A DNA stretch of 61,659 bases, the filler included. It is 9 parts of 9 records of this genome, joined end to end, with 100 filler letters (N's around TTAATTAATTAA, not from the genome) between each part and the next. Parts side by side here need not be neighbours in the genome. Positions count along the whole stretch, not along the records: positions 6,135 to 14,779 come from SRR31147125_12026; 8 more parts are not named here. One strand, written 5' to 3'. How positions within the stretch are numbered: the stretch's first letter is position 1; each line of letters opens with the position of its first letter. Below are positions 1 through 61,659 of the stretch, piece after piece. Below the pieces are notes generated by a model that was not told the origin of the DNA, ran no database searches, and saw nothing but the letters and a program-made list of their open reading frames with translations. The translations under genes and the position numbers were made by a program.

Positions 1-225
1 GCCATCGGTAAAAACAGTGCAGAAATTTTCTCCACTTGGTTCAGAAAATTGAGGTATACCGAAATCACCGGCAAACCGGAAAACAATTTTTACATAACCG
101 GTATCGTCAATCGCATGCTCAGCTGTAAATGTGTATTGAATAGTCTGATATGAACCGGCGATTACTGCTGTTTTTGTATCTATTGTGGCAATGCCAAATT
201 TTTCCTTCATCGTTTTCTTCACCAT
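1..225 (-). CDS. DUF3604-like protein, N-terminal part (runs off window start)
   Basis: Manual translation MVKKTMKEKFGIATIDTKTAVIAGSYQTIQYTFTAEHAIDDTGYVKIVFRFAGDFGIPQFSEPSGENF resembles DUF3604 N-termini (AGSY..T..IDD.G..K..FR...D.G.PQF); same strand as the operon; not in ORF track. Confidence 0.5.
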   Translation of the reverse strand, partial: MVKKTMKEKFGIATIDTKTAVIAGSYQTIQYTFTAEHAIDDTGYVKIVFRFAGDFGIPQFSEPSGENFCTVFTDG

Positions 226-297
226 TTTAATCTCTTATTAACGCCTGGGTTGTAAATGCTATCACCAGCCAGCTAGGCTTCATATCCATTAAATATT

Positions 298-1665
298 TCA
301 CACAACAGCTCCCTGAGAAACTAAATCATCACGCAATTGCGTTACATCAATATATCTCGGAGCGACTCCCTGTGATACAGCAAGAGCGGCGGCTGTCCCG
401 GCCGCCTGGCCTTGAACCATTACCGTACCCTGCAGCCTTACCGTACCGTTTGCTTTCTGGGTAGCCGATATTGCCCTGCCAGCAACAAGCAAACCCTCAA
501 CGCCCTTAGGAAGGAAACACCTATAAGGAATCCCATAATTCTCACCATCTTTGATAAAGATAAATTGTGTTTTTCCACCTTTGGGATCATGGATATCAGA
601 TGGATATGCACCCCTGACAACTGAATCTGAAAACTCGCGGTGATTAAACACATCATCTCCACTTAGCACATAATCACCAAGAATGGTCCGGCTCTCCCTG
701 ATGCCGAGTGAAGACGTGCGGGTGACATATGCGTTTTCAAAACCCGGAATATTACTGCGCAGCCCATCTACCAGTTTCTTAATATTTCTTCTCTCTGATA
801 TTTCCCCTGTGGTAAGGCTCTCGGCATTCGTAGCATCGATATTGACTGTTCTCGTGGCATTGAGACAAACCTCATTATCCCGGACTGAAACAGCCGTAAA
901 TGTTACGTCATCTCCATCATTCCCCCAAGGTTTAAAATGTCCGGCAATATGTATATGGGACTCAATATTAGAATCAATTTTTTCTTTTTTAACCAACCGG
1001 GAGTGCCACCACCCCCAACCTTCAACATTGTCCCCTTTTTCCAGGGCAGCAGCCAATTTCTCTGTATCAACCTGACTCATCACAAACAGTATTGATGAAT
1101 TCTGCACTCTCTCTTTCGGCAGCATTTCCACCCCGGCAAGAGCACAGAGATCAGCATCTCCAGTTGCGTCAATAAACACTGATGCCTCCAGTGTGGAAAT
1201 CCCTGATTTATTTACAATATCGATGCCCTTGATTCTGTTGTTTTCCATATGAACACCGCAAACTGTGGTATGCAGGAGCAGCTCTGCCCCGGACTCCAGA
1301 ACCATCTCCTGCGCTACATATTTTTCAATTTCACTGTCGAATGGGGTGAGTGAAAAACCATCCCCCTGCATATGCCCCTTATTTGACCATCTGGCACCAT
1401 GAACATGTCCTATAGCTCCATTTTCCTGAACCATTCTCTTGACAAATTCTTCAACCATGCCCTTGGCAACCTGGACTCCATTCCCATCAAATACACCTAA
1501 CAGAGGAATGCTCATCGCCAGGGTTCCTCCCAGATAGCTGTTCTGCTCAATTAATAGAGTTTTCATTCCTTTCCTGCCGGCAGCCGCAGCAGCAATAAAC
1601 CCCGCTGTACCACCTCCGGCAACAATTACATCATATGATTGATACTTCAAAAGACTCACCTCCAT
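298..1665 (-). CDS. FAD-dependent oxidoreductase (FAD_oxidored family)
   Basis: N-terminal DVIVAGGGTAG dinucleotide motif, FIDATGDAD, GIRESR, DIH, YGIPYRCFLP, GQAAGTAAAL. Confidence 0.9.
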   Translation of the reverse strand: MEVSLLKYQSYDVIVAGGGTAGFIAAAAAGRKGMKTLLIEQNSYLGGTLAMSIPLLGVFDGNGVQVAKGMVEEFVKRMVQENGAIGHVHGARWSNKGHMQGDGFSLTPFDSEIEKYVAQEMVLESGAELLLHTTVCGVHMENNRIKGIDIVNKSGISTLEASVFIDATGDADLCALAGVEMLPKERVQNSSILFVMSQVDTEKLAAALEKGDNVEGWGWWHSRLVKKEKIDSNIESHIHIAGHFKPWGNDGDDVTFTAVSVRDNEVCLNATRTVNIDATNAESLTTGEISERRNIKKLVDGLRSNIPGFENAYVTRTSSLGIRESRTILGDYVLSGDDVFNHREFSDSVVRGAYPSDIHDPKGGKTQFIFIKDGENYGIPYRCFLPKGVEGLLVAGRAISATQKANGTVRLQGTVMVQGQAAGTAAALAVSQGVAPRYIDVTQLRDDLVSQGAVV

Positions 1666-1677
1666 GCTGCAATTGGA

Positions 1678-2628
1678 TTAAAAATAGACATCATTATCCT
1701 GATCCCATGCATCAGACGATTCTATAGGAAGAGCTAATGTCATGTCAGTGATTTTTTCTATTGTGGAACTTTGTGGGACAAAACCAAAGGTTGCGGACAC
1801 TTGTTCTATCGACTTCAATACCGCGTTCAATCGTTTGCAGGATTCGCTTGCCGGGTCATCAAAGGGCTGGTCATTATGGGTAATAATCTGGAGAACCGGA
1901 ATTGCAGGATCATCCTGCTTAATCTGTTTAATGATATTTTGCAGTAAATCCAATGGTGCACTTCTTCTGCCGGATGGTCGCAAATCTTCATAACAGAAAT
2001 AACTATTGGAAGAGCTTGGTCGGCTGAAATCCACACTAAGCGGGATGTCGATAAAATCAAGATTTCCGTGTGCGCAACGGAAGGCGGCGTGTGCCCGGTG
2101 AGGGTAACGCGGTACTCCTGACCAAACACAATATCTCTCCGGCCAGATTCTGCCGGGAATAGAGAGCGATCCTCCCCGAAATCCCAAGTTTTTCAATACT
2201 GCCGCTGTGGCATCGTTGGCACTGAATGCTCCGGGACGAAAGTAGAGCGGCCTGATATTCATTGCAGCTTCCCACTCTTGCAGAGCAAGATGTACAATTT
2301 CTTTCTGCATGGCTGCCGAATAATAGCCGAATTCATATCGATATTCCGGGTAGTGAAATTTTGTTGAATGAACATGCAGCCCCAATGCTGCACCCTGCTT
2401 CATATATTCGGTAAAAAGAGTACTGTGCAGTCGGGCCGTTTCCGGGTGAATCATAAAACTGGGTGTAAAGCCATGTTTGGTGCACATATCCCAATAGGTT
2501 TTGGTATACAGTTCAGACAACTCGGCATTTTCCGGACCAGTCCATAACGGATTTAGTTTGATTGGTTCTACATCCATAGTAAAAAGAACATAGAGTGTTC
2601 GTGACATATGAATTTTACTCCTTTTCAT
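1678..2628 (-). CDS. polysaccharide deacetylase-like (NodB/CE4 fold) protein
   Basis: TMDVE, GLHVH and FRPG motifs. Confidence 0.6.
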   Translation of the reverse strand: MKRSKIHMSRTLYVLFTMDVEPIKLNPLWTGPENAELSELYTKTYWDMCTKHGFTPSFMIHPETARLHSTLFTEYMKQGAALGLHVHSTKFHYPEYRYEFGYYSAAMQKEIVHLALQEWEAAMNIRPLYFRPGAFSANDATAAVLKNLGFRGGSLSIPGRIWPERYCVWSGVPRYPHRAHAAFRCAHGNLDFIDIPLSVDFSRPSSSNSYFCYEDLRPSGRRSAPLDLLQNIIKQIKQDDPAIPVLQIITHNDQPFDDPASESCKRLNAVLKSIEQVSATFGFVPQSSTIEKITDMTLALPIESSDAWDQDNDVYF

Positions 2629-2693
2629 CGGCTGCTTGTCGCTTGAATGATCTGCAGCGATATAAGGTTATATGGTTTTATGAATCAGTTTCA

Positions 2694-4169
2694 CTATTTG
2701 CCATTGATAACTTGAGTCGTATGCATCATCCCCTGATAGAGAGCATTAAATCCTGCCTTTTTTGCTTGATAACCATTTTTTGGAACAGGAGTAAATCGTT
2801 TACTAATCTGAACACATGTATCAACAGCTGTTGTGTAGTCCCTAATATCTCCGCACCCAACGGCCCCCATCATTGCGGCTCCCAGACATGCAGCTTCATT
2901 ATCAGCCGGAATTTCCACAGTCAGTCCTGTTATATCCGCTTTCAGCTGGGACCACAGGTCAGATTTTGCTCCGCCTCCGGTCGAGATAATTCTTTTAAAA
3001 GACACATTACTCTGTTTCAAGGCCTGGATATTTTTGTCCAGAAGAAAAGAGACCCCTTCAATTACCGCGTTAGCAAAATCAATTCTGTCATGTTCCGCCC
3101 GAATCCCATAAAAGACTCCACAGGCGTCTTGATCAAATTCTGGTGCGTTTACTCCCATGATATAGGGTAAAAAGAGCATTTGATTAGGGTACTTTCTTAG
3201 CAGAATCTGTTTATCAATATCTTTAAAGGAGATATCCTGCATGAACTGTTTTCTAAACCATTCCAGACAGTAGCCTCCGCTTTCAGCAACTTGAAGAAAA
3301 ACATATGATCCGGGAAATGGTCCGAAATGCAGGGCTGCTGACTCATTGCCGTTTAAGGGCAGATCAGCCAAAGTCGAAATCCCGAGCACAGTTCCTGTTG
3401 ATTCACTGATTATTCCAGGCTCGATATTCCCTGTGCCTATCATCCCCGCAAAATGATCCAGTGTTCCGATATTCAATTCTGTATGAGAAAATTGCGTTCC
3501 GAGCTGCTGATTTGGCAACAGGGGGCCCAGGGTTGTTCCCGGCTCAACCAGCGGCGGCAGCTGCTTTTCATCAATTCCGCAGGCATGCAGCATATCGTCC
3601 CAATAGCACTCTTTGTGAATATCAAAATAGAAGGAAAATGTTGCAATTGATTTATCACAAACCAACCTGCCGCACAGGCAAAAGGCTATGTAGTCTTTTA
3701 ATAATACAAATTGGTCTGTTTCGGAAAAAATTTCGGGTTCAAATTTTGCTAGATGCAGGATTTTTGTAGCCGGCCAAGTCGGTATAATACTTTTCTGCCC
3801 GGTTATTGAATAACAGGTATCCTCATCAAACTTCTCAGCCAGTTGGATACATTCAGCCCCTGATCGTTCATCCATCCATGAAATAGCATTTCGCAGAGGT
3901 TTTCCGTTCTTATCGAGTAAGATCAGGGATTCTGCCTGACCGGTTAAAGTTATATTTTTAATAGGAAGATTATGTTGACCAAGCTGGGATATCAGGCTGA
4001 CAACATTCTGGAAATACTCCTCCGCGTCAAACTCAACCCTATTATCCTCCCTGATGTATTCAAAATTCTGGGAGCAGATTGCTATCCGTTTTACTGAATC
4101 ATCATAAAGTGCGGCTTTAATATTTGTTGATCCTAAATCTATTCCAATGTATGCCATACTACTTTTCAC
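2694..4169 (-). CDS. FGGY-family carbohydrate kinase
   Basis: IGIDLGSTNIK, ISWMDER, STGT, TGGGAKSDLWSQLKAD, ACLGAA. Confidence 0.92.
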   Translation of the reverse strand: MKSSMAYIGIDLGSTNIKAALYDDSVKRIAICSQNFEYIREDNRVEFDAEEYFQNVVSLISQLGQHNLPIKNITLTGQAESLILLDKNGKPLRNAISWMDERSGAECIQLAEKFDEDTCYSITGQKSIIPTWPATKILHLAKFEPEIFSETDQFVLLKDYIAFCLCGRLVCDKSIATFSFYFDIHKECYWDDMLHACGIDEKQLPPLVEPGTTLGPLLPNQQLGTQFSHTELNIGTLDHFAGMIGTGNIEPGIISESTGTVLGISTLADLPLNGNESAALHFGPFPGSYVFLQVAESGGYCLEWFRKQFMQDISFKDIDKQILLRKYPNQMLFLPYIMGVNAPEFDQDACGVFYGIRAEHDRIDFANAVIEGVSFLLDKNIQALKQSNVSFKRIISTGGGAKSDLWSQLKADITGLTVEIPADNEAACLGAAMMGAVGCGDIRDYTTAVDTCVQISKRFTPVPKNGYQAKKAGFNALYQGMMHTTQVINGK

Positions 4170-4225
4170 TCCTCATATTTCTCACGTCCTACCCAAATCA
4201 ACGGGGTAAAATCAACAGGATTACA

Positions 4226-4854
4226 TCAATATAATTTTGTGTAATGAAAATCCGTTGGAATATCCAATGCCTTGTATGCGTTTTGTTTATTTTTCTGAAC
4301 AGCTTCATCGAGGGTATCAAAAAGTCGTCCGCCCTGTGTATCAATGTCCACAACAAATGGTCCCAGTTTATCTAAAACCAGCTGCCACGGTGCCTCGATG
4401 GACCCCATTTCATCAAAAGGTAGACGTTCTTTATCTGTATGCTGTCTACCCAAAGATTTGGGCTGACCGAACGGGGTGACAGATGCACACAGCCAAGTTC
4501 CTGCATTGCTTGTGTTGTTTGAGTACCCATAGTCGTTTTCCCGATGATCACCTTCAAACCCCACTCTTTGATACTTTTTTCTCCCCATTTTTCAAACCGG
4601 ACACTGGATGTGGGCATAAACGAAACTAAATGATATCCGGTCTCTTTTTTCAGAATAATAGGTCCCACATGAATGAGTGTCTCATTTTCATACAACTCAT
4701 CGGGAAGAGCCAGACCCTCGTCGAAAACGGCCCGCTGCAGCTTGGAACGGCAGGTAAAGGCATTGCCCGAAATATATACGACATCGCCAATCCTCAATGC
4801 ATTGATATCTTTACGGTTTATGGGAGATTGCAGGTGATACTCTTTCATAATCAA
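4226..4854 (-). CDS. Fe-S hydro-lyase (fumarate hydratase / L-tartrate dehydratase type) beta subunit; 1-nt frameshift near 4420
   Basis: LRIGDVVYISG, HVGPI, PTSSVRF, IGK in ORF 4372-4854, continuing as EMGSIEAPWQLVLDKLGPFVVDIDTQG in ORF 4226-4588. Confidence 0.8.
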
Positions 4855-5767
4855 CGTCCTTCAAACCAGTTCGGATCTTCTCTATATGTCATACTGCCGT
4901 CAGCCAACACCAGATATGTTCCCCTTCGAGCAACAAAGCAATTACAACTGATAGCCACTGCAATGCCGGCAATATGCGTATACGCGTATTCAACATTCAC
5001 ACCGAGCACCGATGTTTCACCACCTGCTCCCATTGTCCCGATTCCCAGTGAGTTTATTGCTGAAAATAATTCACTTTCGAGTTTTCTGAATTCAGCTTCT
5101 GGATGATGTGTACCAACCTTGCGCAATGTTGCCGCCTCTTTTGCCAGATCCGCAGCAATATTAGCTGTCCCTCCGATCCCCACTCCAAGAATTGACGGAG
5201 GGCAAATTGCACCGGCATAAGTGGCCGCAGTATACGCGTCGATAATAAATTTCTTAATACCAGCCGTTCCATCGGCGAAAGCCACCATCCGTGACTGTGT
5301 TCCCCCAAAAACCTCCGATCCACCACCTTTTGCGACATACGTAACCTGAACAGAGTCTCCCGGTACATACTTATACGTGAACCAGGGGATATTGGTACCG
5401 ATGTTGTCCCCTGGATCATATCCCGATAAGGGATGTTTCATTGTCCGTCGCAAGTACCCCTCTTCCGTGGCCGTTCTAATCGCATTACGGGCCGACTCTT
5501 CCAATGCCAAGATTCCTCCTTCAATAAACGCTTCGTTGCCTATTTTGAAGAAGAATAAGGGCCAACCGGTATCGGACAGGCCGGTACATGATTTTTCCGG
5601 GATAGTTCAAGGCTGTGTATTGTATGTTCTAAACCTGTTTTCGTTGAAGGGCTGCTTTCCTTATGTAATGCATCCTGTAAAGCATTATAGACATCTTCGC
5701 TTATATACGTTGATCCTTTAATGATAGCCTTATAAATTGCTTCCCGTAAAACCGTCTGCTCCAGCAT
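4851..5767 (-). CDS. Fe-S hydro-lyase (fumarate hydratase / L-tartrate dehydratase type) alpha subunit; 1-nt frameshift near 5575
   Basis: Adding one G restores CPDTGWP and joins ORFs 5540-5767 and 4851-5510; KGGGSE, ICPP, GVGIGGT, THIAG, NCFVARR. Confidence 0.85.
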
Positions 5768-5776
5768 ACATATTCC

Positions 5777-6034
5777 TTATGGTATCATCAGATTTGCCAG
5801 CTTCACATGCTGCTGACAGCCGTAAATATCGGTATCTTTCATATCTCCGCTTACAGTATTCCTGGGTATGGTAATCTTAAATGAGTTAACCACCTTATAG
5901 GGAATAATCGAGACATCCTGCTGGTTGGTTCCATACAACTCAGAAATTACTGTCTCCGTTACAGCTCCGGAGTTCAGTACTTTTTCCAGCATTTCATACG
6001 TATCGAACATGACATCAAATGTTACATATAAGGG
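5777..6034 (-). CDS. DUF4387-family protein, 5' truncated by linker
   Basis: PYYVTFD-like start, FKITIPR, SGDMKDTDIYGCQQH C-terminus. Confidence 0.75.
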   Translation of the reverse strand, partial: PLYVTFDVMFDTYEMLEKVLNSGAVTETVISELYGTNQQDVSIIPYKVVNSFKITIPRNTVSGDMKDTDIYGCQQHVKLANLMIP

Positions 6035-6134
6035 NNNNNNNNNNNNNNNNNNNNNNNNNNNNNNNNNNNNNNNNNNNNTTAATTAATTAANNNNNNNNNN
6101 NNNNNNNNNNNNNNNNNNNNNNNNNNNNNNNNNN
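6035..6134. other. artificial contig linker
   Basis: 44 N + TTAATTAATTAA (stops in all six frames) + 44 N. Confidence 0.99.
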
Positions 6135-6264
6135 TGGGGCGAATAAAAAAGAGTATTCCTATTAATACTCCGTTGCTCTGTGGCGGGGTAGTTCATTGTT
6201 GAATAATTTTTTTTGTAACAAAAGATTCCGATTGCAAACCGGCACCAGCAGCGGTAAAATCTTC

Positions 6265-7317
6265 CTAATCAACAAACCTGCTAAGAAAATTTTTAGGAAC
6301 CGATAAAAAGAAACTAATGCTGGCATAAGGTGCTCCCGAAACACTCGATTCAATAAGGTAGTCGGTGTCTGGTTTTGGAAGTGCACTGTCGGTAGCAAAA
6401 TTCGATTCGGTTACATTGAAATTTATGTTTTTCGAGTAACCAAACTTGGCTTCCAGCCCCACCCATTTATTCAATTTTGTAACAATTCCAACGGTTGCAT
6501 CAACTGTCGACTGTCGCAGCTGAATACTTCCTGCTTCGCTTAAAACTGTATCGTCAACACGCACAGTGTAACTGGTTCCCGAAATCTCGGCATCGGCAGT
6601 TAAGTATAAATTAGAATTAAATTGTTTCCAAATTTTAAATCCCTGTGGTAGAAGCAGGTCGAGCCCAACTCCATTCGGATAACGTTTACTGTAGTTAAAT
6701 ACTGGGTAAACACTCGGACTACCGAAAGTATAACCAAAATAGGCTCCAAATGCGTAATATGTTGTGGCGTCTTTTTTTATGGCGTAACCAACTGCCAGCG
6801 ACGATTTTAAAAGATCATCTGTATTAAAATAGTTATCGCTGTTTAATAACTGAAAATCTCCGGCCAGGTTCCAGCTGGTTTGCATAATTATAGAGCGGTT
6901 GTCGTGTAAATGAAACATTCCTTTTATGTCGAATCCAAGCTTGCGTAAATTACGGTCGTGCAGCCCAATATACATTGGGTGATCGTCTGGTTCAAGGTTT
7001 TCAAAATAAAACTGTTCGTTTACATAACGAAACCCTCCGGTAAGTTTTACGCGTTGTTTATTCAGTATCGGAAATTTTAAGCGGGCAGTAACAGTGCGGT
7101 TTCCGGTTATTTCTGCCGAGCCATTACCAATTTCCGGCAGATCGGATTCTGATGAAATATTATAGTTAAACGGCCCCTCCATTTTTAGGTATAAAAACTT
7201 TGTGGGTAAACTGTTTTCGAAATAGGGTGTCCAGTCTTTGCTCAACAGAGTATCTCTGTCTTGCGCAAAACCTAGCATAGAAAAGAACTGTATAATTATT
7301 AAAATTTTTAATCTCAC
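6265..7317 (-). CDS. outer-membrane beta-barrel protein (DUF6268-like)
   Basis: Signal peptide, amphipathic strands, FG.PSVYPVFNY and LDLLLPQ motifs typical of this Bacteroidota family. Confidence 0.6.
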   Translation of the reverse strand: MRLKILIIIQFFSMLGFAQDRDTLLSKDWTPYFENSLPTKFLYLKMEGPFNYNISSESDLPEIGNGSAEITGNRTVTARLKFPILNKQRVKLTGGFRYVNEQFYFENLEPDDHPMYIGLHDRNLRKLGFDIKGMFHLHDNRSIIMQTSWNLAGDFQLLNSDNYFNTDDLLKSSLAVGYAIKKDATTYYAFGAYFGYTFGSPSVYPVFNYSKRYPNGVGLDLLLPQGFKIWKQFNSNLYLTADAEISGTSYTVRVDDTVLSEAGSIQLRQSTVDATVGIVTKLNKWVGLEAKFGYSKNINFNVTESNFATDSALPKPDTDYLIESSVSGAPYASISFFLSVPKNFLSRFVD

Positions 7318-7322
7318 AAGCC

Positions 7323-7969
7323 TTATAACGTTTGTTTTGGGTGAATATTATTTCGGAGTACTGTTGCTCCCAGGTTTTTTTGCCTTCATCGTGGATAACG
7401 GACCAGCCTCTGCTTTTTAATTCAGTAGAAACGTATCGGTTTATAAAACCATGGGTAACCAGAATGATTTGCTTTTGACTACGCGCTTTGTTTTCAATAA
7501 AATTGCAAACTTGTTGAGCCCTTTCTTTTGCTTCTGAATGCGATTCTGAATGCGGTTTTTCCAATCCTAAAATCCATAAAGCCCGCGAAACCGATGTCCA
7601 GCCTTTATACGGAAGTACCAGTGGCAACCAAATCATTTGCATTTCGAATTCGTCGAGCATTTTCAATGAAACCAATGTTGCCGAGTCGCCAAAAAGTTTA
7701 ATTCCTGTACCAATCGAACGGGGGAGAGTACTTACATACACTGTATCGGTTATTCGGTTTGGTATTTTTGCAAGAACCGTATCGGGATTAAATTGATAAA
7801 CCGGTGCCGTGTTGTACGCCCGGTTTAGTTCGGCAGCTTTTTTAGCACCCATCCAGCCATGATGCTCCAATGCAACAGCTGCATGACGGATTAAAATTAT
7901 TTCCTGTGCAGAAACTCTGTTCAAAGCAACAACACAAGTTAGTATAATAAGTGCGGTTAATATCTTCAA
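7323..7969 (-). CDS. secreted histidine phosphatase (PGM/SixA fold); probable frameshift in the homopolymer at 7375-7381
   Basis: Signal peptide, ILIRHA and LVTHG motifs; adding one base gives ...GKKNLGATVLRNNIHPKQTL* ending at 7323 and removes the overlap with the next gene. Confidence 0.75.
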
Positions 7970-10900
7970 AATAAATAGCTAAAATTAAACTGTAACAACG
8001 TTTCTTCCTTGCTTTTGTTTAATGTGGTGGTAATTACTGCCATTTTAAACGGCGAAATCCATATTCCGGCACCATAGCCGTTGTGCCATTTGTCTGAATC
8101 TTCTTCGTCTAACCACACGCGGCCAATATCATCGAACAATAATAAGCCAATTTCACCGGTGAGAATGTAATTCTTAAAGTCGTAAAGTTTAAATCTTACT
8201 TCAGAATTTAGATATAAACTTTCATCACCGTAAAATCGTGTTTTCCGGAAGCCGCGCAAGTTAGTTTTTCCATCTAAAATAGCAGCATCGTGGAAATAAT
8301 AATCGCCAAATATTTTTTCTCCGCCGGCACGGAATGCAAAAACAGTACGTGGATATTTATTAAAACTCATCAAAGCTGTAGCAGATCCTGCAATTTTTGT
8401 AAAGTCGGGTTCGTCGCCTTCGAGATTTATGTAACGATTAGCACTTGCATTAATAGTAAAACCCCGGCTTGGCATAAAATTTTTATTCAGGTTCTGATAT
8501 TGATAATAAGCTCCTGCAATGGCATACTGTTTTTGGCCCAGGTTTTCGCTGCTTAAGTCGTTGTTTTCGAAATTGGAAATAAACTTATCTTCTAAATCCT
8601 GGGTGTCGTTCATTTTCCACTTTATATTAACTCCCACTTTGTGCTCGTTTACCGGGTGGTCTTCATTTATTTCATCTTCGTTGTAACGCGCCCAAACCGA
8701 TTTGCCAAAACGTTTCTGAACAGCAACACTTGCCAATATCCGGCGTTGTTTCGTTTTAAAATATTTATAATCGTAATCCTGGTATTCGTTTGTTGTTTCG
8801 TTTCCTAAACCGTAAAAGTTTGTAGTGTAATTGGGGCCGCTCACATCTAAACTAACAGTGTAATCAAGTCCGTTGTTTGTCGACAACGATTCGTACATGG
8901 TATTAATATTAAATGCCGAATTTCTGAACGCGTAATCGCCAATTACCGAGGCTCGTACATCGCGTCTGAAACGCTGAAAATACCACGAGCGCCCGTAGCC
9001 AATAAATACTCCGTCGTCGGCATTAAATCCGCCACGTGCCAGTGGCATACCAATGTCGGGCATAAAATATTTTCGGTCGAATTCGTGAATAATTTTATTC
9101 TCAGAAAGCAATGCCTGGGTTTCGTTTCCACCTCCAATTACGGTGCTTTTATACAAGTCGTACACCTTGTTCATTTTACGCAGGCCTTTAACCTTCGAGT
9201 TGTCGGTAATAACATCTTTGTCTTGTCCGCCAATAATCCGAATAACAGGGCCTTTGTTCACCTCTCCCGAAATTTCAAAACGGTCTTTTTCATCGAGTCC
9301 ATAGCAAATAATTTCGCGGGTTTCGTCAGTTTTAATTATGCGGTGGTAAATTTGTTTCCCTTTGCTGCCGTCTTTTTTAATGTGAAAAACATTAACCTCA
9401 GTTTCGTCGTTACTTTTCCTTACAATTTCAAAAATGTCTTTACGATTTGTTCCTGTAATATTTACTCTTTTAGCCAGGTAGAGGTAAAGTTCGCGGGCCA
9501 TCTCGGTCATGTGGTTTCTTCTTTCGAGCAGAATTTTCGCAGTTGAGTCGGCCACCATTGGCTGCACCTCTTTCGGGAAAGTAGCCATGGCTTCATTAAT
9601 TACTTCGGGTGTCATTCTGCTCATCAAATCGCGGGTTGTAGTTGCCCAGTCGTTCCATTCCATTTGGTTAAGAAAAGTGCGGTCGAAATAACGTGCATTA
9701 AATCCAAGGCCAATGGTGTATTTTGTGCGTGGCTGGAAATTTTGAATTTTGGGCATCAGAAATGGCATGGATGCGATTCGTGGTAAAATTCCCTGGTTTA
9801 CAAAAAATGTTTGGTCGCGGTCGCGCGGAATGGGACGATAAACGGTAAGGCCATCTTCTTTAAACGATGCCCAGCGCCATTGGTCGTCGTGGCGATCCCA
9901 GTCGTTAATGTAAACGTCAAGTAGTCGGGCACGTAAAACAGCCTGCTGATCTATTTGGTGGTCTTCGCTGTCCATAATTTTATCCAAAACATCGGGTGTG
10001 CCAACAATTTTTTTCGAATTCCCAAAACTATCAACATCTTTCATGTTTCCGGTAGGTCGTTCTTCGTATAAAAACAATCCACTTTGCATGTCTTATGGTA
10101 TTGTTCAAAAAGAGGATCTTGCGGAACATAAACCACTTCGGGATTGGTATGAAAAACTCCTGCATGTTCGGCCAAAACAGCTGCAGGTAGCGCCCCGTAC
10201 GGATTCGATGCCGAAATTTGGTCTTGCACAATATCTTTGGCAAAGGTAAATTCCATTTCTTCGGGCATGGCTCCTTCTGTAAATTTTTCGAGCGAGCGCA
10301 GAACATATTGTTTTCCGTCGGCGGTTTCCATTCGTATCGACTTGGTTTGCTGGCCACCACCACGTTTCATAATGCTTAGTCCACCACGTTCTTTGGTAAT
10401 GTCGAAAACACGGGCTTCAATTGGTGTAGCCCAAAGCTTACGGTAATTTTTACCCATCCATTTTTCTTCGCTTTTGGTGGCCAAATATTGTTTACTGGCA
10501 AAAGTGCTATGTGTTTTTTCGCCGAAAAGAGAAGAACGCTCTTCGGTTATTTCCTCGTCGGTGGCTACTGTTTTTGTAAACAGTTTTTTCGAATAAACAG
10601 GATTTTCTGTGCCATTTTTAAGCGTGAAAAAGTTAAGCTCCACATCGCCGTTTTCGTACAAATCGAGTCGTGTTATGCCTGCCTCGCTACTTCCGAATTC
10701 CGATTTTTGGGTATTTACAAACGATTGTTTTTGTAACGAGCCACTTATTATCTGATGAATGTTATCCGTTTTTATGTATTGTAAACTGTTTTCGAGTGCC
10801 GAAGCATAAATAACATTAGGAAATTGGTTTAGCACCGTATGTAATTGTTCGCGAAGGTTTTTATAGTCGGGGTGTGCAAGGTCGTTTCTGCTACCCAGAA

Positions 10901-11576
10901 AATTTTTATAAAAAGTGTATGGAAAACCCAGAATGCCAACTGCTGTTCCCAAATTCCCGCTGTGTGTACCAAAAGATTCTATCGGGTGATAACCGGCAAC
11001 TACTACTGTTTTGTTTTTATTTCTACGCAAAGCATCTTGTAGCCATATAAATACATCTTTATCTTCCTCAATTCCGCATTTACCGTAGCGCGTGTCTTGT
11101 GTTGTAAGCCACCAGTAAGTGTCTATTAATATTACTGTTAGCTGGTCGTTAATTTCAACTTCAGTGGGGCCGGGACAGCCCCAATCGCTTGTGTAAACTT
11201 CGTTATCCTCATATTTTTTATGAAGCGCTTTAATAACTTTTTTTGTATTCTTTTTGCCGGTTCCCCATTCATTAATTCCCATTGTAAATAACAAGGGTAC
11301 ATCTTTTTCGAACTCATTCGGCACAAAAGAGAATTTCATTTTTTCATCTTCTATTCTCTGATTCGAAAAATTACCAAGCAAAACAAAAGAATACGGATGA
11401 TTTATATTGGTTAATTCTGCGATAAATTTTTGCTGTTCATCTGAATTCCCGGCTGCAATATTCCCCGCCAGAAATAAGCTTGTTTTTATGGGGCTTTGCG
11501 CATTTACCAGAAATAAGGTTGAAATTAACGCGAATCCCAGAGCTATAACGCGATAAAATAAAATGGAAATTTTCAT
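7966..11576 (-). CDS. ~1200-aa secreted fusion: degenerate calcineurin-like phosphoesterase + atypical kinase-like domain + Omp85/BamA-type barrel; 1-nt frameshift near 10090
   Basis: ORFs 10041-11576 and 7966-10089 join at EQYHK/DMQSGLFLYEERP; signal peptide; GCPGP..IDT.WW..HP region; GGGQQT, DWDRH, DRDQ; NLRGF, DIGRVW, GYGAG and terminal Phe of Omp85-type barrels. Confidence 0.8.
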
Positions 11577-11705
11577 GCGGTTGGCTATTTTTAGTCAAAA
11601 GTAGTTATTTTTATCATCAACAATTTTTAGTTATTTATGTTTTGAATACTTTCTTTAACATATTTTCATGGCTATTTTGCAGTTATAAAGAAAAAATCTT
11701 CAAGA

Positions 11706-12866
11706 ATGGATATTGTAAGAGAAGTTGAGAATTTCACTATAAAATATTATGAAGAGAATGTTTCTTCATTGTTGTTCTATCATTCGATAGAGCATACCCG
11801 ACTGGTGGCTAGTGTTTCTGCAACAATTGCCGAGGCTGAAGGATTAGACGAACGTAACAGCCAAATTGTTGTAATTGCTGCCTGGTTTCACGATATAGGT
11901 CATGCTGTGTCGTTGAACGATCACGAAACCGAAAGTTGTAAAATTGCCCGCGAATTTCTTTCAGAAAAGAAAATAGCTGAAGATTTTATTAAGGAGGTTG
12001 AGAAATGTATCTGTGCAACAAAAATGGGAGCAGTAAGAGAAACCCTGAATGAAAAGATAATTTGTGATGCCGACCATGCCCACACCGGGATGGAAAACTT
12101 TATGGAAATTTCGAACCTGCTACGTAAGGAAATGTGCAATTTCGTTGAACGTAAATGTTCGAAGATTGACTACTGGCGGCAGACACTTGACTTTATGAAT
12201 GGAGTGAAATTTCTTACAAACTATGGTAAAGAAAATTTGGAACCAGTAAAAAAAGCTAACATTAAAAAGGTGGAAAAACGAATTAAAAAGCTTAGTGCAG
12301 GTGAGAAAGCGGCAGCTCCCAAAAAGCCTGTAAAAAATACTGCACGCGGTATTGAAACAATGTTTCGTTTAACTGCCCGTAACCAAATTAACCTAAGTTC
12401 GATTGCCGATAATAAAGCAAATATTATGCTCACCATTAATGCTGTAATTGTATCGGTATTAATGAGTACAAGCGCCTTTACTTTGGGCGGAGGTGTGAAA
12501 TTGTTTCTGATTCCCGGATTGATATTAATTATTGGATGTTTGATTTCGCTGATTTTTTCTATCCTTTCGGTAATTCCGAAATATGGAACAGGAAATTATC
12601 GCGAAGAAGATGTTAAGAATAAAAGTCTAAATTTATTATTCTTTGGGAATATTTTTAAAATGCCCTACGAAACTTATGAAAGTGGAATAAAGGAAATGAT
12701 GGATGATTACGATTATTTGTATGGAACGCTTACCAAAGACCAGTATAACCTTGGAAAAGTATTAGCCAAGAAATATAAATTGTTGAGCTATTCTTACAAT
12801 TCCTTTATGTTTAGTTTTGTTGCAGCAGTTTTGGCATTTTTGGTGATATACTTGATTAAAATGTAG
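11706..12866 (+). CDS. HD-domain phosphohydrolase fused to Pycsar transmembrane effector domain (PycTM/DUF5706)
   Basis: YHSIEHT, AWFHDIG, HE, CDAD HD motifs; C-terminal ADNKANIML, two TM helices, LLFFGNI, LGKVLAKKYKLL, final TM. Confidence 0.88.
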   Translation: MDIVREVENFTIKYYEENVSSLLFYHSIEHTRLVASVSATIAEAEGLDERNSQIVVIAAWFHDIGHAVSLNDHETESCKIAREFLSEKKIAEDFIKEVEKCICATKMGAVRETLNEKIICDADHAHTGMENFMEISNLLRKEMCNFVERKCSKIDYWRQTLDFMNGVKFLTNYGKENLEPVKKANIKKVEKRIKKLSAGEKAAAPKKPVKNTARGIETMFRLTARNQINLSSIADNKANIMLTINAVIVSVLMSTSAFTLGGGVKLFLIPGLILIIGCLISLIFSILSVIPKYGTGNYREEDVKNKSLNLLFFGNIFKMPYETYESGIKEMMDDYDYLYGTLTKDQYNLGKVLAKKYKLLSYSYNSFMFSFVAAVLAFLVIYLIKM

Positions 12867-12878
12867 AGAATAATTATA

Positions 12879-14000
12879 GTGGCCAAACTAACCAGAACAT
12901 ATAAAAGTGCAATGGTTAAATACCAGCTTACTTTGCTGGTTTTTAGTTTAATCTATTGGAATGTAGTAATTCGTATAGCCATATTTTTGCGATTGCTTGG
13001 TGCCCGCGATCACCACATGCCCGATATGTTGACAAAGGGAATGAGTTTTTTAGTAGAAGAAATTGTTCTTTCATCGGTAATCATTTCCTTGTTTGCCACG
13101 TTAACTTGGTTTACACTTAATTTTGCTTATCCACGACTACTACAACGTTTAAAAATGCGTCGTCTGGCTATCGGCGTTGTTGTTATGGATATTTTAGTCT
13201 TTTTGGTAATAAGTGTTTTGCTGGGCGTGGTTCATTATAGTGTTGACAAGAGTTTAAGTTTGGGGGAGGCAGTAGCACAGTTGCCTTCTTTTTTATTAAA
13301 CTCTACTATTTTGTTTTTTCTGATTGTATTATTTATTGGCGGGTACGTTTATCAATTAACTAATACATTATTTCACCAAATTGGCTACATTCCATTGGGT
13401 AGGGTAATGATGGGGTATTATCAGAAACCCCGCGAAGAAGAATTGATATTTATGTTCCTTGATTTACAATCGTCGACCAGTTTTGCCGAAAAGCTTGGGC
13501 ACGAAAAATACAGCTATTTTATTCAGGATTGTTTTAAATGTGTTTCAAATTCGTTGCTGGCTACAAATGGGCGTGTATATCAGTTTGTGGGCGATGAAGT
13601 GGTAGTAATCTGGGATGCGAAAAAGAAAACGTGCTATAAAAGAGCCGTCGACTTTTTTTACTTTTACGAAGAATCTTTATCTAAACGTCGCGACTATTTC
13701 GAGGAAGAGTACGGTTTAATGCCGGTATTTACTGCATCAATTAATGTGGGAAAAGTAATGGCTGCCGAAGTTGGCGAAATTAAACGCGAGTTGGCATTTC
13801 ATGGCGATGTGTTAAATACTGCTGCACGCATACAAAAACAGTGTAAGCGTTATAAGAAACAGATTCTGGTAACACCCGAATTCGGACGAAGACTGGTAAA
13901 GAATACCAAAGACTACAGAGTAAAATATGTAGACTTTGTGAAATTCTTTGGCAAACACGAATCAGTAAAAATTTACGAGGTTTTCGAATCAAAGAAATAG
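12879..14000 (+). CDS. membrane-anchored class III nucleotide (adenylate/guanylate-type) cyclase
   Basis: About four N-terminal TM segments; FLDLQSST, QFVGDE, HGDVLNTAARIQ. Confidence 0.9.
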   Translation: MAKLTRTYKSAMVKYQLTLLVFSLIYWNVVIRIAIFLRLLGARDHHMPDMLTKGMSFLVEEIVLSSVIISLFATLTWFTLNFAYPRLLQRLKMRRLAIGVVVMDILVFLVISVLLGVVHYSVDKSLSLGEAVAQLPSFLLNSTILFFLIVLFIGGYVYQLTNTLFHQIGYIPLGRVMMGYYQKPREEELIFMFLDLQSSTSFAEKLGHEKYSYFIQDCFKCVSNSLLATNGRVYQFVGDEVVVIWDAKKKTCYKRAVDFFYFYEESLSKRRDYFEEEYGLMPVFTASINVGKVMAAEVGEIKRELAFHGDVLNTAARIQKQCKRYKKQILVTPEFGRRLVKNTKDYRVKYVDFVKFFGKHESVKIYEVFESKK

Positions 14001-14327
14001 CTACATCTCAATTGTTTTTAAATATCTCATACTCAGATAAATTTATTCACGACTTTATACTATTTTATAAAATCCAGTAGGGATGAAGTTTTGGTAGTCC
14101 CGGGATAAAAGTTAATTGACGGGAAAGGCGCAATTGCATCCCACATTCAGGTCGCTATATTTCCATGCGCCGCAATCTAATGGTTGCTTATCTTGTTTTG
14201 AAAATTCTATGCATCTATTGTGTCTATTTGGTTTTTGGGGCAATACAAAGGACACAGTAATAAACGCTAAGGAGTTCTAAACTCCTAAGCGCTATCAGCG
14301 TTACTTTCTTCCAACTTCGGGCACTTC

Positions 14328-14779
14328 CTACACATCAAACTCTTTATGCGAAAGTTGAAGTCCTTCGGCATTCTCTAATTTTGGCAAAAGCGTATCTTTT
14401 TTCTTCTGAAAACGTTGCATTCTGCGTAAAATCTTATCCAGCATTTTTACTGCTTTGGTAATGTAGAAACCTTTATTCAGCATCACGCATTCGGCACGGT
14501 TTGCCATGGCGGCATCGGTAATCTCGGCACGCGACGGCACACCTTTTTTAGCCAGATTCTCTAAAACTTGTGTTGCCCAAACATCAGGAATGTGGGCTGC
14601 TTCGCAAATCCGCAATATTTCTTATATGGATGGACGCAAAGTTTTTCCAGCCGGTTTCAATGGCCAAATCACCACGGGCAATCATAACGCCAATGGGATA
14701 GGTTTGCATGCCTTTCAATAAAATAAGCGGTAGGTTTTTGAATCCTTTTTGGGTTTCAATTTTAAAAATAATTCCGGTT
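14328..14779 (-). CDS. pyk: pyruvate kinase, C-terminal part (5' cut by linker, frameshifted)
   Basis: [43 protein letters not shown]. Confidence 0.85.
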
Positions 14780-14879
14780 NNNNNNNNNNNNNNNNNNNNN
14801 NNNNNNNNNNNNNNNNNNNNNNNTTAATTAATTAANNNNNNNNNNNNNNNNNNNNNNNNNNNNNNNNNNNNNNNNNNNN
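14780..14879. other. artificial contig linker
   Basis: 44 N + TTAATTAATTAA + 44 N. Confidence 0.99.
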
Positions 14880-14891
14880 GGAGAAAACAAG

Positions 14892-15611
14892 ATGAAAAAG
14901 ATAGTATTAATATTGAGTTTTGTGATGCTTAATGTTGTTGGATACTCAAAGGGGTTAAATATTAAGTTAGGTTCAACTTTTTTAGAAACAATAAAAGCTG
15001 AAGTAGATGGTGAATTAAATGGAGATAGTTACTTTGATGAAGATTATATAAGTGGAAATAAAGATTACTCATTAGAATTGACATATGAATTTCAATATAA
15101 AGAAAATATTGACCTTGGGTTTGGTTATAGTACTGGTTCAGGAGATACAATTTTCGTTGATACAAAGTATTATATAAAACCAGAAGGTGATATGAAGAGA
15201 TATTATATTGCTAAAATAGGATTAATTTACAGTGATAGTATGGAGAAGTATCTGGAAACAGAAAATGAAACATTTGAAGAAGATTGGAAGAGTGAAAACT
15301 TTTATTATCTAGCTTTTGCTGGCGGAATTGAAAAAAATAATAAAACTCTTGAGCTAGGTTTCGAGGTATTAAAAGGTAAAATGGACTTTGAAGATGGTGA
15401 TACAAAGCTTGAAGCAGATATTTTGATACCCAGACTAAGTATTCAGTTTGGTTACAGATTTGATCTTGGAAAGTTAAAAACGATTAAATTAAAAAAAGAG
15501 AATTCTAAAGAAGATCAAATTGAAATAGAAGAAAATAAAGAAGAAAAAAGTGAAGTAAAAGAAAGTGAAGTAAAAGAAAGTGAAGTAGAAATTATAGAAG
15601 AAGCTAAATAG
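14892..15611 (+). CDS. small outer-membrane beta-barrel protein with acidic C-terminal tail
   Basis: Signal peptide, alternating aromatic strands ending QFGYRF, then a Glu/Lys-rich tail. Confidence 0.6.
   Translation: MKKIVLILSFVMLNVVGYSKGLNIKLGSTFLETIKAEVDGELNGDSYFDEDYISGNKDYSLELTYEFQYKENIDLGFGYSTGSGDTIFVDTKYYIKPEGDMKRYYIAKIGLIYSDSMEKYLETENETFEEDWKSENFYYLAFAGGIEKNNKTLELGFEVLKGKMDFEDGDTKLEADILIPRLSIQFGYRFDLGKLKTIKLKKENSKEDQIEIEENKEEKSEVKESEVKESEVEIIEEAK
15547..15588 (+). repeat. 15-bp coding tandem repeat AAAGTGAAGTAAAAG (x2.8, ESEVK)
   Basis: Read directly from sequence. Confidence 0.85.
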
Positions 15612-15631
15612 AAAATAATATTATAAAATTT

Positions 15632-15673
15632 AAAAAAGACAAACCTTTGATGTAATTGAGGGTTTGTTTTTTT
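15632..15673 (+). terminator. intrinsic terminator (possibly bidirectional)
   Basis: aaaaaagacaaacct...gggtttgttttttt downstream of the stop. Confidence 0.7.
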
Positions 15674-15760
15674 AATGAAAATATAAGTTAAATTTCATAT
15701 TTTTTTCATAAATTCCTGCTAAAATTTAGGAAAATAGTATAGATTCAGGAGGTTAGAGTT

Positions 15761-17524
15761 GTGAAGATAGAGAAGTTGATAGTTTTGATTTTGCTATTAA
15801 GCATTTTGAGCTGTGGTAGTGATAGTAGTAGCTCTTCTTCTTTATCCAGTAGTAGCTCGTCAGTAGTCGTAACAGAGATTGATTCAGATGGATCAAAGAG
15901 TGTAAGTGATGAATCAGATGATGTTATTAGTGTGGATATGGATAGTGATTTGGACTATAAAGTTGTCGAAATAACTCATGATGGATCAAGTGAGCTAAAC
16001 TTAGCAATAACAACATCAGAAGAAAGAGATATTTATTTTATTTTTAGTAATATTAATAAAAGTTCAGGAGAGTACACACCTGATATATCAGATAGTATTG
16101 ATTCAAATGATGATAATAGTGGAGATTCAAAGGAGACTCCTGAACTAAGTGATGAACATCTAAGAGTAAAGGATAAAGAGAAAGTATTTGAGTTTAATGA
16201 GAACCCTTTTGATTTTGTTTCAAATGAACCTTTGAATAGAAGTCTGGTTAGTTATTCGACAACAGAGACATCATATTCTGAAGGAGACACATTGGATTTC
16301 AATGATGCTGATAAAAATGAGATACCAGCAACACTTAGAAAAATAGTGAATACAGATAATGCAAATTTATATATATGGGTGGAAGACGATTCGTGGACAG
16401 ATAATGATGGAGATGTAACTCAAACAATGGTTGACGGGTTATCTGATAAATTTTTACTAGATGGTTCAAATAACGATATTTATGATTGGGTTACCAATGT
16501 AGTGGGAGAACAATGGGGAGAGCATAATTATTCAACCTTAATAGATGATACAGACGACATTCATATATTGATAATGGATATCGATAGCGACGGAACATCA
16601 GGTGGTGTATTAGGATATTATTTCTCTAGAGACAATATTTTAAATGAGTACTTTGACTATAGTGATACTTATGGTGATTCAAATGAAAAAATTATGTTCT
16701 ATATAGATTCGGCATTTTTAGCAACTTCCGAAGGAAGTAGCTGGGATATAACAGATGAATATCCCCAAGAGATTGTTTCAACATTGGCGCATGAATTTCA
16801 GCATATGATTAACTTTTATCAAAAGACAGTTAAGAATGAACTTGATAGCTCATGTGAAACCTGGCTAAATGAATTATGTTCAATGGCAATAGAAGATTTA
16901 GTTGCAAATAAAATAGAAGCTGATGGGCCTAGAGGAGTAGATTATGACGATGGTACAGCTGGTTCTGAGGATAATACGTCTGGTAGATTACCACTTTATA
17001 ACTATTATAATGAAATATCTCTGACTAATTGGCAAAGTAATACAAAAAATTATGCGATTAACTATGCTTTTGGAGCCTATTTAATTAGAAATTTTGGAGG
17101 TGCAGAGTTTTTACAGGCTCTTGTTCAAAATGATGAAGTAGGTTATCAGGCTGTAACAGATGCTTTGTCAGAATTAGGCTATTCAGATTATGACTTTGAT
17201 TCAGTTTTTAGAAGGTTTGCCGCTGCAAATCTATTATCTGAATTTGAAGATACAGTGGATACAATGAACTTTAATAATGGTGGGTGGTTTACTTCAACGG
17301 AGGGAGACACAACATATAAATTGGGATCAATAAACCTGTATAATTATTTATTTGAATCAGGAGGAACAAGTAACTCTGGCCCATATATCTATGAAACACT
17401 TCCACAAAACTTAAACTCAACATCAAACCTCTATTATCAGGCTGGAGAGGATGTAAATGGAGTTGAAAGCTTTACACTAGATGAGCTAGATAGCAATGTT
17501 CAAGTAACGGTTCTAATAAAATGA
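15761..17524 (+). CDS. M30 (hyicolysin-like) zinc metallopeptidase lipoprotein
   Basis: Lipobox ILSC, poly-Ser linker, GYYF, TLAHEFQHMINF, WLNE. Confidence 0.85.
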   Translation: MKIEKLIVLILLLSILSCGSDSSSSSSLSSSSSSVVVTEIDSDGSKSVSDESDDVISVDMDSDLDYKVVEITHDGSSELNLAITTSEERDIYFIFSNINKSSGEYTPDISDSIDSNDDNSGDSKETPELSDEHLRVKDKEKVFEFNENPFDFVSNEPLNRSLVSYSTTETSYSEGDTLDFNDADKNEIPATLRKIVNTDNANLYIWVEDDSWTDNDGDVTQTMVDGLSDKFLLDGSNNDIYDWVTNVVGEQWGEHNYSTLIDDTDDIHILIMDIDSDGTSGGVLGYYFSRDNILNEYFDYSDTYGDSNEKIMFYIDSAFLATSEGSSWDITDEYPQEIVSTLAHEFQHMINFYQKTVKNELDSSCETWLNELCSMAIEDLVANKIEADGPRGVDYDDGTAGSEDNTSGRLPLYNYYNEISLTNWQSNTKNYAINYAFGAYLIRNFGGAEFLQALVQNDEVGYQAVTDALSELGYSDYDFDSVFRRFAAANLLSEFEDTVDTMNFNNGGWFTSTEGDTTYKLGSINLYNYLFESGGTSNSGPYIYETLPQNLNSTSNLYYQAGEDVNGVESFTLDELDSNVQVTVLIK

Positions 17525-17559
17525 TTAGCTAGTTAATTTAATAAATAAAGATGAAATAG

Positions 17560-17600
17560 AAAAAACTCCACTTATATAATATTACAAGTGGAGTTTTTTT
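17560..17600 (+). terminator. intrinsic terminator
   Basis: aaaaaactccactt...aagtggagttttttt. Confidence 0.8.
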
Positions 17601-17789
17601 AGATAATTACAAAAAAATTTCACCAAAAATTTAAATATACTATATAAAGACCTTTGAGTGATGTTTTCTTTGTATTTCGGTAAAATCGAGCGACAATTGC
17701 ATGAACTTAGCATATGAAAAGTTGACTATTTTCAATTGTTCAGGTAATATTTTAGTAACAGTTAGGAGATCAAAACAAAAGATGGAGGA

Positions 17790-19967
17790 TTGAAAATGTT
17801 AAAGTCGCTGTCAGGTAAGATTGTAAGTCTTGTTTTATTTATAACAATATTCATTTATGCTGTTATCGTATTTAGTGTAATACGTGTAAATACAAAAGAG
17901 ATATTAACGAAACAAACCGCAATGAATGAAAAAGAGGCAAAAAAAGCAATATCATCTATTGCAAATATGCAAGAGAGTTTAACTCAGATGAAACAAGAGA
18001 AGCAAGCGGTTGTAGAAAAAAGGTTAAGTGAACATACGGAAAATGCAATAAGTATCATGAAGGGATATTATGCAAGATATCAAGCAGGAGAATTTTCTGA
18101 AGAGAAAGCCAAAGAGGAAGCTAAAAAAGCTATAGGTTCACTTAGATATGGTAATAGCGGATACTTCTGGATTGATAATGAAGAGTATATTTTAATATTG
18201 CTACCACCTGCACCACAAAAAGAGGGGATGTACAGAGCAGATCTAAAAGACGTTAACGGAAAAAGAATGGTTAAAGAGTTTGTTGATTTAGCTATTAAAA
18301 ATGGAACTGCTTTTGTTACTTATTGGTTTCCAAAACCAGGTGAAACTAAACCATCACCAAAGCTCGGTAGAACAGAATATTTTAAAGAGTGGGGATGGAT
18401 AGTTGGTACTGGAGAGTATATTGATAATATTGATAAAGAGATAGCTGTTATGGAGGAAGTTCAAAGAGAAATTTTGAATAAAACTCTTTATGCTGATTCT
18501 GATGATGAAGCTTATAGCTTGATTGTTAATAGAGATGGATTGGTTATCGCACATCCAGATCAAAGTTTGGTAGGAAAAACAATTGAGATAAAAGATATAA
18601 AAACAAATGAAGATTTAATAGAGAAATATTATGCTCAAAAAAGCGGAGTTGTTGAATATTATTATACTAGAAATGGAAGTGGAGAGCATAAAAAAATCGG
18701 ATATATTGAGATAGATGAAAAAACCGACTGGCTTGTTTTGTATACTGCACACAAATCAGATTTGATGATGGGAGTAAAAAAATCAACACAAACAATCTTT
18801 ATTATTTCGCTAATAGGATTAATTATCTCTGGAATTTTAATTAAATTAGTAGTAGATATGATGTTAAAAAGAGTTAAACTTATTACTAAGAGAATTAATG
18901 GTTTAGCTGAAGGGGATTTCACGGAAAAATTAGAGCTTAAAGGTGAAGATGAACTTGGGGAGATAGCTTCATCACTTAATAACAAAATAGCTAAAGTTAG
19001 TGGTATTATTTCAAGAGTAGTAGATGTTACTGGAGAAGTTGTAGGTGGTAATACGGAGCTTTCATCTGCAATGGCAAATATTGTACAAGGTAGATCAGCA
19101 GGTATTGGAGATTTAGACGAAGGAATCCATCAACTGAAGGATTATATGAGTGAGATTATGGATAGTGTTCGTAATCAAACTGCAAGCTCAGAAGAGTCAT
19201 TGGCTGGACTTGAGCAGATTACTGCAACTGCAAAAAATATTGGGACAACTACTGATGAAGCTCTTGGGGATTCACAAGAGTCGGTATCGAATGCCAATGT
19301 AGGAATAGAGAATATTAATAAAATGGAGAGTAGTATCTCAACTATCAACTCAAGTGTAAACAATGCTAATGAGAAAATAGATAAGTTAAGTTTACTTTCG
19401 AAAAATATCGGTGAGATATTGGAAGCAATAAATAATCTATCAGATCAAACTAATCTGTTAGCGCTAAATGCAGCCATAGAAGCAGCTAGAGCTGGAGACG
19501 CAGGGAGAGGGTTTGCAGTAGTTGCAGAAGAGATTAGAAAATTAGCCGAGAGAACAAATGATGAAACAGAAAAAATAGAGAACGTGATTACAGATATACA
19601 AAATGAAGTAACTCAAGTGAAAGATGCAAATAGTGAAGTAACAAAAAATGTAAATGAAGGATTAGAAATAACTGTAGAGGTTAAATCTGCCATGAGTTCA
19701 GTTGTAGGTTCAATTAAAAGAAATGATGATAATATTAAGTCAATAGCTGAATCAATAAGGGAGCAGATTATCGCTTCTGCTGAAATAACAGAGGCAGTTT
19801 CAACTATTGCTGACAGCTCAACTACTATAGAGGACAAGACATCAAATACTTATGAAAGTATTGAAAAGATGTCGAAGATTTTAGAAGAAAAACTTACAGA
19901 TGTTGATAGAATATCTGGTCAGGTTGAACAACTTAAACAAGATGTTGGTTTCTTTAAAATAAAATAG
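17790..19967 (+). CDS. methyl-accepting chemotaxis protein with Cache sensor domains and HAMP
   Basis: Two TMs, LRYG..GYFWI and [14 protein letters not shown] Cache motifs, [35 protein letters not shown]. Confidence 0.95.
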
Positions 19968-20307
19968 TAATTATATAAAGTTAAGAGGATGACCGAAAAG
20001 TACTTATTTAATCAAAAATAAACTTTTCGGCCATCTGCTTTTTATATGATGATATAAATACAACAAAAAGGTAATCAATTTTGGAATTAGTGGGAAACGT
20101 TAGAGAACACTAGTGATTTTTCAATTTAAACATTTTAATTCAAATTAATAAATAGTAACATATTGATTTGAATAGAAGTTAAGAGGAAAAAAGCAAACAG
20201 TAAAATTGTTTAAATGTTGAATAGAGAAAGTTATTTTTTTGCAAAATTATATAAAATCTGGTAATATTATATAAGGGTTTAGAGGCATAAGGGAGGAAAC
20301 TTGAAAC

Positions 20308-22178
20308 ATGAAGCTGTACAATAGGATTATCATCTCGAGAATACTTTTTACGATTATCAGTTTTACAGTATTTATTTTATATTTCAACTTTTTTGTAATG
20401 TCGTCGTTTAAAAAACTAGAGGATGATTTTGCACTAAAAAGAGTTAAAGAGATTGAAGAAACTGTAAATGAAAAAGTAGAAGATTTGTATTCGCTGAATA
20501 CGGATTGGGCTATTTGGAGCGACAGTTATCATTTTATGGAAAATCAAAATAAAGAGTATATCCACTCTAATTTGGCTGATGGAGCTTTTTTAACTAGCGG
20601 AGCAGATATGATTCTCTTTATTAATAATAGAAATGAAATTATTTACAAAAATTATTATGACAAAGAAAATGAAATTGAACAAGAGATACCAGGTTTACTA
20701 ATTCCAAGGTTGAAGAATATTGAAATTCCTCTAGGAGCATCAGGAGCATCAGGAATACTTATCTTTAATTCAGGGGCCTTAATCGTTGCTAGGCACAAAA
20801 TTATTGATGAAGTCGATACAAAGGAGTCAAATGGAAGTTTGATTTTTGCCAGTTTTATTAAAGATGATTTCATGGATGAATTAGGAGCGATCTTAGATAA
20901 TAAATTATATCATTATGTGATTATGAACACAGAGGAGATACCTCAACCAGTTATTAAGAAAAAAAGAGTTTGGCTTTAACAGTTAAATTTAACGGTATTT
21001 TAGGAGAGAAAAGTTATGTACTAACAACAGAAATACCTAGATCAATATTTACATTGGGCAAAAATACTGTTAATAGAATAATTTTATTACTTCTATTAGT
21101 AATGCTGACAAGTATAATGTTAAGCTCTTATTTGTTAAGAGAGTCAGTTATTAAAAGTATTAATAATTTGTTAGGTGAAATAAAAGAGATATCACTTAAA
21201 ATGGAAAAAAGCGAACAGTTAAGTGTAGATGGAACTCATGAATTCTCAGAGCTTAAAAGTAGTATTAATTCTATGCTATATAATCTGAAGGAGGCGAAAG
21301 AGGATATTAGGCGCCGAGAGGAGAAGTATAGAACTCTCTATGAAGAATCAGCAGCACTTCATATGGTGTTAGATGATAACAGTATTATGATAGATATTAA
21401 TAATGCAATGTGTAAATTTTTAGAGCTTAACAAAGAAGAAATACTTGGGAAAAGCATATATGATTTTGTAGAAGAGGGAGAAAAGGAGTGGCTTGAAGAG
21501 TTTATCAGTAATGTATTCGTTGGAGTACCAAATGAGAATATAGATATTGTTTTCTCCATTGACTCTAAAACGAAAATTCTTCACCTTTATCCAAACTGCC
21601 TATTTTTAAGTGAGGATCAGGATCAGTTCAGCATATTGATTACTGGTTCAGATGTAACAGAAAGATTTGAGATGAATAAAAAGCTCGAAGAGTTAGCTAC
21701 ATTTGACCCTATGACGGGAGCTTATAATAGAAGAGTTGGTCTTCAAATGCTTGAGAAGAGAACGAAGCATTCAAAAAGATATGGAAATAAGCTGTCTATA
21801 TGCTTTATAGATGTAAATGGGCTTAAAAGGGTAAATGATACATTTGGTCATAATGAAGGAGATACTCTTATTAAAACATCTGTAGAGGTTTTATTGGATA
21901 TAACTAGGGATTCGGACATAGTTATACGACTAGGCGGCGATGAGTTCTTAGTTATTTTACCTAATTGTTCTTTTGAAGAAGCTGAAGAAGTATGGCGAAG
22001 AGTTAGCCTCGTCCTTGATGATATAAATGAGTATAAAGAAGATTATGATATAAGTATGAGTCATGGAATAGTTCAGTACGAGCCTGATAAAGAGTGGACA
22101 GTTGACGAATTCGTAGAGATAGCTGATAAAAAAATGTACGAAGAAAAAGTCAGATCGAAGCAGGCAAGGTTTATTTAA
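20308..22178 (+). CDS. CHASE4-HAMP-PAS-GGDEF diguanylate cyclase; frameshift in the A-run near 20960
   Basis: DWAIWSDSY (CHASE4), PAS, DPMTGAYNRR, NDTFGHNEGD, RDSD I-site, intact GGDEF. Confidence 0.9.
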
Positions 22179-22203
22179 TATTAAATATAGAGTGAATATA
22201 GTT

Positions 22204-22234
22204 AGAGTTTGGCAAAAGCCAAACTCTTTTTTTT
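22204..22234 (+). terminator. intrinsic terminator
   Basis: agagtttggc-aaaa-gccaaactct followed by a T-run. Confidence 0.85.
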
Positions 22235-22670
22235 ACTCTAAAAGCCCGGCTTTTTTTATTTGGCTTAAGAGGATATTTTTACTATTAAAGTATAGAGAGT
22301 GTGATGTTCTAAATTCGAGTTGCCATTTCTAGGAGACTAGAATATTTTATTGACCAATAAAAAAATTAGTACTTTTGAACTAAAAAATCGAATTAATGAC
22401 TTTCATCAATGTTGATTTGAGACCTTTGAAAGTTAGTAAAATTAATCCTTTTTTAAGCTATCAAATAATAATCTTTCAAAGTATATACCAGATTAATAAT
22501 TCTTATCTTTATTATATATTTGATTAAAACTTAGAAAGATGATAAATTATTTGTAACAAAAGGCAAACAGATGTTTTGAATAAAGAATCGACAAGAAAAA
22601 AATGAAAAAAAGTTGTAAATTCAGACATCAAAACGGTGTGATGGTTACCATATATTAAATTAATAGAAAA

Positions 22671-22770
22671 NNNNNNNNNNNNNNNNNNNNNNNNNNNNNN
22701 NNNNNNNNNNNNNNTTAATTAATTAANNNNNNNNNNNNNNNNNNNNNNNNNNNNNNNNNNNNNNNNNNNN
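22671..22770. other. artificial contig linker
   Basis: 44 N + TTAATTAATTAA + 44 N. Confidence 0.99.
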
Positions 22771-22922
22771 AAACACTGAAATATCCAGCGGGTACAACCC
22801 TCTGATAAGGGAAGAGTTGCTTTTAAGTGGGCTGTTAAGACAACAGGTCAAAAGATAAGAAGTTTGCTGGGTGATTTATAAGTATTAGTCGCCATAATAT
22901 GGCGGGTATAAACGAGTTAGAT
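22771..22922 (+). mobile_element. possible attC-like site (left end at contig edge)
   Basis: Ends in GTTAGAT (GTTRRRY-like) just before an RBS/ORF; weak complementarity (atatcc/gggtat) to the contig start. Confidence 0.35.
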
Positions 22923-22960
22923 GAAATGAAAATGATAGGTCTAAGGACCTGGAGGAAAAG

Positions 22961-23143
22961 ATGAATTTATTAGAACTTATTACAGAGAAAAGTTCATTAT
23001 TTATTGTAGGAAGTGATGATGTGGGAATTAATAGTGTTTTAAATCATATGGAAATTGCGATGAAGCATTACGATACAGCATAAGAGGGAAATGAGTACTT
23101 ATTTATCGAAAAGAGTGGAAGTAATCATTTTAACTTCATCTAA
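22961..23143 (+). pseudogene. cassette-like ORF remnant with internal stop
   Basis: GGAGG RBS, ATG 22961, in-frame TAA at 23081, frame resumes and ends at TAA 23141-23143 inside the TAAC of the next attC-like site. Confidence 0.5.
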
Positions 23144-23259
23144 CACGTCCGTTCCCAACAGACGCCTTGCGGGTACAAAGTTTGTGGCATTTACAAAGAT
23201 TACGTTTGTTAAAAGCTTTGTGCTTTGTAATATGAGGGCGTCCATCGGGAACGTTATAA
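23138..23259 (+). mobile_element. attC-like recombination site
   Basis: ATCTAAC ... GTTATAA ends; internal inverted pairs gttccc/gggaac, gacgcc/ggcgtc, ttacaaag/ctttgtaa. Confidence 0.65.
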
Positions 23260-23476
23260 CACATTAAAAACAGGAGATATAAAAATGATATTAGCAAATT
23301 AGAATCTGAAATAATTATTGATAGTTATTTAAATTTGAAGTAATAATAGAAACTATTAAGAAATATTTGTAACTTTAATTATCTAATTCCTCTTGTAAAA
23401 TTCTCTTATTGAAAATCTCCTTTTTATGTGAGAGAATAATAAAAACACTATAAAAATTTTATGGAATGACTTTCAC

Positions 23477-23995
23477 ATGCAAATAAAGAAAATTAATAAT
23501 TTTGAAGATAGAGTTATCAGCATCATTGAAAATGGTAGAAATAAAATCTATAAAACCATTGATATTACTATGGTAACTACTTATTGGAGTATCGGGAAAG
23601 AGATTGTTGAAGAATTACAAGAAGGTAGTGAAAGAGCTGAATATGGTAAGGAATTGATAAAGGAGCTTTCGAAAGAACTTAAAAATAAATTTGGAAAAGG
23701 TTACAGTATTAGAAATCTATATCAAATGGCTAATTTTTATAGGGTTTACCCAATTTTGCAGACGCTGTCTGCAGAATTAAGTTGGAGTCATTATGTTCTT
23801 CTAATAAAAATTTTAGATGATTCTAAAAGAAAATTTTATGAAATTGAAACTACCAAAAATAATTGGGCAGTACGAGAGCTTGATAGGCAAATAAACTCTC
23901 TTTTATTTGAAAGATTAGCATTAAGTAAAAACAAAGAAAAAGAAATTCTTGAATTAGAAGGAAGATTGAAATCTAGTAATACCGAAAAAGAATAA
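23477..23995 (+). CDS. DUF1016 (YhcG) N-terminal domain protein lacking the C-terminal nuclease domain
   Basis: YWSIGKEI, RAEYG, GKGYS.RNL..M..FY, LSWSHY, FYEIE....NW.VREL.RQI. Confidence 0.88.
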   Translation: MQIKKINNFEDRVISIIENGRNKIYKTIDITMVTTYWSIGKEIVEELQEGSERAEYGKELIKELSKELKNKFGKGYSIRNLYQMANFYRVYPILQTLSAELSWSHYVLLIKILDDSKRKFYEIETTKNNWAVRELDRQINSLLFERLALSKNKEKEILELEGRLKSSNTEKE

Positions 23996-24000
23996 ACGAG

Positions 24001-24062
24001 TTATAACCAAAGAGCAGACGCAATAGAAAAACACTACTGCGTCTGCTCTAAATCCGTTATAA
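24001..24062 (+). mobile_element. attC-like recombination site (62 bp)
   Basis: Perfectly complementary cores TTATAAC/GTTATAA and a perfect 12-bp inner stem agagcagacgca/tgcgtctgctct, 5 nt after the DUF1016 stop. Confidence 0.7.
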
Positions 24063-24182
24063 TTTGCATTTCGAATCTTAATGAAAACTGTATTGCTTGA
24101 AAAGTATTATTCATTTTATTTTTTGTCAGAAACGTTAGGTATCAGTATCTAAATAGTTAGTTTTGAGTAGAGAGGTAAAAGT

Positions 24183-24773
24183 ATGAGAAAAGTTAAAAGA
24201 ATTCATATATTAGGTGCATCTGGTTCAGGTACTACTACACTTGCATCAGAATTAAGTAAAATCATAGGTTTTAACCATTTTGATACGGATGACTTCTTTT
24301 GGAAAGAAACTAATCCGAAATTTCAAGAAAAACGGCTAGTAAATGAAAGAATAGAACTACTAACTAAGGAATTTAATAAGACAGATAAATGGATACTATC
24401 GGGCTCCTTATGTGGTTGGGGAGATCCATTTATACCCTATTTTGATTTAATAATATTTTTAAAATTACCACCAACAATAAGATTAAAAAGGTTAGTCGAA
24501 CGAGAGAAAGGTCGTTATGGTGAGCAAATAGAAGTTGGGCAGAGTATGTACGATAAACATATAGAATTTATAGACTGGGCTTCAAAATATGATAAGGGTG
24601 ACGAAAATGTCAGAAGCCTAGTTTTGCATAATAAATGGTTAGAAAAACTTAATTGTAAAGTGCTGCGAATAGAAGAAGACATAAATATAGAAAGAAAAAT
24701 AGAAAAAGTTATAAGTTTTATAGAAAGCATTGAGATGGACAAGTGTGTTTGTGGAATAAGTCCCAACGCATAA
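24183..24773 (+). CDS. P-loop kinase (adenylate-kinase-like AAA family)
   Basis: IHILGASGSGTTT, DTDDFFW, WILSGSL, FIDWASKYD. Confidence 0.88.
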   Translation: MRKVKRIHILGASGSGTTTLASELSKIIGFNHFDTDDFFWKETNPKFQEKRLVNERIELLTKEFNKTDKWILSGSLCGWGDPFIPYFDLIIFLKLPPTIRLKRLVEREKGRYGEQIEVGQSMYDKHIEFIDWASKYDKGDENVRSLVLHNKWLEKLNCKVLRIEEDINIERKIEKVISFIESIEMDKCVCGISPNA

Positions 24774-24898
24774 CACAGCAATTCCCAACATCCGTCCTGT
24801 TTTTATCAAGTTTAAGATGTTTCGCAGGAAAATGACTATACAACAGTCGGGAATATTTTGAAGGTGGCGAATGTCAGGGAATTATGGGAACATTAAGC
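24768..24898 (+). mobile_element. degenerate attC-like site
   Basis: Kinase stop TAA lies in GCATAAC; left arm TAACACagcaaTTCCCAACA matches the site at 23141 (TAACACgtccgTTCCCAACA); aattccc/gggaatt pairing; right core GGGAAC-aTTAAGC is degenerate. Confidence 0.55.
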
Positions 24899-24928
24899 AA
24901 CATAATTAATTAGGAGAAGGAGAAATAT

Positions 24929-25585
24929 ATGAGCTTAGAAGAAATGGGTAGTTTTTTTAACAAAAGAGTTGAAGATTATGATAACCATATGAGAAATAAT
25001 GTTGATGGAGCAGATTATTATTATAAAGAAACTGCTCAATTAATTCCAAGTAATAGGAGTATAGAGTTATTAGACTTAGGTTGTGGTACTGGATTGGAAC
25101 TAGATGAGATCTTTAAGGTTAATCCAAAAATAAAAGTTACAGGAATAGATTTAGCAAGTGAGATGCTTAATAAGTTGAGAACTAAACATATGGATAGAAT
25201 AGATCAGATTAAGCTAATTAATGCGAGTTATTTTGACTATGATTATGGTTTAGAAAGATATGATATAGCTCTTTCAGTTCAAACATTGCATCATTTTATA
25301 TATGAAAAAAAAGTATTGTTATATAAAAAGATATATCAAAGTTTGAAAGCAGATGGATATTATATAGAGACCGATTATATGGCTCCAACTCAAAAATACG
25401 AGGATTATTATTTTTCTGAGAATAAAAAGATAAGAAAAGAGTTAGGAATTACAAATGGTTTTTATCACTATGATACACCATGTACTGTTGAGAATCAGAA
25501 GAAAATGATGTATGAAGCAGGCTTTTCTAAAGTGGATGAGGTTTGGAAACATGGAAATACAGTCATTTTGAAGGCAACTAAGTAA
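24929..25585 (+). CDS. class I SAM-dependent methyltransferase
   Basis: LLDLGCGTG, TGIDL, LHH, YHYDTP. Confidence 0.92.
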   Translation: MSLEEMGSFFNKRVEDYDNHMRNNVDGADYYYKETAQLIPSNRSIELLDLGCGTGLELDEIFKVNPKIKVTGIDLASEMLNKLRTKHMDRIDQIKLINASYFDYDYGLERYDIALSVQTLHHFIYEKKVLLYKKIYQSLKADGYYIETDYMAPTQKYEDYYFSENKKIRKELGITNGFYHYDTPCTVENQKKMMYEAGFSKVDEVWKHGNTVILKATK

Positions 25586-25904
25586 GGGGATAGTATCGTC
25601 AAAAGAATTAACTATTTTACAATCTCTGGCATTAGTTCCCCTTAAATCAAGGCATAATTCTTTACTTCGTGGAATAAATTCCATTTTTTTATAATTTTAA
25701 TGGCAATAGAGTAAATAATAGGATATAATAGATTATAAATACTTGTATGAACTTAAATTCCAATAGATACATGTCTATTGGAATAGTTTTGTGGTTAGCT
25801 GTGGGATTAATTGCAATGCAAGCTGGCATGATACTTTGATTAGTTTCAGCTTCGTTTCTTGCAACATTATATTTTAGCTAAAAAGCAATTCTAAGGAGGC
25901 AATT

Positions 25905-26405
25905 GTGTACGGAGACATTATTTACGTTGAGCGAAGACCATTACTGTGGAAATCAACTGAAAAAAGAAAAAATCCTCGCTCTAAAAAGCTGGACATAGCA
26001 ATATATAGAATGACAAAATATCGACATTACGGCATTGACCTTGGTAATGGCAAAGTCGCACATTTTATGGCAGATAGCTTCTGGATACGTCAAGATAGTC
26101 AAATCATTGAATCTACAATCGAAGAATTCGTTAAAGACGGAGAACTGAGTATTCTCAAAGGTATACCATATAAATATAGTCGAGAAGAAATTGTCGCAAG
26201 AGCATATGAAGCTATATCTACAAATTTTGGTGGATATAGTGTAGTCGATAATAATTGTGAGCATTTTGCAATGTGGTGTGCAACAGGGATAAGAGAATCA
26301 AGACAAGCTGCATTACTCAGATATGGGCGTAGAGCAGTAACTTATCCTAGAAAAAGATTAAAGCCTTTATCTAAAAAGGTTTTAGGATTAGCTAAATTTA
26401 GATAA
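25905..26405 (+). CDS. LRAT-family (permuted NlpC/P60) protein
   Basis: YRHYGIDLG..KVAHF and YSVVDNNCEHFAMWCATG. Confidence 0.88.
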   Translation: MYGDIIYVERRPLLWKSTEKRKNPRSKKLDIAIYRMTKYRHYGIDLGNGKVAHFMADSFWIRQDSQIIESTIEEFVKDGELSILKGIPYKYSREEIVARAYEAISTNFGGYSVVDNNCEHFAMWCATGIRESRQAALLRYGRRAVTYPRKRLKPLSKKVLGLAKFR

Positions 26406-26685
26406 GTAAATATAATAAAATATGTAACTATTAAAAAAATTAAGCTCAAAAACAAACCCTCGAGACATTTAAAGTCGCGGGGGTTTTTACGTTTATTCTA
26501 CACATTTTAGTTCTAAGTTAGCCAATCTCTATCTGATTTTATTCACTTCATCTATTAGGTGATATTGAACTTTGGCCATCTGGAATTTTAGTTTCAGTAA
26601 TCTCAGGCTTCATGACTTTTCTAATTTCTGCGGGAATAGAGAATATGCTAGCTTATATTTTTTAGGCTAAAGCAGAAGTGTTTTT

Positions 26686-26729
26686 AATTGTTGACCTCAT
26701 AAGGAGTTCTTTATAATTGATTTAGTAAG
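26686..26729 (+). repeat. imperfect 44-bp direct repeat, copy 1
   Basis: aattgttgacctcataaggagttctttataattgatttagtaag; 39/44 identical to 28434-28477. Confidence 0.85.
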
Positions 26730-26839
26730 GAAAAAAGTTCTATTTCAAAAACATTTTAAGTGGATAAAGGAGCGACACTATATTGCTCCTTTATACTATT
26801 TTGAGATTTCAGATTAGAAAATTAAAACAACCGATATCA

Positions 26840-27424
26840 TCATGTGAGAGATTTGTTTGTTTTTTGATTATAAGCATCTATAAATACTTCATACACACTA
26901 TGGCTAAATGAAAAGCCTAATTTTTTATAAAATTTTCCTATTTTTTCATTACCATTAGCAACATATACCCAGATATCTTCAATATCTTTTGACTTAAGCC
27001 AATTCATTAAATCAACTGATAGTTTTTTTCCTATATTAAACCCTCTATAATTTTCATTAACATATAACAATTTAAACGTTCCTATCTTTTTAGGCACATC
27101 ATAAGCACCTGGGTAAAAACCTTCCCCTACTAACCCCTTTGCCCAATCTGGGTTAATATCTAAATGTTTTTGTGAGACTTGAGCTATTGTTCCATATGCA
27201 AATCCTATAGCTTTATCATCAGAATAAGCAACTAACATATATTCATTGTCAGTGCCTTTATATTCTAATTTCAATCGATTATCATAATTCATACTAGCCA
27301 TTATTTCAGGAAATATTCTTGCTCTCTTTGCTTGAAAAACCATAAGTTCATTAACAAGCTGTTTAAGAAAATCTACATTTTTTCCTTTATATTCTTCATA
27401 TTTAATCTTTGACATGGTTACCAC
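26840..27424 (-). CDS. GNAT-family N-acetyltransferase
   Basis: LYVNENYRGFNIGKKL, VYVANGN, FYKKLGF. Confidence 0.88.
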   Translation of the reverse strand: MVTMSKIKYEEYKGKNVDFLKQLVNELMVFQAKRARIFPEIMASMNYDNRLKLEYKGTDNEYMLVAYSDDKAIGFAYGTIAQVSQKHLDINPDWAKGLVGEGFYPGAYDVPKKIGTFKLLYVNENYRGFNIGKKLSVDLMNWLKSKDIEDIWVYVANGNEKIGKFYKKLGFSFSHSVYEVFIDAYNQKTNKSLT

Positions 27425-27494
27425 CTCACATTAATTTATAATTAATTATAGAATATAATTTGCATAAAATAAAATTGTTAATTATAATATGTAT

Positions 27495-27511
27495 CATAGG
27501 TTAAACCTATG
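27495..27511. promoter_or_regulatory. LysR-type operator (T-N11-A palindrome)
   Basis: CATAGGTT-A-AACCTATG perfect palindrome (ATAG-N7-CTAT) between divergent GNAT and LysR genes. Confidence 0.7.
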
Positions 27512-27538
27512 GAGGATTAACTATATTTTGGAGGATTC

Positions 27539-28432
27539 ATGGAAATTAGAGAGATAATCTATGTTAAAACAATTGCAGATTTTGGTAATTTAACAAAAGC
27601 TTCTAAATATTTACACATAACGCAACCAACTTTGTCCCAAAATCTGAAAAACATTGAATCTAATCTTAATCAAGTGTTATTTACAAGAACTAAGAGAGGA
27701 ATGACTTTAACAGAACAAGGTAAGAGATTTATTGATGATGCTTTGCCTGTATTATCTGCCTATCAAGAATTTATGAATAGAATAAATAGCTATAAAGATG
27801 AAAGCCCTATCAGACATATTGGTTTATATAAATTATCCTATACAACTTTTATTAATAATACTGTCATGAATTTCATATCTATAAACCATAATGATAGATA
27901 TATGATAAAAGTAGAAAGCATTCCTATACTGGAGAAGTTGGTTTTACAAAACCAGCTAGATATTGCTATTATTAAATACTCGCCTATATGTCCGCGAGAT
28001 AAAAATTTAATACACAGTGTTCTCTTTAGAGAAAAACTATGCGTCCTTTTAAGTAAGAAACATCCTCTAGCTTCTAAGAAGTCAATTAAACTTCATGAAC
28101 TAAAAGGAAATAAATTAATTACAAGTGACCCTACAGAGTACCCTTATAAAATGACTAAGAAAATATTAAATGATGCAGGGCTTAAACTAGACATTCATAC
28201 TTATACTAATTATGAAAACCTAACTATGATATTTGATTTAGTTGCACAAGGATTAGGAATTACCTTTGGAACGGAATATGTATGTGATTATTTCAATCGA
28301 GAAGACGTTGTTAAAATACCGATAGATGAAAACTATGACTATGAAGTATGCGTGGTTTATAAAAATAATGATAGCAGATATACAGAGTTCATTAATTTCA
28401 TAAAAAACCAAATTAAAAAGAAGAATATTTAG
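27539..28432 (+). CDS. LysR-family transcriptional regulator
   Basis: GNLTKASKYLHITQPTLSQ HTH, LFTRTKRGMTLTEQG, substrate-binding domain. Confidence 0.95.
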   Translation: MEIREIIYVKTIADFGNLTKASKYLHITQPTLSQNLKNIESNLNQVLFTRTKRGMTLTEQGKRFIDDALPVLSAYQEFMNRINSYKDESPIRHIGLYKLSYTTFINNTVMNFISINHNDRYMIKVESIPILEKLVLQNQLDIAIIKYSPICPRDKNLIHSVLFREKLCVLLSKKHPLASKKSIKLHELKGNKLITSDPTEYPYKMTKKILNDAGLKLDIHTYTNYENLTMIFDLVAQGLGITFGTEYVCDYFNREDVVKIPIDENYDYEVCVVYKNNDSRYTEFINFIKNQIKKKNI

Positions 28433-28433
28433 A

Positions 28434-28477
28434 AATTGTTGATTTTATAAGGAGTTCTTTATGATTGATTTATTAAG
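28434..28477 (+). repeat. imperfect 44-bp direct repeat, copy 2 (contains RBS and ATG of the next gene)
   Basis: aattgttgattttataaggagttctttatgattgatttattaag. Confidence 0.85.
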
Positions 28478-28961
28478 CAAAAGTAAGAAAATTAAAAAAC
28501 AAGCACAAGTTATTTTAGAAGAAAAAAACATTATAGAGACGCTCTCTTTATTTGGAGAAGTTCAAATGATAGGAAGTTATGAACTTGACATAATGTATGA
28601 TAAGGACATTGATATTGTTGTAAAAACAAGCAGTCCAAAATCATCAGCTCAAAATTCTTTAAATACTTTCATCCAAAATGAAGTTGCTCAAAAATATGAA
28701 TTTGGGGACTTTTTAAGATATCCAAGAATAAACAGACCTGAAAGCTATATAATAACATTAAACTTTGAATATAATAATGAAAAATGGGAAATTGAAATCT
28801 GGTTTTTTAAAGATATCACTGAATACCAAACCCAGTTAAAAAATTATAAGTCACAATTAACTGATGAGGGACGAAGGAAAATAATTGAATTAAAAGCTAA
28901 TAGAAAAGACAAATTCGAAAAAAGTAGTTTTGAAATTTATAAGGAAATTTTAAGCATCTGA
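28461..28961 (+). CDS. Pol-beta-superfamily nucleotidyltransferase-like protein
   Basis: IGSYELDIMYDKDIDI (GS-x8-DxD) plus WEIEIWF third acidic strand. Confidence 0.6.
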   Translation: MIDLLSKSKKIKKQAQVILEEKNIIETLSLFGEVQMIGSYELDIMYDKDIDIVVKTSSPKSSAQNSLNTFIQNEVAQKYEFGDFLRYPRINRPESYIITLNFEYNNEKWEIEIWFFKDITEYQTQLKNYKSQLTDEGRRKIIELKANRKDKFEKSSFEIYKEILSI

Positions 28962-29082
28962 TAAAATGTACCAACTTATATGCGAAAAATCACAAAAATA
29001 ACAACTACATTATCAATGCTTTCGCTTTTAGCCATCCTGAAACAGTAGTGTTCTATTTACATGATTTATAGAGTTTTTAAGC

Positions 29083-29125
29083 ATAAAAAAAGTATCTCAA
29101 TTTTCATTTGAGATACTTTTTTTAT
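29083..29125. terminator. bidirectional intrinsic terminator
   Basis: ataaaaaaagtatctcaa...ttgagatactttttttat. Confidence 0.8.
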
Positions 29126-29211
29126 TTATTTAACTTTTACTTTGTTTCATCATATCTTTTCCGAATTTTTTTAGCTGCTCCTGACAGATTTCCTCTGTCA
29201 TATCTCGTAAG

Positions 29212-29311
29212 NNNNNNNNNNNNNNNNNNNNNNNNNNNNNNNNNNNNNNNNNNNNTTAATTAATTAANNNNNNNNNNNNNNNNNNNNNNNNNNNNNNNNN
29301 NNNNNNNNNNN
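29212..29311. other. artificial contig linker
   Basis: 44 N + TTAATTAATTAA + 44 N. Confidence 0.99.
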
Positions 29312-29338
29312 GGCGGGCGACACTGATCCGTTGGTCAC

Positions 29339-30400
29339 TCATACACCCTCCTTTTGATCTGTGAACAGGTCCTTGTTGACGGCGTACTTGCTGGCTTCCT
29401 CAGACGTAATTTTTTTGTTTTTCAAAAGCTCCTGAAGGGCCTGATCCATGAGTTGCATCCCTTCATTGCGCCCCGTCTGGATGACCGATGGAAGTTGGAA
29501 GGTTTTACCCTCTCGTATTAAGTTGGCGCTTGCCGGATTGACCTTGAGTATTTCCAGTGCTGCACAGCGTTTTCCGTCAACCGTGCGTAGTAATTGCTGG
29601 GCGATCACACCGCGAAGAGACTCGGCGAGCATGGTTCTAATTTGTTCTTGTTGTGTGGTCGGGAACACGTTGATCAGTCGGTCAACTGTTTTCGATGCAC
29701 TGCTGGTATGCAACGTGCCAAAAACGAGATGACCAGTTTCCGCCGCAGTAATGGCAAGTTCGATGGTTTCGAGGTCACGCATCTCGCCGACGAGAATGAT
29801 GTCAGGGTCCTCTCGTAAAGCGGCTTTAAGAGCAGATGCAAAGCTCAGTGTATGGATACCCACTTCTCTTTGATTAACCAAACTTTTTTGCGTTGCATGA
29901 ACAAATTCTATCGGGTCTTCAACCGTCAGGATATGTTCATTGCGGTTGCGATTGATATAATCAATCATGGCGGCAAGAGTTGTTGATTTGCCGCTGCCAG
30001 TTGGTCCAGTCACAAGGACCAACCCTTTTTTGAATTGTGTGAAGTCGAGAACCGCTTGCGATAACCCCAACTGTTCGACGGTCAATATCTCTGTAGGGAT
30101 GATCCTGAAAACGGCGCTGATACCAAGGCGTCCCATGAAAATGTTTGCCCGAAAGCGAGCATGCAGTGCGCTGACTTCATAAGCAAAGTCAAGATCATGC
30201 TTTTCTTCATATTCCTTACGCTGCTCAGGATTCATAATTTCATAAAGCAAACCTCGACATTGATCTTCGTTGAGAACCTGACTGATTGCTGGCTTCAGTT
30301 GGCCAGAGGCTCTGAACATCGGTGGATTGTTGGGGGACATGTGCAGGTCGGAGCCCCCTGTTTGCTTCAGGATTTGGAATAATTTGTCAATTTTGGCCAT
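29339..30400 (-). CDS. pilT: type IV pilus retraction ATPase PilT family
   Basis: SDLH, RFRANIF, GPTGSGKST, TVEDPIE, NQREVG, ALREDPD, GEMRD, ETGHLVFGTLH; likely start MAKIDKLF at 30400. Confidence 0.93.
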   Translation of the reverse strand: MAKIDKLFQILKQTGGSDLHMSPNNPPMFRASGQLKPAISQVLNEDQCRGLLYEIMNPEQRKEYEEKHDLDFAYEVSALHARFRANIFMGRLGISAVFRIIPTEILTVEQLGLSQAVLDFTQFKKGLVLVTGPTGSGKSTTLAAMIDYINRNRNEHILTVEDPIEFVHATQKSLVNQREVGIHTLSFASALKAALREDPDIILVGEMRDLETIELAITAAETGHLVFGTLHTSSASKTVDRLINVFPTTQQEQIRTMLAESLRGVIAQQLLRTVDGKRCAALEILKVNPASANLIREGKTFQLPSVIQTGRNEGMQLMDQALQELLKNKKITSEEASKYAVNKDLFTDQKEGV

Positions 30401-30539
30401 TGTTTCCCCCTGCGTCAGAGAATTTCTTTTAAGTTTCATAATAGTTCAGCTGAAAAATGTATACAAATTAATTATTATTCTTTATCATTTTTCTGTTTTG
30501 GCAGGAAAAAGTAGATGGAAGAATTTATGAGGAATTTCT

Positions 30540-31774
30540 ATGAAGGATCTGAAAGGCCAGTTGAAAGATATCCCTGTTACAAAATTAATGTCGTGGCTGA
30601 AAAATACACAAAGGACTGGCGTTCTTGTCTTGACGCATGGAATGCAGCGCAAGGAGTTCCGTTTTCGCAAGGGGGATACATTTGCCTTCCGTTCCAATTA
30701 CGAGAAAGAGCAACTAGAGTTCATTTTGGCGAAGCAGGGTGTCTCGGATCTGGAAACGTTGAGAAAAATGAGGCAGACGTGTCGGTCGGAAAAACAGTCG
30801 TTTTCAAAAAAATCGTTCAGACAGGGATTTTAAGCAAGAAAGAGCTGACGGTCTGGTTACATCAAAGTCTTCTTCTGGCTGTAAACAATGCTTCACGCTG
30901 GTCCGTCGGCTCTTTTCAGTTTAGAACCTTAAACGATGAGCAGATAGGTCGTCCCTTCATTGTTCCACCCCGTTCAGGTGCTGAATCTGCAGAGGCTCCA
31001 TCGGTTAAAGCGATGCTTGCGGAAGAAGCGATTTTTGAAGGGGTTCAGAACAAGATTCTCAACAATGAGATCGATCTTCCGCCGATGCCGGGATCGATGG
31101 TCAAGATTAGAGAATGTTTGAGCAACCCAGAATGGGAAAATCGTGATCTGCTTAAAATTATTTTGGCTGATCAACTTCTTACCACCAACATTCTGAAAGT
31201 TGCGAACTCTGGTTTTTACGGATTGTCCAGCCGGGTCAGCTCCCTTCAGCATGCCATTGTTGTATTAGGGATAAAAACAATTTGGGGAATCGTGACCCAT
31301 CAATCGCTTGTGTCTCTTTATCCGGAAGAGAAAAAGAATGTAGAAGCCGTCCTGGAGCATAGCTTTCAATGTGCTCTGATTGCAAGGTGGATCGCCGTCG
31401 ATTGCCGCCTGGATGAAGAGGAGGCGTTTACTTGTGGATTGCTGCACGATGTCGGTAAGGTCGTATTGTTTAATCTGCTTTCAAAGATGAAATATTCGCA
31501 ACCTCTGGTGAGTAGCATTGTGTCAAGGTTTCATTGTGAAACAGGACAGCTGATCGCAGCAAAGTGGAATCTTCCGGATGTTGTTTTAGATTCCATCGAG
31601 CACCATCACAGGCCTCATATGGCTGAAGCGCATCAGGATATCATTGAAGCCATTTATATAGCGAATCATCTGTCGAAGAGCTCTAATCCTGATTACGAGT
31701 TGATTAGTTGTGTAGATATTGAAAAGATCAACTTTGATAAAATCGAAGAGATAAAGAATGATATACGTGAATAA
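30540..31774 (+). CDS. DUF4388 + HDOD domain protein; frameshift in the A-run near 30810
   Basis: ORF 30540-30833 begins LKGQLKDIPVTKLMSWL..TQRTGVL (DUF4388-like); ORF 30515-31774 has LPPMP, LKVANSGFY, GLLHDVGK, WNLP, HH. Confidence 0.8.
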
Positions 31775-32003
31775 AATTTGTGTTTATGTAAAATCATTAA
31801 CTTACAAAAAGTTACAAACAAGAATTAATATCTTGTAATAACAACTGTATACAACGTAATGACTATTGGGTGGGAATAGATATATATAGATGTTTCGATG
31901 ACTGTCTTGAACGTATCAAATGACAGATTGAATGTGAACTGAAACGGAGTCATTTGTGGACTCCGTTTTTTGAAACTTACGACTTTTGAGAATCTTATTA
32001 ACT

Positions 32004-32206
32004 TTATTCTTTGGCTGCATTCACAACACGGTGAACGTCGGATAGACATCACCTGCCTCCGGATGTTTAGACGAACACCGACAGGTTCCTTTCTGTTTCT
32101 CTGAAATGATTTTGTCGAGGATGCGCGACTCGCCACCATGCTCAAGAACATCATTTCGTATGCCAGTTTCGGAATATTGGAAGCAGTAGCAAACTATTTT
32201 AGCCAT
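32004..32206 (-). CDS. small Cys-rich metallochaperone-like (BFD / CopZ-N-terminal-like) protein, probable selenoprotein; 1-nt frameshift near 32057
   Basis: VCYCF...C.C...HP.G motif; +1 nt gives HPEGR-TGA-CLSDVHRVVNAAKE*, i.e. the family CC pair with TGA (32049-32051) at the first Cys. Confidence 0.7.
32018..32037 (-). promoter_or_regulatory. bacterial SECIS-like hairpin
   Basis: mRNA CGUUCAC-CGUGUU-GUGAAUG, 7-bp stem (one G-U pair) starting 11 nt after the UGA, G at loop position 2. Confidence 0.6.
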
Positions 32207-32281
32207 CTAGATCTCGCTATTAGTCCAGGTAGGGATAGAGAACATAGCGCCTCCTGCTCAGAGATACAAATAATACGAGAT

Positions 32282-33226
32282 TTAAGAATAAGTCTTTACG
32301 CATTGCGCTCCAGATGTCCCATGGACCTCTATAGTAACGTGGTCGAACGTTCTCCCTAACTCACCCAGCAAGCCTTTGTAATAGTCCGGCGGTTGCGGGC
32401 AATGCGCCACAATAGACAAAATCAATGCAAATTTATTGGAACTTATTCTCCACAAATGAAGATCTACCACCCGATTATCAGAAATCTCTTCTATGAGAGC
32501 ACGAATGTTTTTTGTCATTTCCTGGTTGTCGTCTCGATCGAGAAGTATCCCGCTAGTATCACGCAGCAAACTGTAGGCCCAACGACTGATGACAACTGCT
32601 CCAACGATCCCCATCGCTGGATCGAGCCAGACCCACCCCATAAATTTCCCAGCCAGCAAAGCAACAATAGCGAAAACAGATGTCAGGGCATCGGCAAGAA
32701 CATGCAGGTAGGCTGCTTTTAAATTGTGATCATGATGATGATGGTGACGACCGGAATGGTCGTGTTCATGCGAGTGCCCATTGAGTAGAAAAGCGCTAAC
32801 AAGATTAACGATCAACCCGATTACGGCAACCATTAGAGCTTCGTTAAACCTAATCGCTTCAGGTGAAAAAAAGCGTTCCACTGACTCAGCCCCCATCAAT
32901 AAGGCTACAAACACCAGGACAATTGCACTGGAGTATCCCCCAAGGACATCAACTTTTCCGGTACCAAAGCTGTAGTTGGGGTCGTCTTTATGTTTGCGCG
33001 CAAACCAGTAGGCAAAAGCAGTGATCCCGAGAGCAAAAAAATGGGTTCCCATGTGCCAGCCATCTGCCAACAAAGCCATCGAACCGGTGAACCAACCAGC
33101 AGCAATTTCAACAACCATCATGACCAGCGTCAACCACATGACCCGATGTGTATTACGCTCAGCAGAGCGGTTGTTGTTATGTGTCTGGTGTGAATGCTGC
33201 CATTTTTCTATGTTGTCCTTATACAT
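32282..33226 (-). CDS. dmeF: CDF-family Co/Ni efflux transporter DmeF-like
   Basis: SMALLADGWHMGTH, FGTGKV, His-rich loop, HDHNLKAAYLHVLADALTS, DLHLW, HVTIEV. Confidence 0.88.
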   Translation of the reverse strand: MYKDNIEKWQHSHQTHNNNRSAERNTHRVMWLTLVMMVVEIAAGWFTGSMALLADGWHMGTHFFALGITAFAYWFARKHKDDPNYSFGTGKVDVLGGYSSAIVLVFVALLMGAESVERFFSPEAIRFNEALMVAVIGLIVNLVSAFLLNGHSHEHDHSGRHHHHHDHNLKAAYLHVLADALTSVFAIVALLAGKFMGWVWLDPAMGIVGAVVISRWAYSLLRDTSGILLDRDDNQEMTKNIRALIEEISDNRVVDLHLWRISSNKFALILSIVAHCPQPPDYYKGLLGELGRTFDHVTIEVHGTSGAQCVKTYS

Positions 33227-33304
33227 TTTAAATTCTTTCGAGTAACTGAGTCAGGTGGTATCGCGAAACGGCAGAATGAACGTGTCGAGCAAGTTCTAAA
33301 TGTT

Positions 33305-33344
33305 AAAGAATAGCCCGTGACAAAAATAACACAGGCTATTCTTT
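33305..33344 (-). terminator. intrinsic terminator
   Basis: aaagaatagcc...ggctattcttt inverted repeat after the 33354 stop. Confidence 0.65.
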
Positions 33345-33353
33345 TAAATCGAT

Positions 33354-33842
33354 TTACTTATTGTCGTGGTGCATGTGGTAGGTGCGGCCTTTACCATCTT
33401 CAAAACGACTTCCAATCTTGAAATGGTACATTCCTTTCTGGTCCAGGGTGATATCGGCTCCGAACGCCCCGTCCATTCCCATCATCATAATCGGTTTGCT
33501 CACTTTACCGTCTGGGGATTCAATTTTGACAGCGACTTTTCCTTTCGCCAGGACCATGCCATGTTGATCTTTAAAGCCGACCATGATGTGGTGAGTCATT
33601 GACATGCCGTGCTCGGCCATTTTTTCTTTCACATCCATCATGTGGGCGGAACCGGTCACGCCATCAATGGTTTCATCCTGCAGCATAATCATGTCACCGC
33701 CCATGGACATACCGTCGCCATGATCCATGCTTCCGTGGTCCATCTTGGAATGGTCCATGTTCGCGTGATCCCCCTGTTTCATCGCCATGGATGCAACTGG
33801 GATCACCAGGATAACGATCAGTACCAAAAACGTTTTCTTCAT
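33354..33842 (-). CDS. periplasmic His/Met-rich metal (probably copper) binding protein
   Basis: AAGGAG RBS, signal peptide MKKTFLVL, MDH repeats (MDHSKMDHGSMDHG), THHIMV, downstream of cusA. Confidence 0.7.
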   Translation of the reverse strand: MKKTFLVLIVILVIPVASMAMKQGDHANMDHSKMDHGSMDHGDGMSMGGDMIMLQDETIDGVTGSAHMMDVKEKMAEHGMSMTHHIMVGFKDQHGMVLAKGKVAVKIESPDGKVSKPIMMMGMDGAFGADITLDQKGMYHFKIGSRFEDGKGRTYHMHHDNK

Positions 33843-33900
33843 TCTTTTTCTCCTTTGATTAATGAGGGCAGATGCCCTGTCATGTGGTATGAACCCGTTT

Positions 33901-34554
33901 TCAGGTTTCATGCAATTCTTCTTTGGCTGTCGCTCGCAGGCTCTTGTCCAGTTTGTGACCGCGCCATAGGTAGAAAATAACCGGATAGACCATCAGCTCC
34001 ATGATGCCCGAGGTGACTACCCCGCTGACCATCGGCGCAGCGATCCGCTTCATGACGTCGGCACCGGCACCGTGGCTCCACATAATCGGTAGCAGGCCGG
34101 CGATGATGACGGCGATGGTCATCACTTTGGGACGAATCCGCTTGACCGCACCGTGATGGATCGCCTGTTTCAAATCGCCGAGGTTATTCATCCGGCCGTT
34201 ATCGCCCCACAGTTTGTGCGCCAGATCAAGGTAGAGCAGCATCACCACCCCGGTTTCGGCATCCAGGCCCGCCAGGGCGATCACCCCGACCCAGACCGCT
34301 ACCGACATGTTGTAATCGAGCAGCCAGAGGAACCAGAAGGCACCGACCAGCGAGAACGGCACGGCAAGGAAAACGATGGAGGTTTTGATGACCGACTTGG
34401 TGCTGGCGTAGATGATGACGAAGATAATCAGCACGGTCAGCGGGATAATCACCATGAAACGTTTCTTCGCCGATTCCATATACTCGAATTGACCGCTCCA
34501 GACGATGCTGTAGCCAGGCGGCAACTTGACCTGCTCGCCGACCAGCGCCTGTGC
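33901..34554 (-). CDS. cusA: CusA/CzcA heavy-metal RND permease, C-terminal part
   Basis: WSGQFEY, PFSLVGA, GVIALAGLDAETGVVML, GAVKRIRPKVMT, MKRIAAPMV. Confidence 0.93.
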   Translation of the reverse strand, partial: AQALVGEQVKLPPGYSIVWSGQFEYMESAKKRFMVIIPLTVLIIFVIIYASTKSVIKTSIVFLAVPFSLVGAFWFLWLLDYNMSVAVWVGVIALAGLDAETGVVMLLYLDLAHKLWGDNGRMNNLGDLKQAIHHGAVKRIRPKVMTIAVIIAGLLPIMWSHGAGADVMKRIAAPMVSGVVTSGIMELMVYPVIFYLWRGHKLDKSLRATAKEELHET

Positions 34555-34654
34555 NNNNNNNNNNNNNNNNNNNNNNNNNNNNNNNNNNNNNNNNNNNNTT
34601 AATTAATTAANNNNNNNNNNNNNNNNNNNNNNNNNNNNNNNNNNNNNNNNNNNN
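34555..34654. other. artificial contig linker
   Basis: 44 N + TTAATTAATTAA + 44 N. Confidence 0.99.
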
Positions 34655-35333
34655 AAAAACGGTGCAGCAAAGCGTCGATCTGATTCAAAAGATCAGGCCG
34701 CTGAGTATGGTGTCGTATATCCTGGTCCTCTTTCCCGGGACAGCGATTTATAATGAGTGTGTGGCGCAAAAAACAATATCCTCCACTGCCTGGGAGAAGC
34801 GCGTGGAGGATATTCCCTGGTTTGAAGTGGATCCGAATCTCAATTTCGATCAGGTCAGACAGTTCGGCAAACAAATTCGGAAAGAATTTTACGCCAAGGT
34901 GCATCGGTTTGCCCAAAAGATCGAACTCGTCAAAGATAAAACACTTTACCCCTTTCATGCCGATTTTCTATCCAGGCTTGCCATGACGTTCAGCCATGGA
35001 GAATATGCCGCTCACCCGGATGTGATGCAGCAGGATCAGACCGCTGAAATTCTATACCGAAAGGCGCTGAGGTATGCCCATGATCCCAGAGCCTACCTGG
35101 GCTTGGCCATGCTCATGCAAAAGAGAAAAGACTTTCCATCGGCGGTCTCGGTACTGGAACCGGCATTGAACCGCTTTCCGGCCCATCAACAGCTCTGTAT
35201 CTGCATGGCTGTCAGCTTGATGAATATGGGCCGGTTCAAACCCGCCCTCGATTATTTAGAGCCTTTTACTCCCCACCCCGATGTAATGCCTTACGTTGAC
35301 GTCTGTCATCAGAGGCTGAAAGGAACAAGTTAA
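34655..35333 (+). CDS. C-terminal part of a radical SAM protein with TPR tail (5' truncated)
   Basis: T.QQS.DL...I.P....YIL..FPGT.IY resembles the end of B12-binding radical SAM domains; helical TPR-like repeats follow; CxxxCxxC not in window. Confidence 0.55.
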
Positions 35334-35336
35334 ACC

Positions 35337-36566
35337 ATGACTTTACTCAAGCAGATTGTCAACCGGAAAATGCTCGTTTCCCTGGTCATGGGATTTTCAT
35401 GCGGCCTCCCCTTGCTGTTGACCATTTCCGTTCTTCAGGCATGGATGAAAAAAGAGGGCGTTGACCTGACGGTCATCGGAATTTTTTCTCTGGTTGGACT
35501 GCCTTACACCCTGAAGTTCTTATGGGCACCTCTGTTTGATCGGTACACATTACCGTTCCTGGGAAGACGAAAAGGGTGGTTGTTGACAGCGCAACTCTTG
35601 TTATCTACCGCCATCATCCTTCTTGGCATGTCGAATCCGGTAAAAGCCCCATGGATGGTGGCGTTTGTCGCATTTCTGGTCACTTTTTTCAGTGCGTCAC
35701 AAGATATTGTGGTGGATGCCTATCGAAGAGAAGACCTTTCGGATGAAGAGCTGGGATTGGGGTCTTCCATGTATATCTACGGATATCGCGTCGGGATGCT
35801 TCTGGCGTCGGGTGGCGGACTCATTTTAGCCGATCACATCCCCTTTTCCTGGGTCTATTTTATCATGGCCCTCTCGCTTATTCCCGGAATGGGGGTCGTA
35901 ATCATGACGCCGGAGCCGCCGACGGTGGAGGGGCAACCGTTGACCTTGCGCCAAGCCGTGACGGCGCCTCTCATGGAGTATTTCTCTCGAAAAGATGCCG
36001 TTATTATTTTACTGTTCATTTTATTCTACAAAATCGGCGACTCCATGGCATCGGCCATGACCACCCCGTTTTACATGGAAATCGGTTTTTCCATGACCGA
36101 AATCGGGACTGTGGTGAAGCTTTTCGGATTCTGGGCCACGTTAGGCGGCACCTTTGGGGGCGGGATCTTAATGCTGAAGTTGGGGATTCATCGTAGTCTA
36201 TGGATTTTCGGTATTCTCCAAGCGCTATCCACGGTATGTTTTGCATGGCTTGCCATGGTCGGCCACAACCTTTCCCTTCTTTCCGGAGTGATTGCTTTTG
36301 AAAACCTGTCCAGCGGCATGGGGACCGCCGCCTATGCCGCGTTCATGGCTTCAATGACCGATCGCCGATTTACCGCCACACAATACGCACTGCTCTCCAG
36401 CCTCATGGGGATGCCACGGGTAATGGCATCGGCCCCCACTGGATTTTTTGCCGAATATCTTGGATGGGAAGGCTTTTTTATTGCCTGTACATTGGCCGCT
36501 ATCCCAGGGTTATTACTCCTCTACATAATCACGAGGGAGAGCCGGCCTGTGGAAAGTAGGATATAG
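35337..36566 (+). CDS. ampG: AmpG muropeptide MFS transporter
   Basis: GFSCGLP, PYTLKFLWAPLFDR, GRRKGW, SASQDIVVDAYR, TATQYALLSS. Confidence 0.93.
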   Translation: MTLLKQIVNRKMLVSLVMGFSCGLPLLLTISVLQAWMKKEGVDLTVIGIFSLVGLPYTLKFLWAPLFDRYTLPFLGRRKGWLLTAQLLLSTAIILLGMSNPVKAPWMVAFVAFLVTFFSASQDIVVDAYRREDLSDEELGLGSSMYIYGYRVGMLLASGGGLILADHIPFSWVYFIMALSLIPGMGVVIMTPEPPTVEGQPLTLRQAVTAPLMEYFSRKDAVIILLFILFYKIGDSMASAMTTPFYMEIGFSMTEIGTVVKLFGFWATLGGTFGGGILMLKLGIHRSLWIFGILQALSTVCFAWLAMVGHNLSLLSGVIAFENLSSGMGTAAYAAFMASMTDRRFTATQYALLSSLMGMPRVMASAPTGFFAEYLGWEGFFIACTLAAIPGLLLLYIITRESRPVESRI

Positions 36567-36583
36567 ACTTTTAGGACAATATT

Positions 36584-38750
36584 ATGAAAAAAGAGACAAC
36601 GATTTACACCCGTCAGATCGCCGGTCGGATTGAAAAAGAGAGAAAAATGGCTGCGCTTCGCGCGGAGGTGCTGGCACAATCGCCGGAGAAGGCTTTGGAT
36701 GCCATCCTCGATGCACCGTTTCCTACCCGCTTGATTCAGTCTTTTCCGGATCAGGATCTTCATTTTCTCATGCATCATATTGGTGAGGATGATTTTCTGC
36801 CGGTTCTATCCCGGGCAACATCTGAGCAGTGGGAGTATCTGTTGGATGCCGAAGTGTGGCATCAGGATCGGCTGGATCCCATTGGAATGACGCGTATGTT
36901 GGCGTTGCTGTTTAAAGCCGATCCCCATCGTCTGCTGCGATGGAGTATCACGGAGAAGCCCGATTTTTAGAGTACTTTCTCTTTCGACATCTTGAGATCC
37001 GGGTGCGTGAGCATGACGAAGATCCTTCGACCTTTGGAGAAGGGTTTGAGACCATCGACTCTGTGATCTATTTTCGATTTCCGCATACCCTTGCACGTCA
37101 ATCGGATGAAATTGATGCAGAGGATGTAAATACAGGCAGGTTAAACGGATCTGAAAAAGCAAGAGGAATGAGTGGGAATGATGAGCAAGAGAGTGCGGTG
37201 GATTTGAAGGCTGAGCTCATCAAAAATGCCCACGCATCGGAACTCTTGATAACCGAAATGTTGGGCGCACTGGCGGATATGGATATGTCGGTCTATCAGG
37301 GTGTGATGCTGGAAACATCCTCGGTGCTTCCGGCGGAAACCGAAGAAGAGCAGTTTCGCCTAAGAACGGTTCGATTGGCGGAAAAAGGATTTTTGCCCTA
37401 CCACGATGCCGTGGCCATTTATCAACCATTGTCGACATCGGATTTGACCCATCGCCCCTCATATTACCTGGAACACTCCCTTTATGCAGATGCGCTGCCG
37501 CTGCCGCCGCAATTTGCTTTTTCATCGTCCGAGTCCAAGAATCTTTTTGTCGCATCCCTTGCAAGGATTGATTCGGATGTAGCGGTCAACCTACAGGCGG
37601 AGTTTGCTTTTCTTGTCAACGCCGTGATCTCCTCGGAAAAGGAACCGGTGCGCTCCATTGAGGATCTTCAAAAAAGCGTTGATACGTGTTGTTCCTATTT
37701 AAGTCTTGGACTTGAAAAAATTCATGCCGAACGCTTTTCCGAGCGAAGCGCTCGATCAGAGAGTGCGCCATCCGACCAATACGGAGATTCCTTTTCATTG
37801 GAAGCCGGTGCGGCCGTTATTCAACGCTATCCCCTTAAAGAGATTTTTCGCGTTGGGTCCGGTGTCTCAATGATTTTGAAAATGCGAATGACGGAATGGC
37901 TGAGCAAAAGCTGGATCATGATGAATCATCTGAAGCTCACCTTTCTGGATGAGCAGTGGATGGGCGTTGCCGGTGGCTTGCTTTTGGATCGCCCCCTTTT
38001 CTTTGATAATTATAAAACCGGAGAGCTCTATCGTCCTTTTGGATCCCTTGCTGAAATTGACCGAACATCAGAGCAGGTGGATGCAATTCTAGCGATGGAT
38101 AAGCTGCTTGGACAAATACGACCCGATCCGCTCTATCTGGAGCGACCGTTTGTCACGTGGAAGGCTCTCCTTCTAACCACGTGGGTAAAGCAGCGAATGG
38201 GGCTTCACTCTCAGGACGGAGTCAGGCTGACGAAATTAAAATCCCAAGTTGATGATTCGTCTAAATGGAGTGATCTGCAAGACAATCCATTTATTCCTTT
38301 TTCCAGATTTAAACCGTTCTTTGGCCAGCTTTTTTATCAACCTGGGCTAGAGCGGAGCAGCGATATTAGCGGTCCTATAAGTGCCGGCGATAATCTCAGG
38401 GAAAAGATTGAGGGGGCAGTGAAAAAAACGGAAAAATCAGCGACATTGTCCGGAATGATTTTTTCGGTTGGCTGGAAGAACAGGGAGCGGCGCTTGCAGA
38501 AGGGCTGACAGATGATGCCGTTCATGGGTCGCCGTCACCATCTTCATCTGAAAAAGATGATGACGCTCATGGGGAGCAGATACGAAAGATAAGAGATAGC
38601 GGGCGCTGTCGTCGCCGTGGTTATGGAGAGATCATCCGACAACTGATCCATGCACTGTTTGATGAGCTGGAGGATGAATACGGCGTTGTCCCGGAAAATG
38701 AATTGAATGCTGACTTGATCACCCATTTTCTCTTTGATCGAGAGAGATAA
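36584..38750 (+). CDS. DUF6178-family protein; frameshifts near 36965 and 38425
   Basis: IGEDD.L..L..AT.EQWEYLLD.EVW..DR, E.EEEQFRLR..RLAEKGFLP; a third frame continues to ...LFDELEDEYG...THFLFDRER* at 38750. Confidence 0.7.
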
Positions 38751-38861
38751 CCGGAGATAGGCATGAAGTCCCTTTCCCCCGATTCATTTATAAAATCAAG
38801 AATTGGGGGAGAGCAATTTCCAAAGGGAGCTCGTGAGCTTTGGTATTCAAGATTTTGAAAG

Positions 38862-39701
38862 TCAGAGAGTAAACTCCATTCCGCACGCCACCCCGAAACA
38901 TTCCATGGATTTCCCTTTTTTTGTCACCATCTCTTTGCAGTTGGCTACCATCCGATCCATTTCGTCGTCGGTTCGTTCCTGGTTGATATGAAATAATCCC
39001 AATCGTTTGACGCCGGCGTCCAAACCAAGGGCCAACACATCGGTATAGGTGGAGTGCCCCCAACCTGTTTTTTGGGGATATTCATCTGGTGTGTATTCCA
39101 TGTCATGGAATAGAAGATCCGCCCCCTTGCAAAATGCCGTATATTCGGCAATGCTTTTCCCGCCCGGATGGTTAAAGGTGATTTCGTTATCCGTTAAAAA
39201 CACGAAAGACTTCCCCTTTTCAGTGAAACGATACCCCACGCCGCCGCCCGGATGGCTGAGCGGTATGGTGGTGATGTCGATGGAGCCGATGGAAAACTCC
39301 GGAGCTGGGTTGTCGTTATAGATCACCTTGGCTTGCATCTCTTTCATGGAGACTGGAAAAAGGGGAGGGTTCATGATGTTGGCGATCACCTCTTTGACGG
39401 AGACCATGGAAAATTTATAGTTGTTGATGCTCAAGGTGACGTTGGGGGATTGAAGGGGCTTGAAGAATGGAAAACCGGAAATATGATCCCAATGGGTATG
39501 GGTAAAAAGCATGTAATAGTGGGATCCGCTGTTGAGGGACAGAATCAATCCTAATTTCCGTAATCCGGTACCGGCATCGACGATAATTGTCTCACCGCTT
39601 TCAGCTTCAATTTGAAGACAAGTTGTCTCTCCTCCGTATCTGACATATTCTTCGCCGGTGACGGCAATGGATCCCCTGGACCCCCAGCATTTGATGTACA
39701 T
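38862..39701 (-). CDS. MBL-fold metallo-hydrolase (phosphodiesterase-like)
   Basis: WGSRGSI, YGGETTC, DAGTG, THTHWDHISG, SHPGG, TDNE, GWGHS, LFH. Confidence 0.9.
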   Translation of the reverse strand: MYIKCWGSRGSIAVTGEEYVRYGGETTCLQIEAESGETIIVDAGTGLRKLGLILSLNSGSHYYMLFTHTHWDHISGFPFFKPLQSPNVTLSINNYKFSMVSVKEVIANIMNPPLFPVSMKEMQAKVIYNDNPAPEFSIGSIDITTIPLSHPGGGVGYRFTEKGKSFVFLTDNEITFNHPGGKSIAEYTAFCKGADLLFHDMEYTPDEYPQKTGWGHSTYTDVLALGLDAGVKRLGLFHINQERTDDEMDRMVANCKEMVTKKGKSMECFGVACGMEFTL

Positions 39702-39873
39702 GCGATATCCTTCATTCCGGTAATAACAGCCATGGCAGGCGATCTGCCGTATCAACCCAAAAAGAACTAGAAGCATTCCCCAAGAGTTACATGAAAGTAA
39801 CGGATATGGCAAGAGTAGATGCTACAATAACGCATAAAACTCATGCGCCTTAAGCCGTGAAATTTTCATATAA

Positions 39874-39973
39874 NNNNNNNNNNNNNNNNNNNNNNNNNNN
39901 NNNNNNNNNNNNNNNNNTTAATTAATTAANNNNNNNNNNNNNNNNNNNNNNNNNNNNNNNNNNNNNNNNNNNN
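39874..39973. other. artificial contig linker
   Basis: 44 N + TTAATTAATTAA + 44 N. Confidence 0.99.
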
Positions 39974-40488
39974 TTTATTCCACCCGGATCGTGAGATCTT
40001 GAACCGACGCAGTGATGCGACCCGGAAACATAGCTTGTTCAAAATTGTCTTCCATTTTTAATCTTTTTCTATTTTAATTCAAAATCTTACAATTTGGATC
40101 ACTTTCAGGGGGAGCCCTCTGAACCTCGGTATCATGTTGTTATCATGGTGCTGCGGGAGCGGCAAGGAATTGACGAACAGGCCTGGGTATTTATTCCATT
40201 ATACGGAACGCTTGATATCAAAGAGTACACTTCAATAGCCACCACAAAACCAGAACAAACCGCCTCATTAGAAGACAAGAATTGCAGTTGTTGAAATTTG
40301 GCACATGCTATCATTACATAGGGGAGAAGAAGGAAATGAGGCGCTATAAATGCATACGCCGATGTGCACAAAAAGAGTCCATAGGTCAAACCTATCTGCT
40401 AATGTGAGATGTTTACGGCGTGACGTGGTTAGACCTTCAAGAGGGCTGCCTTCGTGATAATATGCTAATGGTTTTCGACCCGTCGAAG

Positions 40489-41351
40489 CTATTCCTTTTC
40501 GATGAATCCCCGGTAGAGGTGGGAAGTGCAATTTGGGCAAAGGCTATGACTGAATTTGGCATCCGTTCGGTCTTGAATGAAGTTTTCTATCCTCTCCCAG
40601 AAACCCTCGCCATCGCGTATCTTCTTACACTTCGAACAGATGGGAATGAATCCCCGGAGTGTCTTGACCTCGGCAAGGGCCGTCTGCAACTCTTCAATCA
40701 ACTTCTCTTTCTCGACCCCATGTCGTTTCGACTCTTGCAGGGCAGCATATTCGCGCCGTTTGGTACGATTGTTCGACCTGAGTATGGTAATGCCCAAATA
40801 GTTGAGAGGAATTAAAAAGAGGAAAGCGCCCACGAGTTCCAGGGTTTTAAACTCCAGAAATAGAGCGGAGAAGACAATGGCGCCCAACCCGAAGAAGATG
40901 GACGCAGCAATCGTCAACCGATACTGATTGTTGACAAACTGATAATAGACCAGGGTGAAAAGAATAGTGTCCACCCCTACGTATACCGCCGGCACCTTTC
41001 TGAATACGGCCATTAGAAAAATCGAAACAGGAATCAGCAGTTGAACAATAAACAGAAGCAATCTATAGCGCGCTACATAAGATGGCAGACGGCCGATATG
41101 CAGCGCTGTCAGCGCGATCACGCCGGTGGTGAAAAGCCGGATGACAAACAACAGGGCGAGGTAGTGCCCCTTTTTCCCGCCAGTATGTCAGCTGCAAAGA
41201 AGGCCATCCCCATAAAGGCGATCACCAGAAGGGTGCAGCGTGTCATGCTTTTGATCAATGGCCAATTGGCGTCAAGAAAAGCGGATTCCATGGTCCCTGA
41301 AGCGAATTCCCCGGAAAACCTGAGTGCATATGCATTGGTGGGCTCTGGCAT
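40489..41351 (-). CDS. multi-TM membrane protein with C-terminal CxxC...HxxCxxC zinc-ribbon domain; frameshift near 41170
   Basis: ORFs 41118-41351 and 40489-41151 join; hydrophobic helices, coiled coil, LRGFIPICSKCKKIRD..GFW...E.....FSHSLCPNC. Confidence 0.7.
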
Positions 41352-41594
41352 GGTCTGATATCTCTTTTTGAAATATTGCGATTAATAATAGATTACCTAC
41401 GGGACCACGGCAAACACGCCGCATCATCTTGCATGGCAATGCGGTGTCGCCCTTGGATGGCGAATTGAGTCGATCAGCGGTATGGTGGCATAAAAAGGGG
41501 ATGGGTGCCAACTTGATCAGCCCTACCTAACAGGTCCATCGGATAAGGTCAAGAGGGGCAGACAAGACGCCAACCGGGACATTGGATCAACACG

Positions 41595-42917
41595 TCATAT
41601 TAGATGGCCAGCAGTATTTACATATTCCCCGGAAAGCCAAAGTGTTATCGAGGGAAAAGCGACCAGCAGTGCGAGGGTTATGATATCGGCGATCAGAAAC
41701 GCAGTTATCCCTTTGAACAGTTGACCGGTCCCCAATTGAGGTCCGGCGACCCCTTTGACGACAAAACAGTTAATACCAATGGGAGGGGTGATCAGACCGA
41801 TCTCCGCGACCTTGACGAGCAGAATGCCGAAATAGATGCCGTCGATCCCCAACGATTCGATGACCGGGTAGACGACGGGTATGCTCAGGGCAATCATTCC
41901 CACTGCGTCGATGATGCACCCGAGCAGCATGTATAGAAAGAGGAGAAAAATCAGGATATAGATCGTCTCCATATCGAGGCCCATCAGAAAATCCGCGATC
42001 TCGTTGGGGACCCTGGTCAAAGCAACGAATTTGGCAAAAATGTGAGCACCGACCAGTATTAAAAAAATCATGGCCGTCGAGTTGGCCGTATCCTGCAGCG
42101 ATTGGAGAGAACCGGCCTTTTTAAAGCCGGCCTTGATGACCGCCACGATAAAAGCCGCCAACGCCCCAACGGCACCGGCCTCCGACGGTGTAAAAAGACC
42201 CAGATAGAGGCCGACGATAATAACAACAAAGATGACCGGGACGGCCCAGATCCCTCTGAGCGATTGAAGCTTTTCTTTAAGGGAGTAGACGATGGTACCA
42301 GGGCCCTTTTTCGGTGAAATCCTTAAAGCCAGCCACACGGCCACGACATAGATGGCAACGGACATAATCCCTGGAAAAACGGCAGCCACAAGAAGCTTTC
42401 CAATCGATAGCTCTGTCATGATCCCGTAGAATACCAAAAGGGCACTCGGTGGTATCAGCGCGGCCTGGGTGCCGCCGGCGGCGATGGCTGCGCCCGACAG
42501 CCCGGGATCATATTTGTGTTCAATCAATCGAGGAAAGGCGATTTTGGTGAAAGTGGTGGCCGCTGCCACGCTGGAGCCCGAGCAAGCGCCAAAAAGACCG
42601 ACACTCAGCGTCGTCGCGATCAACAATCCGCCGCGAACCTTACCCAGCCACTTGGCAGCGGCCTCGAACAGATCGATGGCGATCCCGCTATTGGAGATGA
42701 ACATCCCCATCAAGATAAATAGGGGCAGCACGGCAAGCTCAAACTTTGCCGTATGTGCCCATGAAATTGTTTTTAAAGCCGTAAATCCAACAGGCCCGAT
42801 CATATAGTAACATCCGGCCAGTCCAACGATTCCCATTGACAAACCCACGTGAACTTTCAACAGAATGAGCGCCAGCATGATTAAAAATCCGAACACACAG
42901 ATGAGAGTCGGGTCCAT
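41595..42917 (-). CDS. dctM: TRAP transporter large permease
   Basis: LPLFILMG, GSSVA, LIPPS, FTPSEAG, EIGLITPPIG. Confidence 0.93.
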   Translation of the reverse strand: MDPTLICVFGFLIMLALILLKVHVGLSMGIVGLAGCYYMIGPVGFTALKTISWAHTAKFELAVLPLFILMGMFISNSGIAIDLFEAAAKWLGKVRGGLLIATTLSVGLFGACSGSSVAAATTFTKIAFPRLIEHKYDPGLSGAAIAAGGTQAALIPPSALLVFYGIMTELSIGKLLVAAVFPGIMSVAIYVVAVWLALRISPKKGPGTIVYSLKEKLQSLRGIWAVPVIFVVIIVGLYLGLFTPSEAGAVGALAAFIVAVIKAGFKKAGSLQSLQDTANSTAMIFLILVGAHIFAKFVALTRVPNEIADFLMGLDMETIYILIFLLFLYMLLGCIIDAVGMIALSIPVVYPVIESLGIDGIYFGILLVKVAEIGLITPPIGINCFVVKGVAGPQLGTGQLFKGITAFLIADIITLALLVAFPSITLWLSGEYVNTAGHLI

Positions 42918-42935
42918 CTACTTTTCTCCTTACCG

Positions 42936-43435
42936 TCAAAACGAGTTTTCGGAAAAATCAGTTTTAATCTTTCGGAAGATATTCCAGATATTGATCATAA
43001 ACTGGATAGCAAAAAAGCCGGCGCCAACGAGCATCGCAAACTTGGTTGGCCAAGTGCGTATCCTCGACAGACCCGGCAAATACTCTGCGCCTTCATACGC
43101 GCTCATAGCAAAAGGCCAGAACACCCAGGTCATGATGCCGATATAAACAATGCCGATCAATGCAGCGAGAAGATCAAAAATGAACTGCCATCTCTCGCTC
43201 ACCAGAGTAGAAATCAGCTCAACACGCAGATGATGATCATGAATTTCCGTATTGGTAAAAGGCAGAAAGACAAGGGCTGGTATCAAAACGGTGACGAGGG
43301 GGACAACCCCCATAATCGGGGAACTGAAAAAAGACGCCCCCCCACATCGATACAAATGATGACCATTACAAAAGCCAACATCCCCCCTGAGAAAATGGAT
43401 ATTGTGTCGTGCAACTTATTCCAGAGTCGCTTCAT
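42936..43435 (-). CDS. dctQ: TRAP transporter small permease; frameshift near 43340
   Basis: Start MKRLWNKLHDTIS at 43435, ICIDVGGR..FSSPI.G, HLRVEL, four TMs, between dctP and dctM. Confidence 0.8.
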
Positions 43436-43633
43436 TCCCACCCCCAATAAGCAACGGTCTCGGATACGGCTGCAGCGTTAAGGAGTGGTTCCAAATCTGC
43501 TGCTTTTTGAAACCACTCCTTCTATCTCTCTGCGCTGCGACCTGACGGTAAAGAAAACCTTCCTTTGAAACGGGGCTTTGCATTTGGGATAATGCTTCCG
43601 TCACCGAATCAAGGAAAAGTCAAACGCCCTGTT

Positions 43634-44692
43634 TCACTTGGTCGGATTCTTGACATTAAAAATGCCACAATAGGTATCCATGGCCTTTTCGGCCGCCATT
43701 CCCTTGGCCTTTTTCTCCTTGATCCACTCATGGGCGAATGCTTTGAATTCCGGAAGACTTTTTAATTTATTTACATCGGATTCCGGAAATTCAATAATCT
43801 CCATACCGGCTTTTCTGAACGTCTCCAATGACCGGCCCCGCTCTTTGGCCATATAGGCCGCCTTATCCATACTGGCCTGCCGTCCCATGTCCAGTAAGAT
43901 CTTTTGATCGAGCCAGGACAGCTTCTTGAAGGTTCCCAGATTCATCGTCCAGTAGGCGCATCCGGGTTGCAGGCTGATCTTGGTCAGATATTTGGTGATC
44001 TCGTGGATATTATATCGCTTGGCCGTATCGGGAGAGTAGCTCACCGCGTCGATGATCCCCTTTTCCAGTGCGCTGTACATCTCTCCCGCGCCAATAAAGG
44101 TAGGAGCCGCGCCGACGGCTTTGAAAACCACCTGGTGCGGCGCACTTATTGCGCGAATTTTTAATCCTTTGAGATCGGCAATGGTACGAATCGGCTTTTT
44201 TGAGAAAATCCAATACTCATCGTAGTATATTGCACTTATGGGAATCATATTGTTCTTCTTGGCTTCGTATGCATAAAACTCCGGCAGCTTCTCTAAAAAA
44301 AGATTCCACTTCAGCATGTATTCAACCGGATCTTTTTCCGGGTTCAGCAATGCAGCCGAATGGGCGGCACGCGCAAGTTCCAGAAAACCGGGGTGATATG
44401 CGGAAGTGACCCATCCCACGTCGGCCATCCCATCTTTTACCGATTCAGCCATCTCCTTGAAATTGGCCAAAGCGCCGCCCCAATAAACCTCTATTTTTAT
44501 TCGTCCGTTGGTCCTTTCCTGAATCTCTTTTGTCCACCAATCAAAATGCTCGGGTTCAAATCCCCTCTTAGGAGACGGATGCGCCCATCGAAGGACCATC
44601 GTATCATCTGCAAAAACCGGAGCCGCCGTGAAAACCACCCCAATTGCGTAAATAAAGGCACACACGATCATCAAACCATGTAACTTTTTCAT
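43634..44692 (-). CDS. dctP: TRAP transporter substrate-binding protein
   Basis: Signal peptide, RTNGRIKIEVYWGGAL, DLKGLKIR, EMYSALEKGIID. Confidence 0.92.
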   Translation of the reverse strand: MKKLHGLMIVCAFIYAIGVVFTAAPVFADDTMVLRWAHPSPKRGFEPEHFDWWTKEIQERTNGRIKIEVYWGGALANFKEMAESVKDGMADVGWVTSAYHPGFLELARAAHSAALLNPEKDPVEYMLKWNLFLEKLPEFYAYEAKKNNMIPISAIYYDEYWIFSKKPIRTIADLKGLKIRAISAPHQVVFKAVGAAPTFIGAGEMYSALEKGIIDAVSYSPDTAKRYNIHEITKYLTKISLQPGCAYWTMNLGTFKKLSWLDQKILLDMGRQASMDKAAYMAKERGRSLETFRKAGMEIIEFPESDVNKLKSLPEFKAFAHEWIKEKKAKGMAAEKAMDTYCGIFNVKNPTK

Positions 44693-44731
44693 TTAGAGCC
44701 TCCTTTGGTGTAGAAGTATTCGGACCATCCC

Positions 44732-45310
44732 TTACCGTATTAAAATCTGCATGGAACAGGCGCCGGCATCGATCCCTGTTACCGGCTTTTTAAACTGAGC
44801 TCTGGGGTTGAGACCGCCGTACCGGTGGTTTTTCACCGACACCATTGCTGTCTGCTCGGCTGTCGTACCGTACTTCTCCATATGGGCTCTGACCACCATG
44901 GCGTAGGAGGCCGGCATCACCTGGCCGTTCATTCCATTGTAATCCGAGGTGTTGGTAGGCAGAAACCCCTTGATGTCGGTCAACTTCTCTGCGCCCAGCA
45001 CAACCGCCACGTCGCAGGCACCGGAGGCGACCTCATTTCTGGCCAGGTAGACAGCACTCCCGCCACTGGCACACGCATTCTCCACATTGATGATCGTACC
45101 GCCCGTCAGTCCCAACCGGGAGAAGACACGTTGCCCCAGAGTGCCGCCCTGGCGCATATTGGCGCAGAAAATCGTGCCGATCATTTTCGGCGGCACCCCT
45201 GAAGATTTTATCGCCTCCCAGGCCGTCCGGCGTGCCGGCTCAACAATGTCAATTTCCGGAAAGAATCCGAAAGTGGACATCGCAGCAGCGATCACATAAA
45301 CTTTTTGCAT
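44732..45310 (-). pseudogene. thiolase (SCP2-type) N-terminal half only
   Basis: VENACASG, GAEKL, HMEKYGTT, VKNH..G.LNPRAQF, then an abrupt end with no C-terminal domain before the dctP RBS. Confidence 0.75.
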
Positions 45311-45354
45311 TGTTTTATTTTCTGCTTTTTTCAACTTCTTAGGGAGAGGGCGGT

Positions 45355-45454
45355 NNNNNNNNNNNNNNNNNNNNNNNNNNNNNNNNNNNNNNNNNNNNTT
45401 AATTAATTAANNNNNNNNNNNNNNNNNNNNNNNNNNNNNNNNNNNNNNNNNNNN
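45355..45454. other. artificial contig linker
   Basis: 44 N + TTAATTAATTAA + 44 N. Confidence 0.99.
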
Positions 45455-45843
45455 TTTTCGTAAGCCCAGGGGCGCACATACAGAGACAATCCGGCCACCA
45501 ATATGGCCAAAATTAGAGAGACGCGAAAGACAGTCCTGCGAATCCGCTTTTCCCCGATGCCGGCTGCTTGCATGGCAATCATTTCCGAATTGGCATGCAT
45601 GTGCCCCAGCGCCATTACAACCGATAAATAAAGAGTAATGGGCAGAAGAACTTCCAGAGCAATCAAGACCTTGAGCAGGATGAGGATCGTTGCCGTCTTT
45701 CCCGTCAACAACCCATTGGCCGCATCATCCAGAAATCTGGTAGCGGAATAGCCGGCAAATATGACAACCAGAAGTGAACAGGTGCCAGCCAAAGGTTTCA
45801 ATATTTCGCGTCTGAGGTAGCGGTCAATAAGCAAGGTTTTCAA
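45455..45843 (-). CDS. lptF: LptF/LptG-family permease, N-terminal part
   Basis: IDRYLRREI, LLPITLYLSV..ALG, SEM.AM.AAGIG, VRPWA. Confidence 0.88.
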
Positions 45844-46102
45844 TTCCCGAGGGTTTTTTGTTTCCCAAACAAGAAGGTCTGTTCACACCAGAGAACAACC
45901 ATAATAGCTTGAAAAAAGACTTAAACCATTTACCCCTGGCCAAAGACCGCTGGCGATGAAGGGTTGCAAGAAGCCGGCAAGTGGCCACGAAATTTGTTAA
46001 ATGACGGCTATTTAGTCTTCCCACCTTTTTCGTAAAAGCGCAAGGAAGTGGAATAAAGATAACGCAGAAAAATATTTGGCATCAAACGCCCAGGTAATGG
46101 CT

Positions 46103-46294
46103 TCATGCTCTTTGAGCGACCGTCCCGGCCATTTTCAGCCGGCACTGACCGGCACATTTTTCAATATGTAGCAACAAAATGATTTTGACCGGATTTTTCT
46201 CCGATCCCATCATTGGAACAGGCAGGCATTTATCCAGACCGGGAAACAGACTTTGTTGAACTGTTCCCATTAACCATGATAATCTTGCCTTCAC
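46103..46294 (-). mobile_element. probable IS transposase N-terminal remnant
   Basis: RLSWLMG.VQQSLFP.L..CL..P....EK..V.I..L..IEK recalls N-termini of IS5/IS1182-like transposases; from memory only. Confidence 0.4.
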
Positions 46295-46600
46295 ATCTTC
46301 TCGTGTATTAATTTGGCGTCGTAACCTTATAATATCAGATGGTTGTTCTTGCGACGCAACTTTTGTACGGCATCTCTATTTACATTCAAAAAAATTGCAT
46401 GTAGTTTTCAGGTGCTTCGCTTGGTCTAATTTAAACTTGGTCTGGCGGCCGTTTTTATAAAACTTCAACTTGCGTGACGGAAGATTGCTTGTAAAGTTGT
46501 TCGGGGCAGAATCATACCATGCAGAATCCTGCCCCCGCAAGACCGGGACGAAGAACGTGAAGAGGTATTCAAAAGCATCGATAAGAAAGGGACTAGACCT

Positions 46601-47325
46601 ATGAAAGCAATTATTTTAAGTGCAGGCCAGGGAAGTCGTCTTTTGCCACTGACCGCCGACACCCCAAAGTGCGCCGTGCACATCCATGGAAAATCGATGA
46701 TTGAATGGCAGATAAACGAACTATTCAAGGCTGGCATCAATGAAATCCTGGTCGTTCTCGGCTTCAGGGCTGAACGGGTGGAGCAACTCCTAGCCGATTC
46801 CTACGGTTCCGGGTCGGTTCGCACCCTCTTCAATCCTTTCTTTAAGGTGGCGGACAATCTGGGGTCCTGCTGGGTGGCCCGGGGTGAAATGAATGAAGAC
46901 TTTCTGTTGTTGAATGGTGATACCCTGTTTGATTCCGCAATACTGAAGCGCCTGGTCGAATCGCCGGCCCAACCGGTAACAGTGACCGTCGACCGCAAGC
47001 CCGCCTATGATGCCGACGATATGAAAGTCGTGCTTGATGGTGACCGGCTCGTCAGAATAGGCAAAGACCTGCCGCTTGATCAGGTTGATGCTGAGTCCAT
47101 TGGCATGCTCCTTTTTCGCCAGACGGCTCAGTCCAGTTTCGCAACAACATGGAAAAGGTTCTGCGCACGCCTGAGGGAACCAAACGCTGGTATCTTTCGG
47201 TCATTGATGAAATGGCCCAGTCAATGCCTATAGGGACCTGCTGTATCGAAGGCCTGCCTTGGGCCGAGGTCGATTTTCCCGAGGATCTGAAACATGCGGA
47301 GAACGTCGTCAAGGGGATTACCTAA
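46601..47325 (+). CDS. phosphocholine-cytidylyltransferase (LicC)-like NTP transferase; frameshift near 47125
   Basis: AIILSAGQGSRL, PKC, NPFF...DNLGS, LNGDTLF, YDADDMKV, ESIG; second frame WYLSVI...WAEVDFPEDL to TAA 47325. Confidence 0.82.
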
Positions 47326-47443
47326 AGTAGCACATAGGTGGCAGGAAACTCGTCTGGAGTTATTGCCAGGAAGAAATTGCGGTGAGGGAAGCCTCATCGA
47401 TACAGTGCCCAAGACGAAGAAGGGTTGAAGACTTTGGATATTT

Positions 47444-48247
47444 TTAGCCCTTGCGGCCGGCAAGAATGGATTCCACCAATCTCCAATCCGCCACCTTGTC
47501 CACATCAACCGCAGCTTCCGCAAAGGGCATCATTACGGCTCCCGCCTTCAGATTCATCCTTTGTGACAACCTTCGCAAGGCCTCCGGCAGCGACAGTTGC
47601 CCGACCAGATAACGCAGCACAGTCAACCAGCCGATGGCCGCGATCAATCGATGAGGCTTTTTACGCTGATTTTCAACCTGTTGCCAGAATTCAGCAGCTA
47701 CCCGGGCCCGGGGAGTCAGAAAAGCAAACAGGTTGCAGCCGCAATAGCCGCCGTCCTTCAGTTTGGTGACAGTCCTGCGGGTTTCGGGGAAGGCCGCCGC
47801 CACCCGCTCATGACGGGCCAGGCCTACCAGAACATCACAGCCACTGGCACGTGCCTCACGGCAGAAATGGTCGACCATAGCGGCACTCAGCAGAGCATGG
47901 TCGGCAGTGGTCACCAGAACCGGCACCTCGGGCGGTAATGATTGTAGTACCCCGTAGGTGCTGGCACTAGGCGTGGCCAGAGGCTCAACCCAGTTAACCT
48001 CTTTACCTGTGATGAGGTGGCTGAGTGCCGGGTCCTGTTGGGCGGCAACTTTCCGTGGACCACACAAAATGCGGGTGCCCACCTCTTGGGACTCACCAAG
48101 AGCATCAAGCACGCGCAAAACCATCGCCCGGCCACCGACCGGGGTCAGGGCTTTGCAGCTGACACCGGCCGCCTGCGCCACGGGATCGTCGGGACCGCGA
48201 TCCCCGGCCAGAATTACAACCGTAAAAGGAACGTCAACTTGGCTCAT
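47444..48247 (-). CDS. MobA-like nucleotidyltransferase-family protein
   Basis: VILAGDR, KAL..VGG..M, VTTADHALL, GCNLF, DVDKVAD. Confidence 0.82.
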   Translation of the reverse strand: MSQVDVPFTVVILAGDRGPDDPVAQAAGVSCKALTPVGGRAMVLRVLDALGESQEVGTRILCGPRKVAAQQDPALSHLITGKEVNWVEPLATPSASTYGVLQSLPPEVPVLVTTADHALLSAAMVDHFCREARASGCDVLVGLARHERVAAAFPETRRTVTKLKDGGYCGCNLFAFLTPRARVAAEFWQQVENQRKKPHRLIAAIGWLTVLRYLVGQLSLPEALRRLSQRMNLKAGAVMMPFAEAAVDVDKVADWRLVESILAGRKG

Positions 48248-49425
48248 TTGACCCTTAAATCTTTCTGGTAGATTCGATACCGCTTGTAGGGCACCCCTCC
48301 AAGCGATTCGATAATGTTACACATCCCCTTATTGTCTTCAAGAATCCAGGACAACTCCGCTTCTTTGATCCCACGTTTTAGGGACGGTGGTTTCAGGTCG
48401 GTTATCACCATCAGGGCCAGAGTGGCGCCAAGTTTGCTCCCCTGGTAGCAGCGACGTACTCCCATCAGCGGAACCCGGCACGACTTGGTGCCGACAACCT
48501 TCAAGCGCCATAACAGTTTCAGCCAACCCAGAGGGAACAACCGCCCATTTAAATCGCGAATGGCTTCATTGAGATTGGGGAAAACCACCATCATAGCCGC
48601 TGGTCTACCGTCAACCTCAGCGATTCTGACAAGCTCCGGCGACACCAGCAGTTTGAGATTTTTCCCCAACGCATCGAATTCCGCTTTGGTAAAGGGGAGA
48701 AACCCCCAGTTCTGCGACCAGGCATCCTCAAAGATGTCTCGTATGATCTCAAGGTCCTCCTTGAACTGGGAGCGGCGCAACGGCCGCAGTGTTACCCGAT
48801 CGGCAACCCTGGCAACAAGAGAGTCATAATAGCGCGGAAGCATGAAATCAGCTTCATTGTGAAAAGCCAGCAGGTCCTGAACCTTGGCATAGCCCTGTTC
48901 CTCAACCCGGCCACCATAATAGGGTAAACTGTGCCCCATCATGACGACAGGTGGCGTCTCGTAGCCCTCAACCAGAAGCCCGCATTCCTCATTAATGGAG
49001 AGGTTAAAAGGGCCACGAATCCGCCGCATACCGCGATGAAGCAGCCATTCCTCGGCTGTTTTGAACAGGCTGTGAAAGGTTTCAGCATCATCTTCCGCCT
49101 CCAGCATTCCAAAGAACCCTGTAGCGTCGTGATATCGCTGCAAATGAAGCTGATCCACCTGGGCGCTGATGCGGCCAACCGGTCGATCGCCGCGATAAGC
49201 AATCCAGGCTTGAAACTCTGCATGGGCGAAATAAGGATTGCGCGCTGAAAGATGCTGCTGCCGCTCCAAGAGTAACGGTGGAATCCAGGCTGGGTCTTCA
49301 GCATAAAGCGACCATGGCAGGCGGATGAAACAACGACGCGACCAGTATCCGGTTACCGGAACAATCCGTAGCAACTTTTCACCTTGGTGGTCTGAACTCA
49401 CTGCTTTTTGACCTAAATGAGTCAT
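48244..49425 (-). CDS. GNAT-type N-acyltransferase, probable bacterial ceramide synthase (bCerS-like)
   Basis: FIRLPW.LY..DP.WIPPL, GRISA, GFFG, RGPFNLSINEECGLLVEG, WSQNWGF.P, ELSWILEDN; located in an spt cluster. Confidence 0.78.
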   Translation of the reverse strand: MTHLGQKAVSSDHQGEKLLRIVPVTGYWSRRCFIRLPWSLYAEDPAWIPPLLLERQQHLSARNPYFAHAEFQAWIAYRGDRPVGRISAQVDQLHLQRYHDATGFFGMLEAEDDAETFHSLFKTAEEWLLHRGMRRIRGPFNLSINEECGLLVEGYETPPVVMMGHSLPYYGGRVEEQGYAKVQDLLAFHNEADFMLPRYYDSLVARVADRVTLRPLRRSQFKEDLEIIRDIFEDAWSQNWGFLPFTKAEFDALGKNLKLLVSPELVRIAEVDGRPAAMMVVFPNLNEAIRDLNGRLFPLGWLKLLWRLKVVGTKSCRVPLMGVRRCYQGSKLGATLALMVITDLKPPSLKRGIKEAELSWILEDNKGMCNIIESLGGVPYKRYRIYQKDLRVK

Positions 49426-49815
49426 TTTCGCTATCAGATTCGCCAAATTAAAATATGTTACCAGTTCCAAGCGCAGAGCAGAATTACCAACTTGTAATTT
49501 TACGGTCATTTTGCCGCAATGTTGATCGATTAAAAATATATCTGTGTAGACAGTTTGTAACTCTGGGGCTAACGTATATTACATTTATAGTAGTGAGACA
49601 ACCATAAAGAAACCTGGAAGATTTTCCAGCTTTACCACGGCAAGCGGTGCTTGATTTTGGCTGGCATGACTGTTCAAGTGATCTAGGTGGCAACTCCATG
49701 CAGGTTATGTACATCTCCCTGGTTCTGTATTTACAAGAGAATTGCAAAATGATTTGTTATAAATTAAGATGCTGTCGGCTGATATTGCATCCTAACAAAG
49801 GGGTACTTAGACAAA

Positions 49816-50259
49816 ATGAATGCGACGATGCGAAAATTCGACTATCCGGAATCTCTGGTCCGTGAATTTGAGAAATGGGTTGTCGTGTTGCGACCCAAAC
49901 AAGTGACCCTTGGAGCCCTGGTTCTCATCTGCAAAGACGAGGCTGATTCGATTTCCAAGATAAGTCCTCATGCTTTTACCGAATTAAAGGAAATTACAAC
50001 CCAATTGGAAGCAACCCTGGCTGACTGCTTTGCTTATGACAAGATTAACTACCTCATGCTGATGATGGTCGATCCCGACGTACATTTTCATGTCGTGCCC
50101 CGTTATGCCGAGAACCGGACCTTTGCCGGAAAAAATTTTCACGATCAAGCCTTTCCTGGGCCACCCGATCTAACCAGCGCGGTTGAAACCGGGAAGGACG
50201 TTAATCTTGTCATCAGAGAACGGATTCAGAATTCATGGATCGCGAACAACATTTCGTGA
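49816..50259 (+). CDS. HIT-family nucleotide hydrolase
   Basis: LRPKQVTLG, KINYLMLMMVDPDVHFHVVPRY. Confidence 0.85.
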   Translation: MNATMRKFDYPESLVREFEKWVVVLRPKQVTLGALVLICKDEADSISKISPHAFTELKEITTQLEATLADCFAYDKINYLMLMMVDPDVHFHVVPRYAENRTFAGKNFHDQAFPGPPDLTSAVETGKDVNLVIRERIQNSWIANNIS

Positions 50260-50407
50260 AAATAAGAAAAATTTACATTAGTTTCAATATGTTGTCATCA
50301 GATCATGATGGAATGGCCTATTATTTGCTCACTACAATTTATTAACTTCAGGTTCTAACTTTCTCTGTATTTTTAACGTCCTGTTTTATTGAGATAAATT
50401 CTTCTTT

Positions 50408-50451
50408 GAATGTTAAGAACTCGTTATGCGAATGTTAAGAACTCGTTGTGC
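50408..50451 (+). repeat. 22-bp tandem direct repeat (2 copies, 1 mismatch)
   Basis: gaatgttaagaactcgttatgc / gaatgttaagaactcgttgtgc. Confidence 0.9.
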
Positions 50452-50630
50452 GTGTGTATGAAATCAGCAACACTGTGGTAAAGTTTCCACATTTTTGTCG
50501 GGACTGAGGCCGAAATAATTGCTGTATAACCAATAAAATGGCTTCTTGATAAATTTTCCCCTCAGTTTTTTATGGCGTTTCTCGCGCCTGACAATCGACA
50601 TATAAATATAAAATTTTTTCGATTTTATAT

Positions 50631-52506
50631 GTGTATGGTCGAAAAGGTTTTTGTGTGAATCATCTTCAAGCTACTCCAACTGAAAGTCAGAATCCACTGC
50701 GACCAGGCAATTTCCCTAATTTGGCGGACGCCCTTGATTATGCCGCTGAAGGAAAAAGCGGATTCAACTTCTACACCGGCCGGGGACAACTCCGGACGGT
50801 TCTTTCTTATGCCGAATTGCGAAAACAAGCGCAGTTACTGGCTCTGCGGCTTCTCAGCTTAAAATTGGAACGAGGCGCCCGGGTGGCCCTCATTGCTGAA
50901 ACGCGGCCGGAGTTTCCACGTTTTTTCTTCGCCTGCCAGTACGCAGGTCTCACGCCGGTTCCCCTATCCGCCTCGCTCCACTTAGGTGGACGCCAAGCTT
51001 ACGTAACCCAATTAAGGGGCCTGCTGGCAGACAGTAAGGCCACTGTAGCCATGGCTACGGCCGAACTGCTTCCTTGCTTGCTGGAAGCCGCGGAAGGACT
51101 AGGACTGGAGTTTGTCGGTAGCCCTGAGATGTTCGATTCACTGCCCGAACAAGATCAGCAGCTGAATCCGCTCCAATCCCACGAAACCGCTTATATTCAG
51201 TACACATCAGGAAGCACCCGCTTCCCTCGCGGAATCATGGTTGCCGGGAGCGCGGTCATGAGCAACCTTGCCGGCATTATCAGCCATGGCTTGAAGGTTC
51301 AACCAGGCGACCGCTGCTTTTCCTGGCTTCCTTTTACCATGATATGGGCTTGGTCGGCTTTGTGCTGGCCCCCATGGCTTCGCAACTGTCCGTCGATTAT
51401 CTCGCCACTCACGATTTCGCCATGCGCCCCCTGCAATGGCTTGCCATGATGACCACAAGCCGGGCTACCATTTCTTTCGGCCCCCCTTTGGTTATGACTT
51501 ATGTTCTCGCCGTCTCCGCCCAGAGGATGCAGGTAAGTTTGATCTCAGTGCATGGCGCATTGCAGGCGTTGGAGCCGAAATGATTCACGCCGAAACCCTT
51601 GAGCGTTTTGCTGAACTTCTTGCTCCCAGCGGCTTTGATTCCCGCGCCTACCTTCCCAGTTACGGTATGGCCGAATGCTCCCTGGCGATCAGCTTCGCCC
51701 AACTTGCTATCGGAATTGTTGTCGACCGGGTGGACGCGGACCACATGGCGGATCACCATCAAGCACGGACAGTCGACCTCCCGGCGGCGTGTGAGGATAT
51801 AAGGATTAAACATCTGATCAATTGCGGGGCTCCTTTGCCCGGGCATGAAATTGAGGTGCGAGATGATCAGGGGCAGGTTTTAGCCGACCGCAGTTGCGGT
51901 ACTGTTTTTGTGCGAGGCCCCAGCATCATGAGCGGCTATTTCGGCAATCCTGAAGTGACCGCCGAGGTTCTTGCCGATGACGGCTGGTTGAATACCGGTG
52001 ACATTGGTTATCTCGACCAGGGTACCCTGGTGATTGCCGGCCGGGAAAAAGACCTGATCATTATTAATGGCCGCAATATCTGGCCGCAGGATCTGGAATA
52101 TCTTGCCGAGCAGCAACCCGAAATTAGAACCGGAGACGCCTGTGCTATCTCTGTGGCGGGCGAAAACGGCGACGAAAAAGCGATCATGGTGGTCCAATGC
52201 AGGATATTTGGAAAATCCGAGCGAAAAGAACTGGTCTCCCGACTATCGAAACTGATTCGCGAGGAAATTGGTATTGACTGTTTTATCGAACTGGTTTCTA
52301 CGCGCACTCTTCCCCGCACATCTTCTGGAAAGCTGTCCCGCGCCGGAACACGCCGCGATTTCCTGGCACGCCAAAAAGAGAAATGTTTAAACCAAGACAA
52401 ATCGTCCGATACGCCCCTGAAAACGGAAGCTTTTTGTGACTACAATAGCACTTACGGGGGGAACCGGCTTTATCGGCAGTGCACTGATTCAGCGTCTGTC
52501 AAATGA
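50631..52506 (+). CDS. fatty acyl-AMP ligase / acyl-ACP synthetase; frameshifts near 51335 and 51480 (true end may be near 52440)
   Basis: YIQYTSGSTRFPRG, SWLPF(Y)HDMGLVG, PSYGMAE, WLNTGDIG, GREKDLIIINGRN, LPRTSSGKL across three ORF fragments. Confidence 0.88.
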
Positions 52507-53367
52507 CGGTTTTCTGATCAAAGCATTGTATCGGCCTTCCTCCGTATCCGGCAGACCAGCGGTGGCTAGTTCAGTTCAATGGCTGGCCGGCGACCTGGGG
52601 GATTTGGATAGTCTGCGCTGCCTTGTTAAAGGTGCGGATGCGGTCGTCCACTGCGCAGGAGCCGTACGCGGAATAACCGCCGAACAGTTTGCCAGTATCA
52701 ATGTGGATGGTGTAGCGCGCATTGTCCAGGCGGCCAAAGAACACAAGGTCCCGCGTTTTCTTTTGATCTCATCTTTAGCTGCCCGGGAACATTCTCTCTC
52801 ACCATACGCAACAAGTAAAAAACTAGGGAGGAAATATTAGCCGCCCAAGCCGGGGACATGGCCTGGGACATTCTGCGTCCCCCGGCTGTCTACGGCCCCG
52901 GCGATAAAGAACTGTTACCTCTTTTTCGCCTGATGCGCCGTGGTATCATCCCCATCGTCGGCAATAAAGAGGGAAGATTTTCTCTTCTTTATGTCGATGA
53001 TCTTGCTGAAGCGATATGTCACTGGCTGCAGTCGGACGCTTCCAGCAAGGGCCGGAACTTTGAGCTGCACGACGGGCATCCCGGCGGCTATTCCTGGGAA
53101 CAGATCGCAGCTCTCAATTTTCGTCTCAACGGTATTACAACACGCTGCTTCACCGTTCCACGAAGGTTGTTAGAGCTGGCAGCTTTCATAAATATTTTTC
53201 TGGCCCGGTTGGGCCGATACCGGCCGATGCTGACCCCCGGCAAGGTTCGGGAACTGTTTCATCCCAACTGGGTTTGCGACAATGCCGCCCTGACCCGGGA
53301 GACAGGCTGGCAGCCAAAAGTCTTATTTGAGGAAGGCCTTGAAAGACAGCTCAGCGCTGCGGGCTGA
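52436..53367 (+). CDS. NAD-dependent epimerase/dehydratase-family reductase, probable ceramide reductase (CerR-like); frameshift near 52828
   Basis: ALTGGTGFIG, VVHCAG, SSLAARE..LS.YA.SK, RPPAVYGPGD, LTPGKVREL.HPNW; between ligase and ACP. Confidence 0.78.
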
Positions 53368-53388
53368 GCTATTTCATGGAAGGGAAAA

Positions 53389-53661
53389 ATGACCGTGACA
53401 AACAGCGAATATTATGAAATATTTGCGCAAATAAAGACTCTTCTTGTGCGCTACTCCGAGCCTGGGGTTTCGATTGGCGAAGAGACCGAACTGGTCAATG
53501 ATCTCGGACTTGACTCGCTTAAAGCCATGGAAATGCTTTTTGAGGTGGAAGATCTTTTTGATATTTCGTATTCAATCAACAACCTCTCGGAAGTTCGTAC
53601 AGTTAAGGATTTAGTTTTACAGATTCAAGAAACTATCGAGAAAAATGACTGGGATTTTTAA
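53389..53661 (+). CDS. acyl carrier protein dedicated to the sphingolipid cluster
   Basis: DLGLDSL phosphopantetheine motif, VEDLFDI, TVKDLV. Confidence 0.9.
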   Translation: MTVTNSEYYEIFAQIKTLLVRYSEPGVSIGEETELVNDLGLDSLKAMEMLFEVEDLFDISYSINNLSEVRTVKDLVLQIQETIEKNDWDF

Positions 53662-54840
53662 AAAATTCAAGCCTGTTGCAATGGCCCGGCAGGAATTGGC
53701 CCACGCGGGAGTCGATCCCTTCAATGTGGTGATCGAGAAGATCTTGTCACCAACGGAAGGACTCATTGAGGGGAACCCTGTGCTCTTGGTCGGGACCAAC
53801 AACTATCTTGGCCTGACGATGAACGACCAGTGTATCAAGGCTGCGCAGGATGCCTTGGCTAAAGAGGGGACTGGAACAACCGGTTCACGCATGGCCAATG
53901 GAACCTTTGCCGGACATCGGGACCTGGAAAGCGAGATTGCAGAATTTTTCGGATGCGCCCAATCCATCGTCTTCTCAACCGGATTCATCGCTAATTTGGG
54001 CATGATTTCCACTCTGACCGGTTCGGGTGACGTCATCGTACTGGACTCCGATTGCCATGCCAGCATTTACGATGCCTGCCGTATGAGCGACGCGGAAACG
54101 ATCCGCTTTCGCCATAATAACCTGGACAATCTGCGAACCAAGTTGGACCGTCTGGGGGAACGCGCCGCCAATGCCTTGGTTATCGTCGAGGGGATCTACA
54201 GCATGCTCGGCGATCGCGCGCCGCTGGCTGAAATCGTCGCCATCAAAAAGGAGTACAATGCCTTGCTGCTGGTAGACGAAGCACATTCCCTGGGTGTCCT
54301 CGGTGGACGCGGTCGGGGCCTGGCCGAGGAGGCCGGGGTGGAAAATGATGTCGATTTTATTGTCGGCACATTCAGCAAGAGCCTTGGGACTACCGGCGGG
54401 TTCTGTGTCAGCAATCACACTGAGCTTGATCTGGTCCGCTATGTCTGCCGTTCTTATATTTTCACGGCCTCGCCCTCCCCCCCACCATTGCCTCGGTACG
54501 GGTCGCGTTGCAGATTCTCGCCTCCCAGCCCGAATTGCGTACCAAACTTTGGGCAAACGCCGACCGGCTGTATCAGGGTCTTAAAGGTTCAGGGTTTAAT
54601 TTGGGGGCAGAGGTCAGCCCCATCGTCGCGGTTTACCTTGAATCCCGAGAAGCTGCTATAGCCTTTTGGAAGGCCTTGCTGAAACGTGGCATTTACGTCA
54701 ATCTGGTCTTTCCGCCGGCCGCTCCAGCCGGATACTGCCTCCTACGATGCAGCGTCAGCGCCGCCCATTCAACTGAGCAGATCGACCGAATTATAAATGT
54801 CTTTTCTGAGGTGAAATCCTCTATTGCTTTGTCGGCGTAA
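53645..54840 (+). CDS. spt: serine palmitoyltransferase (PLP alpha-oxoamine synthase); frameshift in the C-run near 54480
   Basis: GTNNYLGL, TTGSRMANGT, DCHASI, EGIYSMLGD, DEAHSLG, GTFSKSLG (PLP lysine), YIFTAS, LLRCSVSAAH; acp/reductase/ligase context argues against BioF. Confidence 0.85.
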
Positions 54841-55002
54841 AGGATTTCACCCCGAGCCAGTCAATGAGTTTTTCCGATCCCGCCATAATTTGCTGCTTTA
54901 AAAGATTTTTCAAAGGTAGCTTCTCAACTGTTTCCGGAATATTGCGAGGCAGAACCCAAGACCGGCCGGCACTACATTGACAGGTGTAACAAGAGATATC
55001 GA

Positions 55003-55260
55003 ATGGCTAAATCTTCGTCCATAATTATCATGCCCGTAGAAAACCAGGTTCGGGAACTTGATGCCAAGATCCTGCTTTCCTGCGTCGCCGCAGAGCGAGG
55101 TTTTCCGGTTCTGATCGGCTCACGAGCCTACATCCATTACAAAGTGGATTCCATTCCGAAGGGCGTCTACATGGCCAAAAGCATGAAGACCCGCAGTATT
55201 CGGATGTTTGAAATACTGAACCAGCTTGGCCATGACATTGTGGCCTGGGATGAAGAGGGG
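55003..55260 (+). CDS. surface carbohydrate biosynthesis protein (TIGR04396-like), N-terminal part
   Basis: VENQVRELDAKILL...AAERGF.VLIG...DEEG. Confidence 0.7.
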
Positions 55261-55360
55261 NNNNNNNNNNNNNNNNNNNNNNNNNNNNNNNNNNNNNNNN
55301 NNNNTTAATTAATTAANNNNNNNNNNNNNNNNNNNNNNNNNNNNNNNNNNNNNNNNNNNN
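55261..55360. other. artificial contig linker
   Basis: 44 N + TTAATTAATTAA + 44 N. Confidence 0.99.
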
Positions 55361-58300
55361 CATCCAGGCGGCCCAGGACGGCCAGACCACCGAGTCCAGG
55401 GCGGCCATCCAGGCCGACATCGACAAGCTGATGGAAGAACTGGATATCATTGCAAAGACCACCTCTTTTAATGGTCAGAAATTATTGTCCGGCCAGTTCA
55501 CCGATAAAAAATTCCAGATCGGCGCCTATTCCGGGGAAACCGTCAATATCTCCATTGCCTCCTCGGAATCCACCAAGATCGGCCATGTCACCACAGGGCT
55601 CCTTGGCCTGGCCAATGATGCGCCCGGAACCGTGGAACTTGCCATTTACAGCACACTCCAGGATAAGAACTTCCAGCTCAATGCCGTTGAAGTCGACTAT
55701 ACCAATTCCCGGGAAAACAGCATGGCGGCAGTGGCCGATTCCATCAATAAACTTTCCGATGTTCTGGGCATTACTGCCCAGGCCGACGTCAAGTCCTCAA
55801 CATCATCCACCATCGGCGAAGGCACCCTGACCCAGTTTTCAATCAACGGCATACCCATGAATGGCGTCCCTGTCCAGAAAAATGATGCAGACGGTTCCCT
55901 GGTAAAAGCCATCAATAATAAAACCCCCCAGCACGGGGTCCGGGCCACTGTGGATGCCGGCGGTTATCTCACCCTGACCTCCACGGACGGCAGGGCCATT
56001 GAAGTGAAAACAGATCCTGCCGGACTGGATTCCGTATTCAAGGGGGACAATTTGTCAACGGTCGGTGAAATCAGGCTGACCCAGGAAGGGTCCAACGACA
56101 TCATCATTACCAATGTGGACGGTGGCAATGCGGTTTCACTGACCAACAAACTGAATATCAGGGGTGCAGAAGAATTTACAGCGGAATCCACGGCTCAAAT
56201 CGGTTCAAAAATCACGGCAAACACCGTTATCGGCGCTGGGTGGCAGACCAGTCAGGATATTGACGCGGATGTCGCATTTACAGAGGATATTGTGACCACA
56301 GCCGATTCCACCCTGAAAAAGGGATCTGTTCTGGGATCAGGTTCCGTTATCGGATTTCAGGGCACCATTTTCGGAAATGTCACTGTCCAGACCACCACGG
56401 GAAGCTCCACAGCCCCTGGCACGGCTGCGGTATTTTCCACCATCAAGGCCAACAGTGTCCTGGCCGCCGGCACCGAGATCGGCACCGGCATCCCCCTTGG
56501 CGGGGATACGGTGATCATGGCCACAGATGCCACCACAGCGGACAATGACATTAAAGCCGACTCCATTCTGGCAGCCGGCTCCATCCTTGCCGCAAATACG
56601 GCACTGACGGCCACGGACGCCACCATTGCGCAGACAGAGTCCACTGTTGGAACCAGCCTTTTGACAACAGGTACCACCCTGTCTGCCGGCACCATTATCG
56701 GCAGGTCCACGGCTCTGGGCAATAGTAAATTCATTGTTGAAGCCAGTGAGGTCACAGTGGCCAACAGCATCATTGCCAGCGGCTCCGTACTGAACACCGG
56801 CACAGTCATCGGGAACGGCACCGTACTGACCGCCAATGATTTCACGATAAACCAGACCGGAGAGCTGACAGCCACAAGCACACTTATTCCGGGAAGCACC
56901 CTTGCTGCCGGTTCCTTCCTTAAAGCAGGCAGTTATCTGACCTCGGGGATTACCATTACAGACCTCAATGGAAATACCTATGGGGGGTCAGGGGTGACAC
57001 TGGCCACTGACGTGACCCTTAAAACCGCACTCGGCCCCATAGGCGCAGGCGAACAGATTGATGCCGTGGCCCTGAGCAAATTCGCAAACGGCACCGTCCT
57101 GAACTCCGGTTCCCAGGTATTTACGGACATCTCCCTGGCATCAGATATCACCCTGGCCGGTGGAAATATGAACGCCACCATCAACACCGCCCTTGGCGGG
57201 GGGTCCACCCTGGCATCCGGATCCGAAATCGGTGTGGACATCACCCTGAGAAGCGCATCCACCCTTTCCGACAATATTGCCCAGCTCAAGACAGGAAGCA
57301 CATTGGCCCAGGGCACGGCCCTGAATTCAGGCTCACAGGTGGCAGCGGACATTACCCTGGAAAGCAGCGCCGTGGCAGGGGCGAACTTAACCATCAAAGC
57401 AGGGTCCATTTTTGCCGAAAACACCATGATAAAAGACGGGTCAACAGTCAATTCCGACCTGACACTTAAAGAGGCCTCCACCCTGGGCAATGAGATGGCC
57501 GGCATCACCAAGGAAATCAAACTGGGTGCAGGCACCATTCTGGCCGCTGACACGGTCCTCAGGGAGGGGTCGGAATTTAACGGTAAAATCCAGCTCAAGG
57601 GCGACGTCAATGTGACCAACGACCAGGCCTTTGGGGCAGGTTCCACCATTGAACTCGACGACACCTTTATTCTGGCCGGTTCCACCATCGGCGGTGCGGC
57701 AACCGCCAAACAGGACATGGACATCATCAACGGCCCCTTTACCATGGGGGTCGGCACCAAGCTGGCTGCGGGCTCCATGCTCACCAACGGATCCACCATC
57801 GGCGGGACCATCACCCTTGATGAGGACGAAAAGGTGGCGGCCGGCACGGAAATGCAGCTGGAGCGTGGCTCCACCCTGAACCAGGGCAGCATTATCACGG
57901 CAGGCACCTACCTGACCTCGGATATCCTGGCCGATGACGGCAAGATCTACCCGGCAGGAAAAACCCTGGAAACCGACATCACCACTGCAGGGGTCAATGA
58001 GCTCAACGATCCTTTAACCCTTAAGGAAGGCTCTGTGATCACTGCAGGAAGCAAGGTTAGCGCCAATGCTGACGGCAACCCTGCTGATGCTGTGGTCAGG
58101 GATTCATCCACATCCAGGCTTTCCGATGTGAATGTTCTCTCCCAGGACAGCGCCCAGATTGCCATTGCAGTGGCCGACGCCACCCTGGCCGACCTGGACA
58201 AAGTCAGGGCGGACCTGGGCTCTGTGCAGAACCAGCTTAATTCCACCATTTCCAATATCTCAACCACCCGGGTGAATGTCTTCTCGGCGGAATCCACCAT

Positions 58301-58427
58301 CAGGGATGTTGATTTTGCAGAAGAGTCCGCAAACTTCACCAAAATGCAGATACTGGCCCAGGCAGGCACCTTTGCCATGAGTCAGGCAAATGCCAGCTCA
58401 CAGAATGTCATGAGCCTGCTGCAGTAA
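55361..58427 (+). CDS. fliC: giant flagellin (5' truncated) with a long repeat-rich variable region
   Basis: IQAAQDGQT..SR.AIQ.DI..L.EELD.IA.TTSFNGQKLL.G at the N-end; RADLGSVQNQL, AESTIRDVDFAEESANF, QAGTFAMSQAN, VMSLLQ at the C-end. Confidence 0.96.
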
Positions 58428-58443
58428 ATGAAAAATGACCTCC

Positions 58444-58475
58444 AAACCCCGGAATCATTTCCGGGGTTTTTTTTT
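58444..58475 (+). terminator. intrinsic terminator
   Basis: aaaccccggaa-tcat-ttccggggttt + T-run. Confidence 0.9.
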
Positions 58476-58477
58476 GC

Positions 58478-58505
58478 TCAGGTTTTTGGGGCCTGGGTCC
58501 GATGA
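58478..58505 (+). promoter_or_regulatory. possible sigma-28 promoter of fliD
   Basis: TCAG-N16-TCCGATGA, an imperfect match to TAAA-N15-GCCGATAA. Confidence 0.35.
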
Positions 58506-58583
58506 TATATATAATTGATTACAAGAATGTCCTTTGGGATAACGATATGGCATCATTTCACGGGACATAAGGGAGTTTAAAAA

Positions 58584-60278
58584 ATGGCAGGATCAATCAC
58601 TACTTTGGGTATCGGGTCCGGACTTGACCTCCAAAATATTTTGGACCAGCTGAAAACCGCAGAAAAAGCCCCCATCACCAGAAAAGAGAATGAAAAAGCC
58701 GGCCTCCAGAATAAAATTAATGCGTACAACAGCGTCAATTCCAAACTCTTTTCCATGAAATCCCATGCCCTCTCCCTCTCCCTGAATCCGATTTTTAAAA
58801 ACAAGGCTGCAGTATCCGATGAGGAGATCCTCACGGCCACGGCCAATAACGGTATTGAAACCTCCTCTCACACCATTGAAGTGGTCCAGAAGGCCCAGTT
58901 CAGTTCCTGGCAGACCGCAGGGGTCGCCGGCAAGGACGCCGTCATCATTGACGGGCCCGATACCGGCATAAAATCCAAGAATGAATCCGTGACCACCTCA
59001 TCCGGGACCATGGCCATCAAATACGGAGCCCTGGAAAGCCAGCAGGATATCAATATTGACCTGAATCCGGGGATGAGCCTCACCGATGTTGTCGCCAGGG
59101 TAAATTCTTCCGAGGCCAACAAGGATGAAGAGGGCAACCTCATTGTCATGGCCTCTGTGGGCACCAATTCCAAAGGCGACTTTTATGTCCGCCTGGCAGC
59201 CGCATCCGGAGAAGACGCGGTGGTGGACTCCCAGATCAGTGTGGAAGGGGCGGACTTTGCCAGGGCCGATGTCACCGTTTCCATCGGCCTTGACGGATCA
59301 GAAGATCCCATGTACCTCCATGTGGCACCCGGCACCACCTATGAGCAGATTGCCGCCGATATCAATGCCGCATCGGATAATCCCGGTGTCACCGCAACCA
59401 TTGTGGACACAGGCACCTCTGAAAACCCATTCAAGCTGACCCTGACGGCCAATAAAACCGGGGAATCAAACAGGATTAAACTCCAGACCCTTGATACGAT
59501 CATGACAGAAGCCACAGGGGCAGGAGGAGAGTCCCTGAACGCCATTTTCAAGGTCAGCGGGGTGGAATACCAGCGCCAGTCCAATACGGGTATCACTGAT
59601 GTCATCTCCGGGGTCACCCTGACCCTGAAAAAAACCGGTGAAACCTCCCTTGGGATCCAGCGTGACCTGGACCCCATCAAGGAAAGCATTACCGCATTGA
59701 TTGACGGGTTCAACAGCCTGGTCTCTGAAATCAAGGAAGGCGCTGAGTCCAATAGTGAAAACGAAAAAAAGACCGAGGACACAGATGCCCCCCTTTCAGA
59801 CTCCTTTGAAATGAAAACCATGATATCAAAGCTTGAGTCTCTGATTACCACCACCGTTGATACGGATTCAGAATATATCAGCCTGGTGGATCTGGGCCTT
59901 GAGGTGAATAAAGACGGCACCATGACCCTGAACGAGACCGTTCTGGAGCAGGCCGTCACATCCCACCCGGATGCCGTAAAAGAATTGTTCATCGGCGATG
60001 CCGAGGCCGGGGTGACAGGCCTGGGCGACATCATTGACGACGGGATCACGGGCATGGTCAGTTCCTACGGCCTGGTTTCCACTGAAATCGACAAGGCCGA
60101 AACACGGATGGACGGCCTGGACAAGGACATTGAGACGACCAAGGAACGCCTGGAAAAAAAGTATGAAACCATGACTGCCGAGTTTGTAAGGCTGGATTCA
60201 TATATCAGTTCCCTCAACAGCCAGGCCAAGGCCATGAATTCAATCATTGAATCCTTTACGAAAACAACACAAAAATAA
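58584..60278 (+). CDS. fliD: flagellar filament cap protein
   Basis: ITTLGIGSGLD, SNT.ITDVI.GVTLTL, DLGLEVNKDGTMTL, C-terminal coiled coil. Confidence 0.93.
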   Translation: MAGSITTLGIGSGLDLQNILDQLKTAEKAPITRKENEKAGLQNKINAYNSVNSKLFSMKSHALSLSLNPIFKNKAAVSDEEILTATANNGIETSSHTIEVVQKAQFSSWQTAGVAGKDAVIIDGPDTGIKSKNESVTTSSGTMAIKYGALESQQDINIDLNPGMSLTDVVARVNSSEANKDEEGNLIVMASVGTNSKGDFYVRLAAASGEDAVVDSQISVEGADFARADVTVSIGLDGSEDPMYLHVAPGTTYEQIAADINAASDNPGVTATIVDTGTSENPFKLTLTANKTGESNRIKLQTLDTIMTEATGAGGESLNAIFKVSGVEYQRQSNTGITDVISGVTLTLKKTGETSLGIQRDLDPIKESITALIDGFNSLVSEIKEGAESNSENEKKTEDTDAPLSDSFEMKTMISKLESLITTTVDTDSEYISLVDLGLEVNKDGTMTLNETVLEQAVTSHPDAVKELFIGDAEAGVTGLGDIIDDGITGMVSSYGLVSTEIDKAETRMDGLDKDIETTKERLEKKYETMTAEFVRLDSYISSLNSQAKAMNSIIESFTKTTQK

Positions 60279-60312
60279 TTAATATAAATAACCAAGGCGT
60301 CAGGAGGTATAC

Positions 60313-60831
60313 ATGGCGGCAACAGCTGAAATCAACAAGTATCTGAGCAATCATTATGAGGGCATGAGTCCGGAGCAATTAATCCTCGTGCTTTATAAGG
60401 CGGCCTTAGATCGCATCCAGCTGACCAAAGAAGGTATCGAAGAAAACAACATCCAGAAACGAGGGGAAAACCTGAGCAAGGCCATTGCCATTATCTCCGA
60501 ACTGAATGCATCGGTAGATTCAAATATAAACGATGAAAGCACCCGGTTCCTCAGGGGATTATACAGATCCATCCTGGCGGAACTGCCCAAGGTTTCCATC
60601 AATAATGATACGGAAATCTTAAGAAAGACCCATGGCTACATATCCAGACTCAAAGAGATCTGGGAAACCGAGGTGATGGGGAATAAAAATGCCAAGGCAA
60701 AGACCAAACAGATCAACGGCAACCAGCCTGTGAAAAAGCCGGCAATAGCAGCGGTCACACCCAAACCCATGCCGGGCAACGCCTACCCGGGCCAGACCGG
60801 GCAGACCGGTTTCCGCTCATTCTCTGTTTGA
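60313..60831 (+). CDS. fliS: flagellin chaperone
   Basis: SPEQLILVLY, LSKAIAIISELNAS, LRGLY, LKEIW. Confidence 0.9.
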   Translation: MAATAEINKYLSNHYEGMSPEQLILVLYKAALDRIQLTKEGIEENNIQKRGENLSKAIAIISELNASVDSNINDESTRFLRGLYRSILAELPKVSINNDTEILRKTHGYISRLKEIWETEVMGNKNAKAKTKQINGNQPVKKPAIAAVTPKPMPGNAYPGQTGQTGFRSFSV

Positions 60832-60861
60832 CAAAATAGACCAGATGGGATTTATAAAGCC

Positions 60862-61260
60862 ATGAAAGAAAAATTTGACCAGGTCAATGCAGCCATTACC
60901 CGGCTGGAAGAGATCCATGCCAGACAGATTGATGACTTTAATGAAATGCTCATGCCGGATCTTGAAACCCAGAGCCGTGAGCGGCACCAGGGGGTGGAGC
61001 AATTAAAAAAACAGATTGCCGGGTTTATCGAACTGGCCGGAGAAGTGCCTGATCAGGCAGATAAAATGATCAGGCGCCTGAATGACCGCATCAGCATATT
61101 GGTGGAACAGAACCGGGCATTGGCTGACAAGGCCAGAGCCCACAGGGATGGGCTCAGGCAAAGCCTCAAAGGCCTGGAAAAAGGAAACCGGGCCATTGGC
61201 GCATACGGTTCCCCCGCTTATATTGCCAACCGGCCAAGGGCCATCAATTTAATGAACTAA
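60862..61260 (+). CDS. helical flagellar accessory protein (FliT/FlgN-like)
   Basis: Coiled-coil character, position after fliS, C-terminal AIGAY. Confidence 0.45.
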   Translation: MKEKFDQVNAAITRLEEIHARQIDDFNEMLMPDLETQSRERHQGVEQLKKQIAGFIELAGEVPDQADKMIRRLNDRISILVEQNRALADKARAHRDGLRQSLKGLEKGNRAIGAYGSPAYIANRPRAINLMN

Positions 61261-61289
61261 CCAATTTAAGGAACTAACAAGGAGGACCC

Positions 61290-61659
61290 ATGGATATTAA
61301 TACTGTCAGCCCGGTCAATGGATCAAGCGGTTCCATTGAAACAAAAGAGTCGGCGGTGACACAAATCAAACCTGTCGCTGTGGAAACTATACCCAAGGAA
61401 AAACAGAAGGCAGAAGAGCAGAACCCAGACCTCTCTGCCCCGGACATCAAAGAACTGGCAGAAGAAATGAACGAAGTCATGGACGACCTTCAGACCAGTA
61501 TCGGGTTTTCCATCCGGGAAGAACTGAACCATCAGGTGGTGGTTGAGATTAAAGACAGGGAAACCAATGAACTCATCAAGCAGATCCCCTCTGAGGAACT
61601 TTTGGCCATCAAAGAAAAAATGGAAGAGTTCACAGGTCTCCTCTTTGACCAGAGGGCCT
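61290..61659 (+). CDS. flaG: FlaG-family protein (stop just beyond window)
   Basis: GGAGG RBS; manual translation MDINTVSP...IGFSIREE...VVVEIKDRETNELIKQIPSEELL...TGLLFDQRA; not in ORF track. Confidence 0.9.
   Translation, partial: MDINTVSPVNGSSGSIETKESAVTQIKPVAVETIPKEKQKAEEQNPDLSAPDIKELAEEMNEVMDDLQTSIGFSIREELNHQVVVEIKDRETNELIKQIPSEELLAIKEKMEEFTGLLFDQRA

What the first reader, a model, noticed from the sequence alone, without database searches (positions are those of the whole stretch)
7966..10400. Atypical kinase-like domain fused to an Omp85-type barrel
Seen, in order: Gly-rich GGGQQT, a YVLRS strand, LLDVYINDWDRHDDQW and PIPRDRDQ, upstream of a barrel with LRGF and a terminal Phe. Known: PI3K/PI4K-, HipA-, CotH- and Fam20-like kinases have a Gly loop, a DRH catalytic loop and a downstream metal-binding Asp. 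Inference: a periplasmic or surface kinase-like passenger on its own barrel, resembling a type V-like export unit. Its phosphoryl donor outside the cytoplasm is unclear.
Basis: partly seen in the sequence, partly recalled or inferred. Interest (0 to 1): 0.7.

Follow-up and report, generated by a model that had tools for sequence, protein, structure and literature searches.

The report
Kinase-like domain on Omp85 barrel
This is a large outer-membrane protein, common in Bacteroidota, that carries a previously unannotated kinase-shaped domain tethered to a membrane barrel, which raises the question of what a kinase-type enzyme does outside the cytoplasm.

Summary
They belong to one gene, 7966-11576. 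It is split in the window by a one-base discrepancy at about 10095. An independent assembly of a public run reads that site in frame.

The encoded protein of about 1204 aa has five parts:
- a signal peptide;
- a metallophosphatase-like domain whose metal ligands are lost in this lineage;
- a roughly 350-aa domain that Pfam does not recognise;
- an all-beta linker;
- a 16-strand Omp85 barrel.

The unrecognised domain folds with high confidence (pLDDT 91.4). It matches only kinases: CotH Z 14.3, PI4KII-alpha 14.2, CtkA 12.8, HipA 11.3. Its Gly loop, DRH loop and RDRD motif are nearly invariant in the family.

The family is widespread in the phylum, found in 126 of 301 sampled genomes. It corresponds to the "Metallo" Omp85 subfamily of 2014. 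My literature searches found no description of the kinase-like domain.

The type V passenger reading is not supported. There is no POTRA domain, and the PlpD precedent is now placed in the periplasm. The conserved neighbours are an HD-2TM protein, a cyclase and secreted phosphatases. Substrate and phosphoryl donor remain unknown.

The parts
7966..11576 (-). Whole gene, about 1204 codons if read through. In the window it is split into ORF 10041-11576 (511 aa) and ORF 7966-10089 (707 aa).
   Evidence: Full-length homologues of 1200-1207 aa cover both ORFs at 69-77% identity.
11499..11576 (-). Sec-type signal peptide (about 26 aa, ending ...LFLVNA|QSP). There is no lipobox.
   Evidence: Read directly from the translation. 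The cleavage site is inferred, not computed.
10542..11498 (-). Metallophosphatase-like (calcineurin / purple-acid-phosphatase-like) domain. It is degenerate here: 0 of the 6 scored metal-ligand positions keep the canonical residue.
   Evidence: PF00149 hits relatives (6 of 38 members; precomputed labels; P0123 and P0238) but not the window ORF. Ligand columns were scored; the window has N, N, I, N, L, N.
9469..10499 (-). Atypical protein-kinase-like domain that spans the frame break.
   Evidence: AF2 model of the orthologous segment: pLDDT 91.4, pTM 0.91. Foldseek: CtkA 4e-6, CotH, PI4KII-alpha, HipA. VIA-align: CotH Z 14.3, PI4KII-alpha 14.2, CtkA 12.8, HipA 11.3, and all 50 rows are kinases. 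PDB profile search: CtkA E 0.018. No Pfam family at E<=1.
10344..10361 (-). Gly-rich loop GGGQQT, between the first two N-lobe strands of the model.
   Evidence: strands 53-58 and 63-69 flank G58-G60.
10293..10307 (-). Third N-lobe strand, YVLRS. An invariant Arg sits where kinases usually have the ATP-binding Lys, and an invariant Lys follows 4 residues later.
   Evidence: The equivalence to the kinase Lys is inferred from strand order, not from a superposition.
10089..10095 (-). Frame break. Homologues read ...Y-K-E-D-M-Q-S-G... through this point.
   Evidence: The independent assembly has A>C and one extra C at + strand 10095, which gives one open frame.
9877..9924 (-). Catalytic-loop motif LLDVYINDWDRHDDQW.
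   Evidence: The DRH Asp and the Gln align to the DRH Asp and Asn of CtkA.
9811..9834 (-). PIPRDRDQ, the equivalent of the metal-binding Asp ('DFG' position).
   Evidence: The first Asp aligns to the Asp of CtkA's I-F-D-C-G.
9103..9468 (-). All-beta linker domain: 11 strands, no helix. It is not a canonical POTRA domain.
   Evidence: AF2 model of window:7969-9492(-), pLDDT 91.6. No fold-search row covers it, so its fold is untested.
7972..9054 (-). 16-strand Omp85 barrel with the L6 LRGF motif (8248-8259) and a C-terminal Phe.
   Evidence: PF01103. Model strands 147-507. TamA barrel Z 26.2, F. nucleatum BamA 25.6, FhaC 24.4. BamA 8.8e-12.
7166..7969 (-). Secreted histidine phosphatase (His_Phos_1) gene, overlapping the end of the main gene by 4 nt. 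Its own 3' end is shifted at an A7 run (about 7364-7390), so the ORF runs on about 60 codons too far.
   Evidence: PF00300. Present in 26 of 81 loci. Homologues end ...GKKNLGATVLKK, and that reading is in another frame in the window.
11706..12866 (+). Divergently transcribed HD-domain protein with a C-terminal 2TM / PycTM-like membrane domain. It is the most conserved neighbour.
   Evidence: Pfam HD + PF18967. PADLOC PycTM 9e-22. Adjacent in 62 of 81 loci, and in 45 of the 54 with full flanks. In 4 of 4 genomes with single copies of both genes, the two lie within about 3 kb.
12879..14000 (+). Membrane-bound class III nucleotide cyclase.
   Evidence: PF00211. PADLOC PycC 2e-11. Within 5 kb in 41 of 81 loci, and in 30 of the 54 with full flanks.

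Best explanation
The locus encodes one outer-membrane protein of the Bacteroidota 'Metallo-Omp85' family. The frame break in the window is most likely an assembly error.

Domain order: Sec signal peptide, metallophosphatase-like domain (a pseudo-enzyme in this lineage), atypical protein-kinase-like domain, all-beta linker, 16-strand Omp85 barrel.

Shown:
- the architecture;
- the kinase fold;
- near-invariance of a complete set of phosphotransfer-type motifs (Gly loop, DRH-type catalytic Asp, Gln at the Asn position, RDRD metal-binding Asp);
- the barrel;
- a signal sequence in the forms whose N-terminus I read (the window gene, P0146, P0252 and the 423-aa stand-alone form).

Inferred:
- The barrel serves as a membrane anchor. 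The N-terminal domains stay on the periplasmic face of the outer membrane, as shown for PlpD.
- The kinase-like domain is a catalytically active, metal- and nucleotide-dependent phosphoryl (or nucleotidyl) transferase. It acts on an envelope lipid, glycan or nucleotide substrate.
- It works together with a phosphatase activity. That activity comes either from its own N-terminal domain or, where that domain is dead, from the secreted histidine phosphatase encoded immediately downstream.
- The module is functionally tied to an inner-membrane HD-2TM protein and a membrane cyclase.

The phosphoryl donor in an ATP-poor compartment is not known.
For: One gene:
- Homologues of 1200-1207 aa span both ORFs.
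- All 80 fetched loci have one unbroken match across the domain.
- The independent contig differs only at 10095 and restores the frame.
- A second homopolymer-type shift in the next gene suggests the assembly is prone to indels.

Kinase fold:
- Model pLDDT 91.4, pTM 0.91.
- 25 Foldseek matches at E<=1e-3; of the rows printed, those at E<=1e-3 (ranks 1-23) are all kinases, led by CtkA, CotH, PI4KII-alpha and HipA.
- All 50 VIA rows are kinases, top Z 14.3 (rmsd 4.5, 256 aligned).
- Profile search against PDB: best hit CtkA, E 0.018, aligned on the DRH loop and the downstream Asp.

Conservation:
- Invariant columns in the 70-sequence alignment.
- Catalytic-loop pattern in 253 of 266 and P[RE]DRD in 260 of 266 family proteins.
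- By contrast, the metallophosphatase ligands are all intact in only 70 of 196 long forms and almost all lost in 102 of 196. Forms of about 860-930 aa lack that domain entirely.

Exported location:
- Signal peptide.
- A nearly invariant Cys pair in the N-domain.
- A stand-alone 423-aa form and a 538-aa lipoprotein form also start with signal sequences.

Barrel.

Periplasmic topology by analogy: PMC11116518.

Phosphatase coupling:
- The histidine phosphatase gene lies directly downstream in 25 of 33 loci with a degenerate N-domain.
- It is present in 0 of 45 loci with an intact N-domain.

Neighbourhood.
Against: - No biochemical evidence exists.
- The strand-3 position carries Arg rather than the usual Lys.
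- The Asn position of the catalytic loop is Gln in most members.
- Sequence similarity to any known kinase family is marginal. The best PDB E-value is 0.018, no Pfam kinase family appears at E<=1, and the atlas scores of 0.77-0.78 are below the level that counts.
- TM-scores to solved kinases are modest, 0.3-0.5.
- The periplasm is regarded as lacking ATP (passage in PMC11116518). A classical kinase reaction there has no obvious donor.
- The phosphatase-complementation pattern is essentially one evolutionary event. The degenerate forms make one main clade plus two single rows (3 changes on a quick, unfinished tree of 70 rows), so it is weak as statistics.
- I could not inspect model coordinates. 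Residue equivalences in the N-lobe rest on strand order only.
- The contig may come from the window's own sample (depth 7), so it is not fully independent.
Confidence: 0.55

Rival explanations
1. Non-catalytic kinase fold. The domain is a pseudokinase-like binding module. It might bind a nucleotide (perhaps a product of the neighbouring cyclase), a phosphorylated lipid head group or a polyanion. It would act as a sensor or scaffold at the outer membrane.
For: - Arg replaces the strand-3 Lys, and Gln replaces the loop Asn.
- Many invariant Arg residues suggest a phosphate-rich ligand.
- There is no ATP source in the periplasm (passage).
- The tight genomic link to a cyclase and an HD-2TM protein would fit a signalling role.
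Against: - Both metal/catalytic Asp residues, the His of DRH and the Gly loop are nearly invariant in the 266 stored family proteins (the best hits of two searches, one of which found 3070 representatives). Binding-only modules usually let these drift.
- In the same proteins the metallophosphatase domain did drift when it lost function. So selection on the kinase motifs looks catalytic.
Confidence: 0.2
2. The kinase-like and phosphatase-like domains are passengers exported through or alongside their own barrel to the cell surface (type V-like). There they act on external targets using extracellular ATP.
For: - Enzyme plus Omp85 barrel in one chain, as in the original type Vd model of PlpD (described in PMC4104836).
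- The best structural matches include kinases that act outside the producing cell's cytoplasm, CtkA and CotH.
Against: - No POTRA domain.
- The PlpD enzyme domain was shown to be periplasmic. Folded globular domains are not known to pass a closed Omp85 barrel (PMC11116518).
- About 700 aa in two folded domains would have to cross.
- Stand-alone forms without a barrel still carry only a Sec signal or lipoprotein signal.
Confidence: 0.12
3. The frameshift is real and the gene is a pseudogene in this organism. Alternatively, the two ORFs are made as separate proteins.
For: - The window sequence itself has the break.
- The second ORF begins with ATG just after the break.
- The next gene also carries a shift.
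- Depth in the confirming run is only 7, and it may be the same sample.
Against: - The independent assembly reads in frame, with residues like those of homologues.
- Both halves remain free of stops and 69-77% identical to intact relatives over their whole length.
- No split form appears among the 80 loci.
- The break falls inside the kinase-like domain, between its lobes.
Confidence: 0.1

Closest known systems
'Metallo' subfamily of the Omp85/TpsB superfamily (Heinz & Lithgow 2014, PMC4104836; section 10 read)
   Same: PF00149 domain N-terminal to an Omp85-type barrel without POTRA domains. Diversity is expanded in Bacteroidetes/Chlorobi. Function is unknown. Full-length relatives of the window gene carry exactly PF00149 + PF01103.
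   Different: - That paper calls PF00149 a metalloprotease domain, but it is the calcineurin-like phosphoesterase family.
- It does not mention a kinase (0 occurrences of the word).
- The roughly 350-aa kinase-like domain, the degenerate phosphatase clade, the short forms without PF00149 and the gene neighbourhood are not described in the text I read. Its supplementary tables were not opened.
PlpD / patatin-like Omp85 proteins ('type Vd')
   Same: An enzyme domain is fused N-terminally to an Omp85 barrel. The PlpD enzyme domain is periplasmic and affects membrane lipids (PMC11116518). This is the best working analogy for topology.
   Different: - PlpD has a patatin domain and a POTRA domain.
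- This protein has neither.
- There is no sequence relationship outside the barrel.
CtkA / HipA-type atypical Ser/Thr kinases
   Same: - Best sequence-profile match (CtkA, E 0.018), with the DRH loop and downstream Asp aligned.
- Best Foldseek matches.
- CtkA Z 12.8, HipA Z 11.3.
   Different: - 11-16% identity.
- No HipA_C Pfam hit at E<=1.
- Arg instead of Lys on strand 3.
- Gln instead of Asn in the loop.
- CtkA and HipA are soluble proteins made and active where ATP is available.
CotH kinases and type II PI 4-kinases
   Same: Highest structural scores: CotH Z 14.3 (rmsd 4.5, 256 aligned) and PI4KII-alpha Z 14.2 (rmsd 4.7, 249 aligned). CotH proteins act outside the cytoplasm of the cell they end up on (recalled).
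   Different: - No PF08757 or PF00454 hit at E<=1.
- 10-14% identity.
- None of these is fused to a membrane barrel.
SEAE1, a putative PI-kinase-like lipid kinase of Bacteroidota (bioRxiv 10.64898/2026.09.18.752743; section 7 read)
   Same: - A recently proposed new protein-kinase-like family, commonest in Bacteroidota.
- Lipid kinases are its nearest structures.
- It lies next to a lipid phosphatase.
- The spacing of its catalytic Asp, Asn and two Asp residues (216/221/241/243) equals the spacing here (213/218/238/240 in alignment A2).
   Different: - It is described as intracellular and has a Lys on strand 3.
- The distance from the strand-3 residue to the catalytic loop is much shorter (76 against about 130 residues).
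- The preprint does not mention Omp85 or BamA.
- I could not test whether the two families are related.

Membership tests
Protein-kinase-like (PKL) fold superfamily | Bilobal kinase fold recognised by structure comparison | tested here: met
   Model pLDDT 91.4. All 50 VIA rows are kinases, top Z 14.3, 14.2 and 12.8. Foldseek: CtkA 4e-6, probability 1.00.
Protein-kinase-like (PKL) fold superfamily | Gly-rich loop between the first two N-lobe strands | tested here: met
   GGG is invariant and lies between model strands 53-58 and 63-69. The pattern is present in 232 of 266 family proteins.
Protein-kinase-like (PKL) fold superfamily | Strand-3 Lys that binds ATP phosphates | tested here: inconclusive
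   The strand carries an invariant Arg (YVLRS), and an invariant Lys follows 4 residues later. No superposition was available to say which residue, if either, reaches the nucleotide.
Protein-kinase-like (PKL) fold superfamily | Catalytic-loop Asp plus a downstream Asn-type metal ligand | tested here: met
   The Asp of DRH is invariant. Gln (Asn in 3 of 266) sits 5 residues later. Both align to the D and N of CtkA's DRHNGNW. Gln for Asn is a departure from the norm.
Protein-kinase-like (PKL) fold superfamily | Metal-binding Asp after the catalytic loop ('DFG' position) | tested here: met
   The first Asp of RDRD is invariant and aligns to the Asp of CtkA's IFDCG. The pattern is present in 260 of 266.
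HipA / CtkA family (Pfam HipA_C, HipA_2) | Significant match to the family profile | tested here: not met
   No such Pfam hit at E<=1 in any of 38 members. The PDB profile hit to CtkA is only E 0.018. The atlas leads at 0.76-0.77 are below the level that counts.
PI3/PI4-kinase (PF00454) and CotH (PF08757) | Significant match to the family profile | tested here: not met
   No hit at E<=1 in 38 members. The only similarity is structural, Z about 14.
Omp85 superfamily | PF01103 barrel above the gathering score | tested here: met
   45.3 bits against a cut-off of 24. 34 of 38 family members hit. The NCBIfam subfamily model NF047779 is below its cut-off, 85.6 against 200.
Omp85 superfamily | 16-strand barrel with the L6 (V/I/L)RG(F/Y) motif and a C-terminal aromatic residue | tested here: met
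   16 strands in the model. TamA barrel Z 26.2, rmsd 3.1, 288 aligned. LRGF at 8248-8259 and a terminal Phe.
Omp85 superfamily | At least one POTRA domain before the barrel | tested here: not met
   The 120 residues before the barrel are 11 strands with no helix. This agrees with the POTRA-less 'Metallo' class. The fold of this linker was not searched on its own.
Type Vd secretion (PlpD-like) | Patatin-like passenger plus POTRA plus Omp85 barrel | tested here: not met
   No patatin hit and no POTRA domain. Only the barrel is shared.
Calcineurin-like metallophosphoesterases (PF00149) | Profile match and the metal-ligand motifs (GD, GDxxY, GNH[DE], H, GHxH) | tested here: not met
   For the window copy:
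- no PF00149 hit;
- 0 of 6 scored ligand positions conserved.

For the family:
- relatives hit PF00149;
- 70 of 196 keep all six ligands.

The window domain is therefore a degenerate homologue, not an active member.
'Metallo' Omp85 subfamily (Heinz & Lithgow 2014) | PF00149-type N-terminal domain plus a POTRA-less Omp85 barrel | tested here: met
   Met at family level through full-length homologues. The window copy is an orthologue with a decayed PF00149 domain.
Pycsar defence system (for the neighbouring gene pair) | PycC cyclase next to a PycTM effector, patchy distribution in defence islands | tested here: inconclusive
   PADLOC gives PycTM 9e-22 and PycC 2e-11. However, the pair is syntenic with the Omp85 gene across many families of the phylum, which is unlike a mobile defence island. 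The N-terminal HD domain is not part of the PADLOC PycTM models that matched, which align only to residues 224-384.

The most novel reading that the evidence does not exclude
Bacteroidota widely possess an envelope-spanning phosphotransfer or nucleotide module. On the inner side sit a membrane cyclase and an HD-2TM protein. On the outer-membrane side sits an Omp85-anchored, catalytically active kinase-fold enzyme paired with a phosphatase. If so, genuine kinase-type chemistry (phosphoryl or nucleotidyl transfer) takes place in the periplasm. The donor would either cross the inner membrane or not be ATP at all.
Probability: 0.2. Interest if true: 0.85.

Novelty: new variant of a known kind. Interest (0 to 1): 0.62.

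Why it matters
Omp85 proteins are known as machines that insert or translocate proteins, and kinases are known as cytoplasmic (or host-directed) enzymes. Here an apparently active kinase-fold domain is permanently tethered to an Omp85 barrel.

- The domain was found in about four in ten sampled genomes of the phylum (126 of 301), and 3070 sequence-cluster representatives match it.
- The family has been catalogued only as a "Metallo" Omp85 of unknown function. Its most conserved part has no Pfam model.
- If the domain is active in the periplasm, it bears on an open question: which phosphoryl donors exist outside the cytoplasm.
- With PlpD, it would make a second case of Omp85 barrels serving as anchors for periplasmic enzymes.
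- The conserved link to a cyclase and an HD-2TM protein gives a concrete genetic handle.

For this particular window the gene is an ordinary member of the family, and its frameshift is probably an assembly artefact.

Tried and rejected
- Pfam and NCBIfam on both ORFs and Pfam at E<=1 on 38 family members gave no family for the middle domain. The weak hits (YonK, DUF226 and others) are scattered and were ignored.
- PADLOC on the main protein gave nothing.
- The search of earlier findings by sequence returned nothing.
- No whole genome is held for the window. Paralogues in the same organism could therefore not be counted.
- The look-up of sequencing runs listed no RNA holder. Expression is untested.
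- The protein atlas gave only sub-threshold leads (0.76-0.78) to CotH and HipA clusters.
- A programmed -1 frameshift was considered and rejected. The site has no slippery heptamer, and the independent assembly is simply in frame.
- A reading of two separate genes was rejected, because the break falls inside one folded domain.
- Literature searches:
  - 'Omp85'+'metallophosphatase' gave 1 unrelated paper.
  - 'Omp85'+'noNterm'+'Metallo' gave 3 papers, none on a kinase domain by listing.
  - 'kinase-like'+'Omp85' gave 0.
  - 'DUF5706' gave 0.
  - A six-term search gave one preprint, which does not mention Omp85.
- The CtkA paper I opened (PMC5536186) does not give catalytic residue numbers. The roles of the aligned CtkA residues are recalled, not read.
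- The careful tree did not finish, so only the quick tree was used.
- Complex prediction was not used. No binding claim is made.
- L082 was fetched but not examined.


Full report
**1. The observation**

On the minus strand two ORFs overlap in different frames: 10041-11576 (511 aa) and 7966-10089 (707 aa).
- GGGQQT at 10344-10361
- YVLRS at 10293-10307
- LLDVYINDWDRHDDQW at 9877-9924
- PIPRDRDQ at 9811-9834
- LRGF at 8248-8259
- a C-terminal ...FNFSYLF at 7969-7989

Pfam finds only an Omp85 barrel (PF01103, E 1.1e-11, 45.3 bits against a cut-off of 24) at residues 390-704 of the second ORF. It finds nothing in the first ORF. NCBIfam gives a sub-threshold Omp85 subfamily match.

**2. One gene, and a break that is probably an artefact**

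A homologue search returned 2093 proteins at E<=1e-3. The best are 1200-1207 aa long, 69-77% identical, and cover both ORFs.
- They read ...F-E-E-Y-K-E-D-M-Q-S-G-L-F... through the point where the window changes frame.
- The window lacks one base in 'cat aag (g)ac atg'.
- All 80 related genomic loci have a single unbroken match over this region.

One public run holds the stretch (0.95 of sampled words). Its independently built 5905-nt contig covers 9600-10600 and differs only at + strand 10095: A>C and one extra C. On the coding strand this gives an open frame with homologue-like residues.

Caveats on that contig:
- its depth is 7;
- the run may be the window's own source.

The next gene downstream also has a shift, at a run of seven A. 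With eight A it would read ...GKKNLGATVL..., like its homologues. This fits an assembly prone to indels. I put about 0.85 on the gene being intact in the organism.

**3. Architecture**

- *Signal peptide.* Residues 1-26 look like a Sec signal peptide without a lipobox (direct reading).
- *N-terminal domain.* Residues of about 27-345 are homologous to calcineurin-like / purple-acid-phosphatase-like metallophosphoesterases. Relatives hit PF00149. P0055 shows GD, GDxxY, GNHD, HH and GHEH.
- *Decay of that domain.* In the window copy all six scored metal-ligand positions are replaced (N, N, I, N, L, N). Among 196 long forms, 70 keep all six and 102 keep at most one. A nearly invariant Cys pair in this domain fits an oxidising compartment.
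- *Middle domain.* See section 4.
- *Linker and barrel.* I folded window:7969-9492(-) with a 71-row alignment (pLDDT 91.6, pTM 0.85). Eleven beta strands without any helix are followed by 16 barrel strands.
- *Barrel matches.* The barrel matches the TamA barrel (Z 26.2, rmsd 3.1, 288 aligned), F. nucleatum BamA (25.6), FhaC (24.4) and CdiB (24.1). Foldseek gives BamA at 8.8e-12.
- *Linker fold.* No row covers the linker. Its secondary structure excludes a canonical POTRA domain, but its fold was not searched alone.

**4. The middle domain is a kinase fold**

I built a domain-only alignment of 70 sequences from DNA references of related loci. The model has pLDDT 91.4 and pTM 0.91.

Structure searches:
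- Foldseek against the PDB gives 25 matches at E<=1e-3. Of the rows printed, those at E<=1e-3 (ranks 1-23) are all kinases: CtkA (4e-6), CotH, PI4KII-alpha, HipA, Rio2 and DAPK.
- An independent all-against-representatives search gives CotH Z 14.3, PI4KII-alpha 14.2, CtkA 12.8, HipA 11.3, then PI4KIII-beta, ATM, actin-fragmin kinase, Fam20 and MavQ. All 50 rows are kinases.
- By sequence, the profile's best PDB hit is CtkA (E 0.018). The DRH loop, the Gln/Asn five residues later and the first Asp of RDRD align to CtkA's DRH...N and its downstream Asp. That these CtkA residues are catalytic is recalled, not read.

Layout in the model:
- The Gly loop lies between the first two N-lobe strands.
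- YVLRS is the third strand, followed by a helix carrying the invariant Q-D.
- This is the kinase N-lobe order, but with Arg where a Lys is expected.

Conservation:
- GGG, T, R (of LRS), K, EER, DWDRH, DQWRW and PxPRDRDQ are invariant in the 70 sequences.
- The patterns hold in 253, 260 and 232 of 266 stored family proteins.
- The domain is 43-84% identical across loci whose whole-protein identity is 33-76%. It is the best-conserved part of the protein.
- No Pfam family matches it at E<=1 in 38 members.

**5. Spread and variants**

- The domain profile finds 3070 cluster representatives at E<=1e-3 and 1554 at E<=1e-30 among 1.84 billion.
- The best 150 fall into forms of about 1170-1290 aa, and forms of about 820-905 aa that lack the phosphatase domain but keep the barrel.
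- There are also shorter proteins. One is a 538-aa lipoprotein. Another is a 423-aa stand-alone form with an N-terminal signal or anchor and no barrel.
- In an even sample of the phylum of a related genome, 126 of 301 genomes have a match, mostly one copy each.
- The 80 best genomic loci are all Bacteroidota. They include Prolixibacteraceae, Marinifilaceae, Lentimicrobiaceae, Cyclobacteriaceae, Fulvivirgaceae, Spirosomataceae, Chitinophagales, Flavobacteriales and Sphingobacteriales.

**6. Neighbourhood**

I clustered ORFs of at least 100 aa around the gene in 80 loci plus the window.

| Neighbour | Of all 81 loci | Of the 54 loci with >=5 kb both sides |
|---|---|---|
| HD-domain protein with a C-terminal 2TM/PycTM-like domain | 62 | 45 |
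| Membrane class III cyclase | 41 | 30 |
| Secreted SdiA-regulated/phytase-like propeller | 31 | 22 |
| Secreted histidine phosphatase | 26 | 18 |
| Long pyruvate kinase (NF011314) | 16 | 10 |

(Sources.)

- In five complete genomes, the four with one copy of each gene have the HD-2TM gene within about 1-3 kb of the Omp85 gene. The fifth has five copies, one of them adjacent.
- Several loci are co-directional: cyclase, HD-2TM, pyruvate kinase, the Omp85 gene, histidine phosphatase.
- PADLOC scores the HD-2TM protein as PycTM (9e-22) and the cyclase as PycC (2e-11). The stable synteny across families is unlike a mobile defence island.
- The histidine phosphatase gene lies directly downstream in 25 of 33 loci with a degenerate N-domain and in 0 of 45 with an intact one. 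Two further loci were classed as short forms.
- On a quick tree of 70 rows the degenerate forms are one main clade plus two single rows (3 changes). The pattern is therefore close to one event. It is suggestive of functional replacement, not proof.

**7. Mechanism**

Shown: the architecture, the kinase fold, the conserved catalytic-type motifs, signal sequences in the forms whose N-terminus was read, and the linkage to phosphatases.

Inferred:
- The barrel anchors the enzyme domains on the periplasmic face. Omp85 N-termini are periplasmic, and the only studied enzyme-Omp85 fusion, PlpD, keeps its enzyme in the periplasm (PMC11116518, abstract and passages).
- The kinase-like domain is an active metal-dependent transferase that works with a phosphatase activity on an envelope or nucleotide substrate.

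The donor is the weak point. The same paper describes the periplasm as lacking ATP.

Rival readings, with my confidence in each:
- a non-catalytic binding module (0.2);
- a surface-exposed type V-like passenger (0.12);
- a true pseudogene or split gene (0.1).

**8. What is known**

- Heinz & Lithgow (2014) list a 'Metallo' Omp85 subfamily defined by PF00149 plus a POTRA-less barrel. They call PF00149 a metalloprotease and do not mention a kinase (section 10 read; word search).
- My searches found no paper joining Omp85 with a kinase-like domain.
- A 2026 preprint describes new kinase-like families, including a Bacteroidota lipid-kinase-like protein, SEAE1. Its catalytic-residue spacing matches this one. 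It is described as intracellular, and the preprint does not mention Omp85. A relationship could not be tested, because its supplements are closed.

**9. Verdict**

The kinase-like-plus-barrel reading is supported. The type V export reading is not.

The family is a known architecture with a newly recognised, apparently active kinase-fold domain in an unexpected compartment. I rate it a new variant of a known kind. Interest is 0.62 for the family. The window's copy itself is an ordinary member with a probable assembly error.

Noticed in passing
window 11706-14000 (+): An HD-domain protein with a 2TM/PycTM-like C-terminus lies next to a membrane class III cyclase. PADLOC scores them as PycTM (9e-22) and PycC (2e-11), like a Pycsar pair. 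Yet they are syntenic with the Omp85 gene across many Bacteroidota families, which suggests a housekeeping cyclic-nucleotide pair rather than a mobile defence system.
   Followed up: partly
window 7364-7390 (-), inside ORF 7166-7969: The secreted histidine phosphatase gene has a frame shift at a run of seven A. With eight A it would end like its homologues (...GKKNLGATVLKK). As it stands, the ORF runs about 60 codons into the next gene. This is probably a homopolymer error of the assembly.
   Followed up: partly
window 6265-7317 (-): A 350-aa protein with a signal peptide and a weak DUF6268 match in its L001 homologue follows the phosphatase gene. It sits in the same position in 7 of 81 loci (the closest relatives). 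It may be an outer-membrane protein of the same operon.
   Followed up: no
related loci, e.g. L008, L011, L014, L015, L063: A long (about 620-aa) pyruvate kinase (NCBIfam NF011314) sits immediately upstream of the Omp85 gene. It is co-directional with the cyclase and HD-2TM genes in 16 of 81 loci. It is not present within 5 kb in the window.
   Followed up: no
related loci, e.g. L078:4923-5945, L019-L025: A secreted SdiA-regulated/phytase-like beta-propeller gene abuts the Omp85 gene in 31 of 81 loci. In 22 of these the metallophosphatase domain is intact.
   Followed up: no
L081:2882-4153 (+): A stand-alone 423-aa version of the kinase-like domain has an N-terminal signal or anchor and no barrel. 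Its motif variants are GGGMQT, DWDRHAEQW and PSDRDN.
   Followed up: partly
window 4372-5510 (-): There are two adjacent ORFs with Fumerase and Fumerase_C domains. This stretch has higher G+C (0.50 at 5000-5499) than its surroundings (0.31-0.41).
   Followed up: no
L053, L076 versus L001-L003: Draconibacterium genomes carry two kinds of this protein. One is the window-type orthologue with a dead metallophosphatase domain. The other has all six metal ligands intact (39-41% identity). They lie in different genomes of the sample. Whether one organism holds both could not be checked for the window.
   Followed up: no
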